DNA of 64,000 nucleotides from Mytilus californianus (lineage: Eukaryota): positions 1,488,001 to 1,552,000 of the forward strand of contig NW_026262685.1 of the NCBI RefSeq assembly GCF_021869535.1. Direction: 5' to 3'. The notes below the pieces were generated by a model. It was given only the letters and a program-made list of their open reading frames with translations, did not search any database and had not been told where the DNA came from. The position numbers and the translations under genes were made by a program. Positions 1 to 64,000 of the stretch are shown here, in pieces. How positions within the stretch are numbered: position 1 is the first letter of the stretch; each line of letters begins with the position of its first letter.

Positions 1-323
1 CTTTTGTTGACACCTTAAATTTCCCTTTGATTCAGATACAGAATTATTTGAATAATCTTAAATCTATGTAAAATATGGCTCTAGATCTATGATATTATGA
101 AATGAGTTGAAACTGATACCTTTGTTATTTTGTCTGAAGTAATTATGTGTAAGCTGGTTTTAATTTTGAATAAAGAAAATGAAAAAAAAAACCTAAGAAT
201 TTTTCACTGCAGACTTCCAACAATGAACAAAAATATGGTAGTTTAAAGTGGAAATAAAAGGATTGAACACTAGGCAATTATATGAAAATCACTATTTTAA
301 AAAATGTATTTCTTCTGTTACAG

Positions 324-473
324 CAAAATGGACATGTACCTAACCATGGCCGTGATGACAGTCTGACTGATAGTGGTCAGCAACAGTTACATAGAATGAC
401 CTCTCTACGTGTACAACAACAATATCTACAAACTCAACAGAACGGCAGAGAAAAATGGAAACAGTCACAACAG
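324..473 (+). CDS. Protocadherin gene A, internal cytoplasmic-domain exon (phase 0-0), QNGHVPNHGRDD...LHRMTSLRVQQQYLQ...KQSQQ
   Basis: Acceptor ttctgttacag ends at 323 and donor CAG|gtatta starts at 474; 150 nt open frame. The HRMTSLRVQQ motif matches HRMSSIRLHQ in exon 2 of the clear protocadherin on the - strand. Confidence 0.85.
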
Positions 474-796
474 GTATTAACATTACTAAATGTTTCTTTT
501 TATATTGTTTGAATTACTGTTCCATGGAACAAAGACTAAATGAAAAAAAGATATATCCAGAAAAAAAATCACATTGTATCTTTATTAACAACTTTTAAAT
601 AATTTATGATTTTAGATCCTTTAAGATGGTTAATTTTTGTGACAAATATTTTTTTAAAATTCAATCTTTTTACTTGATAATTAGCAACTTGATAAAATAG
701 AGGCATGCAAGTTATTGCAAAAATGCTGTTGATTTGTTTGTAATTTTTATTAATAATCTTAGAATAATCACTTGGAAAAAAAATAGTTTTCATCTT

Positions 797-862
797 TGTC
801 ATTTGGTCTCTGGTGGATAGTTATCTCATGGGCAATCATACCACGTGTTCTTATTTTTATAT
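797..862. mobile_element. Short copy of abundant dispersed repeat family A (TTTGGTCTCTGGTGGA.AGTT.TCTCAT.GGCAATCATACCAC)
   Basis: Same sequence recurs at 13332, 32195, 32690, 34473, 43915, 48125 and 57190, and as fragments inside the 5.6-8.6 kb array. Confidence 0.8.
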
Positions 863-2023
863 TTAAATGTTTAGAGTTATCTCCCATGAGTGTGACATCA
901 GATCCAATATTTTAATAATGGCCTTGATAAGCTATGATAGATTGAATTAAACACAACTCTCAGTATACTCAATATTTAATCATCCTCCTGTATCCATTCT
1001 GTAAATTACCACTATCATTCACTATTACCAATATTTTAATAACCCACAGGCAGTTTCTGTAGTACAAACCGTGTCCCAATCACTTTTTGATGACCAGGTT
1101 TTTCTATAATTATACTTCCCTCACTTAAGGTGTTTATGTAATTCGTACCTCATAATGGGGAATCATTGTTACGAAACTTTTTGATAAATGATGGTGGTCT
1201 GAGAACAAAGGAAATAGAAAATGTTGGTTTCATGGAAGATAAACAAGTCGTTGGGAAATTTTCTTCCTTTTGGCTATATCTGAACTAGAAAAAAAACAGT
1301 ACTAATAGCTTCAGGTTGTCTATTTGATATTTAAATTATTATGCAATGTCATTAGTATATTCAGATTAGAATTGTAGATTAAGGATAAAAAACAAGATTT
1401 TGACAGGAAAGGTGTAAATTAGAAAAGAACTTGATGTCTTATTTAAATAATGGCATAATGAAAGATAAATATTATTTTGTATCAAAGACAATCATAATGT
1501 ACTTTAAAGGCCGAGGCAGGGAAAGGTGACAAAGGAAGATGCATATCTCAAAAAAATTATTATAATATTGATATGCCTTTGGCTGAAAGGTGGTGAAACT
1601 AAAATAGTAAAAAAAATAGTCATTGAAGTCATAATGAACTAAAATGTTAATATTTTACCCTGAAGTTATGGTGATGACAATTTTTTAAATTATATTTTGT
1701 TCACAGTTATAGAATATGTATTAGAATATAGACATGTTCACAATGTTTCCAAACTTTGGTAGAAATAATTTTTTTAATCCTTGATTCTTCTTTTTACTCT
1801 GGATTTGTTTATGATTTTCGTCGGTTTGTTTGTTGATGGTTAACCACAAATATAAGTGTTCAACTAGATAACAAGCTTTCTTCCATGTATTCAGAACTTG
1901 TTAAAACTTCAAATTCAAAAATACACAAACATTGGTACTCACTTGAATAAATAAATTCACTTTATGTGTTTATAATATTGCAATTTAGATTTATGAATAA
2001 TCAAATATTATGATACTGTCTGC

Positions 2024-2140
2024 CTGCGGGAGGGTTTTTTCTAGCTGTGTTGAAGGCCCATTTGTGGCCTTTGGCTGTTTTCTGCTCTTTGGTCGTTTGT
2101 TGTCTCTTTGACACATACCCTGTTTCTATTCTCTATTCTA
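2024..2140. repeat. Copy of a second dispersed repeat (family B; TGTTGAAGGCCCATTTGTGGCC...TTGTCTCTTTGACACAT)
   Basis: GC-richer island in an AT-rich intron. It resembles a common mussel repeat from memory only; there is a single copy in the window. Confidence 0.5.
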
Positions 2141-2253
2141 TGATCAGACTGTAAGCTTAGCCTCCTACAATATCATGCTTTTTAAGGTACCATGAATTCA
2201 TAGATAAATTCATAATTTAACCCAATAATAATTAAGATTTGATTATTTTCCAG

Positions 2254-2374
2254 CAACAGAGACAGTTGTCCCCAGTGGCTAAGTCTGAGGACAGTGACAT
2301 GTCTGCTGTCTCTACTACAGACAGTGGCAATGGTGGCAGTGATGAAGATGTTAGAAATCATCCACCAGAATCAG
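2254..2374 (+). CDS. Protocadherin gene A, cytoplasmic exon with DSGxGGS(D/E)ED motif (phase 0-1)
   Basis: Acceptor attattttccag ends at 2253; donor TCAG|gttggt. Translation QQRQLSPVAKSEDSDMSAVSTTDSGNGGSDEDVRNHPPES aligns with SDLSEDVTSDSGRGGSEEDV of gene B. Confidence 0.85.
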
Positions 2375-3034
2375 GTTGGTATTCTTCAGGGAGAAATTAC
2401 TCAAGTTACTTTGATGTGAAATATTCCAAAATATTTTATTGCTATGTAACTTATATGTTAACTAGGCAGCACTAAAAATCACTAAATATTTGCAAAAATG
2501 AGAAAAAATTCTTGTTCTTACAACACATATTAATAGACAGTAACAGCAGAAATTTCTTCACCTTAAAAAGAAAAAAGTATTACAAAAATATTGAACTCCC
2601 AAGGTAAATTCAAAAAGGAGAATCCATAAAGCCTGACAAAACCAAATGCTCGACTACATCAAACAATAAAAGGAATGGAAAACTATCATATTTCTGACTT
2701 GGTACAGGCATTTTCTGGAGAAAATGGTGGGTGAAACCTGGTTTTATAGCTAGCTAAACCTCCCACTTGGAAAAGAATAATGTGAACACTGGTTAACAAG
2801 CAGTCAGAATTCAAAGATATTCATAGGAAAAAGGAAAACAGTCAAATTATATTTGTTATTAAAATCCTTCTGTCTTAGTAACAGTGAACAGTAAATGACA
2901 TTTATTGTTAAAATTTCCTAGCTGTCTCTATTCTCCATCTGTCTTAGTAAAAAAAAAACAGTACATATGTTAAAAGATTCACCAATTTTGCAGAAAATAC
3001 ATAATATTTGACCAGCTTTTATTTGTACTTGCAG

Positions 3035-3528
3035 GTTGTCGCCCTGGTTCTGTATCTCCAAGACAACACTCTACCACAGATAGTGCTATTTCTAGAGACA
3101 TCAGTGCTACAAAACCTATATTATCTACTTTTGGACATCCACAAAATGGTGGCATGTCCACATTTCCACGCAATCCACAGGGAAAAAATCAAATGTTTCA
3201 TAATGTTAGAGACCCTCATTATCATAATAACTATGAAGGTGCAAAAATACAAAGACTTCATTCAGATAATATTCATCCTCATCAACAATACATTGACATT
3301 CCACGAGTGCCATCGGGGGACCTGTTTCATGGAGATCTTCAAAGAGCTAACAGAAATAACAATTTGACTCGTTCATATGAAGATACTTTAAGTGACAGTT
3401 GTGTTTCTCCCCGAGACGAGGATGACAGAGCTACGACAACATCGGGAAGTTACACAGTAAACCCTGACGATCTTTGTACTGAAATTGATGAATTATTTTT
3501 TCGAGATCGAGGAGATACAGTAGTATAG
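3035..3528 (+). CDS. Protocadherin gene A, terminal coding exon ending ...DDRATTTSGSYTVNPDDLCTEIDELFFRDRGDTVV*
   Basis: Acceptor tgtacttgcag ends at 3034. Phase 1 joins the previous exon in frame (G+GT=Gly) and is in frame with ORF 3154-3528. The TTTSGSYT tail is one I recognise from molluscan protocadherins. Confidence 0.85.
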
Positions 3529-5140
3529 TATAGAATGAATGAATGAATGAAGGTTCTGTGAGAGAGTGAGAAAGAGGTTTTTGTAAGTGAACAAAATATT
3601 TTTATACAGCATGTTTGTATGAGAGAATATTGAGGGAAATTAATTCCATGTCTTGCCAAAGAATTGAATAGTGCATAAATATTTCGCCACTGCCAATTGT
3701 TGTATAAGAAGGTCACATGATCATTACCATAATGTTCTTACACTTTTAAATAAGAAGTCAAATGTGACATTAATTTGGGTAATTATAATTTAAAAAAAAA
3801 ATATAATGTTCAGAAATAGAAAGTTTTGACATGTTGGATGTGTTTTCAGGAAGTCTAAAAATAAAACTCTAAATTTTTTGTTTAATTTCTTTGGTTTACA
3901 ATTTAACAAAAAGTGATGTTTGCAAAAGTGCCATCTTCCATTGATCATTATAAGCCATTTGATTGGCTGCTTTTGGGCTTCCAAACATCCTTCATTTTGA
4001 AACTAAACATGCAGTCACCACGGTATTCAGTCAGTAGCGATCAGCTATACATATATTTCTTCACCATTTAATGACAAATAAGCTCCTTATATTTGTTCTG
4101 CTTTCCAGCCATTGAAATTTTTTAATTAGAAAATTGCTGCTTTTGCATTACAATTTAATTTTGATTGACATTAATGAATTTTTTTTCGTCTTTTGGAAAA
4201 AGAATATCTGACATTGGTTGGCAACCAATCTTTTTTAAGATACTTTTCAAGAATTGCTATTAATTATCTGACATCAAATATTCTCTTTTTAAAAAATTAG
4301 AGAACTGAAGGCAGAATTTCAGGTGTAATGAGCTTTAAGATAAAGTGCACAATATGATGTCATAATGAAAAATTGGTCATGTCTAAATAGACCCTGTCTA
4401 TTTTCATTTAGTATACCAAAACACTGTTCTGATGTGTGCTACATGTATACTAAAACAAAAGTTTCCATTAAATAAACTTGCTATGTTACATTGAAATCCA
4501 GATTTAATGATCTCAGTTAAATGTTTGTGTTTTGTCCTGATTGTACAGTAAATTATAATCTAGCACCCGAGTGCCAGGGGGTTGTCATGGTAACACTGTT
4601 GTGATGTTGTCCATCTAAATGGACTTTTTTGTTGAATCTGTTTGTTAAGATTATTTGAACATTTTTGAATCACAAATATTTTGTATAGTCAAATATTCAT
4701 AAGATAAAGAAAAATAAATATATGAAAACCTTAGCATAGATTTATTTGTTGCCAGTTGTCATAATTATTAAATGCTTTGCAGGTTACACTTCCTAGAGAA
4801 GGTCAAACACCAATTTAGCTGACTGCATTGAATGTAAGAAACATGTACTAGTTGTATAAAGCTTTATATACCACATGGTAGAAAAACTAGCTATATACAG
4901 ATAATTCATATCTTGATAACAGATGGTCTGAGGTGTCCATTTGGTATATGTCTGCTGTTGACCTCATTGTTGTTGTTTAGTGACTGCCAAAAAAATGTTA
5001 CCAGAATAATTTAGTCCCTTCCAGTAATCAATCTCTCCTACTTGCCAGGGCCTCAATTCCTTTTACACAAAAAACTCTTAATGAATCCTGGATTTTGATT
5101 GGTGCCATGTGGAAGGAGTTTGGTATTTTTGTTATTTTAC

Positions 5141-5605
5141 TTTGTATGCCCCCACTGTAGCGGAGGGGGCATTAAGTTTTACCCTTGTCCGTCTGTACGT
5201 CCATTCGTCCGTCCGTATGTCTGAACATACGTCTGTACGTCTCAAAATTGGTTTCCGTTCTCTAACTTAAGTTTGCCTCAAACAAATGATATGAAACTTA
5301 TACACAATGCTTATCACTACATAACATAAATCAAGTTTGAATTTTGGTGGCGTCACTTTTACCGTTCTAGAGTAATGCCCCTTTACAAATGGAAAAATTG
5401 CTGAATTTTTCGTTTCCATTCTCTAATTTAAGTTTGCCTTAACCAAATGTTATGAAACTTATACACAATGCTTATTACCACAAAACTCAAATCAGGTACG
5501 AATTTGGGTAGCGTGACTTTTACTGTTCTTGATTTATGTTCCTTTATAACGTTTTATGCAAGCGGGGCATCATCTGTGTCCCATGGAGACATTCCCCATT
5601 TATTT
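5141..5605 (+). mobile_element. Helentron-associated (HINE/DINE-1/pearl-like) non-autonomous element
   Basis: 5' hairpin ATGCCCCC(5146-5153)/GGGGGCAT(5165-5172), then a GTCY microsatellite and two ~161-bp cores (GTTTCC at 5251 and 5412). 3' subterminal GGGGCAT (5564-5570), short palindrome TGTGTCCCATGGAGACA and T-rich end. Confidence 0.8.
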
Positions 5606-5639
5606 TCACATTAAGATGAGAGCTATATTTCACAGAGAT

Positions 5640-8582
5640 TTTCAAGGTATATGTCGGAGAATTATGGGAGGTATGTGTCACATAGAGATATAGGGTATAT
5701 GTCACAAAGAGATGTGAGGTATATATTACAAAGAGATATAGGGTATATATTACAGAGAGATGCGTAAGGTATATGTCACAGGAATATATGGGGTATATGT
5801 CACAGAGAGATATAGTGTATATGTCACACAGAGATGTGGTGTATATGTCACAGAAATATGTAGGGATTATGTCACAAAAAGATGTGGGGTGTATGTTACA
5901 AAGAGAAGTGTGCAATGTGTCATAGAGGGATATGGAGTATATGTCACAGAGATTTGAGTAAATGTCACAAAGTGATATAAGGTTTATTCTACAGAGAGAT
6001 GGGATGAATATGTCACAGATATATGGACTATATCACTGAAAAATTTGAAGTAAGTGTAACAGAGAGATATGGATACAAGTCAGAGAGATATGATGAATAT
6101 GTCGCTGAAATGTGGGGACTATGTCATAGAGATGTAAGCTAAATGTCACAATTAGATGTGTTGAGTATATCACAAAGATGTGGGGTGTATGTTTCAGAGA
6201 GATGTGGGTTATATGTCACAGAAAGGTTTGGGGTATATGTTTCCGAGAGGTGTGGGTTATATGTCACAGAAAGGTTTGGGGTACATGTATATGTTTCAGA
6301 GAAGATTTGGTTATAGGCCAAAGAAATGTGGGTAATAGGTCACAGAGATGCAGGCTATATGTCACACAAATATGTTGGGTTATTTGTCACAGATAGGTTT
6401 GGGGTAAATGTCACATGAGAGATGTGGGTTATATGTTACAGAGAGGTTTGGGCTATACGTCACTGAGAGATGTTATATATATGTCACAGAGAGATGTGGA
6501 TTATATGTCACAGTTAAGGACGCTATATGTCACAAAGTGATGTGGGTTGTATGTCACATAGCAATGTTGGTTATATGTCACAGAGTAACATGGTTTATAT
6601 CTCACAGAGTAACGTGGTTTATATGTCACAGAGTAATGTGGGTTATATGTCACAGAGTAATGTGGGCTATATGTCACAAAGTGGTTGGGTAATATGTCAC
6701 AGAGTAATATGGGTTATATGTCACAGAGTAATGTGGGTTATATGTCACAGAGTAATGTGGGCTATATGTCACAAAGTGGTTGGGTAATATGTCACAGAGT
6801 AATATGGGTTATATGTCACAGAGTGATGTGGGTTATATGTCACAGAGTAATGTGTGCTGACTAAGATGGAGAGTTGTCTAATTGGCACTCATATCACATC
6901 TTCTTATATCTATATGTCACAAAGTGATTGGGTTATATGTCACAGAGTAATATGGATTATATTTCACAGAGTAATGTGGGTTATATGTCTCAGAGTAACG
7001 TGGGTTATATGACACAGAGTAACATGGGTTATATGTAACAGAGTGATGTGGGTTATATGTCACAGAATAATGTGGGTTATATGTCACAGAGTAACGTGGG
7101 TTATATTTCACAGAATAATGTGGGTTATATGTCCCAGAGATGTGTGTTATATGTCACAGAGATGTGGGTAATATGTCACAGAATAATGTGGGTTATATGT
7201 CACAGAGTAACGTGGGTTATATGTCACAGAGCAATGTGGGCTATATGTCACAAAGTGGTTGGGTAATATGTCACAGAGTAATATGGGTTATATGTCACAG
7301 AGTGATGTGGGTTATATGTCACAGAGTAATGTGTGCTGACTTGGATGGAGAGTTGTATCATTGGCACTCATACCACATCTTCTTATATCTATATGTCACA
7401 AAGTGATTGGGTTATATGTCACAGAGTAATATGGGTTATATGTCACAGAGTAATGTGGGTTATATGTCACAGAGTAATGTGGGCTATATGTCACAAAGTG
7501 GTTGGGTAATATGTCACAGAGTAATATGGGTTATATGTCACAGAGTGATGTGGGTTATATGTCACAGAGTGATGTGGGTTATATGTCACAGAGTAATGTG
7601 TGTTGACTTGAATGGAGAGTTGTCTAATTGGCACTCATACCACATCTTCTTATATCTATATGTCACAAAGTGATTGGGTTATATGTCACAGAGTAATATG
7701 GGTTATATGTAACAGAGTGATGTGGGTTATATGTCACAGAATAATGTGGGTTATATGTCACAGAGTAACGTGGGTTATATGTCACAGAATAATGTGGGTT
7801 ATATGTCCCAGAGATGTGGGTTATATGTCACAGATATGTGGGTTATATGTCACAGAATAATGTGGGTTATATGTCACAGAGTAACGTGGGTTATATGTCA
7901 CAGAGTAATGTGGGCTATATGTCACAAAGTGGTTGGGTAATATGTCACAGAGTAATATGGGTTATTTGTCACAGAGTGGTGTGGGTTATATGTCACAGAG
8001 TAATGTGTGCTGACTTGGATGGAGAGTTGTCTCATCGGCACTCATACCACATCTTCTTATATCTATATGTCACAAAGTGATTGGGTTATATGTCACAGAG
8101 TAATATGGGTTATATGACACAGAGTAATGTGGATTATATGTCTCAGAGTAACGAGGGTTATATGTCACAGAGTAACATGGGTTATATGTAACAGAGAAAT
8201 GTGGGTTATATGTCACAGAATAATGTGGGTTATATGTCACAGAGTAACGTGGGTTATATGTCACAGAATAATGTGGGTTATATGTCACAGAGATGTGGGT
8301 TATATGTCACAGAATAATGTGGGTTATATGTCACAGAGTAACGTGGGTTATATGTCACAGAATAATGTGGGTTATATGTACCAGAGTGATGTGGGTTATA
8401 TGTCACATAGAGATGTGGGTTATATGTACCACAGTGATGTGGGTTATATGTCACAGAGTGATGTGGGTTATATGTCACAGAGTAACGTGGGTTATATGTC
8501 ACAGAGTAACGTGGGTTATATGTCACAGAGATGTGTGTTATATGTCACAGAGATGTGGGGTATATCTCACAGAGAGATATGG
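5640..8582. repeat. 22-24 bp minisatellite (GTCACAGAGTAATGTGGGTTATAT) with higher-order structure
   Basis: About 2.9 kb of directly visible units, diverged on the left and homogeneous on the right. Four related non-unit inserts near 6865, 7344, 7611 and 8018. Confidence 0.95.
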
Positions 8583-9559
8583 GGTAGATATCAGAGTAAC
8601 AGTAACCCTTAAACATACAAATGAAAATAGAAAATGTTTATTGAACATATATATTAAACAGTATTTTCCACACAAAAACATAAGCTTTTCACAAGGTATA
8701 AAATAGGTCAAGATTCTTAAGACAAGTTCCACACATGAATTTAGGTCCGTTTTTAGTCTACAAGAAGTTATTCATATAATTAAGTATTGTTTTCGTTCCC
8801 TTGGTACCTGATAAAGTTTAATTGTTCCTCCTGTGAAAGTAAGTATTGAAATTTTCGTAAAGTCGTTTTGTTTTTAGCATTTGTCACTGATGTCTTTGAA
8901 CAAAAAATGCAAATCGCTATAGCAGTGCTGTACAGTTATCTTTTCAGCGTGGTTTGTTGTAGAAATGGAAAAGAAGGGATATGCTGTATTAATTTGTGAA
9001 TAAACAGATAGACATATTTGACAAACTTCCAAAAACAAAGGAACAGTGCTCGTTCATCTCAAAGTCACGGTGATTCAAAAGCTCGCCCCTCTTGGCAGCA
9101 CAGTTCATTGAGTATCCTGATTTAGCAGTTATTATCTACATGTAGCTTCTTTTGTGAACGATTTTATAAAAGTTTTCTTAATCAAATCTAAGATTTTTTG
9201 TAAAATTCTCAAAAGAGATAACAGATTAGAATAAAAGTTCTTTTGTCTAGTTTCTGAAAAAAATATGTAAATTGCAGTACTCAACAAAATATAAGGATGT
9301 GTGATATGAGTGCCAATAGAATATAGTTTATTGGAGGTCAATGTTAATGACATGGGTACAAAATTTGACCAACATTGCCAACTAAGCACACATGATATGA
9401 CCACTGCGGTCTCTTCCTACATAAAAGTATACAAAGACGTGGCGTTGGAAAGGATCATTTTTTGTGTAAAATATACCAAAACAAATGACAAATTCAGAAA
9501 TTTATACAAGGGGATGGACCACTTTTTAGATCAGCGGCCATAAAAGATCACAAAAGACA

Positions 9560-9665
9560 GATGAGCCTTTTCAATCACTTGGCGTCCGTCCTACATCCGT
9601 CATCCCGTCGTAAACTTTTTGGAAGATATTTTCCTCTGAATCTACTGAACCAAACCAATTCCACA
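9560..9665 (+). mobile_element. 5' fragment of a HINE-like element (GAGCCTTTTCAATCACTTGGCGTCCGTCC...)
   Basis: Similar to the reverse complement of the 15500-15641 end of the element at 15100-15641; has a GTCC microsatellite. Confidence 0.55.
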
Positions 9666-10089
9666 GGCTATCTATTAAACATCTATTTATTGTACATGTA
9701 TTTGAATCGTCGTGTATACCTTTTCCTTCAATGTTGTTAATTCGAGTTAGTACTTTTTTTTTAACTGCAGTTGTACACGAAGCAGAACGTGGAAATACTT
9801 TTGTGAAATGAAATTAATTAACCATTTCCCAACGCATGAATTATCAACACTGAAACATGTAAGCTGGCGATAAGAAAAGCCTTGTGGTTGAATGTTTTTG
9901 GTGTGTAATGTTTAAAAATTATTATGCAGCTGACAAATGTTTGGCGGATTTTTCTTCTGTTATGACTTTTGATTGCCCTTTTGGACGTTCTTACTTTTTT
10001 ATCAGATAAGAGTAACAGAAACAGGTTTTTTTTAATAAAACCATCACCATTCGTCACTTTCGGTTGTCAAGAAATAATAAAATCTTTCC

Positions 10090-10138
10090 CAATCTAATTA
10101 AATATAGAAAATCAGAGATCTATATTTTAATTAGATTG
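10090..10138. mobile_element. 49-bp hairpin (CAATC...GATTG) between 9-bp direct repeats; mini TIR element or excision scar
   Basis: Arms CAATCTAATTAAATATAGA and TCTATATTTTAATTAGATTG (one A-run indel); AATCTTTCC at 10081-10089 and 10139-10147. Confidence 0.6.
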
Positions 10139-10410
10139 AATCTTTCCAAGATTCCAAAACCGGGTGTGTTGTACGGAATGATAAGGTGTACATGTCCGTA
10201 AAAACCAAAGTTGACCTTAGATGGATTTGGCTATTTTTAGGTCCTTTACTGTCACATACCCGTAGCTTTTCTACTGTTTCGGTTCTTATACAAAACGTTT
10301 CGGACGCATGAAATTTAAAAAAGTGTTGTTTTCATTTTTTTAACAAACTAAATATTGGTAAAGACAGTCGAAACTTGAAGATTTTACTTGACCTAATAGT
10401 TTTCCTTTAC

Positions 10411-10839
10411 CTATAAACTGTATAGCATTGGGTTTCTATAAACTGTATAGCATTGGGTTTCTATCAACTGTATAGCATTGGGTTTCTATCAACTGTATAT
10501 ATAGCATTGGGTTTCTATCAACTGTATAGCATTGGGTTTCTATAAACTGTATAGCATTGGGTTTCTATAAACTGTATAGCATTGGGTTTCTATCAACTGT
10601 ATAGCATTGGGTTTCTATAAACTGTATAGCATTGGGTTTCTATAAACTGTATAGCATTGGGTTTCTATAAACTGTATAGCATTGGGTTTCTATAAACTGT
10701 ATAGCATTGGGTTTCTATAAACTGTATAGCATTGGGTTTCTATAAACTGTATAGCATTGGGTTTCTATAAACTGTATAGCATTGGGTTTCTATAAACTGT
10801 ATAGCATTGGGTTTCTATAAACTGTATAGCATTGGGTTT
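10411..10839. repeat. 25-bp tandem repeat CTATAAACTGTATAGCATTGGGTTT, 17 copies
   Basis: Counted units. Variants are CTATC versus CTATA, and one unit with an extra ATAT. Confidence 0.97.
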
Positions 10840-10894
10840 GAAATTACTAAACTAAATTGGGTAAGTCAATCACTGAAACTTTCTTAAAAAGAGT

Positions 10895-11886
10895 GCACAC
10901 ACAGAAATGTCTCGCCTGCTTTACAGATCATAATAGAAATTTATGTTGAAAATCTTTAAGATAAAGTTTTATTACAGCTTAACATTACCAGTGAACCATG
11001 AAGGTGTGATCAAGGTCAGACGAACCCTGATTGACGGACATGTAAACCTAATAGTTCAGTACAACAAATATAGTTGACCTATTACATAAAGTATCCGAGA
11101 AACGGACATAATCACAAAAAAACTGAGCATTGGCCAATGAACGATGAAAAGGAGGTCAAGATCAGATGAACCCTCTTAGATGGACATATTCATCTTCCAA
11201 TAATTTCATATACCAAATATAATTTATATTTTGCTTTTAGTAACTGAAACCGACCTTAACACGAAAACTTGAAATGAACCATACCATGAAAATGAAGTAA
11301 AGCCAGTCGGACAATCGTTCCATTTTGAATGGTACTAGTATCTGGGAAACGGGTCCCTCCACGATAACTTAATACTTTGATAAATGAACCAAGAAAATGA
11401 GGTCATGGTCCGTTGAACCCTCCCAGATGGACATAATTCTATACTAACTTCTTACAGTCATTCCATTATATAGTTGACCTGATGCGTATAAAATTAGAAA
11501 ACGGGCGTAACAGGAAAATTAACGTTGAAAACTGAGCCATGAGATGAGGCCAAGGCGAGATGAACCCTGTCTGACGTTGACTTTGCAAGATTCCATCTAT
11601 CAAATATTAAGTTATATTACTCATAATGAGTGAGAAAATCTCGTGATAAAAACAGCAATGTTTAAAGCAGACGCTGAACAATAAAAAGGAGGTCAAGGAA
11701 AACGGACATATTCCAGACAGAAACTTCAGAACATAATGCATCTGAATTCAAGATATGAGATCTTCTTACAGCTTTAAACAAATAGTTTACGCCTTCGCCG
11801 CCGCCTACGCAGCTACCTTCGCCGAACTAGCAACACCATGTCACGAAAGCATTCCGCTATACATTTGTTGCAGGCACGACAAAAAA
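10895..11886 (-). mobile_element. HINE-like element with ~5-6 degenerate ~145-bp cores
   Basis: Subterminal inverted pair GTCTCGCCTGC (10909) / GCAGGCACGAC (11870-11880) + AAAAAA, a (CGC)n tract near 11795, and a repeated ATGAACC..GAGGTCAAGGTCAGATGAACCC..GGACAT core. Confidence 0.7.
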
Positions 11887-13331
11887 CGTGTATAAAGGAT
11901 AATAGGGCAATTTCTGAAAAAAACGTTATCATTTAGTGTTAACACAGTTGAACACAGTCTGCAGGTTGTTCATGAAGAAAGATGACGCTTTTTATATACT
12001 GAATGTCTTAGCTTTCCCGTAATTATTTCCCCTCAGAAAATATTTTATGTAAAGCTATAGTTGGTATTATCCATATATGTGTTTTTGGTGCTGTAAAGTT
12101 CGCATATGAATATTTATAAATTATAAACCGTTTGTGAGTACACTCATAATTCTAGTTTCAAACCTCAAACCATATACATATCAAAGCAGTAGGTGATAGT
12201 ATCAGGAAAAAAAGGTAAAAATACATAAATTTCTGGAAATTGTATCCTGCTAAGGATTATGTGGATCATTTTGAAATTAGTATTTTGAAAGAGCTTTAGA
12301 TTTTGTAAATAACACATCTTTTTTATATTTTTTTCAACACGCAGCAAAGATTAACATTTTTTTTAGATATCAGTGTTTAAAAAGTCACTAAGGAAATTCT
12401 TTCGATAAATGATGTGAATGGGCACGCAAAATTTCAGATAGTGCAATTTCTCAGATTTGTTTTAAAAGTGTACGATTGTGGTTTGGAATTACTTTTTACC
12501 GACGTGGGGATACATCTATTGATTTCTGTCATTTTCATCCAAGGGAGAGTTAGTTTCAAGCGTCGCCAGTTTTCTCTTTATAAGAACACAACTGTAATTG
12601 AACTAAAAAAGAAAAATGAAAAAAATATTGGAAAACTGAACAAAGAAAGATAATCCGAAAAATAATCTTGTTTTTTTTTTTAAATTTATAGTTATCGCCC
12701 TTATACCACTGTTTATTAACAAACGTCAGTTGTTCAAAGCGACACAATACAAATTGAAAATGCGACAGCAATACAACGATACAAATATTCACATCTCGAG
12801 TTCAGCTTACATTCTTAACCAATAAAAGTTCGGGATAAATTAACTGAGACTTCTCCAAGTTCTGCCTTTTTAACCATTAAATATTAAACTAAATGATACC
12901 CTGGGACAGTCACAATATTTTGTGTTAAACATTATTGAGAGTTCAACGCCCCAACTTTTTACCTTTATAAATGAATTAACCAAAGGTACGCAATGATAAC
13001 CAACAAGGTATAATTATTACCCTCATGAATAATTAGGTTTAGTAAGCCAAAAAAGAAAATTGAAATTGCAATTCATACACTTATTTGTTTTTTAAAAACA
13101 ATATGACGGTAAAAAGAATGAGTATATTGTACTGTATGTCGTACGTAGAATGGAAAAGTCGCAACGTTTGTCTAATGGTTGTACGAACATTACCACGAGA
13201 AATTATAGTATTAACTTAGTAAAACGAAGTCAAGGAAAACAAATTGCAAGCAGTATCTATATGTTGTATTTATAGGTAAAAAAAAAGAGGATTTTTAAAA
13301 GAGAATGTGTCATCAAAATATCTGCAAAATG

Positions 13332-13392
13332 AAAATAAGAAGATGTGGTGTAATTGCCAATGAGAAAACTATACGAATGAATGAATGAATAG
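13332..13392. repeat. Family A fragment abutting a (GAAT)n tract
   Basis: AAAATAAGAAGATGTGGTGTAATTGCCAATGAGA followed by GAATGAATGAATGAAT. Confidence 0.6.
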
Positions 13393-13476
13393 TTTATTAT
13401 AGTGTAACCTGTATATATACAACAAACACATATTAGTTCAATATTACATTACAGCCAGCCAAATAGGCTTACGATG

Positions 13477-13941
13477 CACTGCACTATATATTCACTCACA
13501 TGAATTTCAAGTGAATTTCAATCCATGTGAATCTCACGTGAAATTCACATAAATTTCACCTCAAACGAGCTTATACGTGAAACTCACGTGGAATCAGTTC
13601 ATGTGAGTTTCACGTGCATCTCGTGTGAAGATCACGTTAATTTCACATGAAAATAACATGATTTTTTTCACGTGAAATTCACATGAATTTTAAAAATAAA
13701 GTTATTCAAATAACATTTATATTTTCAAATTTATTTGAAATTATGAAAAAATACAAATCTTTTGTTGGGTAAAGTTCAAGTGAAATTCATGTGAATCTCA
13801 ATTCACGTTAAATTCACATGAAAACTTTCATGTGAGTTTCATGTATAAGCTCGTTTGAGGTGAATTTCACGTGATTTTTTCACGTGAGTTTCACGTGAGA
13901 TACATGTAAAGTTCACGTGAGCAAAATTTGCCTGTGTAGTA
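13477..13941. mobile_element. Foldback element built from TTCACGTGAA-like repeats
   Basis: Perfect internal inverted 20-mer CACCTCAAACGAGCTTATAC / GTATAAGCTCGTTTGAGGTG, AT-rich centre, weak terminal match CACTGCAC / rc(GTGTAGTA). Confidence 0.7.
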
Positions 13942-15099
13942 CGCTATAAAAGATCCAGCATGACACAATGTGAAAAATGGAAGAAAAGAAAAAGCAACGG
14001 ACTAATTTGTGTTAAAACATTTATGTTGACAAACAGAGCCGCAACCAACGCAACCATTGAAATACAGGGTCCTAACTTCGGACATGCACATAAAATGTCG
14101 GGTTTAAACAACAGGTGCTCAACCGTGGCCTACCCTAATCTGGGAAACTGGTTAATACCACGACATAAGAACAGACTGTACAAAAATACTTCCTGTTACC
14201 AGACATATAATATATATGTCTGTGATGTTACCAACATATCCAAACTAAAAATGGTAGCAAGTGTTATTTTAAGTGTTACAACCACTTCCTTAGTTAATCA
14301 GGCATTTAGTCCATGCCTGCCTGACTGAGGTTATATGACTGTGACCTCGTTTTCGTGTTTCATTGTGTTTTTCTTTGCTCAAGTCCGTTTCTGTAAGCTA
14401 TGGATGGTTTATTATATCGGCGTAAGGTGAAGCTGTCTGTTCGCCAAGGATCGAACGACCGTACCCTTTTTCATGGGTCTGGTTCAGTGATTAAAGGTAG
14501 TTTTTGTAATTTGTAATCTAGTGCACCACGTTTAAAAATGAGATTGGGCGTTCGTTTTCTGATAAAAGTATCGGTACAACTAAATAATATTCCTAGTCAC
14601 TAGGTTAGATGAACCATTGTTTTCGGTAACTAACATATATCGATATTGTATTCAGTCATACGAGATTAGAATTGTTAGACCTTCTGTCATATAAAGGATA
14701 AGAGAGACTTATGTAACCTTACAATGGGAACTTGTGACAACACTTATTCAGGCTCCTCTGTACTTGTATACAGAACTTTCAGTGCTATTTTTCGACGTAG
14801 CGTTTCTGTTGTCTGTTTGTTGATTTTGATATTTGGACATTCGACCTTGACTTTCAGTACATTGTTTTCAGTAGTTATTGTAATACAGGCAAAGGTATTC
14901 TTCTTATCTGCTCTTGGGATCTATATTCCATTGATAAATTTGAAATGTTCATTAAAACTTAATTTGCAATTAACGGCAGAACTTATTTTTGTAGAGCTTC
15001 ACTAATATATATGCTTCTTTTTGGTTATATCAACCCAATGTATTTATACATTGCTTGCTCTTAGCATTCCTGATGAAGGCTAACCCCTCAAAGCACAAA

Positions 15100-15641
15100 T
15101 ACAATATTATAAAGAAGTAGGGCCAATATCCCCTAAATTTATTTCAATACTAAAAGGTTTAACAACATTTTGAATTGTTTTTGAAAAGAAGTGAACAAAA
15201 ATTAGTGCATCTTCAACAACTGACACTCTCTAACATTGTAGACTAGAATATAATTCATGACTAAAAGTTTCCGCAAAAATTGTCGTTCAATGACAAAAAC
15301 TCCTATAAGAAGTAGAACGAAGATTTTGGCTAAGTTTGACTTATTTGTAGATCTTGCCATGCTGATTATTTCTGTTTTTACGAGCTATCTATTATAGTTT
15401 TATAGATAACAGGCATCAATGCAAAATTATGTTAAAAATCGCCATTTAAGGGCAAAAACTCAGACACATTTAAAAAAAGAATAGATTCCCCAATAATGAT
15501 TGTGGGCAAGTTTGGTTTAATTTGGCTTTTTAGTTCCAGAGAAGATTTTTGTAAAAGTTATTGGAGATGGACAAAATGGGATGACAAACACCAAGTGATG
15601 GAAAAAGTTCACACTGGCCCTTCGGCCCAAGTGAGCTTAAA
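15100..15641 (-). mobile_element. HINE-like element, same family as the 9560 fragment; left end truncated or degenerate
   Basis: Minus strand starts TTTAAGCTCACTTGGGCCGAAGGGCCAGTGTGAACTTTTTCCATCACTTGG (5' hairpin), followed by degenerate core sequence. Confidence 0.6.
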
Positions 15642-16345
15642 TTCGTTTATTGTTTATAAAGAAGAAAAAAATTATGCTCTCCCTGAAAGATGAACAGTCA
15701 GTGCCTAAGTGCAGAAAACCAACATCCCAATCATTTCACTTTGTACATTGAGATAAACTTTTACCTTTTGCCAACTAACCACAACAGAAAACAAACTTAT
15801 TTTTATTACTAGATGATACCCTGCTGTCTATATGCTTGGGTTTCTGAAGGTCTGAGCAAAATTTTGTCCAACTTACTCTCCCATTAATGAAGTTGTTGGA
15901 GCATATGCATAGACTGCTTGTCCTAATATGTAAACAGATGAGGAACCTAACCCTACCACTAGACCATAAACAGTTAAGGTGACCTACGTTTGCTCTCAAA
16001 TTGTCTAGACCACTTGTGAATAAAGGAGCTAGTTTCAATGTTTCTATCCGAATTTCAATTAAGTATTCAGTAGCTATTATCACAATAATTCATAGCTAAA
16101 CCAGTAACTAAAAAGAAAATGTTATTTTTTGGAAAATTTGTTTATTGGCATTCTTTTTATGATGTTGTAATTACCATCAATTTCAATTTTCCACTAGTGA
16201 AAACAGGCAAATTTCAATTGATTTTCAGGACCCCCCAAAAAAAGAACATATAAACCAAATGTGTCGGCAAAAATGATCTTGTGTCATTGTGTTTGTTTTA
16301 ACATACATGACTTGACTATTAAGTTTGTTGAGCCCTGCACATTAT

Positions 16346-16596
16346 GATTGATTGATTGGTGTTTAATGCCACTTTCAGCACTATTGGCTATTTCGTGGTG
16401 GCCAGTTTTTATTGTTGGAGGAAGAAGGAGTCCCTGCAGAGAACCACCAACCTTCTGTAGGAAAACTGACAACCCTAGTCAATTCAGATTGGAGTCGAAT
16501 GCACCTGATGCAGGACTCGAACTCGCAACCTCAGTGTTGACAGGTTAGTGATACAGTAGTTGAACTACTTAGAATACTCAGCCATCAAGGCCCCTC
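16346..16596 (-). mobile_element. tRNA-derived SINE, V-SINE-like (resembles the molluscan RUDI type)
   Basis: Minus strand has A box TGGCTGAGTATT (16573-16584), B box GAGTTCGAGTCC (16513-16524), a V-domain-like GGTGGTTCTCTGCAGGGACTCCTTCTTCCTCC and a (CAAT)n tail. Further copies at 17140, 40649 and 49726. Confidence 0.8.
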
Positions 16597-17139
16597 TGCA
16601 AATGTTGTTTCCTTGGCCTAAATTTTGTTGAAATTCACCAGAATCTCAAATTTTTACAATAATAATTCTATCTCACTTTCCCACAGGTACATTCATCGCC
16701 TTGATACACTTTTCTTCTTGAAATGTTAGTAATAGATCTAATATTGAGGGTGAAATAAGGCCCTTACAGCACCTACCCCTCTATCAAAACTTAATCAAAG
16801 ATCTGCCTTCAATATCAAATTTCGTAAATGACAAAATAAATCATAACAACTGATGAGATTGGAGACCGGTAGACCAACATATGGCTAGGTTTAAATAGTT
16901 CTTTAAGATTTTAGCAATCCACCATCTACCTCTAGCAGCGGATAAACAAAAGGTACATGAAGAGCATACAAAAACATCAGTACAGGAAAAACACTTAACT
17001 TTATAACCAATCACAAGAAAGACAGAACATTCAAACAATACATAGCATTTTATCTTAGAATGATTTTAGTTCCTGAAAGCTAGCTCAAAAGTACTTCTTA
17101 ACCTACAGATGTGAAATTGCCGTCATGCACCCTGGAGCT

Positions 17140-17310
17140 ATAGTGCCGGAGAGGACACTAACTTTCAGCAGGAAAACTGACACTCTTAGTCAATTGAGAT
17201 TGGAGTTCAATGCACCTGCCATATGCATGGTTCCAACACATAACCTCAGTGTTGCCAGGCTGGTGATACAGTAGTTGAACTACTTAGACCAACTCGGCCA
17301 TCGAGGCCCT
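17140..17310 (-). mobile_element. Second SINE copy, tail missing
   Basis: Shares GGAAAACTGAC..AGTCAATT.AGATTGGAGT..AATGCACCTG..AACCTCAGTGTTG.CAGG..GTGATACAGTAGTTGAACTACTTAG with the 16346 copy. Confidence 0.8.
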
Positions 17311-17711
17311 ATCCCCATAGAAAAAGTCTTTACACAGAAAACCTTGTTGTCATAAACATGCTGTTCCTTAGGGTATAGCAGTACTACTGAGATAATTGCT
17401 GTTTCATATATATATATTCATTCCATTTGCTTTTACCCAAACCAGTCTCATACAATTTGAAGAGGTTAATAAAAAGAAGAATATGTTTACATTTCAAGAT
17501 TTTTAATCTTTAAAAAAATATAAAACAATAACAAATAACATTATCATAAATAACAGGATTTCTATATCAATGATTAATTTACAATGAAACATATGATAAG
17601 ACTAGATAAATTCTAGCAAGAATTGATAACATGGAATTCACAGCTTAGTTTGTAGTGAGATCAATGTTCAAGGAATGCACCAGGTTATCTCCCCTTCAAT
17701 AACATGAAGGA

Positions 17712-17752
17712 TTAACTCCCTTTGAAGACTTTAGCACCATTTGTGAACAAAC
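17712..17752 (-). other. Candidate downstream exon start of protocadherin B (phase 1 would give GLFTNGAKVFKGS*)
   Basis: Acceptor tatatttatttgcag|GT resembles gene A's terminal acceptor gcag|GT; there is no protein homology support. Confidence 0.3.
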
Positions 17753-19904
17753 CTGCAAATAAATATATAGCTATTGAAATAATATGTCAAAGTAGATTAA
17801 TAGTTAATATCTCATGGTAAAAACAAAAATCAAATTGTTGTAATGAAACTGCAAAACAATTTTAACTTTTATTATAAAATTAAATGTTTTACCTGTTTTT
17901 TTAACAGAATGCTGTGAAGAAGATTTAACATAAACACCATTATTAATGTCTGTTAATTTATTTTTATTATCTTAGAAATCTGTATATTGTCAACTACCAA
18001 TAAATTTCAACCTTTCAGTGAGGCAAAAATAAATGAATATCAATTAAATGGATAACACTGTTACATCCACTTTGTCCTATGGTATGACTGTTTGATTGAC
18101 TGATTGTTGCTTGCTTAACTTTCATTGGCAATCCTATAGTATATATAATCAGTCCCAACTATGTTTCAGTAGCTTAACTGCCCCATATAAAGTTTTAAAT
18201 TGTCTACAATGTATTTCTAATTTATTTTCATGTTTTTCTTTTGTTTTATTTGGATATGTCTCAAAATTCTCGAAATTAAAAAAATAATAGACAGAAAATA
18301 TTTGAAATATCTAAAACCATTCAACAGTATGAAACAAAAAATGCTTGATATTAAATGAAAAAGTCTTAATGTCTATTTCTTTCAATGATATTTTTACCAA
18401 TATATGATTAGGAATGATGATTTGCAATACTGCATATATTTAGCATATTTGATCTTTATGTATACTTACATCATACAGTGAGGATACAATCCTTGAGTGG
18501 CAGTGTACATAAGTGGCTCTGTTTGTCTTTCTGTATCTAACACTTGGAATCATATAGATAATATCAAAGTCATATAAATCTCTACGAGGTATCATATCTT
18601 TTAAAATACTGCTTTCAGGAAAAATCTGTAATAATCTGGAAAAAAATAAAATATTCTAAGTTATTTCTTGGATAGTAAACCATTATATTAAGACAGTAAG
18701 AATAAAAATATTAAAAAAGATAAACACACACAAAAATAACATACCTAGAAAACAAAAGAAATCAAAACATAACAAATAAGTGAAAAAGTGACATGTGATA
18801 ACTATTCTACTTCAAGATCAGGAAAGGACAACAAATTTAATAAAAATTACAACATTTGTACAAAGAATGATACAAACATAACCTTATTTTAGAGTACATA
18901 ATAATAAGCTTGAAAGAGACTTAGTCAAAGATCTGCCTCTAATATCAGATTTCCTAAATGACAAAACAATGTTGTTCATCCCATGATTAATAATACCTGT
19001 GGTTATCTCCCATGTCACAATCAGTAGGAATAAATAAAAATAATCAAATTATCTCCCTTAGTCCATTAAATCATTGTGACCACCGTGTCAGATTTTATAA
19101 GGGGATTTAAAAATGGTCAAATTGCATGTCAAAATTTCATTAATAATGATTTTAACAAGTTCAAACTTTCTCTTGATCTATAATTAAGTCAGTAATAACA
19201 GGTTAATGTATGATTTGGTCAATTAAAGGACTTAGAATCATGAACCAAGATATCCTGTCCACGCTAAATCTAATTTTATTACTTCTGAAATGTGCATTTT
19301 TTAGCCTGATTAACCATAAGATTTATGACTATTTTACAAGCAATCTAAACATATAATTATCACAACAAATAAAACCTGTTCAACTTTAAGGTGGAGTTAC
19401 CTCAAAATTTAGAAATAAAGCATGGACTTAACTAAGCTTACACAACCACAATCTTAAATTAACATCTACTCTTTCTGTTTGGATTGGGTTTTAAATGATA
19501 TGTATGCTAAACAATGAAACAATTTTCAAGCTCCATAAGATGTATGAATAGTCCATGGTGTAATACAGTTTAAGTTCTCAACTCAAGTCAGTAATCTTAT
19601 CAGTAAGATTGTTTTTTTCTATATCGTAGAGCCTTTTCATCTTTTATGGAATAAGTTTTTTGATGACAGAGACAGTACCATTCCTTTATCTATGACATGT
19701 CTAGACTAAGAGTTATTTTGACCTTAACATAAAGTATAAACTAATGTTGAAGAGAGAATATTGATTGCTACATGTTTTAATCTGGATTTATTTTCATGTT
19801 GGGTTGCTGACATATTCCCTCGACTACCTGGTATTCTTTTTATTTTTTTGTCTAATTCCAATATTTTACATTAAGGTTTTGACTGTTGTACAATCAGCAC
19901 TTAC

Positions 19905-20055
19905 CATTACTCTATATAACAATGCCACTCCTTGGATACATCTGATGATGGTGGACATCCTCCTCACTGCCACCACGGCCACTATCACTCGTCACATCCT
20001 CACTTAAATCACTACGTGTATCTTCACCATGGCGTTTACTCCAAATCTGTCGTCT
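19905..20055 (-). CDS. Protocadherin B exon 3 (RRQIWSKRHGEDTRSDLSEDVTSDSGRGGSEEDVHHHQMYPRSGIVI*), in-frame TAG at 19912-19914
   Basis: Acceptor atttttttgcag; donor AATG|gtaagt at 19904-19899. DSGRGGSEED is homologous to gene A exon 2254-2374. Confidence 0.8.
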
Positions 20056-21439
20056 CTGCAAAAAAATCGTTTATATGTTAAGTTTTCAACAAGAAGAAAA
20101 TACGAGAAAACACATATTAGTATGAATAGTTAAATGTCACCTTCTTTATAAAATCTTTCTTGATAGTAAGACAATAAATACATTGTTCAGACTTTAAACT
20201 TTTTCCCATGATTTCATACTTGAAAATCGGTATAAAAAATTAATATTGTCCTAACAAAATCACTCAACTCTCACCTTATAAAGTATCTATTTTGGCAAAT
20301 CTCAATAGCAAAAAAAGAGAACTACAAGTGACAATTTTAATGTCAGGAGACAGACATATCTAACAATTAAATTTAAAAGATTTCTGCAGAAGTTCTTGTC
20401 ACAGAAGTCATACTCCAGGTGTAAATGGGGGGCACCATATAATTCTATTACTATGACTATTATTTCCCAATGACATTCACATAAAATCACGATAATTAGT
20501 CCAATATTATTACAATGTTAAGAAATATTCTGACATCTTAATACCGAGAGGTTGGACATATTTTATATGAAGGGATAAAACCACTCCATGACGTCCATGC
20601 AGGAATATCAGTCCTAAATGTTACATCGAGTACCTCTTGACAATAAAAGAAATCTTCGCATTACAATGTCAAAACCGTATTTAATCAAATTATGTTCAGT
20701 TCATTTGAACTGTAGTCAAAGTGCATAGCTCCCACAGAGAAAAGCCTTTCTATTTAATGTATATTTAATCCCATTTTTCAGTATTTGAGTGAGAGAAAGG
20801 TACGCAGACACGCCCCCGTTTTTCTCATAATAAAAACTTAACATCCCTTGATTAAATGTTCTTTGAACTTTTAACAATAAGGCTCAACACAGAAACAAGT
20901 ACAATATTCATTTTCCCCTCCAAGAAACGAAAGAAAGAAGAAAAACTTCAAAGATAAAAGGATTATGAATAAATATGGGGCAATCTGTTTAAATATTTAC
21001 GTGGATAAATGTTGTATATATCAATAAATATCTGTTATATTAACTGTTGACTTTTGTATTGATTTTAGACACAATGTATCTTTTTAAAGTTGTGAAATTA
21101 TCTGAATATTCTTCACTGTTATGTTTCCTCATGGTCTATTTAACTTTTATTTGATAGTCATCTGAGAATTTATCTTGTTTAAAAGCTCATCGGAGTAAGG
21201 ATAAAAAAAAGAAATATAAAAGATATTTTCAAAAGAAAAGATAAAGAAGGAATCTCTGCTGTTACAAAACTATTGTAAACTTTTCTTCACAGTTATTTCA
21301 ACAGGGTCTAACCTTCAATCCACTGGACATTAAACTAACAACAATCAATCAATGTAGCCTTCGAGAAAACAGTCTAGAGATTTTATATCATATCTGTTCT
21401 CTTTTCAATATCAAAATAATATCAAATTTCCCATTTCAA

Positions 21440-21612
21440 GAAATATAGATTTTACCACTGCAACAAGTGTGTTACAATATTTCTCCACTCGAGACAGTTA
21501 AATTTTAATATTTAAAGCGTGAGGCTTGCCAAGCTTTTTAAATAATTAAAATTTAACTGTTGAGAGTGGAGAAATATCGTAATACACGAGTTATAGTGGT
21601 GGAATCTGTTTC
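21440..21612. mobile_element. Palindromic MITE-like repeat (long imperfect hairpin), probably extending to ~21800
   Basis: Arm GTGTTACAATATTTCTCCACTCGAGACAGTTAAATTTTAAT pairs imperfectly with ATTAAAATTTAACTGTTGAGAGTGGAGAAATATCGTAATACAC; ~80-bp arms. Confidence 0.65.
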
Positions 21613-23044
21613 TCTAATGATTTTTATCATTCCTTGTTCAAAGAATTGCAGACGCCTTTTTTCATGACGTCACAATAGGAAATTCAGAAGAAACCAAGAA
21701 AATTTAACTTCATTTTTAAATTTCGACCAATCATTTGCCGAGAACAGATATTTCACTAGTGAGGAGAAATATTTTTCTCACACCTATCAAGAAATGTGAA
21801 AATAGCACAAAAATTAGAGAAAATTAGTTTCTATATGAAAAACCTAAGCTACACCAAATATGAAAATTTGGATTAAAAAAATTCCTTTCAGTCAAAGAAA
21901 TAACTAGTAGGCTTAGATTTTGTGAAAAAATCTTAGTCTTGTGTAAGTCTTATAAACCAATAAAAATATTTACAAAATCTCAGTTTCCTCAAATAACCTT
22001 TAGTCAAACTCCTGTGTAAGTGCAGGATTTCCTATTTATGTGAATTGAAATGTTTTCAAGGGGAAGAAACAGCATTCTTTGTTGTAATAACATACTTTTT
22101 AACCATCTGTATAGGCCTTAACAGGTTCAAATTTTAAACAATCGCAGGATCTGTGATTAATAGGTATTTAGAAATACTTTAATACCGACATTCTATTCAT
22201 ATCAAATTTTTACCACGATTAAAAATTTAAATTCTAATTTCTGGATTTAAGATTTAACTTAAAGAATGAGAAACACTAAAAAAAGAATAAGATGTCAAAA
22301 TGAACTAAATTACCTTTAGAATGATGACTAACATGTAACTTTATAATAAAAAAATATGTGGTCATTGTTTTGTTTTTGATTTTGATCTTTAGACTTTTTA
22401 TCGGCAAAGTTGTTAGTGAACTGGAAAGTAAAACAAAGGAAAGGCAAGGTTGCTTGATTCCCATCTATAGATAGGCTTTAAATAAAAAACGTTATAAACA
22501 GACGAAGAAATAAACCAACATAATATTAAATTTCAAGATATTTTGTTAGGAAAAAGATTTAAAACAAGCTTAATTATTTGAATATATATACACCCAATAT
22601 TACAAGAAATTTAGTTGCACTTTTTGTAATTTTAAATACTTAAGAAAGAAAAGGCAATTCTGGATAGATGCAAACAGGACACCAACCAAATAGCACTAGA
22701 ATAATTCATATAATATATTATAATGTACAGACTTCATTACCTCCATCATCAGAAATAAATAGTCAAACCTGTATAATGGTCACCCCTCCAGACCAGACAA
22801 AACGGACCTTATAAAACAGATGATCTTTGAATTGAGGTTCAACACATATAGGTATTCCTACAACAGGACAGGAGGAGGATGGATGACCAGACAAGACAGT
22901 TTTTTTTCTAAATAGATTTGACCTTTATAGCAGGTTTGACCTGTTATATATAAATTCAGTAAATTCTGACAGGTCTTTTGCAGTCAATAGCTTCTATCAT
23001 AGGCTTAGGTAAGAAGAATTAATAATGTCTAATGAACTACTTAC

Positions 23045-23170
23045 ATCATCAGGGTGATATAATAATGGTTTATTATAGGAAGAATTCAGTAATTTCTGAT
23101 GAAGACGTATGGATGACATTCTATGGTGCTCTTCTTCGTGAGGGTTGGGATCCGATGAAGATTCATGAAT
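23045..23170 (-). CDS. Protocadherin B exon 2 (IHESSSDPNPHEEEHHRMSSIRLHQKLLNSSYNKPLLYHPDD), phase 0-0
   Basis: Acceptor ttactttcag, donor GAT|gtaagt, 126 nt open; HRMSSIRLHQ motif shared with gene A. Confidence 0.85.
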
Positions 23171-26127
23171 CTGAAAGTAAATAAAAGTCCAAACATTGTA
23201 AAATTCAGTCAGCTGCTTATTACTACCGGTAAAATGATTACAAGCTGAATTCAGTAATTTAAAAAAAAACATTTCCCGATCAATATTTCAATATTTTCTG
23301 CTTGAGAGTGAAATATTATTTATACCAATTCTACTTCTTTGATGCAGTTTAAGTTTGTATACAATATATCTTTGTGCTCATTGATCAATGCCTTTAAGCA
23401 CATATTTTACATGTCTGGTTGCTAAGTGTCGATGCTTATTTCTTATTGTTCTGATTGTTTTTTTGAATTTAATTTGTAAAATATCCTAGAGGAGTTTTCA
23501 TTGTTAGCAGGGTATATTAAGTCAGTATATTCCTGCATAGCGTACCAAACCGATACACCATTGCATTGTTCTGTCTTATCATTTACAAAAATAACAAAAT
23601 GTAAATAATCTGTTGGAAATTCCTGGAAAATTATATTTAATCAATTCAGTACAATTTGGTTTGCTCTCATCAATTTAATTGACTGTTTGATATTCATCAA
23701 ACAAAATAAAAATGTTAAGCTGTGATAGAAACAAAAGCATTTCCATTGTGTTGCAACAATAAAAGTAAGTTAACCATTTAACATTGAATTTCTTAGTTGA
23801 TCATGACATTTTTTTCAAGCCAACATTGTTGATGGTAACATATGTACAAGTATATGTGTTTTTATCAGAAGTCAATTTATGATTAAGCTGTGTCACAAGA
23901 AACATATTGTACAGAATAAAAAAGACAAAAATGTCAAAAACTTATTACAAAAACCAACTTTTTGTCATTTTCTCATTTTTCAAGCTTTTCCCTATTGGTA
24001 TATAATTTGGTGAAAGCTACAATTTATAATCACTTTACGGACAAAGTATGGTTTTATCATGCTTATAATAATGATGAATGGCACTATTCAGTATGAAAAA
24101 TGACTTTATTGAATTTATACTGCACTTGTAAGGTTTTCACATTTAAACTTTTTTTCCTTAATCTAAAGCAATCTATGGCAAATCAATTACAGTCCCTTTT
24201 AAAGGTGAACAATCTTTTAATTTTCAATCTAACTCCCAGCAACTTCCTGCTAAATTCAGATATTTTAAATCCTCTTACATCTTTTGTGGTGAGAATTTTG
24301 CTTGATAAAATATGATAATTTGTGTAATAACCAACATGTTTGTCAACAAAAACTTTCATTTGTCCAACCCCACATCTTGTAACAGGTTGGGTTCTATGAA
24401 CGATTTCCCGTTGATATTTCTAAAGAGGATTAGCATATATAAACATCACATGGCTCCAAAACTAACTATTAGGTAATGTTCTGGGGTCTTTTTCAAAGCT
24501 AAATCATTTAATCAAACTTTAATTTACATTTAGACAGCTGGCAAACAAACTTTCCTATCTATCATATTGTTAGAATATAATGGCCATTTTCATTTTGTTA
24601 TCAACACAGTGGTCACTTCTAAATTGATGGTTTTACACTAAAGGAAAGATTTCATATATTTCTAATTCAAGTTATTGTATTGTACATAAGAAAGAGAAAG
24701 AAGATTCCAAAGGGGTAATTGATAAGATGCAAAATACATGTATGTCCAAATTTAATACATTGTTGAGGAAAAACTTAACTTCTGGTCAACCCCTTTATGC
24801 TGTAAATACCACAGGAACAATCCGTGTTTTATTTGTTTTTTTAATTGTTTTGACAGAAGCCATTCCTCAAACCACAACAGTTGAGCTACATAATTCGTGT
24901 TTTAAACATCTTGTGTTCATCATTTCTGTCATCTAATGCCATATCATATATACAAAGCTCAGGGCTCTAGGTCATTAAACTTTATTCAGTACTCAAAATA
25001 CAAAATTTATGCTCGAAACACCAAATCCAGTATTTCGATTGGTTAGTTTTTATTCTGAGTATGATAATCATGCTCCAAATTGTTATGACGAAAGGCCTGT
25101 AATCACTTTCTTATACTCTTGACACTTATGTTGGAGTTATCAAACTTTTTTAATCACTTAAAAAAAACTGATTTTCCAGTTTAAATGTTGGTGGCCTTTC
25201 TTCAGGATCAAGTGGACAGAATTTTCTAAGTTTAAAGTTGAGATATGAAATTGGATTCATTTAACATGTAGAACACTGGATAAAAACTTAGTTATTGTTG
25301 AAAGAATTAAACATTCACACTTATTCATATTTTCTTTTAAAAAGTTAACAGGACTATTGGTACTCAATCAAATTTGATTTACTTGAAAACTCTATCAGAA
25401 TATATGAACTATAAATTGGCCAATTAAAACGAATTGTTGATCAAAACCTCACACATTATACTATATAATAATTATGATTTCCCCTGCAGGTGAGTAAATA
25501 AAATGGTTTTATTAAAACCTTACTTTATATCAAAAGTTCTAAAGATTCTTCAGTAAAAAAAACAACTTTAATTTAACTGTCTTTTATGGACATTTTACAT
25601 GTGAAAATAAACTTTTGCATCTAAAGACAGGTCAAAGGTTACACAGAATTGATCTGACAGTGAAAAGTTCACCTTACTGAGAAAAGTTTATATTACTGTT
25701 TTATTACCCTAATTAGGCTACCAGATACTAGACTGACAAATTCTATAAAATGTCTAGATAAACCAGTCTTATTAAAATTGATAGGTGTGAACTTAGCTAT
25801 TTAACAAGTGTAAATTGTTGTCTATTATAAGAGCAAAAAAATGTTAAATTCACTTAATTTTAAAATGAAGTTCAATATATATCTAAATAGTGCACATTTT
25901 CTGCAAATTTTAGATGCTTTAAAAATTGTTGAATTTAAATTGAATTTAAAGAATAGGTTAGAATAAAACTTCATGCAAAGACTGTTAATTAAATTCCAAA
26001 CCTACAGAAATCTTAAAATTAAATTGGAGTTAAATGTTAGGAGAAAAGCCAAACATGCCTAGACTGTTCCCCCTTGAACAAAATGTTTGTTAGATGTTAG
26101 GTGAATATAACGGGCAAGGAAACAAAC

Positions 26128-28830
26128 CTGTTTTAATGACTGCTGTGGTTTGGGACTACCCGATTCTGAATTAGCTATCATAAATATTCCAGAGTCTCTA
26201 TGATCATCTAACGAAAAACTCACTTCTTTTTTATCTCCACCACTTAATGTATTAGTATTATATCCATTTGGTAAATTGGTCTCTTTTGTCAATATGGATT
26301 TTTTATTGGTGTTAAGGTGTATAGTTTCTGAAATCTGAAATTCTTCCTTCCCTGGTGGTGGATAGTCTTTCATTAATTTATTATTGTCAACTCTCCGTAT
26401 GAGAAATATGATGACAATTATGGCTAATGATAAAACGATTGTTACACAAACTATTGTAATCACGATAAGGACATTCTGTCCAATACTTGCTTCAGACGAG
26501 GCTGATGTTTTTGTCAATTCTATCCTTATTTTAATCTCGGTACTGTTACTCCGCGGAGTAATACCGTGGTCCTGTACTTCAACAACTAATAAATAATCCT
26601 TTATTTCACTACTCTGAATGCTGTGTGCGAGAAAAATCTTTCCAGTATTGCTTTCAATAAAAAACAAATTATTGTCATTTCGTGACCGGATTGAAAAACT
26701 GAGAGATCCATTTGGTCCATTGTCAGGATCAAAGGCTTCTACTTTGGTGACAACAGAATTTGCTGGTGTTAAATGTGAGACTTTAATGGAGCCATTTCCC
26801 TGCACTGGATACAAAATCTGTGGTGAATTATCATTTATATCTAGAACCATTACTTGTATGTTAACTGTCGAGTTTAAAGATGGTGCTCCAAAATCTTCAG
26901 CCTTTACTTCAAATGTGTATAGATTTTTATACTCTCGGTTCAATATACCATTTGTTTGAATGGTTCCTGTAGATGGATCTATGTGGAAGGGTACTGCTCT
27001 GTTTCTAGACTTTATAGAATATTTAATTTTACCATTATCACTAATGTCATTGTCAGTGGCATATACCGTACCCACAAAAGTCTTTGATTGTAAATTTTCT
27101 TGAATTTTAAATTCATAACTGGTCTGATTAAAACGTGGTGTTTCATCATTTTCATCAAGAATGTGAAGTTCCACTGTTGCAGTTGAGGTAAATGCCTTTG
27201 TTTGTCCTCCATCCACAGCTAGAACTTGAAATGTATAAACATCCTGCATTTCTCTATCAAACGGTACTGTGGTTCTAATCACACCAGTGCTTGGGTCAGC
27301 ATAAAACTTGTCTGCATTACCCTGTTCTACATAATACCGAACTTGAGCGTTCTCTTCCTCGTCTTTGTCTGAAGCAGTAACTTTTGCTATGAAGATCCCT
27401 GTATGGTCACTCTCTACCATTGACTCATTGTAAAAACTTTTTAAAAATTCGGGGAAGTTATCATTTTCATCTATAATTTGAACAATAAAGCTGGACGTTG
27501 TTTTAAGTGGTTCTTTTCCCGAATCTTGACAATCAACAGTTACAACAAGTTCAATGTCCTTTTCTCTGTCTAAAACTTTATTAACCAACACTTTATATTC
27601 TGTTTGAGAACTGGACAGTTTAGAAAGTCTAAATGTGTTGTCACGGAGACTACAAGAAACAATACCATTGTTACCAGTATCTTTGTCTGTGACTCCAATG
27701 TAAGCAACGACAGTTCCATTAGGAGAATTCTCATTTGCTCTAGCTGTACTGCCACTTGATAACAAATTTATGTTGATTTCTGGAGGATTGTCGTTCACAT
27801 CAGTAACAGTAATTGTCAAGGCAACCTGACTGCTCTTGGGTGGTGTCCCTTTATCAGAAGCTTGAACGATAAGACTAAGTGGTGCCCCCTTTGTGTGAGA
27901 GAGATGTTCTATGACCGACAACTGACCTGTTGATTTATCAATGGCAAAGAAAGTTTGTGCATCACTTGAGGGTGATGATATCAAAGTGAACTCTACATCA
28001 CCATTCAAACCAGCATCATGATCCACCGCTGTGATGTTTAGAATTTTATTTGGTACAGATATATCTTCCGGCACAGTGATATCATATTGTTTACGACTAA
28101 ATATGGGTTTGTTGTCGTTTATATCAGTAACAGTCACGTTAATTGTCAACATACTACTTCTTTGTGGTGAACCTCCGTCTTTTGCCACCAGATAAACTTG
28201 ATAATGGCTCAGCACCTCTCTATCTACTGTCTGTTTGAGGAGGATAGAAACTTCAATATTTCCTGATAAACTATGGTCAAACTTTAAACCGAAAGTTCCG
28301 CTATCTGGTAAAAGTTCATACGTTTGTAAAGAGTTGTTATCACCCATATCTTTGTCAACGGCCCCTATTACTGGGTATGTTGTGTTAATGTCTGCATCTT
28401 CTGGAATGTTTAAAACAATGGATGACCGGCTAAATTCTGGTTTGTTATCATTTATGTCTTTTAAAGTTACATTAACATTTATCGGCTGGAAGAAAGTTCC
28501 ACTACTAGCACCAATACGGAGTTGAAGAAGACAACTTTTCTGAAAAGGACAAATTGTTTCTCTGTCTAATTTAGAATTTGTAGAAAGAGCACCATTGTTT
28601 TCATTTATTGTGAAATATGTTCCAACTGTTTTCAGAAAGCTATATCTCATATTGGCAAACTCATCAGCTGTAGCTATGGATGCTAATTTGCTTGCATCGG
28701 CAACATTGCCTAGATATAAAGGTGGTTCTTGTTCTTCTAAAATCTGATAAAATATTGTAATATCTGCAGCTCTAATGAACACAAATACTGTTGATAATAC
28801 TATTACTGTTACATATCTACACATTGCCAT
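26128..28830 (-). CDS. Protocadherin B large exon: signal peptide, 7 cadherin repeats, TM, proximal cytoplasmic tail (delta1 / PCDH9-PCDH11-like architecture)
   Basis: 901 codons. EC1 has DRETICPFQKSC (Cys-X5-Cys); six DxND(N/E)xP linkers plus a seventh repeat; hydrophobic VLIVITIVCVTIVLSLAIIVIIFLI; phase-0 donor CAG|gtttgt at 26127. Confidence 0.95.
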
Positions 28831-28942
28831 TGTCTTTTAGAAGTATTTCCAAAGATGTTTAAAATGTTTTTGCAATTCCTCACATCATTTATATGGAAAT
28901 GGAGATTCTTTACCCACACTGGACGACTTTCAATTTCTCAGT
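28831..28942 (-). other. 5'-UTR part of the protocadherin B large exon, implying upstream non-coding exon(s)
   Basis: Acceptor tttattgtttaatttcag ends at 28943; contains ATGATGTGA at 28880-28888. Confidence 0.6.
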
Positions 28943-31900
28943 CTGAAATTAAACAATAAAATGAACTTTAAATTGGCGATTTGTTTAAATGTATATCGAG
29001 CACAGTCATAGGTTCCTTTTGATTAGGTTTTAGTATAATGATACGGTATACCAAGGATTTGTATAGTGAGAAGGATTGGAATCTCGTGGACTATTTGCAT
29101 TGCCTGTATTGAAATAAGCTGCGTATGATGAGATTTTGCGAGATTTACCGTGATGCATCTCGTTAGTCGTTTTTCGTCCACCATTACAAGTTGAATTTAT
29201 GTCATTTCAAGATAAACTCGGCGTTTTGTAAGTATAATATAACAAAATTACATGATGTGATACTTTTAAGTGTTAAATTATGACAGTTCTGATTCAATAA
29301 ACAGTTTTTATCTTTACAAAACACATTGTCTGCATCTAAATATACTATGCATTTTATCTGTTGTTCATCGTAATAATCCCGCCCAAATAGGCGGTCCAAA
29401 CCACAACTTTAATCTCAATCTCCTCCTTCATAATAAGGATTTGTGTTCAGAAACTTGAATTATATGAAATAAATGTGTGTGGTGCGTGCATATTATAAAC
29501 TATATAGTGTAAGGAGCTTTCGTTGTTGTTACTTTAATGGTTATCTCAGACCAACCGTCAAAAATCGTCCCGCGTCAGTGCAAAAAAGGGTGGACTGATA
29601 AAATATCAATAAAGTGCCACAATCGGTCGATTTCAACACTAAAACGTAATTATATCAATTTATCATAGTTTATTTGTTGTACTTTCTAAAACATTTGGCA
29701 GTAAAATGATAACGTGTGATATTATCATATTTTCAAAATACCGCTACGGTTACTAGATGCATCCAAAAGTCGTTATTATGGGCGGGACCAAATTAACATA
29801 AATAAACTTCCTGTAGTCCCTCGAACGTGATGAAAAATGTTTACAGTAGAAAAAATAGTTTGCATCTGTCGTTTCATGGACATTTACACCAAAAGGTATT
29901 GCTTTTTCCTTTAGAATTGATATGAAAATGTACTGGGAAATTCCTTTATGCCTTCTAGGGTTTACAGAACCCTGCTTACGTTCACCACATCAACTGAGTA
30001 TATCATTATCATACAGTCATACTGCACATAGGCTACTGTCATAGGTGATAGCATATTTTGGCAGTAGTATAAAGTGAAAATATAGGGACACTATTAATTT
30101 ACAAGTTAAAGGCGTGTTCTTACTATCATATATTAAGACTGTCTATCTCTCCAACTTTTTGGTATACCTCAGGCCTGTACCAAAGATAACAGGAGATAGT
30201 TACATTTGTATATGTGTATATATGTGCTTAAAAGTGTGGGGGATAAGGGTACGATTTCAGTCCGACTAATTCAGTTAATGAAATAAAAAATATATATTGC
30301 CGTCTTCAGGATAAATTACAAGCGCTCGTCCCAGACCAGTATAATTTTTCTGAGGCTTAACTGCCCAAATGAATAAAAAGAGAAATTTTATGAAAGACTA
30401 TTTTTCAGGCTTTGTTGTCAAAAAGTGTTCTACAATACACAAAATCTCTAAATTAACACTCATAAACAACAAAAAAGAAAAGAACGGTCCATTCACATGT
30501 ACATGTATGGAGAATTTGAAAGTAAAATTAGGCACTTCATCAAAGAAATACCAAAATAGTCAAAAATTTTATGTTGTCATGGTCAAACATTTGATATTCT
30601 TGGGATGGCTACATGTCTACTAAAGTACATAATTAATCCTTGTTACCCCAATACAATCAACCGGTTATGTACTTGTATAGGATGCATAATGTGCCAATGC
30701 GGACTTTAAAAATCTGAACTTTTTCTGACCAGACTCCATATTCTGCATAAATTCATGTCTTGTATTTTATTATTTTTGTGATGTATTATGAACTGTGTTA
30801 TTTTGTTAATGTTCATATATATATATATATGTATACCATAAAACCCATGATAACTGGATTTAAATTTCAATAAAATACATATCCCAGCATTATTATAGTG
30901 AACATGTAAATTACATCTGTTTACATGGTTTAAACAGTAACAGATTATACATAACCCAGCAGTGACGAGTGCCCAATTATTCGTTTTTAAATTACTGCAA
31001 AATTCTCGAAATGTTATTTGATAAAATATAATTATTTAGCTTTTATATATGGACAGCTAGGAGAGAAGCTTACTCTTGATACATAAGTAATAAAATTTCA
31101 GTTACTGTGTATAATTGTTTAACATCATATTTGCATTCAGTTTTTTACTTTCAGATGTAAAAGATATTTTGTGTATTAATAGTACTTCTCTCTGAAGACA
31201 ATAGTTGGTTATGGCTGTGGATAATAATCAGGTAACTACATTATTAAAAATATAAAATAATACTGATACCAGAATTACTTTAAAATCATTATATTCAGAA
31301 TTTGTGCAAGAATCATACCAGTGTGCCACATCTCTTAATATTTTTTACAGAAATTCTTAGTTGAATTCTAGCCAGCTCTGACAGCTTTCAGCACTAGTAC
31401 TAGTACTGCCACAAAATGTAATTTTTAGATTCTTATTTGTTTTTTATTTGTAGTAGGCAGGTGTATTTTGTTTTACATGTAATGTTTTATTTTCTTTGCT
31501 TAGAAATTAAATGGATTAAAATTATAATTTTACAATATGGAAAATGTCAGGGAAACCCTAATTATATTTTATGTATTTTAGTCTTACAAAAAAAAAAATG
31601 TTTGTTATTTTCAGGATACCAAAGTTAAAGAAAGGAGATATGTTTCTTTGTGGTGAAAGTGCAAGAAATAACACCATATTCTGACTTACAAAATGATCAC
31701 TCATACTGCATGCAATACAGGGAAAGGCATCAAACCAAGCCTCTAGAAGACATACATTTGTAGAATGTATTTTCTATGATGTACACATCGCAGAGGATAC
31801 TTTATGTTCCAAAAAATCAAATACAAATTGTGTCAGCTCCTGTGACAAACTGAAGATGGAAGTTAACCAGAGTATGAAATCACCATTATCAATATGTAAA

Positions 31901-32194
31901 ATCCAACCAGTGACTATATATTTATTCAAATAGTGTCATGAATGGAATTAAAAAAGGACTTGGAAAATTAACATGTTTTAATATTGCTTTGTGTGTGTGA
32001 ATAAAATTTGTTAGCAAGAACAAACTTCTTTTATTACAAGACATCCAGAATACATGATGTCTTCATACATGTCATAGCAGGTACCAGCATTTCTGTGGTT
32101 GGGTGTTCCCAGATAGTTTAGTTTGTAACAATGTTCCATTTTTTGGTCTTTCATGCTTGGTTCATAAAGAATGTAAAAAAATATTTCATGTGCG

Positions 32195-32270
32195 TATAAA
32201 AATAAGGAGATGTGGTACGATTGCTATTAAGACAACTATCATGAGATCAAAGGACAAGGATGTAAACGAA
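32195..32270. mobile_element. Diverged family A copy nested in the P-like element
   Basis: ATAAAAATAAGGAGATGTGGTACGATTGCTATTAAGACAACT. Confidence 0.65.
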
Positions 32271-32689
32271 GACAGGTCAGTGTTCACTAAGATAGGTTTT
32301 CTAGGTACAAAGTAGGTACTTTTGAAAGTGGATAATCAATGGATTTATTGGGTCAATGGGATGAAGGTGGGGTGATGTGGGAATGAATATTTTAGCATGG
32401 TGAGAATTAGTAGAAGAAATAATGTTGCCCGTTCAAGATTGAAAATGAATAAGCTGCTGCATTTCTGCCTCACATTGAGCATGAAAAATTATTTAAAAAA
32501 GTGAAAATGAAGCTATGTGACATAAACAATCTGAGCAACAGCTAAAAATGAAATAATATTGACTATTTCATTTTGTGAAAAATCTGTCCAAGAGAAATCC
32601 TCCTGCCTTACCCCCTAAAAATGAAATGATTGTCCCCTTATACATGTATATGCTCTTAATGCTAATAAAAAATGTCAAATCTTTACCAA

Positions 32690-32865
32690 TATAAAAATAA
32701 GGAGATGTATGAATGCCAATGAGACAACTATCCATCAAATTCAAATGAAGTGGATGTAAGCAATTATAGGCAACTGTACAGCCTTCAACAACGAGAAAAA
32801 CCCATATTGTATAGTTGGCTCTAAAAGGCCACAGCGTGAAAAATGTGAAACAAATTATGAGTAGG
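32690..32865. mobile_element. Family A copy nested in the P-like element
   Basis: ATAAAAATAAGGAGATGTATGAATGCCAATGAGACAACTATCCATC...GCCTTCAACAACGAG...TAAAAGGCC. Confidence 0.75.
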
Positions 32866-34472
32866 GTGTATGACACAATAAGCAGATAACCCATCAAAGT
32901 TATTCGTAAAATGCTGTTAGTTGCTTGTGTTACTAATGTTTTTCACAAGGGAAATTTACTTTTACTTGCTATGGGTACAACCATTGATTTTAGGGTATGA
33001 ATGATACGTTCGTTTTTGAAGACCCTACATCAACTGTCAAGATGAAGAACAGGAATAAAAGCCATGTTCATTGATAATTTTCTATGTTTTCTATGTATTG
33101 TGTGAGATTTAGTCCCATGTACATGTACATTTACTCCATATCTTTTCAGTTTCTATTTTACTGTTGTTTATAATCATGAACTTATTTTTAACTTCCTGCC
33201 AGTCCTTCAATGAACTCAAACCTCTATAGTTCCAGTTTACACTCATGTATTTGCAGTTTGAACAGACGAGCATTCTTGAAAATCAATGAATTCATTTAAT
33301 TTCTCATTTGTTGCGGACCTTACATGTATATTGATTCTGTTAAATTTATTCATAACTTAACTATGATAAAATAAAACAACATACAGATAAAATTTGTATG
33401 GAGACTGACTATTCTTGAAGACTGTATGATTTCCTCTAACTGTCAATTATCTTGTGGTAGTTGGGTCAGTTTCATATACTAGACTACTACTAGAAGAAAG
33501 GACAAAGACAAGCTGCGAAAATAAATAATTGTTTTGACCTTCTCTTTGGGGTTATCTTAAACAGCTATTACTAGTATCATAAAGATGTGTTGGGCTACTC
33601 AAATTACGATCACAAGAAAAACAACAACAATGTCAACATAATTACGATAATTTTCGGCAACTGCCAAATGTAAACGACTATCAAAGTTTATTTTCCAGCT
33701 AAAGAGAGGTCCTCAATATGACATACTCAGAAGGAATCGTGATATCTTTGCGAATTAAAACAAAATATTGATCAAAGATGCTAAAACAAACAAAACCTAA
33801 CAACAAACAAGTCAGAAATGATTATCTTGCAATACACGCTGTTCAACCGGATATTTACTAACAGGCGCGTATAAATTTATAGTGGCGAGTACGCAACATC
33901 TCACGATACGCGAGAAGTGTCGATATACCGCGAGATTCCAATCCTTCTCACTATACAAATCCTTGGGTATACCAACATTTAATTCTAAATCTGTTGAAGT
34001 CGTACAAACAACGATACTAAGTGTTTAGACAAATTACAGGGTATGCATTTTAATCTCAGGTCCATAAAGAGATTTATTTGCGCCTGTATTGTTCCTTGCA
34101 CAAATATATTCAATGGACATTTATTTAATCTGGACTTTACTGTTTAAGAAACTTATAATCGATTTGAATTAAGAAAAGAAAGTTTATTTTTGTTATCTTT
34201 TACTTTTGATATATATTTATTCTGCAAGTTAAGGCTTTTATATTGATATAAAACGACTTTTAAAGGGAAAATATTCATGGTACAAATGTATGATATTCAA
34301 AGATCCATGAGTATTAAATATAAATAAGAATATCAAATGATTAAGGTGTTATTCTTTCTTCTGTAACAAAAGAATTGAATTAAAATTAAAAATTTAAATA
34401 ATTCTCTAGATCAAATTAAAAAAAACAACCTACCAGTTGCAATTAAACTATACATAACTATAACTGTATATA

Positions 34473-34530
34473 TTTGGTCTCTGGTGGAGAGTTGTCTCGT
34501 TGGCAATTATACCATTTTTTTTTTTTTTCA
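34473..34530. mobile_element. Short family A copy with T-tract, flanked by 14-15 bp direct repeats
   Basis: TATAACTGTATATA(T) at 34459-34473 and 34531-34545. Confidence 0.75.
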
Positions 34531-37500
34531 TATAACTGTATATATAAAATCATTATTCTTTCCAGCCATCATCATTTGTTTTAACTTTACAAAAAACCTC
34601 TTATTCAACCAAATTTTACACAAGAGATTACTGAATTTCAACAGAGACAAATAAACATCAAACATCTTAACCAGATTATGTTATACACTTTTTTACATAT
34701 TTCTTGTCTTACTTTTTGGAAAGTGTATGTAATACATGTACCTGTAGTTGTAGATATTAATGAACTATTCACTGTTTATGTTCAACACTATAATCACCTT
34801 TTAATTGAAAAATACATAAGTATCAGACTGTTATAATCTGGCTTAGGACCAAATGTTTCTGTCGCAGTCTAAAAAAAATCTTATGCAGGTTTTATTATTA
34901 TTAAAATTATTACCAAAATATATGGTATGTTTATCATAAGATCCTTTATGTTATCCTGTTCCCACTGATGTATGTGTAGTTTGGGCTTCCAAACTTTTGG
35001 CATCGAGAATACAAGACACAATTTATTCTAGAGACATGTGTTGTGTGTAACAAATTTAATACTGGTATAAATTCACCACTAGATCTTAATCTTTATAAAA
35101 AAAAAACCTAGGCACTGTGAAAGTATCATTATTAGATGAAAATAAAATATGTTCATCAAAATAGTCTATGATCTGATATGGTCTCCACTTATGGCAACAA
35201 TTTAAAATCGTTACAAAATATTCAATATCTAAGTAACACTGGAATACCGACAGTTAAGACAAAAATAACATTTTCTGCATATTATAACAGACATAAAACA
35301 TATTCAATTTTCATTCAAATAAAAAAAAAAATAAGTAGGAAATTATAATAAGACAGCAGCCCAAGCAATATAAAACAAAACAAAATGAAAACCTAGAGAT
35401 GATATTATTCCTTCTCGGAAGATACAGCTTTCTTTCAAGATTTTATCGTTGTGTTTTAACTATGAATAAAAATATTTTGAAATAAAGCTGCTCAAAACTA
35501 GCTGTTCCTTTTTCACTTTCATCTAAAAATATGCCATTTATATAAAATATTACAAAAGTATAAAAATAATCAAAAAAGTGAAAATATGAATCCTAGATTA
35601 TGTATTACAATCAGTCACTAATGGTTTCTTTACTTCAGCTCATATTGTTTCAAATCGAACATATATACGTACTATCAATTCTTCCAATATTACAAGCACA
35701 TATGCTTGCTACATGCAGAAAAAGATCTTCATTTTTTTGTATGTTGCTGTGCCTAAAATTACTTATTTTACATAAAAATTACTTATTTTACATAAAAGAT
35801 ATGTTTTTAGAAAACTTAAAAATAAAAAGTATTTTATTATATTTTATTATACAACAGATGATAAGATCAATTGTTTCAAAAATAACTTCCTTAGGTATAC
35901 ATGCAAAAAAGTGTTTAATGCAATGCGATATAATGTAAATAATAAGCATGGTATTCGAATATACTCATACTTGAAATGTTTTAAAATTCTTAGAACTAAG
36001 TCAAGTAAATTGAAATAAATCATGATTTGTAACATCTATGAGTGTAAATTATTTGGAGAATATCATAGTAAATGCAAATTCACAAGGAAAAAAATGTATA
36101 TATATCAAAATTTTCATTGCTGTGACTTTTATTAAACATTCGTTATATTTATATTTTCATTGATTTAAAAAAAAAATATACATTGCAGATTAAACAATTC
36201 ATTTTTTTCATAGAAATTAAAATAAATAAATATGTTTACCTTCACTTTTAGTTATCCATTTAAATTGGTTTTTATTTTCCCTCAGAAACTAAATGTAACA
36301 TACATCTCTTGTTAATTCACTTTCATGTTTTTATAAACGTATAATCTTTAAATCTTGTTGTCATAAATCCGAGGATAAAAAAATTTAACTCCTGTACCCT
36401 CCAAGTGTGTTTAATGAAAAATACCTGTATCTCTGTTTAATGGTCTTTCAATTGATAATAGGGTGGAATGCCAACCAATCAGATTGTCTGTTACAAGTGA
36501 GTGATGACAGTACAATATCTTATGCTCAAATCAATGATTTTATCAGATATGTTTTTAAGAAGTTTTTCAGTTATGACAATGTCACAGTGATTTTTTGAGT
36601 ACCTGTTTTGCATGTTTTTACTCTTCAAATGTCATGCATTTTATAAAAGAATTTTGTGACATAATAATTGAAATTGAAAATTGACTGATTTGACACAAGT
36701 CAATTAAAGAAAACATTTTATTTGTGTTATGAGATCTTATCTTAAAACAAGATTTTTAAAAGCAAGAAACATTTAATATATGGCTTTTAACCAAATAGTT
36801 CTAATCCAATCCATTACAATAAAAATCAAATATGTTATGTTCATTAAAAGGTAAATAATATGAAGAGCCTTCAATAAGAAGATTCAATATTTTACTTGAA
36901 TCAAATTTGAAATTGTCTGCTTAAAATTTTCAACAATTAAAAACAAAAAGAGACTCACATATATAAACTCTTATACTTCGGAAATTTTATATTTAATAGA
37001 AACGTCTAATATTTTGAAAAACAGGATGAAATTTTCCATATATGAAGTATTTGTCATTGTTTCCCCTAATTATATATTTGCATGCTTAATCATTTTGTAA
37101 AAGATTAATAATTTACTTATACTTGCATAAAAAAGACAAATGTCTTACTCACTTGTTATACACAGCTTGTAAATTGAACTGTTTAACTCAACAAAAAAGA
37201 TAATCCTAAAGACACATGTGCTTCACTTTCAATCCTATATCAATTATTGATAAATATGTCTGGGTTCTTGTATTAAAAGTTCATAATTAGTAAATCAACA
37301 GAATTTATAATTAATGGACATGGTCAATATTTACTCAGGATTAGTAAGGTGAAATGGACACTGAAAACTCAATCAGAGTGACTAATTACACTCAATTCCT
37401 ACAATCATTACTCAAATTTTTAAAATATGACATTTTCTATTTGTAAATTTGTATATATTTTCTTCTTTCTTTTTATGTTTATTTCAACATTTACACTATT

Positions 37501-38153
37501 CAGTTGTATTTTTTATGATAATCACCAAGAGTACAAAAATATATAACATCTTCTAAAAAACAAATTTATTGACTTCACAAGGTTTCAAAATCTAAACATT
37601 CAAGTCTGTATTGTTTGGAAATTAAAAAGAAGAAAACTGATCAATTAAAGATTTAATTAGTAATACTATAACTATTAAAACACATTATACTATAACAACA
37701 CTTCAATCGTGAGTAAAAAAGACAAACAAGGAAAATTTTATACGAAAAATATTTGTTTGCTTGGTTCAGTATAGGACTTAAATCAGTCAAATGTGTTTGT
37801 TGGTATCATATAGGGGCTAAAATTACCCAAACACTGACCAAAAGTAAATAAATCTCTTTTTCATTTGAATCTACCTGAGAATATAGTACAGACAAACTAC
37901 CTGTAAGTCTGTAATCAACCCGGTGATGTACAACAGATGTAAAAATCACAATTAAATTTGAACAATTAAAAACAATTTATGGTCTGTTTTCATGACAAAC
38001 AATCATTTACATTTATCTATAAGTAACTGTACTTAATATATATATTGGCAAATCAGACAGCCCCCAGCAACAGAAGGTATGATTATTGAATAAAACCATA
38101 TTAATATGGAAAACTAATACCACAGAAACATAACAAAATATATCCATTTCTAC

Positions 38154-38296
38154 ATGCAAAAAATGTACCGATTACTTCTTGTTTTATTACATGTAAATAA
38201 TGCAAAAAAATGCACCGATCACTTCTTGTTTGATTACATGTAAATAATGCAAAAAAAATGCACCGATTACTTGTTTTTTTTTACCATATAAATAAT
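38154..38296. repeat. Three copies of a 46-48 bp unit (ATGCAAAAAAATGCACCGATTACTTCTTGTTTTATTACATGTAAATA)
   Basis: Units start at 38154, 38200 and 38247. Confidence 0.85.
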
Positions 38297-39804
38297 ACAA
38301 CTTTTACTGTTTGTTTTTCATTAACTTCTGCTGCTATAATTTGCCTGACATCTAAAATCACTTAACTATTAGAAAAATAAGTTGTGGTATAACTACCAAT
38401 AAGATAACTTTGTACTAAACAATATAAAAAAGAGGCCAACATAGATCATTCCACAAACTCTTTAAAAATAAACGAAACATTTGACATAAATTTGTTACTC
38501 ACAGACTGACTGACACACTGACATTGCAGAATACTAGTATAATTCCAATGTATAATCACTAAGCATGAGGTTTGATAATATGACAACTTTTACCATAAAA
38601 AATATTTCTTTCCCCAAACTGTATGAACATCCTAAAACGTTCTCATCTTTTGCAATTTGCCAGTTGCTTTCTATGAGAACCTGAACATCCTGTTACAAAC
38701 TGGGAGTATATGTTTACCATGTCTCAATGCCATTAATTGATAAACTTTAACTTTCATTTAAATTAGTGGTTAGTTAATTGTTTCCCCTTATCCGTTGTTG
38801 TTGTAATTTATCTTGGAAGCAAAACTTGACCATATCTAGGAATTAAAATCGGTACAATATTTTGCCTATTAACAAATGAGATTACTGATAAGTTTGACAT
38901 GTCAACCTGAAGTTAAAACTACCGTCTGATAGCGAGGATTACAGTAGCATATGCCAAAACTACAGGGCTTCTCAAATATCTTATTCTTTTACAATATATT
39001 CTATTTAAACTGAACTCCAATTTGAATATTATTAAGATTGGATCTGGACGTCAATGAACCTAACCTTCTAGTCACTGTGCATGAAATCAGCAGATTTTAA
39101 TCAGTATTTATCTCTGAAACAATTGTTTCAAAGGAAAAAAGCGACAGTAAAAACAAATTTTTACTGATATAACACCACAAAAAAGGAACTGTTGAAGGTA
39201 ATGTGATAAAAAAAGCTTCCAAGTCATATATAACTAGACTAGGTCTTATTTTATATTATTTGAGGTCTGCACGAAATAAGTATTCTTCTATTGGTATGAA
39301 GTAAAGACTTTCAAATGAACTAATGATATGAAGGTTAAATGTCAAAGGAGATTAAAGCTTCATGTTTTCACTTTCTGTTTTAATAAACTGAGGTTTGGCC
39401 TCCATAACACAAATCTTCAGATATCAAAACTTGTTCCTATTTTACACACAATAGTATCTAACTGTTGATATCAAGAGCCAAGACCTGAATATTCCGACAT
39501 TCGTTTCACATTGAAATGTGATTTAATCTTTCTTTTCAGTAAGAATTCAGAATGATAACTTAAAGACAGATTCCTCATGACAAATGCCATTGGATTTAAT
39601 GAGAATCAATACAAGTATGCACCAGAATAATGTCAGTCGTTACATTATGCCTTTTACTGACTGATCTCTGATTGTTACGTAGGCTACAGGCCACTAGAAC
39701 ACAATGAATTATTTGAGTTATACAAGACTGAACAATGAACCATAAAAGGAGGATGCATATGAAACAATAAATAAAAGCAAAGTATTTCAGAATATTTCCA
39801 CATT

Positions 39805-40620
39805 AATTTGCAAAGTGTTCAAGAGGTTGTCAATTTGCAAAGTGTTCCTGAGTTGATCTTGAAAACATTAACATGCCAAGTGTTCCTGAGTTGATCTTGA
39901 AAACATTAACATGCCAAGTGTTTCTGAGTTGTACATATTGAAATGCTAAGTGTTCCAGAGTTTTTTTTTATCAATATGCCAAGTGTTCCTAAAGTGTACA
40001 TATTGAAATGTTAAGTGTTCCAGAGTTTTTTTTTATCAATATGCCAAGTGTTCCTAAAGTGTACATATTGAAATGCTAAGTGCTCCAGAGTTTTTTTTTA
40101 TCAATATGCCAAGTGTTCCTAAAGTGTACATATTGAAATGCTAAGTGTTCCAGAGTTTTTTTTTATCAATATGCCAAGTGTTCCTAAAGTGTACATATTG
40201 AAATGCTAAGTGTTCCAGAGTTTTTTTTTATCAATATGCCAAGTGTTCCTAAAAGTGTACATATTGAAATGCTAAGTGTTCCAGAGTTTTTTTTTTTATC
40301 AATATGCCAAGTGTTCCTAAAGTGTACATATTGAAATGCATAGTGTTTCATAAATTTACCTATTTTTTTTAATGTCAATTGTTCAATAGTTGTATATATT
40401 AAATGCCAAGTGTTCCTAAGTTGTACATATAATATGATATTGAATGCCAAGTGTTCTATAGTTGTACATATTGAATGCTAAGTGTTCCATAGTTGTACAT
40501 ATTAAATGCCAATTGTTCCTTAGTAGTACATATTGAAATTTAAAGTGTTCCTTAGTAGTACATATTTGAATTCCAAGTATTCCATAATTGTATGTATTGA
40601 AAGGCTCAATATTGGAATGC
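39805..40620. repeat. ~32-bp minisatellite with a homogeneous ~65-bp A/B dimer core
   Basis: ATGCCAAGTGTTCCTAAAGTGTACATATTGAA alternates with ATGCTAAGTGTTCCAGAGTTTTTTTTTATCAAT; A units at 39976, 40041, 40106, 40171, 40236 and 40304. Confidence 0.93.
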
Positions 40621-40648
40621 AACATGTTACATAGTTGTAAAAGAAGAT

Positions 40649-40888
40649 GATTGATTGATTGGTGTTTAACGCCACTTTCAGCACAATTGGTAATTGTGTG
40701 GCATTCAGTTTTTATTGGTTAGAGTTCCCTGGTAAGAGAGAACCAACATTTTCAGCAGGAAAAACTTTGTCAATTATGATTGGAGTCGAGTGCACCTGCA
40801 ACATGCAGGGTTCAACTCACAACCTCAGTGTTGACAGGCTAGTGATACAGTAGTTGAACTACTTAGACTACTCAGCCACAAAGACCCC
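40649..40888 (-). mobile_element. Third SINE copy (near full length)
   Basis: (GATT)n tail, same body as the 16346 copy, degenerate A and B boxes. Confidence 0.8.
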
Positions 40889-41688
40889 ATGTACAAGAAG
40901 AAATGACAACTGCAACATCGTTGTACATTTTCTGAGAGTAAGTGAAGTGTTATTATTTACAAATCAAAGGAACATTTCCATTCCAAATGTTCCAGAATTT
41001 ATGTGCTCCCGTATTGTAAGTTGTACATATAAAAATCCAGATGTTGTACTTATTGAAATTGCCAGTATTCAATAGTTATAAGTATTTAATGTATCAGTAC
41101 TACATTATACTGATAAACAGAAAAATATGTGTTTATAAATGTATTATCACCAAAAGAATTTCATGTCAACCAGATTTCACTATCTATATTAACAGAATGA
41201 CATGATGTCAAATGAAAATCTATATTTTCTTCCAAAAACAAAATAAAGCAAAAAATTAAAATAACCACTTTCTAAAGCATGAAGTTCAGGATCATCTTTT
41301 ACATGGAAAAGACAAATTTTATGTTTAAATTATTTCCAAATGGTCAATAAATTGGAGAAAAGTTGGCCATAAAATTGATACTAATCTCTGTCAGAAGACA
41401 TTTGAATGTTCTCAGCCTTAAAATGAAGCTTTTACACATTGTCATTAATAATCTGTGAAAAAGTATTCTGTTATTGTCCTTAATTATCTGAGGGGAAGAA
41501 ATAAAATATTTCATGAGTTTAGAGTAGAAAACCTGTGGGAAATAGTATTGAAATAGTTGTGTGTGTGACTCTCATTAAATTTTACACTTTATGCAAGAAT
41601 TAATGTCCCTATTCAAAATTATGATTTTGTTCCATTCAATTTTTTCATGTAATAATATTTTTGAAGAAAAGAAACTCAATTATAACAA

Positions 41689-43007
41689 TTATGGGAATTG
41701 TTGGTGACCTTCTCCTGTGGCTTAAAGATTACTTGTCGAACAGAAAACAAAGGGTTGTCATAAACGGAGTAGAATCTTCCTGGGCGGATGTAAATGCTGG
41801 AGTACCCCAGGGTTCAATTCTTGGGCCCTTGTTGTTCCTCATTTATATTAATGACATTATTAACGAAGTAAGCTGTAAGATTAAACTATTCGCGGACGAT
41901 ACATGCATCTATGCTGTTGTAGATAATCCACTAGTTTCATCGATTTCTTTACACTACAACTTGCGTAAAATAAATAACTGGGCGGATAAATGGTTAGTAA
42001 ATTTTAATCCGTCTAAGACAGAATCCATTGTATTCTCACGAAAAAGCGAACCAGATTATCATCCACCTTTGAATATGAATGGCGTCATAATAAAAAGAGT
42101 TCAAACTCATAAGCACTTAGGATTAACTTTCTCGAGTGATGGAACATGGAATCATCACATCGAAAAAATTACATCAAAGACATTACCCCGACTAAACTTA
42201 CTGCGTCGCCTAAAATTTAGGCTACCCGATCAGTTTAGAAACATACACCAGTATAGAACTCGTTACGCAAATAATTTTCCATCAGTACCCTGTCGAACTA
42301 CTTATTATATGAATAGTTTCCTTCCATCAACAGTTCGACTTTGGAATAGCCTTCCCCTAGATATAAAAAATGCTGGTTCTATCGCTCCACTAAAAGCCTT
42401 TCTTAAGTTAAATCATTCTATACCAAATTATTATTATGCAGGCAGTAGACTAGGTCAGATATATCATGCCCGAATCCGTACCGAGAGCAGTAGTCTTAGA
42501 GATCACTTGTATCAAAAAAATTTGGAATCAGACCCATTTTGTAAATGTAAACAGATAGAAACCTCGGAACACTTCCTTCTAAACTGTCCCATTTATCATC
42601 GAACTCGTGAAGCCCTTTATGTTAACCTAGTTGGTACACTTAACATAGATACGTTACTTTATGGTGATCCGAACATTACAGATATAGACAATCAAAACAA
42701 CTTTCTTATTGTTCAAGACTATATATTGAAAACTAAGAGATTCACAAAATAATTCTTGTTGGCTCAACAACATGTCACCCAATATCAAAAAATACTATCT
42801 GCATTATATGTTAATTTCCATTACATTTGATTTCTTTTTCTATGATATTATGTTATATGATTGTACATTTTCTGTCCATTGTAATTAATTTTGCCGTTCA
42901 AAAGGAGAGGAATTTGTATAAGTGACTTGTCACTTGTTTTCCAATCCATGTATTGTATTGATGTACATATTTATTTATCTGTTTCTAAATAAAATATTGT
43001 TTACACT
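41689..43007 (+). mobile_element. 5'-truncated non-LTR retrotransposon (CR1/L2 group) with partial RT, C-terminal CCHC-type motif and 3' UTR
   Basis: GVPQGSILGPLLFLIYINDI, KLFADDT, HKHLGLTF and C-terminal CKCKQIETSEHFLLNCP; AATAAA near 42988; 11-bp TSD AATTATAACAA at 41678-41688 and 43008-43018. Confidence 0.92.
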
Positions 43008-43530
43008 AATTATAACAAATTTCCTTTACCAAATCCTATTTGTAAAATATTTTATGTCGCACGTTAAACTTCTGTACACCATTATATTCACACCTAATTC
43101 AAAATGTTTATATTTAATGATACAAACATGACCGTAACAACTTTTTAATTTGTGAAAAATTCTTTTTAACAGTCAGAATATAAGTGCATTGAAATTCAGC
43201 TACAATTGACTGAACCCACAGTAAGAAATAACGGGATCTTCTTAAAATATTTTTCACTATTAATGCAAATCTACTTTCTAACATGACATTTAATTTATTG
43301 GAAAAGATTAATTCTAACCCAATATTAACTGTTTTTAAGAGGTTTATGTAAAATGACATCATTGCTGACTTCACAATGAATCAATTTTTGACAACTAATT
43401 TAAACATATGAAGTAAAGAAATCATTCTGATTGCCCACAGTGTTCTTACATTAATTTTCATAAATCAATTTTACAACAAATATCATCTTTGGACTCAGTG
43501 AAAAAAACTCAATCAAAGTATAAACTAAGG

Positions 43531-43568
43531 CAAGGATTTGTATAGTGAGAACACTATACAAATCCTTG
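43531..43568. mobile_element. 38-bp remnant of the P-like family (21 bp left TIR + 17 bp right TIR)
   Basis: CAAGGATTTGTATAGTGAGAA + CACTATACAAATCCTTG; 7-bp TSD ACTAAGG at 43524-43530 and 43569-43575. Confidence 0.85.
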
Positions 43569-43914
43569 ACTAAGGTCATGGTATGTAAAACTGTGACGAA
43601 GATTAAGAGTGAGCAAAATCAACAGAATGAAATCTGTTGTTTAAGTTTACACTTTCTAAGGGAAGTCTAGATCATTCTGTGTAAGATCTTTTGAGATCAA
43701 CAAAGATGATTAGTATTACCTAAAAAGTTTATGACAATACTTAAGGAAAAGTACTGTAGCACGACTGCTTAAAAGTCATTTCTGGACTGGAAAAAATCTT
43801 CTCTTACAAGCTACTCTGTGATATCACTTACCAATCAGCGAATCAATTCATCCTGAAATATGGTTTTGACAAGCGTGGTATGCATTTTAACAACAAAACA
43901 TAGGCTTCACTTAC

Positions 43915-44045
43915 CATAGAGTATGGGTTTTGCTCATTGTTGAAGTTTGTACGGCACCCTATAGATGCTTATCATCCTCTTCCTTTCGTCTCTGGTGGAT
44001 AGTTGTCTCATTGGCAAATATACAAAATCTCTTTTATTTTATATA
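43915..44045. mobile_element. Family A copy
   Basis: GTATGGGTTTTGCTCATTGTTGAAG...GTCTCTGGTGGATAGTTGTCTCATTGGCAA. Confidence 0.75.
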
Positions 44046-47000
44046 CATATATGATGTTGTTTTCTAAATCAATATTTTGTGGGGATTGATATAATACTCA
44101 AGACAACATTAAATTAGGGAATCATTCAAAATGGCCCTTGTGAGCTTCAGAAAATAAACACACTTTTATTGATTGTGTTATCCATTAAGGGAGGTTTTAT
44201 CTGCTTTTCTTAAACTTTTTCTGTTTGGTTGTCCTGTTTGCATGTAACTGAAGTTTCAACAACAAAAAAATAGGAAATAATCTAGACAAAGGTTCTCGTT
44301 TTATTCAACAAAAATCATAAAATTCTAGGATTTTTTTTTTGGAAGTCTGACAGTCTTTTTTAGAACTTGCAGGGACTTTTGTTCCCTGGCAATAATCTAA
44401 AAATGCCATTTGACGTCAACAATCTCCCACTCATATCATCATAATACCAAGAAATAGGTTATGGTTTTAATAATTTGTTTCTGGAAATCAAATTTCTGTT
44501 ATATAATATAGAAAGCTAAATATAAGTTTCATATTTCAACAAAAGAATTTTGTAGATTTTTATCAATGTTTGAAAAAAAATCTTTATCCTTACACATTAA
44601 AACTGATCTCTAAATAATGAGTTTTCTATTTGCTTCATTTCCACTTTCAGGCATTCTGTATCATTACATAAAATGTTAACTGTTGTACCATATAATTACA
44701 GTAAAATAACATATTATGCAAACTTTTTATATCCTGTGTAAGCTGTGCATTTAAGGAAACAATATATCACCAACACTAAGCCCAAGTCAACACAGTCAAA
44801 CAATACATACTAATTTAATGGCAGATTTTGTTCCTTATTATGTATAATATATAGTCTCAAAACATGATCTCATCTTGTATCAATTTTCACCTAGGTACTT
44901 AGTACTATAATTTATCTGATACTGAATCAGTCCTTTCCTCTAATTTTACCGCTGGAAGCATTGTTCGCCATTTAATTACGTTTTTCTTTGACCAAATTTG
45001 TGTTTATCCACTGTCAATATCTAAGACTCTGGACTCGTCAACATAAACATGTCATACGATAGTCTATGTCATGCCTCTTATTATCCTAACCTCGTCAAAT
45101 CAACCGGCAACATTTTTAATTTCTCTAAAATTATTTCATCTTCTGAACCATGAAAAAGATTTCATGACACAGAACTACAAAGTAATACGCCTTTAACCAG
45201 ATATTGTCCATATGATATGGATGATGTCCAACAAAACATTTTCAATTTGTAGATTTTTTTCATCTGATTCAAGTCAATGAAATGGACATTAGCGGTCTAC
45301 GATCAGAATGTTACAAATGAACGACAAATTTCACATTTAAATGGCGAGATCCTTCTGTACTGGGACATTACTTTTATACCAGAGATGCAATCTTTTAACA
45401 AATGACCACAACATTAAGATAATTAATTTCAATATGACTCAAGTACAAACGATTTGTTTCCTCGTCTCTAGTCTTTGGTGAAATTAGACATATGTAGGTG
45501 TGGAAATAAGTAAAATTCAATCTGATTAACATTCAGTAAAATATCTTGTATTCACTTACTGATAAAATAATACTCTAAATTAAAATATTGGTCCAAGGTA
45601 CTATCTTATGTCATTAAGTCACTACCATCTATTTTATGTACTTCTAAAACAATCAAAAACACAAATGCATTTTTTCCATTCTGTCTAGAGTATCTAAAGT
45701 ATCATTATAAATGTATGTAGTTCTTTGGTTTAACAAATGTCAAAACTTATCTTGGGAAGTTAAAAGATTGACAAAATATCTTAGAGAGAACAAATCTATT
45801 TCCTTTTGGACAGAAGCTTAAACATTGAAATGATAACCTTCTCAAACTTGACTTCCCCGTGTCAACATTGAAACAGGAGACAGGGAAACCAAAGGTCCCC
45901 TAAATATCTAACTTCAGATCAATGCATACATCAACATTTTTTTCTGCATTTTTAGGTACAAGAAATCAATTTCTGAGTAAAGATATTGTATTTTTATTTA
46001 TCATTTATGACAGTTTTAAACATGACTATTTCAGTCATTATTACAGGATTGTCAGCTACATGTGACAATTGAAGAATATTAATTAATTATTCAAACAAGG
46101 TGAATATAAAATGTTCCACCGATTCAATACTTCCAATATTTTTGATTGACGGAATCAGCACAGAGACGAAGGCATGACTTAATCAATTGAATGTTTTACA
46201 CAATGCAACTTTCAAATATACCTTTAAGATCATGTTATCGACAATTTAAACATTTGCAATTGTCAATAAACAGCATGAAAAGTAAATTAAAAATTTTAAT
46301 AATAAATAATACACATAAAATCTACTTTAGAAACTTAAAAATGTTAAAAGATAAGCCAAGTCTGAATTCATTTAAACAAGAAATAATATTATACGGAACA
46401 TAATATACTTTCTGTTCTACCAATAAAATTTAAAACTTATTTGAATGTCAAGTGACAAGTATTTTAATTGTAAGCAAGACTATATTTCAATTAAAAATAA
46501 TTACAACTATAATTACTTAAAGTTCTATTTTGTTGTTTATTTTCAAAAATTCTTTAACAATATTAGAGGTGATATTCAATGTAGCAAACTGAATCAATTT
46601 CATATTTTTGTATTAATCAATATCAAGTCTGGCATCTGTTAAAGTTGTATCAAGTACAGAACAAATTGTTAGTGCAATAAATATTCTTAGGACATTAAAT
46701 TACATATATTTTTCAAAATCAATCAAGATGTACTAAACTTAGTGTCTATCCACCAAGAGTGGTCCTGCATGAATATTAATGATATATTTGCAAGGGAATG
46801 TTCAGCAAACAATAATAAATTTAAGGGATCATCCATACATGCCAACCATTTCCAAAGTATGCAAAGTGCACTCCATTGCGAAGTAGAAAATTCAACAACA
46901 ACTTTTATCCAGCTTATTTACTGTATTAGTCCAGAAATATTTAGGTTTTTCTATAAGTTTATATATTATTCTATTGAAAATGATTTTTGTCGGAGGGAGG

Positions 47001-47085
47001 GCTTTAAAAGAAGTGTGTTTTGCACGCTTGGAAAATGGTTGACAACTATGGATGGACGACCCCTAAATAAATATAAATATGAAAA

Positions 47086-47135
47086 CTAGGATTTGTATAG
47101 TATTGTACTATAGTATTGTACTATACAAATCCTTG
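47086..47135. mobile_element. 50-bp remnant of the P-like family (16 + 16 bp TIR ends with 18-bp filler)
   Basis: CTAGGATTTGTATAGT + ATTGTACTATAGTATTGT + ACTATACAAATCCTTG; flanks ATGAAAA / ATGAAAG (6/7 match). Confidence 0.8.
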
Positions 47136-48124
47136 ATGAAAGCAGTTTTCATACTTATGTTAAAATAGGACTGCTACTAAATTATCAAAAACTTTTATCA
47201 ACTTTGACTGTTTGAATGGGCTACTTTTCCATGGTCAACGTTTGGTAACTTTAAAAGAGGATAAAGAGATAATACCTGTTATGATAAAAGTACTGATAGT
47301 ACTGTTGACTTAGTACCTTTACTTAGCATCTTGTTACTAATCCTTAGTTAATATTTCTTTATATTATCCACAGGATTATTCACCAATTATCTACTTCAGC
47401 CCTAGTCATCTTGACATTAAATAGATTTATAAACAAGCCATCTTGTACTGATAAGTTGTCTAAGAACAAATGCAAACTTTTTTAAATCTTAAATTTGTTT
47501 TCTGTCTTATTAGGGTGTTGATTTTACTGCACACTTTTATAACCTTGTTTACTGTAAACATTAGGGATTACTGCCTTAGTTGAGTATTGAGGTTCTTTTA
47601 AACAGTATTTTGAGTTTCATAAACTGGTGGTGACATTGATTTTAGTAAATATCATGCCATTTAATTAAGCTTTAAATTTCTTTTGTAAATTCAAGTAAAA
47701 AATAAGAAATAAAACCCTTTCATAATAAAAATGTTATATTTTCCCTTATTGTATTATTCTTGTGATGTGCTTCTATAATTATTGGTCTCATAAAGAGATA
47801 TACTAAATGATGTTATTTGGTAATCTTAACTAGGTGCATGGGTTGCAATCTGCATTTTGTGATTTTCTGTCAGCTTTAATGTTTGAGTAAAAAAACAAAA
47901 TCCCTATACATTGTAATTGCCTTTAATCCATAACTTTAGGATCAGATCAAACCCCTCAATAAATCATTTATAACTAATCATAATGTATACTACAAAACAC
48001 AGTGCCAATAATATATGTACAAAGCCTGGTAAATGTTGGGAATCTGCATTGGACTAAATTTACAAGTTTATGTATAAAACTAAATAAAACATGCATTGGG
48101 ATAAATTTACATGTTTATTTATAA

Positions 48125-48393
48125 TAGATTTAAGAAGATGTGGTATGAGTGCCAATGAGACAACTCTCCATCCAAGTCACAATTTGTAAAAGTAAACCAT
48201 TATAGGTCAAAGGACGGCCTTCAACACAGAGCCTTGGCTCACACCGAACAGCAAGCTAGAAAGGGCCCCAAAAATGACTAGTGTAAATCCATTCAAACAG
48301 GAAAACCAACGATCTAATCTATATAAAAAATGAGAAACAAGAAACCCTTATGAACCACATCAACAAACGACAACCACTGAACATCAGGTTCTA
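48125..48393. mobile_element. Longest family A copy in the window
   Basis: TAAGAAGATGTGGTATGAGTGCCAATGAGACAACTCTCCATCCAAG...GGCCTTCAACAC...CAACCACTGAACATCAGGTTC. Confidence 0.8.
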
Positions 48394-49725
48394 AAACTAA
48401 ATAAGCATATGTCCATATATATAATAACAAATATACCTTGTCAGTTATTTAACCAGGTTTGTAGTTTGATATGTATTAATTATTGATTGTGAAACATGTC
48501 AGATCTGATTGGATGCTGCCACAGAATCCATTAAAACATGGTTTCTTGGGACACAATAACCTCAGCTACACTGCCTGAAAGGACTACCAAGGGGTCACTA
48601 TCCTTTGTGATAAAAGATGCCATTTTATGTGAAGCATTGGATTTTTCATTAGAAGTTGCAGGGTGGTTGTATAATAAATTAGTTCTCTTGTAATTGTATA
48701 ATGCAAAAGGAATTAAATTACATTCAAAGTAGACATTATCAAAGGTCAAATTAACATGGAAATCTACTAAGTTAGAAAGAATTGGAACAAAATTTGTAAC
48801 AAACAAGTCATTTGCTTTAAATGAACAAATGTTCCTAAATTTAGAGACCCATCTGATAGCTTAGAATGGAGAGATTTATCTTAACTAATGTGAAAGATGC
48901 ACACCCATTCTTTTGGTTATAACCAGATAATTTTGTACCCCATCAGTAACATAACAATTTAATAAAACACAATAAAAGGATTGCTTAAGGTATAAATTGA
49001 CAAATAATAAATAACTTTTTTACACAGCAAGATCACTTTGCCACAATCCATAAAATAGATGAAATGCACAAATGTTGGAATATAATTTGAATAAAATTTC
49101 TCTAAATCTGTCAGACCTTTCAAAGGCTAATTATAAGGCTGTGAAAGAAAATTGCTCTGTACAACCCTTGACTTAATTAGATGCAAGAGTCCTTAACGCT
49201 TGAGGCAGTTAGCGGTCAGTTATTTAGTTGGACAATACACCTTCCATTATCAAGATGTCATTAAAAACCAGATCAACTATCTTGTCATGGTGAAAAAGTT
49301 ACCATTTATATAAAATTTAGGCCTGCAGGCGCAGAAATGTAGAAAAGACACACGATTGAATAGAGCCCACACTGACAAGTGTAAGGAAAAGGTTATTATA
49401 ACATGCTATTTAGTGACAAAAGTTAATTATGTATGGTGAGAAAAGGAATCATTATTGCTCTTAAAAGTCAGATAAAAGATATGGTGTATAGATAAGGCTC
49501 TGGCAGTAAAGTGGACCTCAGCTTTCATAGTTATCTCCCCTTAAAAAACAACAAGACAAACAAAATATGCTGTGAATTTCTTTCCACAGACAAAATTAAG
49601 GTGCATGAGGCATGTAACAAGTAGGAGACTCGTAATTACCAAGCAGTAGGTTATCATATTGCAAAATCTTAATATCATGAAAGATTTATACCAAATATAA
49701 AACCTGTTCTAATGGTATATAGATT

Positions 49726-49790
49726 GATTGATTGTTAGTGTTTAATGCAAATTTCATCACTATTAGCCTTATCATGGCGGTCAGTTTTTG
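49726..49790 (-). mobile_element. 3' tail fragment of the SINE family
   Basis: GATTGATTGATTGTTAGTGTTTAATGC..TTTCA.CACTATT.GC...TCATGGCGGTCAGTTTTT. Confidence 0.6.
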
Positions 49791-51616
49791 TTGAAAACAT
49801 ATGCATAAACCTGTTATATTTGTTTCTAGACATTAAAATAGTTACACATCTTAAAATCAATTTATCAGAATTTTAATAAACAAATGCAACAAAAAAATCA
49901 TGAATATCCAGTAAAATGATACAAACACAGTAAAAGATAGAGCAACCAACAAAACCTGGTTCTTTCAGATTTTCAACATTAAAGTTTAAAATCAATATTA
50001 TAAACATTTGTACATGATTCTGAAAGTAATTTCTTTCTTTTTACATCAATATAAAGCAATTCATTTATTTTATAAGTATTTCCTTTTTATGGTTTGTCAA
50101 TACAGTTGATTCACACTTTTATATTACAATCAATTTTTTATAATTTTTATTCAATCACTATTCTTAAAATAATCACAATTTATACTTTGATCAGTAAAAA
50201 AATGAAAGAAAACATCGAAATTAAAAGAAAGATCCTAGCATACCATTTACTTCCGTTTGTTTAAAATTAAAATTGTATACAACTATGAATGTTACGGACC
50301 ATTTATGGCGATCAAAGTCTAACTCCGTCTGAACTGAGGGAGTTTGATCTGTTTTATTGGTTTGTATTTGTGATGACAAATTGAAAGAAAATTTTTATTT
50401 TCAAAAGTTACTCCTTTGGCAATTTTCAACAAATGGCTGATTTAAATCTTCAGAAAATACTTAAAAATATCATCTGGAATCATCATTTTTTTTACTATGA
50501 TTTACTTTGATCTATACTTTTCTCGGGTATATAATCATATCATGTCACCAAATTAAGAGAAATATACAAAAAAATGCCAGAGCAATTAAAAGACATTGAT
50601 TATAAAACAAAGAAAAATGTCTTTTGTAGTTGAAAGTGAAAGCTTTTCTCACCCTAATAAGGAATGTCCTTAATTAAGTTACCTGAAAGTCAATTGATAA
50701 TCTCGTTATCTCACCTGAGGTAATCATTAGATCCCATTAACACCTGTATGATAACTGGATTATCAGGTAAGTGTTAATGGAGTTCAAAGGTGATTCATCA
50801 TAACACATTATTGTTTATTTGTCTTTCATCTTTGTCAAAACACAGACAATTGACTACTTTTTCCCTTCTGTCCCTTTCCTTTTTGGGGAGGAGAAAAGAC
50901 AATACAATATATTTTCTTTCTATCACATATAATCTGACAAATTCTCTGGTGGATTATAAAAATAAAAACTAACAGACAATACTCTGATAAATTTTGGGTA
51001 ACCCTTAAAATATACATTAACACCTTTCATTTGTCTGTATAAAAAAGGATCAACATTGTTTTTAAAGGAATTTATTAAGTATGCCCCAAAATATGACAAG
51101 AAAAAAAGCTTAAATTCACACATTAAACCAGAAGTGTGAGAATACATTAAAAATGAGCAATACGCATAATTTTATTGATAAAAGTTATTTCATGTGATTA
51201 ACTAAGCTAATCTTTCCTGGATTTTCAACTATAATCTATTCTTTGTATACATTTTGAAAATCAAATGTCTTCAGGTCAACCAGATACATGTAATTCAAAA
51301 GATTGGCACCTCCAATTAATGGTCATATAATCTATTGAAATATCATACAGAACTCTTTAATATTATGCTCAAACTACCTTTTTACCTACAGACATATTTC
51401 TTTTCTTCTTTTTTTAAAATAATTTTCAGAACTTTTATCATGGATATTGTTTAAAAGATTTGAAAAGAAAAATATCTTTTAAAATGAAGATTTCATGAGC
51501 AATGAAAGCCAAAAATTTATATCACAATAATGAAAAAGAAGTGAGAGAATATGGATGTTGTCAGTATTGTTGATACTTCTTTGTTTTTTATAGTATTTTA
51601 AATTATGATGCTATAA

Positions 51617-52326
51617 AACAAGAAATCTAATTAATCGCAGCAACCAAAAATAAAAAAAAATCGTAAGGGTTCCGTGGAACCCAGTGTCTCGCCTAATTTT
51701 GCTGCTAGTCACAGGCTCAACAAAAATGGGGAAAAAATTATTAAAACTTTTCCTATTGATACTATCTTTTGATTGTAAGAAGCTTCTGTCCAAGTTTGGT
51801 AAAAATCCAGAATGGTTTATGAATCTAATAAATGTTTTAAAAGCTTTAACTACAGACTGTATGTAATGTTAACTGGATGAAAAACTAAGTCCATTTATAA
51901 GTTATGTACGGAAAAACAGGAAATAAATTTTTACAAAATTTCGTTCTAGATACTAGCTTTTGATCATAAACAAACTTCTGTCCAAGTTTGGTACAAATCC
52001 AGGATAGTTTAAGAAAGTTATTAAAACTATTAAAACTTTAACCACAGAGTGAATGTAATGTTAACTGGCAGAAAAACTAAGTCCATTTATAAGTAAAATA
52101 TGGATAAATAGGATTTTTTTTTTTACAAAATTAAACTTCTGGATACTATCTTATGATCATAAACAAGCTTCTGTCCAAGTTTGGTAGAAATCCAGGATAG
52201 TTTAAGAAAGTTATTAAAACTTCAAAAACTTCAACCACATAGTGAATATTTGTGGACGCTGCCGATGAAGGAATGTAGGATTGCTATGTCTTGCTTTTGC
52301 GACAAAAGTCGCAGGCTCGACAAAAA
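51617..52326 (-). mobile_element. HINE-like element with three ~191-bp cores
   Basis: Palindrome GGGTTCC-GT-GGAACCC (51667-51682), subterminal GTCTCGCCT (51686-51694), cores starting GATACTA at 51759, 51950 and 52142, end hairpin GCGACAAAAGTCGC + AGGCTCGACAAAAA. Confidence 0.85.
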
Positions 52327-53122
52327 TGAGCGAGTGCTCAGATATAATTTTAATTAGATTGTAAAATAAGAAAATCTAAATAATTTCTTCAAACGGTATA
52401 AAAGGTATATATTATACATGTACTTAATTTTTTTATAATTATTGTAATATTTTAGAAAATATGATTTTGATTAGTACTTATTATAAACAATTTCATTGAA
52501 ATCATGAGGGCTAATTAATATCATAAGATTTTGTCTAGGTGCCAATCTCTTGTATTATATATATTCTTTTTTGTAAATGACAGATTTCCCATACTAGCAA
52601 ATGGATGATTGTAGACATTTTTGTATCCGCATAGGAAGATTATCTGAACAAGAGAAAATTCACATAAAATATTGAAGTAAAACTTACCATATTTCTAAAT
52701 AATAGAGTATAAATTATGCTACTCCATCGTTTTGTTTTACCCTTTCAACATTCTTTCAAAAATTGAAAAATTTGAACTTCGTGTGACTAAGAATTAGACA
52801 TTATGAGAAATAAACACTGCTTTATTCAAATTAATGAATGAATTATATTGTTGACTAGTCAAACCATCTAGTATTTTCCAATATGAAAGAAATTCTTCAA
52901 ATAAGCCCATAAACACACCCTTTGTAAAACAAACTAAAATATTTACAGTTTACATAACAATTCCATTCCACAAATACATATGGCTTCTTTTCTGAATTTA
53001 TTTGAAATCAGTTTTCTTTTTGTGATGTAACTAAAACCCCGACTTTAAAGAGATCTGACATAGTGACGATATTAACACTAATATAATAATGTATTTAGTA
53101 AATATTAAACATTAAACTTTAC

Positions 53123-53191
53123 CTTTAAATACTAACAACTGAATCACAAATGGCTGCTGTGTTCTGGTCCGTTTCTCCAGGATTCAGAGAC
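53123..53191 (-). other. Candidate non-coding internal exon (69 nt)
   Basis: Acceptor atctttgtctttttcag, donor AAG|gtaaag; stops in all three frames. Confidence 0.45.
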
Positions 53192-56100
53192 CTGAAAAAG
53201 ACAAAGATATTTTGGGATCACACTTTAAACTCTGCAATCATGCTTAAAGAATGAATCTTCTATAAGGTTTGCCTTCTGTACCAAAAATCTGTCTTACAAA
53301 GGGGTGGAATGTCATGTCTAAATGTTAAATACCGGTATAGATGCTTATTGTGAAGGTTTGGCCACTGGTGAAATATCTTTTAGACTATCATATTCATTTA
53401 CCGTCCAAATATAAGCAAACTACAAGTATGCAAGGATTTACATAAAGCAATGTCAAAACCCTTGTCCAAGGGTTAATTAATTCCCCTGTAAGTCAACAAG
53501 AAAAGATTGCCCTGAGGTTACTGTAGTTTGTAACATTCTAGTTAGTTACACTGGCTTTCCAGTAAGCTGTTAGTGCTGAATTTTGAAAACTATACAATTA
53601 CTCTGATTCATCAATGCCAATTTAAGTTTGTGTTTTAAGGTTTACATAAAGGTAAACCGCTTATGGGTTTTAAATTGATGCCCTTTCCTCGAAAAACAAT
53701 ACTTTACTAATATTTTGTTCATGCCGATATTATAACTGTATTATCAGACAGTTGAGTTCCTTCAATAACGAATAGCCTTTGCTTTACACAATCATTTACT
53801 TATTGCTGCTTTGTTTTACCCTTTTAGTTTATTACTTGAATGGAAATATCTCTGTTAAACAGACTTTTTAAGACTTCAATCCTCTTTTATCCTTTATTTT
53901 AGGGACCATACATTTTGAACTTGGGGAGTTAAAGTCATCTTGTTAAAAATCTAAGTCAATTAATATTCAAATCACAGCATATTGGTATATCTATTTACAG
54001 CTAAAAGTTAACATTATAAAATCACATAGGACACATATGTAGTCATCACTGGTCAGTTTTGGCTTGATACCTGTAGCACAAAACAAAGAATGAACAGATT
54101 TGACTAGCATAATCTCTCCTAACTTGTACTTATTTCAAATCTAAATTAAATATTACAATTCTCAATGCCCGACTGAGGTGCCTGCCCATCAATATATCTT
54201 ATTTTGATGAAATCAACAGAATGTTGTTGAAGAATCCTCTTCACAAAGACAAAAAATGCAAGATGAGTTGAGTAAAACTGATTATTATAGTAAGCATTGA
54301 ATGATTCTGAATCATTTGTCATTCCTTTAATGTATGATGGTTGCTCAGCCCATAGTATTGGTTACAGGTGAAAAGAGGAAATGTCTGGTCAATTCAGTAC
54401 AGGTGAATTAAAATCGAAAGCCAAGTTTCCATCATATTTGGAGCTCAAATGTCCTTTTGTGTTACAGGTAAAAAAGGGGCACACATCCTGTCTCCTATTC
54501 ACTTATATTTTCCAGTGTCAGTCAAAGTACCTGCTTTTCTTACTTTACTGATTATATAAACTGATCTATTGGTTATTGATTTTGTCTGAAATATGCATGA
54601 AATTCCACCACTGTATGTTAGGCAAACATAAATCAATCAATCAAATTTACAGTATGCAAGATCTATGACTAACAGACTCAGTGATAAATTTTTAAAAAAA
54701 TTCTCAAATTTTAATTGAATTAAAAAAATTCTCTCACATAATTTATCAAATCGTTTCAATTAAGTTTCATTTAATATAACATATTTTATTTAAAAAAAAT
54801 TCCCTCTTTTTTTAAAAGAGTGATCAAAGCAGTTTTCTCTTATAGTCAATTAGAATCAATTTAATTTATCTTCTGTAAATATTGCCAAGTTTCATATAAA
54901 TCAATTTAATAAGATAGAAATGTTATATATTCCTTCTACAAGTTATCCCATCAAATTCTAAATACAAATACAATTTAAACACTTTCTGAAGACAGATCAA
55001 AAAGAAATTTCTGTTGTACAACTTTTCCTTAAATGAAAATGTTACATGCAAATTTATCAAAATATGTAACCAAAATACTGATGCAAGTTTGATAACCAAT
55101 TTTGAATATTTAACAATATAGCAGAATTAGAAATGTCATTCCGAGTCAAACAAACATTTGTGACTTGTGGAATACTAAGGAGCCTTTTATATGATATAAT
55201 CATAGATTTAACACATTTTAGTTCTAATTAAACTAAGGATGTACAATGATTTATATTAAATTGGAAAGGAATTTCTAATTTAAAATCATGTCACTGCGCA
55301 CCAACTTGTTAAAATCTACTCTACATATTTTATCATCTTTTATTCATTTCATCATCACTATGGTGAAATAAGAATCGGATTTTCCTGACAAATATTTTGT
55401 ATATTAGTGAAGGCGATATTCATCGTTATGACAGAACCTTTTTAGAAAGTGCTCAACTGAGCATAAATTTATTTTAAACCCATCAATTAATAAGAAATAA
55501 TTTCCGTCCACTTATGGCAAAATAATATAGATGAAAAGGCGAGACTTTATGCCCTTAAGTTGAGTCAAATGGAGATAAATTTCCCAGCTGTCAGAAGGAT
55601 TGTTGTCGTTTAAGGATGATTAAGTCTGTAACAGTATCGTTTGTTACAATACAATATTTATGAATCGTGACGGGAACTTCAAAATTGAGGCCTGTCAGGA
55701 AAATGTGCAATTTATATGGAACTTTGACCAAGGTATTGTCCTGTGAACTGTCTAGAGACAAGACTGACCAACACTGCAACAAGTTCAATATGCCAAATAT
55801 AACAATAAAAAAAAACATTTCTGCACATGATTTGCATAAAATACAATTATTGAAAAAGCAAGTGAACTGTTACTAATGAAAATGTGAATTTAATGACTTG
55901 GTTTTCAATCAGAAAAATTTGTTTTATTGCTCAGGTGTTCTATGAAAATACCTTCAAAGAGAATTACACTCTACATAATTAAAAGCGAACACAAGGCAAC
56001 AATCAACAAATATGAGAGTGCAAAACAGACTTGAAGCATCACAAGTTATATATCAATTTACATAAGGTATATCATTCCTGTAAAGGTTACAATATCAATA

Positions 56101-57189
56101 CACCTAAACAAGTTTTACTTGGTATCCCCAGGAAAATTGAGACATTGAATTGATGCAAAAGATTAATATTTGGTCCCTGGATGTCCAGCATCAAATATTT
56201 CTTAAATAACTTGTATTATAAAATAAAGTGTCTTCAGTACAAAGTAGAACTAATTTTGTTGTAATGGTAACTTAAATTATCTAAAGAACTAACCTTAAGA
56301 AATGTTCATTTAAGTCTCTCTGCGTTAATGTAATTGCTTCTGAATTATCATTTATTTTGTTTATTGTTGCATAATGATTATTTCAAGTTTAAAAAAAATA
56401 ATATCCTAGTTATAACAAGTAATTTGTTTAAAATTCAAATATTTTACTCACCACATTAGGCGACCTAACAAAGTGTGAAATAAAATCAATGCTTATGTGC
56501 ATATTTCTGATCTTTATAAAACTTTTAATTCTGCTATATGCAACAATCAATTGAAATATCAATCAAAGATTTAAAATACACTCATATAATCGTTATCTAA
56601 ATCCTAGGTTCACCAAATAAAACAAAGTAAAAAGAAGTGCCAGCACCCGACAGATTACGGATAATCCCTATATAGACAATGTTATAGGATTGATCAAAGA
56701 TTAAAAGGATTTATTTCCAATCTTTTAAATTATGAAGTTTCAAATTTAAACTTTTAGTCTTAAAGAAGATTAAAAATTTTACTTTGTAATGGTTAAGGCA
56801 GTTTTAGATTTACCGAATGCTCTGATTTGTAATCCATTTGCGGCAAAATTATTTTTTAAAAGTTTGTTTAATAGATTTTATTTCCAAAGAACAAGGACAA
56901 TGTTAGTCATTTGTTCCTTCAGGATAGCTGTGCTGATCTCTAATTAATTTGTTCAAAGAAATGATTTTCAAAGTTTATTCTCAAGTCAATAAGCTAACGG
57001 AAATCCTATTGGGAGCCATAGTAAATCAAAAATTATAAAACAATACAAAGTTATTGTCCTACCACAATATGCCATTGAAAGGTGACAAGGGTCAGTAATC
57101 TTGTAATCAACAGACCTTCTTTGGAAACATATATTTGGTCAAAATCAAATCAAATGTAGTACATTTCACCTACTCGATAAATTATTACA

Positions 57190-57295
57190 TGAGAAGATGT
57201 GGTATGATTGCCAATGAGACAACTCTCCACCAGAGACCAAATGACATAGAAGTTAACAACTATAGGTCACTATACGAACTTCAACCATGAGCAAT
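57190..57295. mobile_element. Family A copy
   Basis: GAGAAGATGTGGTATGATTGCCAATGAGACAACTCTCCACCAGAGACCAAATGACATAGAAGTTAACAACTATAGGTCAC. Confidence 0.85.
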
Positions 57296-57803
57296 ACCAC
57301 TAAACAATTCACATTCCTTCACCATATACTTATACAATAAGTTTATAAAAATATCAAAATATCTTCAAAGTTCTTACTAGTCTACAACAATGAGCAAACT
57401 AGCTGTATTGTGAATCAAAGTTAAAATCCTTCTACAGCCATGCAGCAATGATCCTTTTTTTCATATTTTGTGTGAAGAATTTCTATGCAGATATTATGGA
57501 CAGTATACTAAAAGCAGATTAAATTTTCAAGAATGCATAAAAAATAATAACAGAGACAAAGTTTTGGTTAATGATTGGGGGTTAGAATTGGAAAGGGGAT
57601 AATGGGATCAAATTCTCAACCATTTTTCAAAACGTCGATTTTTATTCAAATTTTTTTTGAAGATTTTTTAAATACATATCATTAAATAGGATCTGTAAAA
57701 TATCAGTATGAGAGGACAAACAATTCATTTAATGCTTGAGTTTAAAAAAAAACTATGAGAAATATATTCTTTTTTCTAGCTAAGCTTGACTTTTTTTTTG
57801 CTA

Positions 57804-58009
57804 CTGTAAATTCAGAAATTATTGCGATGTTTTTATTATTGCGAAAAATGCGACAGGGTTATAATCGCAATAATTTAAACTCGCATTTTGAAATTTTTTA
57901 TATGAATTAAACAGGATTTTTCTCAATATCGCAAAAATTAAAATCGCATTTTAGTCTAAAATGACAAAATCGCAATAATAAATGCACGCAATAATTTTTG
58001 AATTTACAG
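57804..58009. mobile_element. 206-bp MITE with TA target duplication (Tc1/mariner-type)
   Basis: TIR CTGTAAATTCAGAAATTATTGCG / CGCAATAATTTTTGAATTTACAG (1 mismatch); TA at 57802-57803 and 58010-58011; internal TCGCA/TGCG repeats. Confidence 0.85.
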
Positions 58010-60844
58010 TATTCTTATTACATTTTTAGTGTTATTTTACAATGATTTAAGATATATGATTTGTTCTACTTTATAGGCTTTTTATATACATTGTTTTTTG
58101 TTGTCAATAAACTAATCCAGTATTTGACTGTAACTCTGAAATATTTATCTCAAAGCTAACTTATAAATCTGGCAAATTCTACATGCAAATTTTCTAAATC
58201 GCAAAAAAAAAAATCTTTTTCCAAATCACTTAATTCAGCATCAACTAATATACATTGTAAACTTCTTACAACTTTGTTGACAGAAGCAGTGTTTACAAAC
58301 AAAACAATTCGTAAAATAAATGAAAATTGTGTCTTACCTTTTCTCTCCCCAGCAACTATGCATGACATGTTTTTCGTAAACATTTTAAATAACTTTTAAA
58401 ATTTAAATACATTTTATGCCATTTATCTGATTAACTTTCAATTTAGTTTTAACCTAAAATATAACACACCCATTACAGAATGATGATTTCAAGCTGATAA
58501 TATAAAAACTGATTTTTAAAACATAAAAACTATCAATAGAATGAAAAATAAAATATTACACATTTTTCTAGGACCAATAGAAATGTCTATAATAGATTTA
58601 TGTATAAGCTCTAAATATTTTCAAATTTAAAACACTTCTCAGTCTACATTTATCATTTCAATATATTTAACAGTATAATTGACTTGTCCTTTCACATGAA
58701 TATTGCCAACATACCTGATCAGATGATTATAGGAATAAAAACTATAGTCTGGGTAAAAAAAAAATTAAAAATTAATCAATTAAATCCGTGTAAATCTTCT
58801 TGTGCACATCTAGGTATACATTTGTCAAATGAAGAGAGAGGACAGAGGATATCGATGATTTTCAATGTACCCATGCATGAACACATTTTGTTTAATTTCT
58901 GAAATCAGAATTTAAATCACTGAAATGGAACCAACCAAAATATCTATCTATATGGGAAATTAGCTGTGGTCAGTTTGAAAGGGTGAATGGCAAATTTTCA
59001 AATTACCTGAAGGGCCAAAATAACCACCAATTGTTGGTACAGTATTTTCTTAATATAATTGAAAACCATTGTTCTTTAGGATGAATCTCTGACAGCCTTT
59101 GTTTACACAGAAAGTTTTATTGGTGAATCATTTTGACCAGTACACGTAAATTGAAAACAAACCCCATTTTAACCATGAGGTATATTATTTAGTTTGGGTG
59201 TAAAAATAATATCAGGTGATTTTATAAATAGATGTAATTATAGTTATTGATGACATTTTGGACTATCTTTACTGGACAAATGACCAGTACTGTAAATTCT
59301 ATTGTACAACAATATGACACCATTTAACATCTGAAATGAGTTCTCTTTCATGAAGGTGTCAACAAGCCTTCTAACATTGACAAAATTCTAAACCCCAAAT
59401 AAGTGAGAATAGAAGTTTTTCATACTATGTTTATTTACAAGCAGACTTTTTACATTGCAGTCAGTAGATAGTGTCTAGAATTGAAAGTCAGCAAAAAAGA
59501 AAATAAACAGAAGTCAAGAGGGAATTTAAGTATCAGATTCAATCCATTAATGTGACACAAAGAAGATGGTTTTGTTTTTATTGTTTTGACTATGCTTTAT
59601 GTTTTTCCAAAGTTTGATCATAATACTGTCTACATGTGAATCACTGATATCTCCCACATCACAAAGCTAACATTCAACATCTAAAAACAGACCAATAGAG
59701 TTGAGAGATAACTACCTACAAAAGGAGTCAGTGGGTACAGCTTGAAAGCATCAATGTTATTTTGCAAATCTGATCATACAAATGTGCAGAAAATGCTGTA
59801 GAGTGGGTGGCAAATATTCGCCTTGGACACATTTTCGCCGTTTTGCTATTTTTTCTGTAAAATGTGTGTCCCTTTACCCAATACTTGCCTAAATAGATGG
59901 TAAAGGCTGTTTGTAATGTTACAACTGTTAATATTCCTCTTTACCCCATTTCCAAGGTTATTTGCACATATTGAGATATACGCAGGTGTTTTTAAATGAT
60001 TTTGGCAATTATGTAAGATTTATATGGCAATCATGCGCAGTCTTAAAGTAAGTATTTGTGAGAAAAAATTGTATAGGAATGATCTCTCAAGCTAATTCAT
60101 GTAATTGCAAACATTCGTTTTTATAATATACCAGGATAATAAGGATGGTCATATCATACATTGCGGCGAAAATGTCTCCCCCATGGTACACGAACAACTT
60201 GATTTCCTCTTGAGTTTGCGTTCGTATTTAGAACAATTAACCAATGTTTTGAAGATAATTTCTTTATCAAACATTTTTTTCATATAGTTAAATTTCTGAA
60301 ACCTTCATAAAAAGATCCAAATATTCGAATGTAGGTCGGATGTAAGTGGAAATGAACGAATTATGCGGCGAATATGGGTCTCTCACTCTACTGCAGTGAA
60401 TGATTTTGTTTGTGTTAAGTAACATTGTTTGACTCTTTTGACAATTGTAAATTTCTATACAAAACCTGTCAGTTGCACAAAATTTGAGAAGAAATTTTGT
60501 TATTGTTTTAGTTTTTACAGTCTTTCCTTTTTTTGTTTTTTTTTAGGCTTTTTATAACATAGACAGAAGATTAAAGAAAGTTAACTGACAAGAAGTTAAA
60601 GTCAGATCCTCCTGTTGTATGTGTGACAACATCTGATCCAAAGCAATAATAATGTAGGATACTACATGTCTACAATTAACTCAATCAGGTATCCAAAAAA
60701 AAAAAGAGTCAAATACTAGTACATGAAACATTTCAGACCACCAAAACCATAAAGAACCTGTACAGAATAACCAAAAACTGTCCAATGTTGACAGTCATGG
60801 TGAGAATAAAAGAACCCTAAGCAATATAGATTTATGATACTTAC

Positions 60845-60925
60845 TTCAGAGTACAAGACACTTCTAGAGTACCTCCTCAGGCCTTGTAGTCATTAACATT
60901 TGTGTAGGACTATCATACTCAGACT
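60845..60925 (-). other. Candidate exon (81 nt), non-coding or carrying a short C-terminus (SEYDSPTQMLMTTRPEEVL*)
   Basis: Acceptor tgattggttgatttcag, donor GAA|gtaagt; stops in all frames. Confidence 0.45.
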
Positions 60926-62616
60926 CTGAAATCAACCAATCAAAATACTGGATTTTGCATTTCGAGCACAAATATTGTACACAGAGTACCAAGTTGTATG
61001 ACCTAAGGCCCAAGTTCGCTCAAAACATAAAGTTTATAAAGTCAAATACATTTATTATTTCAGAGTACAAAAACCAACAAAGAACGAAACAGAAAAGTCA
61101 AAAGTCACAGGTCAACTTTTTTGAAGGAGATGGAACCTTAGCTGTACTACAGTTACAACATTCATGAACAAATATTTTACAATGTACATGTACCACATAA
61201 ACCATGCCAGTACCCTGAGGAACCAGAGAAATTAACACTTACACCAACTGAAAGGTTTTATCAAGGTATAAGTTATATACAAACTACATTTGAATCATTG
61301 GTTATCTATGGACAATAACACTGATATCATTACTAATGGCCTATATGTACCTCTGTGACCAGAATTTCAAATAATGTATATCTCAACTATTTATTTTACA
61401 TTTATACATACAATGTCAACATAGGAAAGTCCTCCGATATTATAACCTAAATGAATTTTAAGTCCCCCTTATCACAAAGAAAACTGAATTTTCTTACATT
61501 TAACTGAATTTTCTTACATTTATATTCAATCTTAAATTATCAACCCTAAGATAATACTTAAATCATAATGATAAATTGTCATTTGATGAGGTTGATTTTT
61601 ACAGTAGAAAGATTTGCTTTCTATTCAAATAAAAATAGAATCTTTCTTTAGATGTTATTATAGATTTTCTATTCTTTCTTTAATTATAATACAGACTTAA
61701 CATCTTGATGTCATGATATAACAAGATACCCATCTGTAGGTAAAAAACTTTTCATTCTTTAAATTTCAATAACTACTGGATTATCGTGTCTATGCTGGCA
61801 CGTTAAAAACATATTTGATACCCACATTAAATTGTGTTACTTAGACGATAATTGTTTTTTCTTTCTTCTGTTTCATGCAGGTCATCCTGGATGTGATAAT
61901 TTTAATGACACTATTCATGCAATCCCAGGTTTGTTTGCAGATAAACAGGATATTTAAAAATATTTTTGACAATAAAAGGCTTCAATCCTGTAACGTATCG
62001 TCCAAAACAAATGTTACCCGAGTAAACTAGATAAAAAATCTACTATGTTTTTTAATTATGACAGCATCCTATATGCAAATGTATGACCAAGTCACTGATG
62101 TATCTGAACACATGATTCACCAGATTAACCAATCAGGAAGTATCATAGTCTATAAATAGACTTAAGTAATTATCACAAACAATCTAGGAATAATTTATGA
62201 TGCTTGTTCAATGACATGACTGAGTAAAAACTGGCAGGAAAGTAACTGATGGAAGATCAAAACATAATAGTTGGAGTAGAAACAAGATTACTAAGATATC
62301 ATAAAGATCTAGAATTAGAATTAACAGAAAGGATATGAGAATTGGAAACACCATGCAATATGTGTATTACATGACAATGGAACAGAGTAGGAGAATCAGA
62401 AACTACAGCAAGTCAACTACTTAATAATATACCATGCTATGATACACTCGCATAATGCCTTACAGCACTGCATTTAACAAGAAATGATTGTAACAGGATG
62501 CTGTTACGAAGTCTCCCAAACGAAGCTCCCATAATTCGTAATTCCCAGGGTCGCCTAACATTGGGCAACGTCCAGTGAAAATTGGTTTGGTACAGTAAAG
62601 TTATATGCATTAGTGA

Positions 62617-64000
62617 TGCCTGGGGACTAACGTTGTATATCATTCAAATCATCTTGGCATGACAAACCAGAATATATATGGTTTAGGGGTGGGGATCTCG
62701 ACCATTTACAAGATACTAGAACATTGGGGGTGGGGAGGAACCCCTGGGGACTGGCCCTATACGTCATTCAAATGTTCATTACATGACGAACAGGAATATA
62801 TATGGTTTAGGGGTGGGGATCTCAACCATTTACAAGATATTAGAACATTGGGGGTGGGGGGGGGGAACCCCTGGGGACGGACCATATACGTCATTCAAAT
62901 GTTCGAGACATGACAAATAGGAATATATATGGTTTAGGGGTGGGGATCTCAACCATTTACAAGATATTAGAACTTTCTCAAATGGCAGGGGGTCGGGATG
63001 ACCCCTGGGGACTAACCCTGTATATCATTCAAACCATCTTAGCATGACAAACCAGAATATATATGGTTTAGGGGTGGGGATCTTGACCACTTAGAAGATA
63101 TTAGAACTTTCTTAAATGGCAGGGGGTGGGGGTGACCCCTGGGGACTAACCCTGTATAACATTTGATGTGCTTTATCATGACAAACCAGAATATATATGG
63201 TTTAGGGGTGGGGATCTCGACCATTTACAAGATATTAGAACTTTCTCAAATGGCAGGGGGTCGGGATGACCCCTGGGGACTAACCCTGTATATCATTCAA
63301 ACCATCTTAGCATGACAAACCAGAATATATATGGTTTAGGGGTGGGGATCTTGACCACTTAGAAGATATTAGAACTTTCTTAAATGGCAGGGGGTGGGGG
63401 TGACCCCTGGGGACTAACCCTGTATAACATTTGATGTGCTTTATCATGACAAAACAGAATATATATGGTTTAGGGGTGGGGATCTCAACCATTTACAAGA
63501 TATTAGAACTTTCTCAAATGGCAGGGGGTCGGGATGACCCCTGGGGGATTAACCCTGTATATCATTCAAACCATCTTAGCATGACAAACCAGAATATATA
63601 TGGTTTAGGGGTGGGGATCTTGACCACTTACAAGATATTAGAACTTTCTTAAATGGCAGGGGGTGGGGGTGACCCCTGGGGACTAACCCTGTATTTCATT
63701 TGATGTGCTTTATCATGACAAACCAGAATATATATGGTTTAGGGGTGGGGATCTCAACCATTTACAAGATATTAGAACTTTCTCAAATGGCAGGGGGTCG
63801 GGATGACCCCTGGGGACTAATCCTGTATATCATTCAAACCATCTTAGCATGACAAACCAGAATATATATGGTTTAGGGGTGGGGATCTTGACCACTTAGA
63901 AGATATTAGAACTTTCTTAAATGGCAGGGGGTGGGGGTGACCCCTGGGCACTAACCCTGTATTACATTTGATGTGCTTTATCATGACAAAACAGAATATA
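62617..64000. repeat. 134-bp G/C-tract satellite with 268-bp A/B dimer periodicity, running off the window end
   Basis: CATGAC unit starts at 62658, 62782, 62909, 63043, 63177, 63311, 63445, 63580, 63714, 63848 and 63982. Confidence 0.95.

Follow-up and report, generated by a model that had tools for sequence, protein, structure and literature searches.

The 4914-bp element at 29052-33965 of the window (the whole 64,000-nucleotide stretch of Mytilus californianus DNA that we analyzed) is very probably a non-autonomous member of a P-superfamily cut-and-paste family, mobilized in trans by a P/THAP9-type transposase. It has the tips CAAGG...CCTTG and perfect 35-nt terminal inverted repeats (TIRs) at 29052-29086 (+) and 33931-33965 (-), for which the chance expectation is 0. 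The complementarity of the two ends extends to 44 nt at 93% and stops there. A perfect 7-bp target-site duplication (TSD), GGTATAC, flanks the element at 29045-29051 and 33966-33972. The preliminary description of this DNA had reported the 35/35 TIRs, the perfect 7-bp TSD, and the CA...TG tips, and all of these were reproduced. We place the element on the + strand, defined by the direction in which the transposase frame of the autonomous candidate (described below) reads.

The same description called this copy intact and non-autonomous. Both ends are indeed whole, but about 88 bp present in other 4.9-kb copies are missing at element position 1491-1495, and no open frame exceeds 124 aa. The 124-aa frame has no Pfam match. 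Of the 25 open frames that reach 45 aa, the 20 longest were searched against Pfam, and none had a match at E < 0.03. A recurring hydrophobic frame of 109 to 153 aa (109 to 124 aa in the window copy) was rejected as a gene; it lies within a very high-copy repeat. Very high-copy mussel repeat sequence occupies 32195-33324 of the element. The copy at 29052-33965 therefore has no coding capacity and is non-autonomous. Near the ends, a left subterminal stretch at 29114-29152 (+) is common to 35 left ends of the 4.9-kb family, and a right subterminal stretch lies at 33889-33930 (+). A cluster of CGAGAT/ATCTCG hexamers spans 29081-29162 (element positions 30, 88, and 106), and CGAGAT does not occur across the 4.7-kb interior. 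These hexamers are candidate binding sites for the transposase.

A protocadherin gene carries the element within its 5'-UTR intron. The large protocadherin exon at 26059-28944 (-) includes a 5'-UTR part, has its ATG at 28830, and encodes six cadherin repeats plus Cadherin_2. A minus-strand AG acceptor at 28944-28943 precedes this exon. The element starts 102 to 109 bp upstream of the AG, inside the intron, in agreement with the earlier estimate of about 107 bp. An RNA-type contig (run X9) tracks the exon to 28944 and then continues with 152 letters that are absent from 28945-34300. This break fits a used splice acceptor. Since the + strand of the element is the transposase sense, the element and the protocadherin gene have opposite senses.

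The insertion is polymorphic and younger than the empty allele. Contigs from X1 (record 1), X2 (record 16), and X11 (record 8) run straight from 29044 into 33966 and carry a single GGTATAC, the copy that stands at 33966-33972 in the window. These are three runs from three studies; X1 and X2 are other samples of the same species, and X11 is the sister species. The conspecific and sister-species contigs with this junction show that the insertion post-dates the empty allele. The earlier claim that the family was recently mobile is directly shown by empty-site contigs from other individuals. It is very improbable that these contigs arose by a precise deletion or excision after the insertion, or by collapse during assembly, and not from the pre-insertion allele. 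They do stem from short-read assemblies, and such assemblies break at repeats; no contig among those listed bridges the filled junction. However, the junction has exactly one GGTATAC and no remnant of an end, whereas excision in this family leaves both TSD copies plus 26 to 45 nt. The junction is also identical in the three runs, another species included, and an assembly collapse cannot make a precise single-copy target site. The empty allele thus marks the locus before insertion, and the insertion is a presence/absence variant 0.1 kb from a splice acceptor that is usable as a marker.

The genome search for the 35-bp TIR that had been suggested found about 150 family ends at up to 2 mismatches (control, 0), and at least 69 sites carry a perfect end. 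TSD lengths were also tabulated as proposed. All 37 readable elements and scars have 7-bp TSDs (31 perfect, 5 with one mismatch, and 1 with two), and none of the 37 has an 8-bp duplication. The tips are CAAGG...CCTTG across this set, with CTAGG in one member. Copies longer than 4.9 kb are explained by nested retroelements or tandem expansion. The copies of 6 to 10 kb were therefore rejected as autonomous candidates, their long frames being nested retroelement genes or the product of tandem expansion. L033 carries a gag-pol-like frame of 1357 aa from a nested retroelement; the frames of L031 and L034 are LINE reverse transcriptase; L035 owes its length to a 121-bp tandem expansion; and L010 has a LINE inserted 86 bp inside an end.

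Two short sites near the element carry the same TIR. The preliminary description read them as short stubs with their own 7-bp duplications. The sites and their duplications are present (one duplication is imperfect), but excision scars are a better reading of them than mini-elements. At 43524-43575, perfect ACTAAGG copies flank 38 bp (43531-43568) made of 21 nt of the left end and 17 nt of the right end. At 47079-47142, ATGAAAA and ATGAAAG flank 50 bp (47086-47135) in which about 17 nt of a left end starting with CTAGG (one mismatch) is followed by duplicated filler and 16 nt of the right end. The element and the two scars lie within 18.1 kb, and local hopping had been proposed for them. This is only suggestive: chance alone would give about 0.3 such triples across the genome, and the scars on C1, with 3 of 49 spacings below 25 kb against 0.9 expected, are not significant alone.

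Genome-wide, we found 1044 short scars (control, 0), and, for annotation of the genome, they account for an abundant class of 29- to 54-bp near-palindromes. In the first 27 distinct scars that were tabulated, the retained end measures 13 to 21 nt on 52 of 54 sides, where 13 nt is the floor imposed by the scar search pattern. The mode is 16 to 17 nt, and the fillers vary. These lengths are as expected from a long P-type staggered cut and support one, with a cut position that would lie inside each end. In fly P, the donor cut is at 17 nt (PMC7776569). The target motif is palindromic, TNN[7]NNA, with T at -3 in 27 of 31 cases (p = 2e-9) and A at +3 in 23 of 31 (p = 8e-6). Fly P uses a 14-bp target motif with a geometry of 3 bp, duplication, and 3 bp (PMC2577343), and the mussel target has the same geometry.

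The best P-transposase match in the genome, at C165:50973932-50975170 (+), belongs to an 893-aa open frame. This frame matches, in order, PF21787 (4.8e-19, the best in the genome), PF21788 (5.1e-18), and PF21789 (2.3e-4), all above the Pfam cut-offs. PF21788 is the GTP-binding domain, and it splits the N- and C-terminal parts of the RNase H domain; the evidence for this arrangement consists of coordinates and scores. Perfect 35-nt ends at 50966354 (+) and 50979344 (-) bound the frame in a 13-kb copy, and the right ends of this copy and the window element are identical over 42 + 35 = 77 nt. Of the THAP plus P transposase domains that the preliminary description had called for, the P transposase domains were found in one frame between family ends, and this frame is the best candidate for the enzyme that moves the family. 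A second related frame of 862 aa lies at C121:88886076 (+), with a family end upstream and the shared right subterminal stretch (88927206, 0 mismatches, as at C165) and an end downstream. The order and orientation match those at C165. At 62 kb, the distance between the C121 ends exceeds what a simple element would span. Two further P-type frames, at C154:102804818 and C131:585868, have no nearby end among the ends listed, and none of the 31 matches to a variant end (A at position 17) lies beside either. For THAP (PF05485), 150 of 949 candidates were scored, and none of those lies in C165:50966354-50979344. PF12017 (HTH) and PF12596 (C-terminal) have no match in the mussel genome or in the control genomes, so these two models are uninformative.

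In an alternative reading, this would be a hAT, Mutator, or unclassified family, and the C165 frame would be an unrelated P element inserted by chance into a family copy. This is highly unlikely. The frame fills only about 2.7 kb of the 13 kb, with 6.8 kb of the copy to its left, and nested insertions are common in the 4.9-kb family. A search that allowed up to 3 mismatches also failed to find the left subterminal stretch of that family at the left ends of the C165 and C121 loci. However, the prior for chance nesting is about 1%, given about 51 P-type matches and about 0.4 Mb of family sequence in a 1.65-Gb genome, and the C165 frame is both the best-scoring and the longest P-type frame. The C121 locus shows the same arrangement: a family end, the frame, the right subterminal stretch that the loci share, and a second end. 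Nested copies turn up among the 39 best regions for the whole 4.9-kb query but the C165 copy does not, and it is therefore not a 4.9-kb element with an insert.

The duplications and scars point the same way. Duplications are 8 bp in hAT elements and 9 to 10 bp in Mutator elements, and hAT scars are short and do not retain ends, with the hairpin on the flank. The mussel family has no 8-bp duplication, and its scars keep 13 to 21 nt per end, unlike those of hairpin-forming or 2- to 3-nt-cutting enzymes. Its 7-bp duplications and 35- to 44-nt ends also differ from the 9 to 10 bp and long inverted ends of Mutator (MULE) elements, and complementarity that stops after 44 nt does not give the very long foldback-like ends of Galileo. 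In contrast, an RNase H domain interrupted by a GTP-binding insertion (at C165), a duplication in the 7- to 8-bp range, long staggered cleavage seen as end-retaining scars, and CA...TG-tipped TIRs are what a P-superfamily family has. P-superfamily enzymes are further characterized by an N-terminal THAP (C2CH) DNA-binding domain and by their need for GTP as a cofactor. A non-P transposase, or TSD lengths not concentrated at 7 to 8 bp, had been named in advance as evidence against the P-superfamily reading. The only transposase found between family ends is of P type, and the TSDs are 7 bp throughout.

We suggest the following mechanism. The element may keep just the sequences that the enzyme requires, namely, the 35-nt inverted ends and about 100 nt of subterminal sequence with repeated CGAGAT. 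A P/THAP9-type transposase, with its RNase H core split by the GTP-binding insertion, would act in trans, and it would come from longer copies with the same ends, for which the 13-kb C165 copy is the best candidate. For insertion, a 7-bp staggered cut in the weakly palindromic TNN[N7]NNA would lead to duplication of the 7 bp. For excision, one strand would be cut at the element tip and the other, presumably, about 17 to 21 nt inside the end. End-joining of the donor site would then leave both 7-bp copies and about 13 to 21 nt per end, and the 43.5-kb and 47.1-kb scars would be such remains. In this scenario, the 29052-33965 copy landed in the protocadherin intron so recently that the uninterrupted allele persists in the species.

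How recent this movement is can be judged in part from the copies. Ten un-nested 4.9-kb copies form a star-like set with 1.0 to 3.1% substitution divergence, and the window copy differs by 2.4 to 2.8% from every other one. A divergence of 2.3% between copies indicates that the burst itself is not very young. In the sister species, contig depth over the family ends is about 90 times that of the flank, and family and scars are abundant, so the family is older than the species split. These observations speak for another possibility, which is substantial but less likely than not: the P identity is right, but the family has died out, with the insertion surviving as an old polymorphism in a very large and highly heterozygous population, and the 893-aa frame is no longer functional. 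However, the empty allele still segregates, or only the assembled individual may carry the insertion; the ends are perfect in many places; and the 893-aa frame has no stop across its three domains. The family may still be active today. The fuller proposal, a bivalve P-type system that is still active, with an intact C165 transposase, a donor strand cut some 20 nt from the tip (against 17 nt in the fly), and a palindromic target of its own, 13 bp long, is put forward tentatively, as less likely than not.

The family shares much with P of Drosophila melanogaster. Both are cut-and-paste elements with CA...TG tips and inverted ends of roughly 31 to 35 nt, and the candidate mussel transposase has, like that of fly P, a split RNase H core with a GTP-binding insertion domain. 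Donor-site scars retain about 17 nt per end in both, and up to 20 to 21 nt in the mussel, and the palindromic target motif extends 3 bp past the duplication in both. Fly P also hops locally and prefers the 5' regions of genes (PMC7776569, PMC2577343). However, the duplication is 7 bp in the mussel and 8 bp in fly P, the target motif is TNN[7]NNA as against ATRGTCCGGACWAT, and the mussel ends have no sequence similarity to those of fly P. Both have many non-autonomous copies, internally deleted ones in fly P; the mussel unit is 4.9 kb of unrelated filler and not a simple internal deletion. The THAP domain of fly P was not detected in the C165 copy among the 150 scored candidates, and the HTH (PF12017) and C-terminal (PF12596) domains were not detected in the mussel genome.

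Other P-type elements show similar variation. Drosophila 1360 (Hoppel/ProtoP) and Galileo are P-superfamily elements with 7-bp duplications (PMC3698922), the same length as in the mussel family, whereas the inverted ends of Galileo are hundreds of bases long and those of the mussel family 35 to 44 nt. The BuT5 MITE of the Drosophila repleta group shares about 96 bp and about 260 bp of its ends with a P-type master (PMC3698922). Like the mussel element, BuT5 is non-coding and shares only its ends with such a master, asymmetrically at 5' and 3'. However, it is about 1 kb long, with 3-bp inverted ends and 8- to 9-bp duplications, in contrast to 4.9 kb, 35-nt ends, and 7 bp. Zebrafish Pdre2/THAP9, also a P-type system outside insects, has one full-length gene and many internally deleted copies, and its excision was shown experimentally (PMC10983969). 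It differs in its 13-bp ends, its 8-bp duplications, and the fact that forward transposition was not seen.

The mussel family is a well-supported and fairly ordinary addition to the known P transposon superfamily. To our knowledge, complete P-type transposition, with excision and reinsertion, is documented essentially only in Drosophila. Zebrafish THAP9 excises and gives no integration in assays (PMC10983969). The segregating insertion and the more than 1000 scars argue for complete natural transposition in the mussel. These two features, the clear target motif, and the transposase frame, which is apparently open and has the P-specific GTP-binding domain, make the family a natural system in which variation of the P mechanism can be studied, namely in duplication length, staggered-cut depth, and target choice. 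The family may also serve as a starting point for a bivalve transgenesis vector. If the system is active, it would be the first documented case in a mollusc of a P-superfamily element that transposes naturally, and it would be a candidate tool for gene transfer in bivalves.

The P-type element occupies window positions 29052 to 33965 (4,914 bp). The 35 nt at either end match each other perfectly as reverse complements, the tips read CAAGG...CCTTG, and the element is flanked on both sides by the target-site duplication GGTATAC (29045 to 29051 and 33966 to 33972), as the preliminary description had it. The complementarity of the ends extends to 44 nt at 93%, and the 35-nt end occurs twice in the window (0 expected from shuffles). 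Five copies of the hexamer CGAGAT/ATCTCG lie no more than 110 nt from the two ends, and the 4.7-kb interior has none; we infer that these hexamers are candidate transposase binding sites. The longest open frame has at most 124 aa, and of the 25 frames with 45 aa or more, the 20 longest gave no Pfam match, in keeping with the earlier view of this family as non-autonomous. At 30542 to 30546 (element 1491 to 1495), about 88 bp that are present in all other 4.9-kb copies are missing; the sequences overlap by 5 bp at the breakpoint, as would fit a deletion by microhomology. The element also contains, at 32195 to 33324, fragments of a repeat that is extremely abundant in the mussel (contig depth 1e4 to 1e5 times the flank in all runs), which gives rise to a spurious hydrophobic frame of 109 to 153 aa in many copies. 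A second arm of this repeat lies in inverted orientation directly outside the element (34482 to 34526).

A search of the 1.65-Gb assembly, in which the window is C105:1488001-1552000, with the 35-nt end, as proposed in the preliminary description, gave 150 matches at up to two mismatches, and the reversed control gave none. We read the sequence of 20 copies with paired ends and of 30 end regions. The flanking duplication, whose length had likewise been proposed for tabulation, was exactly 7 bp in all 37 distinct cases, elements or scars, in which both ends were read; it was perfect in 31, with one mismatch in five and two in one. The usual unit of the family is about 4.9 kb, and ten un-nested copies form a star-like set with pairwise substitutions of 1.0 to 3.1% (mean, 2.3%). 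Three copies of 6 to 10 kb (L033, L031, and L034) are this unit split by retroelements, another (L035) is lengthened by a 121-bp subterminal piece that has expanded 20-fold in tandem, and many shorter copies (54 to 1,500 bp) are internal deletions. In L035 (5294 to 7814; C2:23137001-23144714), element positions 102 to 222 recur as about 20 head-to-tail 121-bp units with 95 to 98% identity, a transposon subterminal piece becoming a small satellite. A second non-coding family (L049, C121:63037534-63041635, 4.1 kb) resembles the 4.9-kb family only over about 110 nt per end, at 78% identity; its end has an A at position 17, and the genome has 31 occurrences of this variant. On contig C101, three same-orientation ends (1932211, 1942773, and 1953581) are spaced about 10.7 kb apart, and the last alone is paired (1958448). 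A tandem duplication of a segment with an element end inside it may account for this trio.

Two further sites in the window, at 43.5 and 47.1 kb, carry the end's first 19 nt; they had been described as short stubs with 7-bp duplications of their own. The duplications stand, but the short copies are excision scars instead. The first scar (43531 to 43568, 38 bp) consists of 21 nt of one end and 17 nt of the other between perfect ACTAAGG copies. The second (47086 to 47135, 50 bp) lies between ATGAAAA and ATGAAAG, which differ by one mismatch. In it, the left end accounts for about 17 nt with one mismatch and the right end for 16 nt, and the filler between them is a local duplication. A LINE-type fragment, a 363-aa frame with an RVT_1 match (41661 to 42752, plus strand; 2.7e-12), is found directly upstream of the first scar.

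Genome-wide, a pattern of 13 nt of each tip with 0 to 30 nt in between matched 1,044 sites, and the reversed control matched none. In a hand tally of the first 27 distinct scars, 13 to 21 nt of the end were kept on 52 of 54 sides, 13 being the floor of the search pattern; the mode was 16 to 17, and the outliers were 23 and 38. The junctions were diverse, and short fillers were frequent. This variety, together with the ratio of about 1,000 scars to about 75 full elements, argues against the scars being an amplified mini-element and indicates that the two window sites were each produced by a past insertion and then an excision. The hAT, Mutator, and Transib enzymes form hairpins, and Tc1/mariner cuts 2 to 3 nt; scars that keep 13 to 21 nt do not fit either mode. 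The fly P element cuts 17 nt inside its end (PMC7776569, PMC10983969), and the mussel scars fit end-joined donor sites after a similarly long staggered cut, although up to 20 to 21 nt are kept in the mussel. At one locus (L018:1455-1577, in the C57:25944731 region), two adjacent scars of 32 and 70 bp have common TTCTAGG-like duplications, as if one target had been struck twice.

The 31 reconstructed empty sites revealed a preferred target. A T stands 3 nt before the duplication in 27 of them (p = 2e-9) and an A 3 nt after it in 23 (p = 8e-6), and both hold after correction for 108 tests. The window site, T-AC-GGTATAC-CA-A, matches this motif. The mussel target is thus palindromic and 3 + 7 + 3 = 13 bp long; that of fly P is palindromic with 3 + 8 + 3 = 14 bp (PMC2577343), so that the geometry is alike, with a motif 3 bp past the duplication on each side, but the bases are different. 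P is known for local hopping (PMC7776569), which the preliminary description had proposed from the three sites in the window. With about 1,120 sites in 1.65 Gb, the probability that two more sites fall within 18 kb of a given site is 3e-4, and on contig C1, 3 of 49 spacings between the scars listed are below 25 kb, versus 0.9 expected. Chance would give about 0.3 such triples in the whole genome, and the evidence is no more than suggestive of local hopping in the mussel family.

A whole-genome profile search with PF21787, the N-terminal half of the P/THAP9 RNase H domain, gave 51 matches. The top match (C165:50973932-50974399, plus strand; 4.8e-19) lies within an 893-aa open frame that also contains the GTP-binding insertion domain PF21788 (C165:50974484-50974837; 5.1e-18) and the RNase H C-terminal part PF21789 (C165:50975090-50975170; 2.3e-4). 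By profile matches and coordinates, this is the domain order of a P transposase, and the GTP-binding insertion domain is known solely from that enzyme (PMC7776569). PF12017 and PF12596 had no match in the genome; for the THAP profile, 150 of 949 candidates were scored, and none of these 150 falls in C165:50966354-50979344. Perfect 35-nt ends enclose the frame in correct orientation, at C165:50966354 (+) and 50979344 (-), 12,991 bp apart. The frame could be a passenger nested in a copy of the 4.9-kb unit. However, the C165 copy was absent from the 39 best regions of a search with the whole unit, in which known nested copies were present, and it is therefore not a 4.9-kb unit with an insert. The 42 nt adjoining its right end (C165:50979268-50979309) match the window element without mismatch, 77 nt with the inverted repeat; the left subterminal stretch of the 4.9-kb family is not at its left end. 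The same arrangement recurs around another, related frame (C121:88886076, plus strand; 862 aa), with an upstream end at 88864852 (+), the right subterminal stretch and end downstream (88927206 to 88927282), and no left subterminal stretch at the locus. Because the C121 ends and frame are spread across 62 kb, this locus must be rearranged or heavily invaded. The agreement of two loci makes a nested passenger unlikely, as does chance: one of 51 P-type matches would fall within the roughly 0.4 Mb of family sequence in about 1 of 100 such genomes. From the coordinates and profile scores, we argue that the C165 copy is probably the family's own master copy, and its 893-aa transposase frame is possibly intact. 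A different P-type family has five near-identical frames of 393 to 462 aa, each of which contains the N-terminal RNase H part and the GTP-binding domain at almost equal scores (C57:23841960, C35:14211185, C110:39510728, C121:69837019, and C132:103009597), which suggests another young multi-copy P-like element.

The mussel family belongs to the P superfamily, as first proposed from the window alone, judged by the domains of the transposase, the length of the duplications, the tips, the scars, and the geometry of the target. The window copy is one of its non-autonomous members. The superfamily members 1360 and Galileo have 7-bp duplications (PMC3698922), a length in common with the mussel family. 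Fly P differs in duplication length, and the mussel family also has a large non-coding unit that is unrelated to the master's interior and shares subterminal sequence with the master asymmetrically. Such asymmetric sharing is also seen in the BuT5/P pair (PMC3698922).

We aligned contigs of four public runs to 28400-34300. Single contigs from two DNA runs of the same species and separate studies (X1 record 1, 99% alike, and X2 record 16) run from 28400 to 29044 and then from 33966 to 34300 gap-free, and a contig of the sister species (X11 record 8) has the same join at about 97 to 98% likeness. The joined contigs have one GGTATAC and no end remnant, so they are the pre-insertion allele, not an excision product. 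This uninterrupted site bears out the proposed recent mobility. In X1, the joined contig accounts for the entire flank depth; therefore, the insertion is either a presence/absence polymorphism or confined to the assembled haplotype. X2 may come from the individual that was assembled, in which case that individual would be heterozygous. Rough contig depths over the element's unique parts are about 20 to 25 times the flank in M. californianus, against about 5 times for the sister species; over the ends, the two species both have about 100 times. Thus, the family and its scars are older than the species split, and the 4.9-kb unit has expanded more in M. californianus.

The insertion lies beside a protocadherin frame (26059 to 28830, minus strand; 923 aa) with a signal peptide, a Cadherin_2 domain, and six cadherin repeats. 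An AG with a pyrimidine tract before it is at 28944-28943 (minus strand). A contig of X9, a run that is RNA by appearance, tracks the exon to 28944 and continues with 152 letters absent from 28945-34300 (record 22), which fits a used acceptor with a more distant upstream exon. Therefore, the element sits in a 5'-UTR intron, 102 to 109 bp upstream of the acceptor (about 107 bp in the preliminary description), and the ATG follows about 220 bp downstream of the element. Given the inferred transposase orientation, it would be antisense to the protocadherin. Elsewhere in the window, a 161-aa frame (8127 to 8612, plus strand) has a weak, sub-cutoff match to the 5-fold beta-flower family (PF21785; 6.9e-8, 32.8 versus 38 bits).

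The P superfamily is known from many animals; in the literature, we found no published description of P-type elements in Mytilus. The mussel family preserves a natural record of how P-type elements excise and insert outside insects, and its transposase may be intact.

Follow-up and report, generated by a model that had tools for sequence, protein, structure and literature searches.

The 52-base site at positions 43524-43575 of a 64,000-nucleotide stretch of Mytilus californianus DNA (the window, that is, the whole stretch analysed here) is, judging from its sequence, very probably the germline excision footprint of a cut-and-paste element with P-type geometry. An earlier reading made from the letters of the window alone (the sequence-only reading) had proposed such a footprint, and we now find this proposal supported by the long stubs bounded by TSDs, by a large population of similar scars with varied junctions and by an empty site in related taxa. 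Taken alone, the locus is ordinary, an old and neutral-looking scar in unique sequence, and it is the family-wide scar record rather than this single locus that holds the interest. The approximately 1,700 TSD-bounded remnants of the family may constitute a natural genome-scale record of P-type repair, in which the transposase would cut the non-transferred strand 20 nt inside the element, a proposal that we consider evenly poised between right and wrong.

Anatomy of the site and its empty counterparts

The site consists of a perfect 7-bp direct repeat around 21 + 17 nt of the TIR ends of a 4.9-kb element located in the same window (Table 1). This element was used as the reference for the stubs and is not necessarily the copy that was lost from 43524-43575. 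Compared with it, the 21 + 17 split is unambiguous, as base 22 on the left is expected to be G and was found to be C, and base 18 counted from the right is expected to be T and was found to be A. The anatomy described in the sequence-only reading, a perfect 7-bp TSD enclosing stubs of 21 and 17 nt identical to the ends of the 4.9-kb element, was confirmed to the base. Its explanation of the 21-nt side by gap-filling synthesis is unsupported, since the left stub may be explained equally well as a 20-nt stub followed by one filler A that matches TIR base 21, the reading of the site that we prefer.

Table 1. Positions of the site, of the reference element and of related features in the window.
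Feature	Positions	Strand	Basis
TSD, left copy, ACTAAGG	43524-43530	+	read from sequence
Left TIR stub, 21 nt, CAAGGATTTGTATAGTGAGAA	43531-43551	+	identical to window 29052-29072
Right TIR stub, 17 nt, CACTATACAAATCCTTG	43552-43568	+	identical to window 33949-33965
TSD, right copy, ACTAAGG	43569-43575	+	read from sequence
4.9-kb non-autonomous family member	29052-33965	+	TIR, TSD and ORF inspection
Segment homologous to the 5' side of P-like transposase gene	31504-31919	+	64-72% DNA identity
Segment homologous to the 3' side of P-like transposase gene	31974-32140	+	64-72% DNA identity
Another short remnant of the family, with 16-nt stubs on both sides of an 18-nt filler	47079-47142	+	15-mer scan

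The terminal 15-mer of the TIR has 6 matches in the 64-kb window when up to 2 mismatches are allowed, as compared with 0.31 expected from shuffles, none of which gave 6 copies. These matches correspond to both ends of the 4.9-kb element, to the site itself and to a short remnant whose stub part lies at 47086-47135. The TSD of this second remnant reads ATGAAAA on one side and ATGAAAG on the other, and its filler holds TATAGTATTGTAC duplicated in tandem. Its left stub shows one point change (CTAGG).

The footprint at 43524-43575 sits in a single-copy stretch between two very high-copy repeats. At window positions 42900-43030 the summed contig depth reaches hundreds to thousands, and at 43910-44043 up to hundreds of thousands, in both cases for organisms A, B and E and with far lower values in organism C.

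Contigs from four public runs were aligned to window positions 42900-44200 at 85% likeness. One contig from organism B (X7; 126 nt, with a shorter side of 27 nt) and one from organism C (X9; 236 nt, with a shorter side of 33 nt) join position 43523 to position 43569, skipping 45 nt and having 7 nt in common. Both joints carry one ACTAAGG, and the flanks are single-copy in those runs. Alleles with a single ACTAAGG, for which the sequence-only reading had suggested a search, are indeed present in organisms B and C, and these single low-depth contigs are good, if not final, evidence for what would be the state before insertion, or an allele of that state. In the aligned runs, neither an allele nor an orthologue holding a full element at 43524-43575 was seen, and we therefore infer, rather than observe, excision at this position. 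In the run of organism A (X3), no contig was listed across 43524-43575, and the 38-mer made up of the two stubs was swamped by repeats. Variant junctions pile up on this 38-mer in the runs of organisms A, B and E, which indicates that the family and its scars are also present in these organisms.

The 4.9-kb element and its relation to P-like transposase genes

The TIR family is named by its terminus, CAAGGATTTGTATAG..., and the TIR end is also written CAAGGATTTGTATAGTRAGAAGG. In the 4.9-kb element, the TIRs are 35 bp long, start with CAAGGATTTGTATAGTGAGAAGG and occupy 29052-29086 and 33931-33965, and they are flanked by the 7-bp TSD GGTATAC at 29045-29051 and 33966-33972. Many copies of this family, of approximately 5 kb and with 93-97% identity, are present in the genome. 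The copy in the window had been called intact, a description that we could not uphold, as its longest ORF is of 109 aa and it holds no Pfam-recognisable coding piece. More specifically, ten stop-to-stop pieces of the element and a 153-aa ORF of its sister copies had no match in Pfam, and six P-like ORFs compared by tblastn with 12 family copies gave no match at E <= 0.01. A search of the genome with Pfam PF12017 gave no match, but its controls were silent as well, so that this result is uninformative.

P-like transposase genes are present in the genome, with at least 51 TNP-like RNaseH_N matches listed. Open frames of 893 and 862 aa among these genes combine RNaseH_N, a GTP-binding insertion domain and RNaseH_C. 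The 893-aa frame, with TNP-like RNaseH_N, GTP-binding insertion and RNaseH_C, runs uninterrupted over positions 199-2877 of locus L137 (G000:C165:50972432-50975899), and the 862-aa frame of locus L145 is its sister; both are possibly intact P-like transposase genes.

Two interior segments of the 4.9-kb element are homologous to genes of this kind (Table 1). One of them (element positions 2453-2868) corresponds to the 5' side of the L137/L143/L145/L148 gene type, coding start included, and the other (element positions 2923-3089) to the 3' side of L143. Both matches have 64-72% identity and E values of 1e-13 to 1e-15 and occur in the same order and orientation, and a catalytic body of approximately 2.7 kb is missing between them. 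A translated piece of the element (31629-31760) contains DLQNDHSYCM, to be compared with DLHNDHSYCM in the L137 ORF. Such a pattern results from an internal deletion in a related P-like element, and the 4.9-kb element would be a derivative of this kind.

This homology pattern, together with the 7-bp TSD and the long stubs, makes the family a likely, though not a proven, member of the P superfamily. TSDs range from 7 to 9 bp in this superfamily (PMC3698922), and they measure 7 bp at the 4.9-kb element, at 43524-43575 and at 96 loci sampled from the genome. As no coding piece was recognised by Pfam and no match was obtained by tblastn, the link to the superfamily rests on DNA homology of 64-72% over a few hundred bases. 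No autonomous copy with the TIR of this family was found in the genome among the matches listed, and no pair formed by one of the 51 listed TNP-like RNaseH matches and one of the listed long TIR ends lay 10 kb or less apart. When the 3.4-kb loci that hold 20 of the P-like genes were scanned for the TIR, the one candidate was GAAGGATTTGTATTG, an internal look-alike with 2 mismatches in an intron-like stretch of one family, which we judged to be a chance match and not a TIR.

One family copy (G000:C2:23142194-23144714) contains a 121-bp unit, corresponding to element positions 102-222, in approximately 20 tandem copies that are 95-98% identical; here, a small satellite is arising from a subterminal repeat. 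One 5-kb family copy is split by an insertion of approximately 4.7 kb, a nested retroelement, in which a 339-aa frame on the minus strand (L029, G000:C143:30197535-30203804, positions 5254-6270) carries a retroviral-type integrase core (rve, E 6e-14).

Scars across the genome and the length of their stubs

Over the whole genome, 666 loci carry at least 15 nt of each TIR at a distance of 0-30 nt, as compared with 0 for a reversed control pattern. A second search, anchored on one 15-mer end, showed that most family ends in the genome fall in short remnants. Every locus listed on the first 50-105 Mb of contig C1 (L001-L015 and L032-L136) was taken as a sample, in which a partner stub and a matching 7-bp TSD were found within 140 nt for 144 of 173 anchored ends. 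The 144 paired ends collapse to 96 distinct loci, each with a different 7-bp TSD. The TSDs are perfect at 66 of these loci and the remainder have 1-2 differences, with mismatches at TSD and terminal-hexamer positions counted jointly.

The scars span 24-44 bp and their interior is not conserved, with approximately 70 different junction sequences over the 96 loci. Filler is absent at 51 of the 96, microhomology of 1-5 nt is found at 32, and the rest have fillers of 1-32 nt. Junctions that recur are almost all filler-free, the exception being a 40-mer with a 2-nt filler at two sites, and the commonest junction is a 32-mer, present at 10 of the 96 loci. Some fillers are visibly copied from the adjacent stub, for example at L038 (G000:C1:44623522-44623579) and L063 (G000:C1:100683881-100683933), where a second partial stub copy (CAAGGATTTGTATAGT or CTAGGATTTGTATAGT) lies inside the junction. 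From their sequence, these compound junctions look like insertions templated from the other tail.

The exact 38-mer of the site occurs at 4 places in the genome, which correspond to 2 independent sites, three of the four copies having common flanks and the TSD TATTAAC inside a repeat of 0.45-1 kb with 98-99% identity. The sequence-only reading had held that an identical 38-mer at many loci with different TSDs would speak against a scar; with 2 independent sites for the 38-mer, and with the diversity of junctions in the C1 sample, no conserved and amplified unit of the MITE type was found. On contig C1, the remnants L082/L099/L124, L130/L131, L096/L103 and L101/L117 recur with identical flanks and TSDs. 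Recurrent remnants of this kind are passengers that were copied in other repeats once the scar existed, and raw locus counts therefore slightly overstate the number of independent excisions.

Truncated ends largely outnumber long ones. Exact TIR ends of at least 23 nt are 142 in the whole genome, against 3,430 of at least 16 nt, and approximately 1,700 pairs of truncated ends compare with at most about 70 pairs of long ends. The deletion derivatives form a continuum of 46-1517 bp. More than 95% of the recognisable family ends are excision remnants or deletion derivatives, and the TIR family looks largely spent.

The counts of exact TIR prefixes decrease in the whole genome from 3430 (at least 16 nt) to 2923 (17 nt), 1983 (18 nt), 1350 (19 nt) and 1171 (20 nt), and then to 262 (at least 21 nt) and 142 (at least 23 nt). 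Ends terminating at exactly nt 16, 17, 18, 19 and 20 number 507, 940, 633, 179 and 909, respectively, and a further 120 terminate at nt 21-22. By far the largest step is between nt 20 and nt 21, and 78% of the ends that reach nt 20 terminate there. The unconditioned partner stubs of the C1 sample behave similarly, with 24, 28, 20, 8, 24 and 1 stubs of 16, 17, 18, 19, 20 and 21 nt and 3 of at least 25 nt; 74% of them fall at 16-21 nt, and the other 26% form a tail below 16 nt, down to 3-15 nt. Retained lengths are thus concentrated at 16-20 nt and do not show the broad distribution that, according to the sequence-only reading, would have argued against excision.

The apparent peak at 17 nt is an artefact, because position 17 of the TIR is G in one variant of the family and A in the other, and because a 16-nt stub joined to the ACTATAC of its partner reads TAGTA. 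Ends with G at position 17 terminate at nt 17, 18, 19, 20 and 21 in 4, 13, 6, 24 and 2 cases, with 3 long ends, showing a peak at 20 and no drop at 17. In the A variant, the two tails can pair through the palindromic TA at nt 16-17, which explains the common 32-mer. The earlier claim that the 17-nt cleavage geometry of Drosophila P acts in this mussel is not borne out by these data, in which there is no edge at 17 and the stub limit is 20 nt.

The sequence that follows a 20-nt stub is mostly the partner stub itself, and the edge at nt 20 therefore does not come from parental elements that diverge past this position. The 21-22 nt class is approximately what chance extension of 20-nt stubs would give. 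In the internal-deletion derivatives L086 (97 bp) and L098 (79 bp), one breakpoint each lies exactly after nt 20. This agrees with a 20-nt tail that was not extended and an opposite end that was partly resynthesised before joining, an event of the kind described in Drosophila as one-sided synthesis and subsequent end joining (PMC2895639). The distribution also has a second mode at 16-18 nt, with a dip at 19, which is not predicted by a 20-nt tail with random trimming and is only partly explained, by the TA microhomology at nt 16-17 of the A variant. In Drosophila, products of end joining only keep at most a 17-nt tail (PMC2895639, Table 1), so that the limit of 20 nt observed here suggests a 20-nt tail; by this analogy, the edge has about an even chance of marking the 5' cut position of the transposase. 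As described for P-type footprints, the remnants are made of the outer TIR, on each side no longer than one staggered-cut length, and are joined with microhomology, with a short insert or with neither. Stubs of 16-20 nt at thousands of ends point to a long staggered cleavage that would leave 3' TIR tails on the donor.

Proposed mechanism, alternatives and known systems

In the proposed mechanism, an element of the CAAGGATTTGTATAG... family, with 35-bp TIRs, a 7-bp TSD and an interior related to P-like (THAP9/TNP-like) transposase genes, would have inserted at a single ACTAAGG, duplicating the target to 7 + 7 bp. During excision the transposase, which we infer to be of the P superfamily, would have made the 3' cut at the element boundary and the 5' cut deep in the TIR, as in Drosophila P, leaving each flank with a long 3' single-stranded TIR tail. 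The tails would then have been united by end joining with no homologous template, the left one whole and the right one trimmed by 3 nt, with one base between them (or with 21 nt kept on the left side). By analogy, the joining pathway may resemble the alternative (polymerase-theta type) end joining of Drosophila.

P transposase leaves 17-nt 3' tails (PMC7776569), and this 17-nt stagger is called unique to P transposase in passages of PMC7776569 and PMC10983969. The junctions of Drosophila P{wa} have a TSD at either end, up to 17 nt next to each TSD, and microhomology or a templated insert in the middle, and synthesis on one side followed by end joining gives longer derivatives (PMC2895639). The mussel scars are similar to Drosophila P footprints in that both TSD copies are kept with at most one tail length of each TIR, in that the joins have zero to a few nt of microhomology or short, often locally templated inserts, and in that longer derivatives occur where repair synthesis precedes joining (PMC2895639, PMC7776569). 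They differ from them by a TSD of 7 bp instead of 8, by a TIR of 35 bp instead of 31 with unrelated sequence, and by a stub limit of 20 nt instead of 17; moreover, the mussel scars are natural and fixed in a bivalve germline, whereas those of Drosophila are laboratory events. The long stagger of its cut is what sets P transposition apart, and the Drosophila enzyme is the only one for which it has been measured. If the 20-nt edge does mark the cut, no other cut-and-paste transposase would have a longer inferred stagger, and there would for the first time be evidence that the stagger varies among P-superfamily enzymes.

As 17 nt is the only stagger measured in the superfamily (PMC7776569), the scars could also have been produced by a 17-nt cut as in Drosophila P, the longer stubs being due to a few bases of repair synthesis on the sister or the homologue. 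The right stub of the site is exactly 17 nt, the commonest 32-mer can be read as 17 + 17 with a TA tip overlap in the A-variant TIR, and exactly 17 is the largest single class genome-wide. This class, however, is almost entirely made of TAGTA followed by CTATAC, which is equally 16 + 16, and the ends with G at position 17 show no drop there. Copying of a template over variable lengths would, in addition, not halt so often at exactly +3 nt, where 909 ends terminate as compared with 262 that go further, and we consider a 17-nt cut unlikely. It is quite unlikely, in turn, that the footprint is real and was left by a non-P transposon (e.g., Mutator-like or unclassified) cutting deep in its TIR. 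Among the matches listed, copies of this TIR were not seen to enclose a transposase gene, and a TSD of 7 bp is by itself not specific to P; against this, the interior of the element matches TNP-like genes at their 5' coding start and at their 3' flank, in order and orientation, with the catalytic body missing. Long TIR stubs have, to our knowledge, been described for P elements only. It also counts against a non-P transposon that hAT, Transib and MULE elements are cut via hairpins on flanking DNA (PMC5499845, in part).

The short remnants might themselves be mobile as TIR-TIR palindromes of 32-40 bp, in which case 43524-43575 would never have held a long element. Each short locus has its own 7-bp TSD, identical sequences are found at different sites (the 32-mer, the 38-mer and a 39-mer with GTAAGTCTTAC, the latter at several sites), and the empty site in related taxa is compatible with an insert of whatever length. 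We nevertheless regard mobile palindromes as very improbable, considering that the variation among the junctions of the 96 loci is central, with only scattered point changes in the partner stubs, and that recurrent forms are almost all filler-free joins, complex fillers being unique save for the 40-mer with a 2-nt filler. Founder copies would not be expected to show a hard edge at 20 nt together with a continuum down to stubs of 3-15 nt, nor the continuum of larger deletion derivatives. It also speaks against mobile palindromes that mobility of Drosophila P requires internal transposase-binding sites beyond the outer TIR. Loss of the interior independently of any transposase, by replication slippage or recombination between inverted repeats, is extremely improbable: inverted repeats can promote deletions, and nothing more specific speaks for it, whereas arms 4.9 kb apart are poor substrates and the deletion end points were not seen to be scattered evenly over the 35-bp TIR and past it. 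Such a process would not yield a sharp 20-nt limit on both arms, and short fillers and microhomologies of 0-2 nt at about a thousand independent sites would be unexpected.

Excision by a P-type transposase, which we prefer, can also be compared with other elements. 1360/Hoppel and Galileo have a 7-bp TSD and P-like transposase kinship in common with the mussel family (PMC3698922), and in the literature on these two elements we found no cleavage geometry or genome-wide footprint census. Zebrafish Pdre2 is, like the putative mussel element, a non-insect P-like element, and is excised by its own THAP9-type transposase, zfTHAP9, according to passages of PMC10983969. In these passages its excision is accompanied by larger flanking deletions, in contrast with the tidy TSD-bounded stubs of the mussel family, and the main-text passages searched (PMC10983969) give no stagger length. 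For bivalves, our literature search returned no paper describing P-type footprints or P-like families. The points in which the mussel family departs from the Drosophila P system are the host, the 7-bp TSD, the 20-nt limit and the presence of approximately 3,400 truncated ends against 142 long ones. A mollusc family with well over a thousand readable scars offers an independent, population-scale read-out of P cut geometry. The scars would also serve as a catalogue of how the bivalve germline joins long non-complementary 3' tails, covering trimming, microhomology of 1-2 nt and short templated inserts.

Like MITEs, the mussel scars are short, TIR-bounded, TSD-flanked and numerous; unlike them, they have no conserved interior, a junction that differs at almost every locus and a 20-nt stub limit. 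Palindromes of 24-44 bp such as these are easily mistaken for MITEs or regulatory hairpins in mussel genome annotation.

The TSDs of the loci sampled on contig C1 show a palindromic preference, NTNNNAN: of 69 TSDs, 68% have T at position 2 and 74% have A at position 6. This suggests symmetric target recognition by a dimeric enzyme.

Follow-up and report, generated by a model that had tools for sequence, protein, structure and literature searches.

An excision scar of a P-like transposon with a direct-repeat filler in a mussel genome and its place in a genome-wide scar record

The 64-base site at positions 47079–47142 of the analysed mussel DNA stretch (64,000 nucleotides, referred to as the window) is an excision scar of a P/THAP9-like transposon. 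The insert between the two remaining transposon ends repeats the junction sequence in direct orientation, with 4 nt of TATA microhomology at its borders. The orthologous site of a sister species is empty, and direct repeats of this kind are enriched in scars that the same transposon family has left throughout the genome.

Anatomy of the scar

The site consists of two 16-nt stubs of terminal inverted repeat (TIR) around an 18-nt filler, enclosed by 7-bp target duplications. Its parts are as follows:

47079–47085, plus strand: left target-site duplication, ATGAAAA; last base differs from the right copy
47086–47101, plus strand: left TIR stub, CTAGGATTTGTATAGT, 16 nt; base 2 (47087) is T where the family has A
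47096–47125, plus strand: exact direct repeat, period 13, 2.3 copies, 30 nt; extends from within the left stub across the filler into the first bases of the right stub
47102–47119, plus strand: filler between the stubs, 18 nt
47120–47135, minus strand: right TIR stub, ACTATACAAATCCTTG, 16 nt; identical to the family terminus
47136–47142, plus strand: right target-site duplication, ATGAAAG; the form found in the sister species

The two target duplications agree at six of seven bases, and the stub pair (47086–47135) are mutual reverse complements except for one base (47087). Compared with the TIR of a family copy located at 29052–33965 of the window, the stubs agree at 16/16 and 15/16 bases. The layout given in a preliminary description of the site (16 bp of each TIR with one substitution, a filler of 18 bp, and flanks matching at 6 of 7 positions) is correct in every detail, and the twofold repeat that it placed across the TIR ends was recovered as a 13-mer that is present in two exact tandem copies (47098–47110 and 47111–47123) and nowhere else in the window, and that reaches into both stubs. 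A repeat finder reported this duplication too, in a different register. The self-match at a lag of 13 is 17 nt long, so that 4 nt (TATA) overlap at the repeat borders. Thirteen of the 18 filler nucleotides are accounted for by the tandem copy, with ATTGT (or TTG) as the residue, and removal of one 13-nt unit leaves stub-TTG-stub, a perfect 15 + 3 + 15 palindrome. A second subfamily carries A at end position 17, and many scars read AGTAAGA...TCTTACT; if the parent element belonged to this subfamily, the stubs would measure 17 nt, which leaves a 16-nt filler, and TTG would be the only primary addition. The CTAGG end variant, to which the left stub's T corresponds, is present at only 30 places genome-wide and is therefore regarded as a sporadic substitution and not as the mark of a subfamily.

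The 108-nt stretch 47062–47169 folds with −19.7 kcal/mol (z −7.1). The flanks outside the scar in this stretch are likewise inverted repeats (26 nt, 81%), and the ancestral target, ATGAAAG-C-AGTTTTCAT, was already a small palindrome.

Insertion history at the orthologous site

Public sequencing runs under three organism labels (A, B, and C) were used in the form of Logan contigs, which indicate presence and not allele frequency. For organism B, the sister species, runs X7 and X10 from separate studies provided contigs of 3,915 and 3,849 bp with about 3.6% divergence. These contigs align to 46600–47078 and resume at 47136, skipping the 57 bp at 47079–47135, and six letters fit both sides of the gap. 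Since 57 bp equal one copy of the duplication plus the 50-bp scar, the site is empty in organism B. The comparison of orthologous sites in sister species, which the preliminary description had suggested as a check, thus revealed a single target copy and, with it, an insertion history at this locus.

For a second individual of organism A, a contig of 1,615 bp aligns without gaps, differs at two single bases, and contains the scar and the 13-nt duplication. Both are also present in a contig of organism C (run X20), which covers 47093–47345 with 0 differences, and a contig of run X3 covers the whole site including the 13-nt duplication with 0 gaps. The occurrence of the duplication in independent contigs of X3 and X20 indicates that it is not an assembly error but real and shared. 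Because the site is empty in B and scarred in A and C, the element must have arrived after the split from B and then left. The excision had been called older in the preliminary description, a term that fits weakly with an event younger than the sister-species split and with two derived changes (A at 47085 and T at 47087; organism B reads ATGAAAG in the alignment) that are not scattered but lie 2 nt apart at the left boundary. Paralogous empty sites were also sought by DNA searches with the flanks, where the only multi-copy part was a MITE-like repeat left of the scar, and this search was uninformative. The MITE-like repeat (46984–47070, with an inverted partner at 46830–46877) has more than 35 copies of 77–83% identity and stops roughly 10 bp short of the scar on its left side.

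The transposon family

With up to three mismatches allowed, the stub 16-mer was located seven times in the window, compared to 1.0 expected, and none of 100 shuffles gave seven. Two matches bound a 4,914-bp element, two form another scar (the first scar), two belong to the scar at 47079–47142, and the seventh, at 17601 with three mismatches, is at chance level. The two additional features identified by these stub matches are:

29052–33965, plus strand: family copy, 4,914 bp, TIRs of about 34 nt, 7-bp duplication GGTATAC
43531–43568, plus strand: first scar, 21 + 17 nt of TIR, perfect duplication ACTAAGG

The scar at 47079–47142 is separate from the first scar and shares its family with the 4.9-kb copy, which bears out the earlier proposal of an independent excision within one family. 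Open frames in the 4.9-kb copy do not exceed 124 aa, and a Pfam search with its ten longest open-frame pieces had zero matches; this copy is therefore considered non-autonomous.

The exact 35-nt end was found at 69 places genome-wide, with approximately 14 facing pairs spaced 1.5 to 13 kb apart. One pair of facing exact 35-nt TIRs, C165:50966354(+) and C165:50979344(−), encloses by its coordinates the best genomic match to PF21787, the N-terminal RNase H domain of P transposase (C165:50973932–50974399, E 4.8e-19, in an open frame of 893 aa). A profile search with PF12017 (Tnp_P_element) had no match in the genome or in the controls, and PF21787 was used instead. Judged by these coordinates alone, the family is classified as P/THAP9-like. 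The segment between the paired TIRs, 12,991 bp in length, is a putative autonomous copy, known from the coordinates of the TIRs and of the PF21787 match.

Genome-wide scar record

The whole 1.65-Gb assembly was screened for a scar pattern composed of the outer 14 nt of the TIR, 0–30 nt, and the inverted outer 14 nt, with exact 14-mers required. At least 661 scars were found, and the reversed-pattern control had 0, so the genome-wide scar record hoped for in the preliminary description is present. Forty loci were read, which contained 31 distinct scars (33 rows, two of them being nested parts), and 27 of the 31 are flanked by 7-bp duplications that are perfect or one base off. Stub lengths are mostly 16–20 nt across the family, with some palindromic 20 + 20 and 23 + 23 joins, and some scars retain 32–38 nt of one end. 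According to junction classes sorted by eye from the listed matches, the majority of scars are simple joins with 0–3 nt between the stubs. The scars (661, by exact 14-mers) are far more numerous than the exact 35-nt element ends, of which there are 69; many more sites have been vacated by the family than it now occupies.

Some junctions recur in identical form, such as AGT-AATAT-ACT, which has a 5-nt filler (15 loci), and AGTA+TCTTACT (10 loci). These are either deterministic repair outcomes or passengers of larger repeats. Examples are located at:

C13:52829538, C24:33201904, C165:85681549: recurrent identical junction
C2:42293220, C121:61932868: recurrent identical junction

Furthermore, one 42-bp scar sequence occurs at at least eight loci, including C2:527888, C13:3159772, C105:1318141, C110:6567623, and C132:6374997. 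Two of its copies among the loci read, L029 and L031, are identical even in their 10-bp flanks, and at least this pair thus lies inside a larger repeat that was amplified after the excision. About eight scars possess a third transposon end, copied to the tip (CAAGG), within a single pair of target duplications:

C1:44623524: third-end scar
C46:28985390: third-end scar
C99:55888819: third-end scar
C106:1493114: third-end scar
C110:30712028: third-end scar
C132:109760928: third-end scar
C165:49396859: third-end scar
L027: third-end scar, in which the copy of the third end runs 2 nt into the flank
L036: third-end scar

Such scars could stem from templated copying of a whole end or from aberrant re-insertion.

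Within the window, a full copy and two scars (29052–33965, 43531–43568, and 47086–47135) are found within 18 kb, although scars average about one in 2.5 Mb across the genome (P about 3e-4 by a post hoc Poisson calculation), and on C1 three gaps between scars are shorter than 30 kb versus 0.65 expected (P 0.03). Local hopping is known for P elements of flies, and by analogy the clustering of scars suggests that it may occur in the mussel family as well.

Origin of the filler

No match to the filler at up to two mismatches was detected in the 4.9-kb copy. Other genomic occurrences of a 17-mer from the filler are no more frequent than those of the reversed control, and none lies inside the listed facing TIR pairs; neither the inner sequence of the scar at any second locus nor the un-duplicated junction at 0 mismatches was found anywhere in the 1.65-Gb genome. 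A derivation of the filler from the interior of a longer family member, which the preliminary description had named as the finding that would overturn its interpretation, is contradicted by these searches. The filler is a local copy, made up of an exact 13-nt unit that extends over both stubs. A template for the residual TTG or ATTGT was sought by eye in the TIR, its stubs, and the adjoining flanks, where the only candidate is a 5-nt match (TTGTA) to the TIR, which is not significant.

Direct repeats also characterise other scars of the family. Among the 44 scars with 13–30 nt between the 14-mers, 9–10 hold a direct repeat of at least 13 nt at a lag of 13–25, as counted by eye. Applied to 180 kb of ordinary DNA, the same criterion identified 12 independent loci, and with a rough total scar length of about 26 kb and the by-eye counts this corresponds to 1.7 expected versus 9–10 found (Poisson P about 8e-5), or about five times the background. 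The architecture at 47079–47142 resembles that of the scar at C1:100683883, which contains a 19-nt exact tandem copy. A duplicated TATAG(T) junction was found at four loci, of which two are separated by 6.3 kb. At two loci, plus a variant, the junction contains 9 nt copied from the TIR. At locus L034 (L034:1521–1600; C46:5745059), the right stub and five flank bases form a 21-nt unit present in at least four copies, one of which is diverged; this is a minisatellite that grew from a scar after repair. The window itself also contains minisatellite arrays, at 5718–8535 and 10411–10839, with units of 24 nt and 25 nt, respectively.

Proposed mechanism and alternative explanations

The following course of events is proposed. 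A P/THAP9-like cut-and-paste transposon entered ATGAAAG after the sister-species split, duplicating 7 bp, and was later excised; as with the P element of Drosophila, staggered cuts would have left the outer 16–20 nt of each inverted end as 3' tails. As both tails would share one sequence, they could not pair with each other. They may then have been shortened to 16–17 nt before error-prone, synthesis-dependent end joining sealed the break, during which a few bases (TTG or ATTGT) would be added at the junction. The growing strand would copy the start of the other stub, detach, pair again in a shifted register through the TATA (4 nt), and resume copying, which would create the exact 13-nt direct repeat. 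Taken as a whole, including insertion, excision, copying at the time of repair, and joining of the polymerase theta type, this account is marginally favoured. That the 13-nt copy was made during repair is, considered by itself, moderately probable; it is favoured by the excess of direct repeats in scars over ordinary DNA, by the short templated junctions that recur at separate loci, and by the failure to find an un-duplicated form in the reads or elsewhere in the genome.

The same final sequence is equally expected if a simple junction (stub-TTG-stub) had been sealed first and replication slippage at TATA had duplicated 13 nt generations later, in which case the duplication would tell nothing about the repair pathway. 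The simple junction would fold into a hairpin with a nearly perfect stem of 15 bp and a loop of 3 nt, and palindromes may favour slippage. Moreover, expansion after repair does occur at scars, as seen in the minisatellite of L034, and exact tandem duplications with units of 13–25 nt exist in ordinary DNA as well; yet their background frequency predicts far fewer repeats over all scars than were found, and the scar at 47079–47142 is younger than most background DNA. A simple precursor junction is also nowhere else in the genome, and no un-duplicated allele was seen in the scar carriers, which are three runs only, under two organism labels, and represented by contigs that do not report allele frequency. 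One of these runs may be the source sample, and an un-duplicated allele could therefore exist unseen. On balance, later slippage is considered rather unlikely.

Synthesis of the theta type would be unnecessary if the scar had arisen by classical non-homologous end joining with untemplated additions or through aborted copying of the sister chromatid. Simple joins of 0–3 nt, which predominate in the family, could be explained in this manner, and the scars with 32–38 nt of one end are compatible with aborted sister-chromatid copying. An exact local direct repeat of 13 nt, however, is not anticipated from untemplated addition, and a copy taken from the sister chromatid would have delivered TIR positions 17 onward (GAGAAGG or AAGAAGG) instead of the observed filler; both variants are thus improbable for the scar at 47079–47142. 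It is very improbable that the 50 bp were inserted ready-made, as a tiny internally deleted element or as a piece inside another repeat, since, even if the 42-bp scar sequence demonstrates that scar-like sequences can be multi-copy, its fetched pair L029/L031 rides in a larger repeat, the inner sequence of the present scar is unique, the gap in the sister species is exactly one duplication copy plus 50 bp, and 16-nt stubs miss most of the 34-nt TIR.

Polymerase theta

A helical domain and an A-family polymerase domain on one strand are the architecture expected of POLQ. Profile matches with this arrangement were found at one locus:

C101:861683–863855, minus strand: POLQ_helical exons
C101:840796–847640, minus strand: DNA_pol_A exons

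At this locus (C101:840796–863855) the helical-domain exons are located upstream of the A-family polymerase exons on the same strand, 14–23 kb apart, and POLQ is thus probably encoded by the mussel genome. Loci with single domains apart from C101 are situated at C99:108.99 Mb and C99:127.41 Mb. Of the preliminary claim of theta-mediated repair, the part that stands is that templated junctions are enriched in the scars and that a POLQ-like locus is encoded; theta is a candidate maker of the filler, as later slippage would give the same sequence. On the model of mus308 in flies and polq-1 in worms, polymerase theta would be the enzyme behind the proposed joining.

Comparison with known systems

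The stagger of the cuts made at Drosophila P elements lies 17 nt inside the element end, and the 16–17 nt stubs of the mussel scar fit this distance. Like the mussel scar, Drosophila P footprints keep TIR stubs of about 16–17 nt on each side within intact target duplications, the breaks have non-complementary 3' tails, and a minority of junctions carry inserts of more than 3 bp that are templated nearby, including direct repeats. Such inserts were found in 13% of fly P-element junctions, were templated in nearly all cases by flanking sequence, and were reduced in mus308 D2/2003, an allele combination that greatly lowers the protein (Chan, Yu and McVey, 2010; PMC2895639). The systems differ in the target duplication, which is 8 bp in Drosophila P and 7 bp in the mussel family, and in the many mussel scars with stubs of 20 nt or more. 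In addition, the mussel scars are natural, fixed, and known from sequence, whereas the Drosophila footprints were recovered from crosses and tested by genetics. Internally deleted, non-autonomous P elements, which are formed by aborted synthesis-dependent strand annealing, resemble the mussel scars in that both ends are retained and the interior is lost. In contrast to them, the scar at 47079–47142 retains only 16–17 nt of each end, and the filler between these does not come from the element.

In Caenorhabditis elegans, 24% of junctions at Tc1 breaks had templated inserts, and none was left without polq-1 (van Schendel et al., 2015; PMC4490562). Germline repair of Tc1 breaks resembles the mussel scars in its templated inserts, which are identical to break-proximal sequence, but Tc1 leaves 2-nt tails and small scars, whereas the mussel stubs are long. 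The worm study had already suggested that natural genomes might serve as a record of past repair; its 45 natural isolates contained fewer than 10 scars, too few for analysis (PMC4490562), whereas a single family in the mussel genome has at least 661. Literature searches on P-type scars in mussels or other bivalves yielded no paper.

Significance of the scar record

Considered alone, the scar at 47079–47142 is one ordinary instance of a known mechanism. This mechanism is the one known for P elements; new are the mussel host, the natural and fixed condition of the scar, for which an empty site provides a date, and the size of the record. Because long stubs preserve both ends of the break, junctions can be sorted one by one into blunt, microhomology, and templated classes, and the empty orthologous site together with the exact local copy in the filler makes the present scar a clean, dated example of the templated class. 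How transposon breaks are repaired is known from genetic work on flies and worms, and the mussel scar record is readable in a group without repair genetics. It is tentatively proposed, with doubt slightly outweighing confidence, that the mussel germline routinely mends P-type breaks by synthesis-dependent joining of the polymerase theta type and that the fixed scars of this family form a natural, quantitative repair spectrum. If this is true, the record would provide a lophotrochozoan spectrum of repair outcomes, including recurrent deterministic junctions, direct-repeat inserts, and three-ended scars, and it would also display the cutting stagger of the enzyme and trace local hopping along the chromosome.
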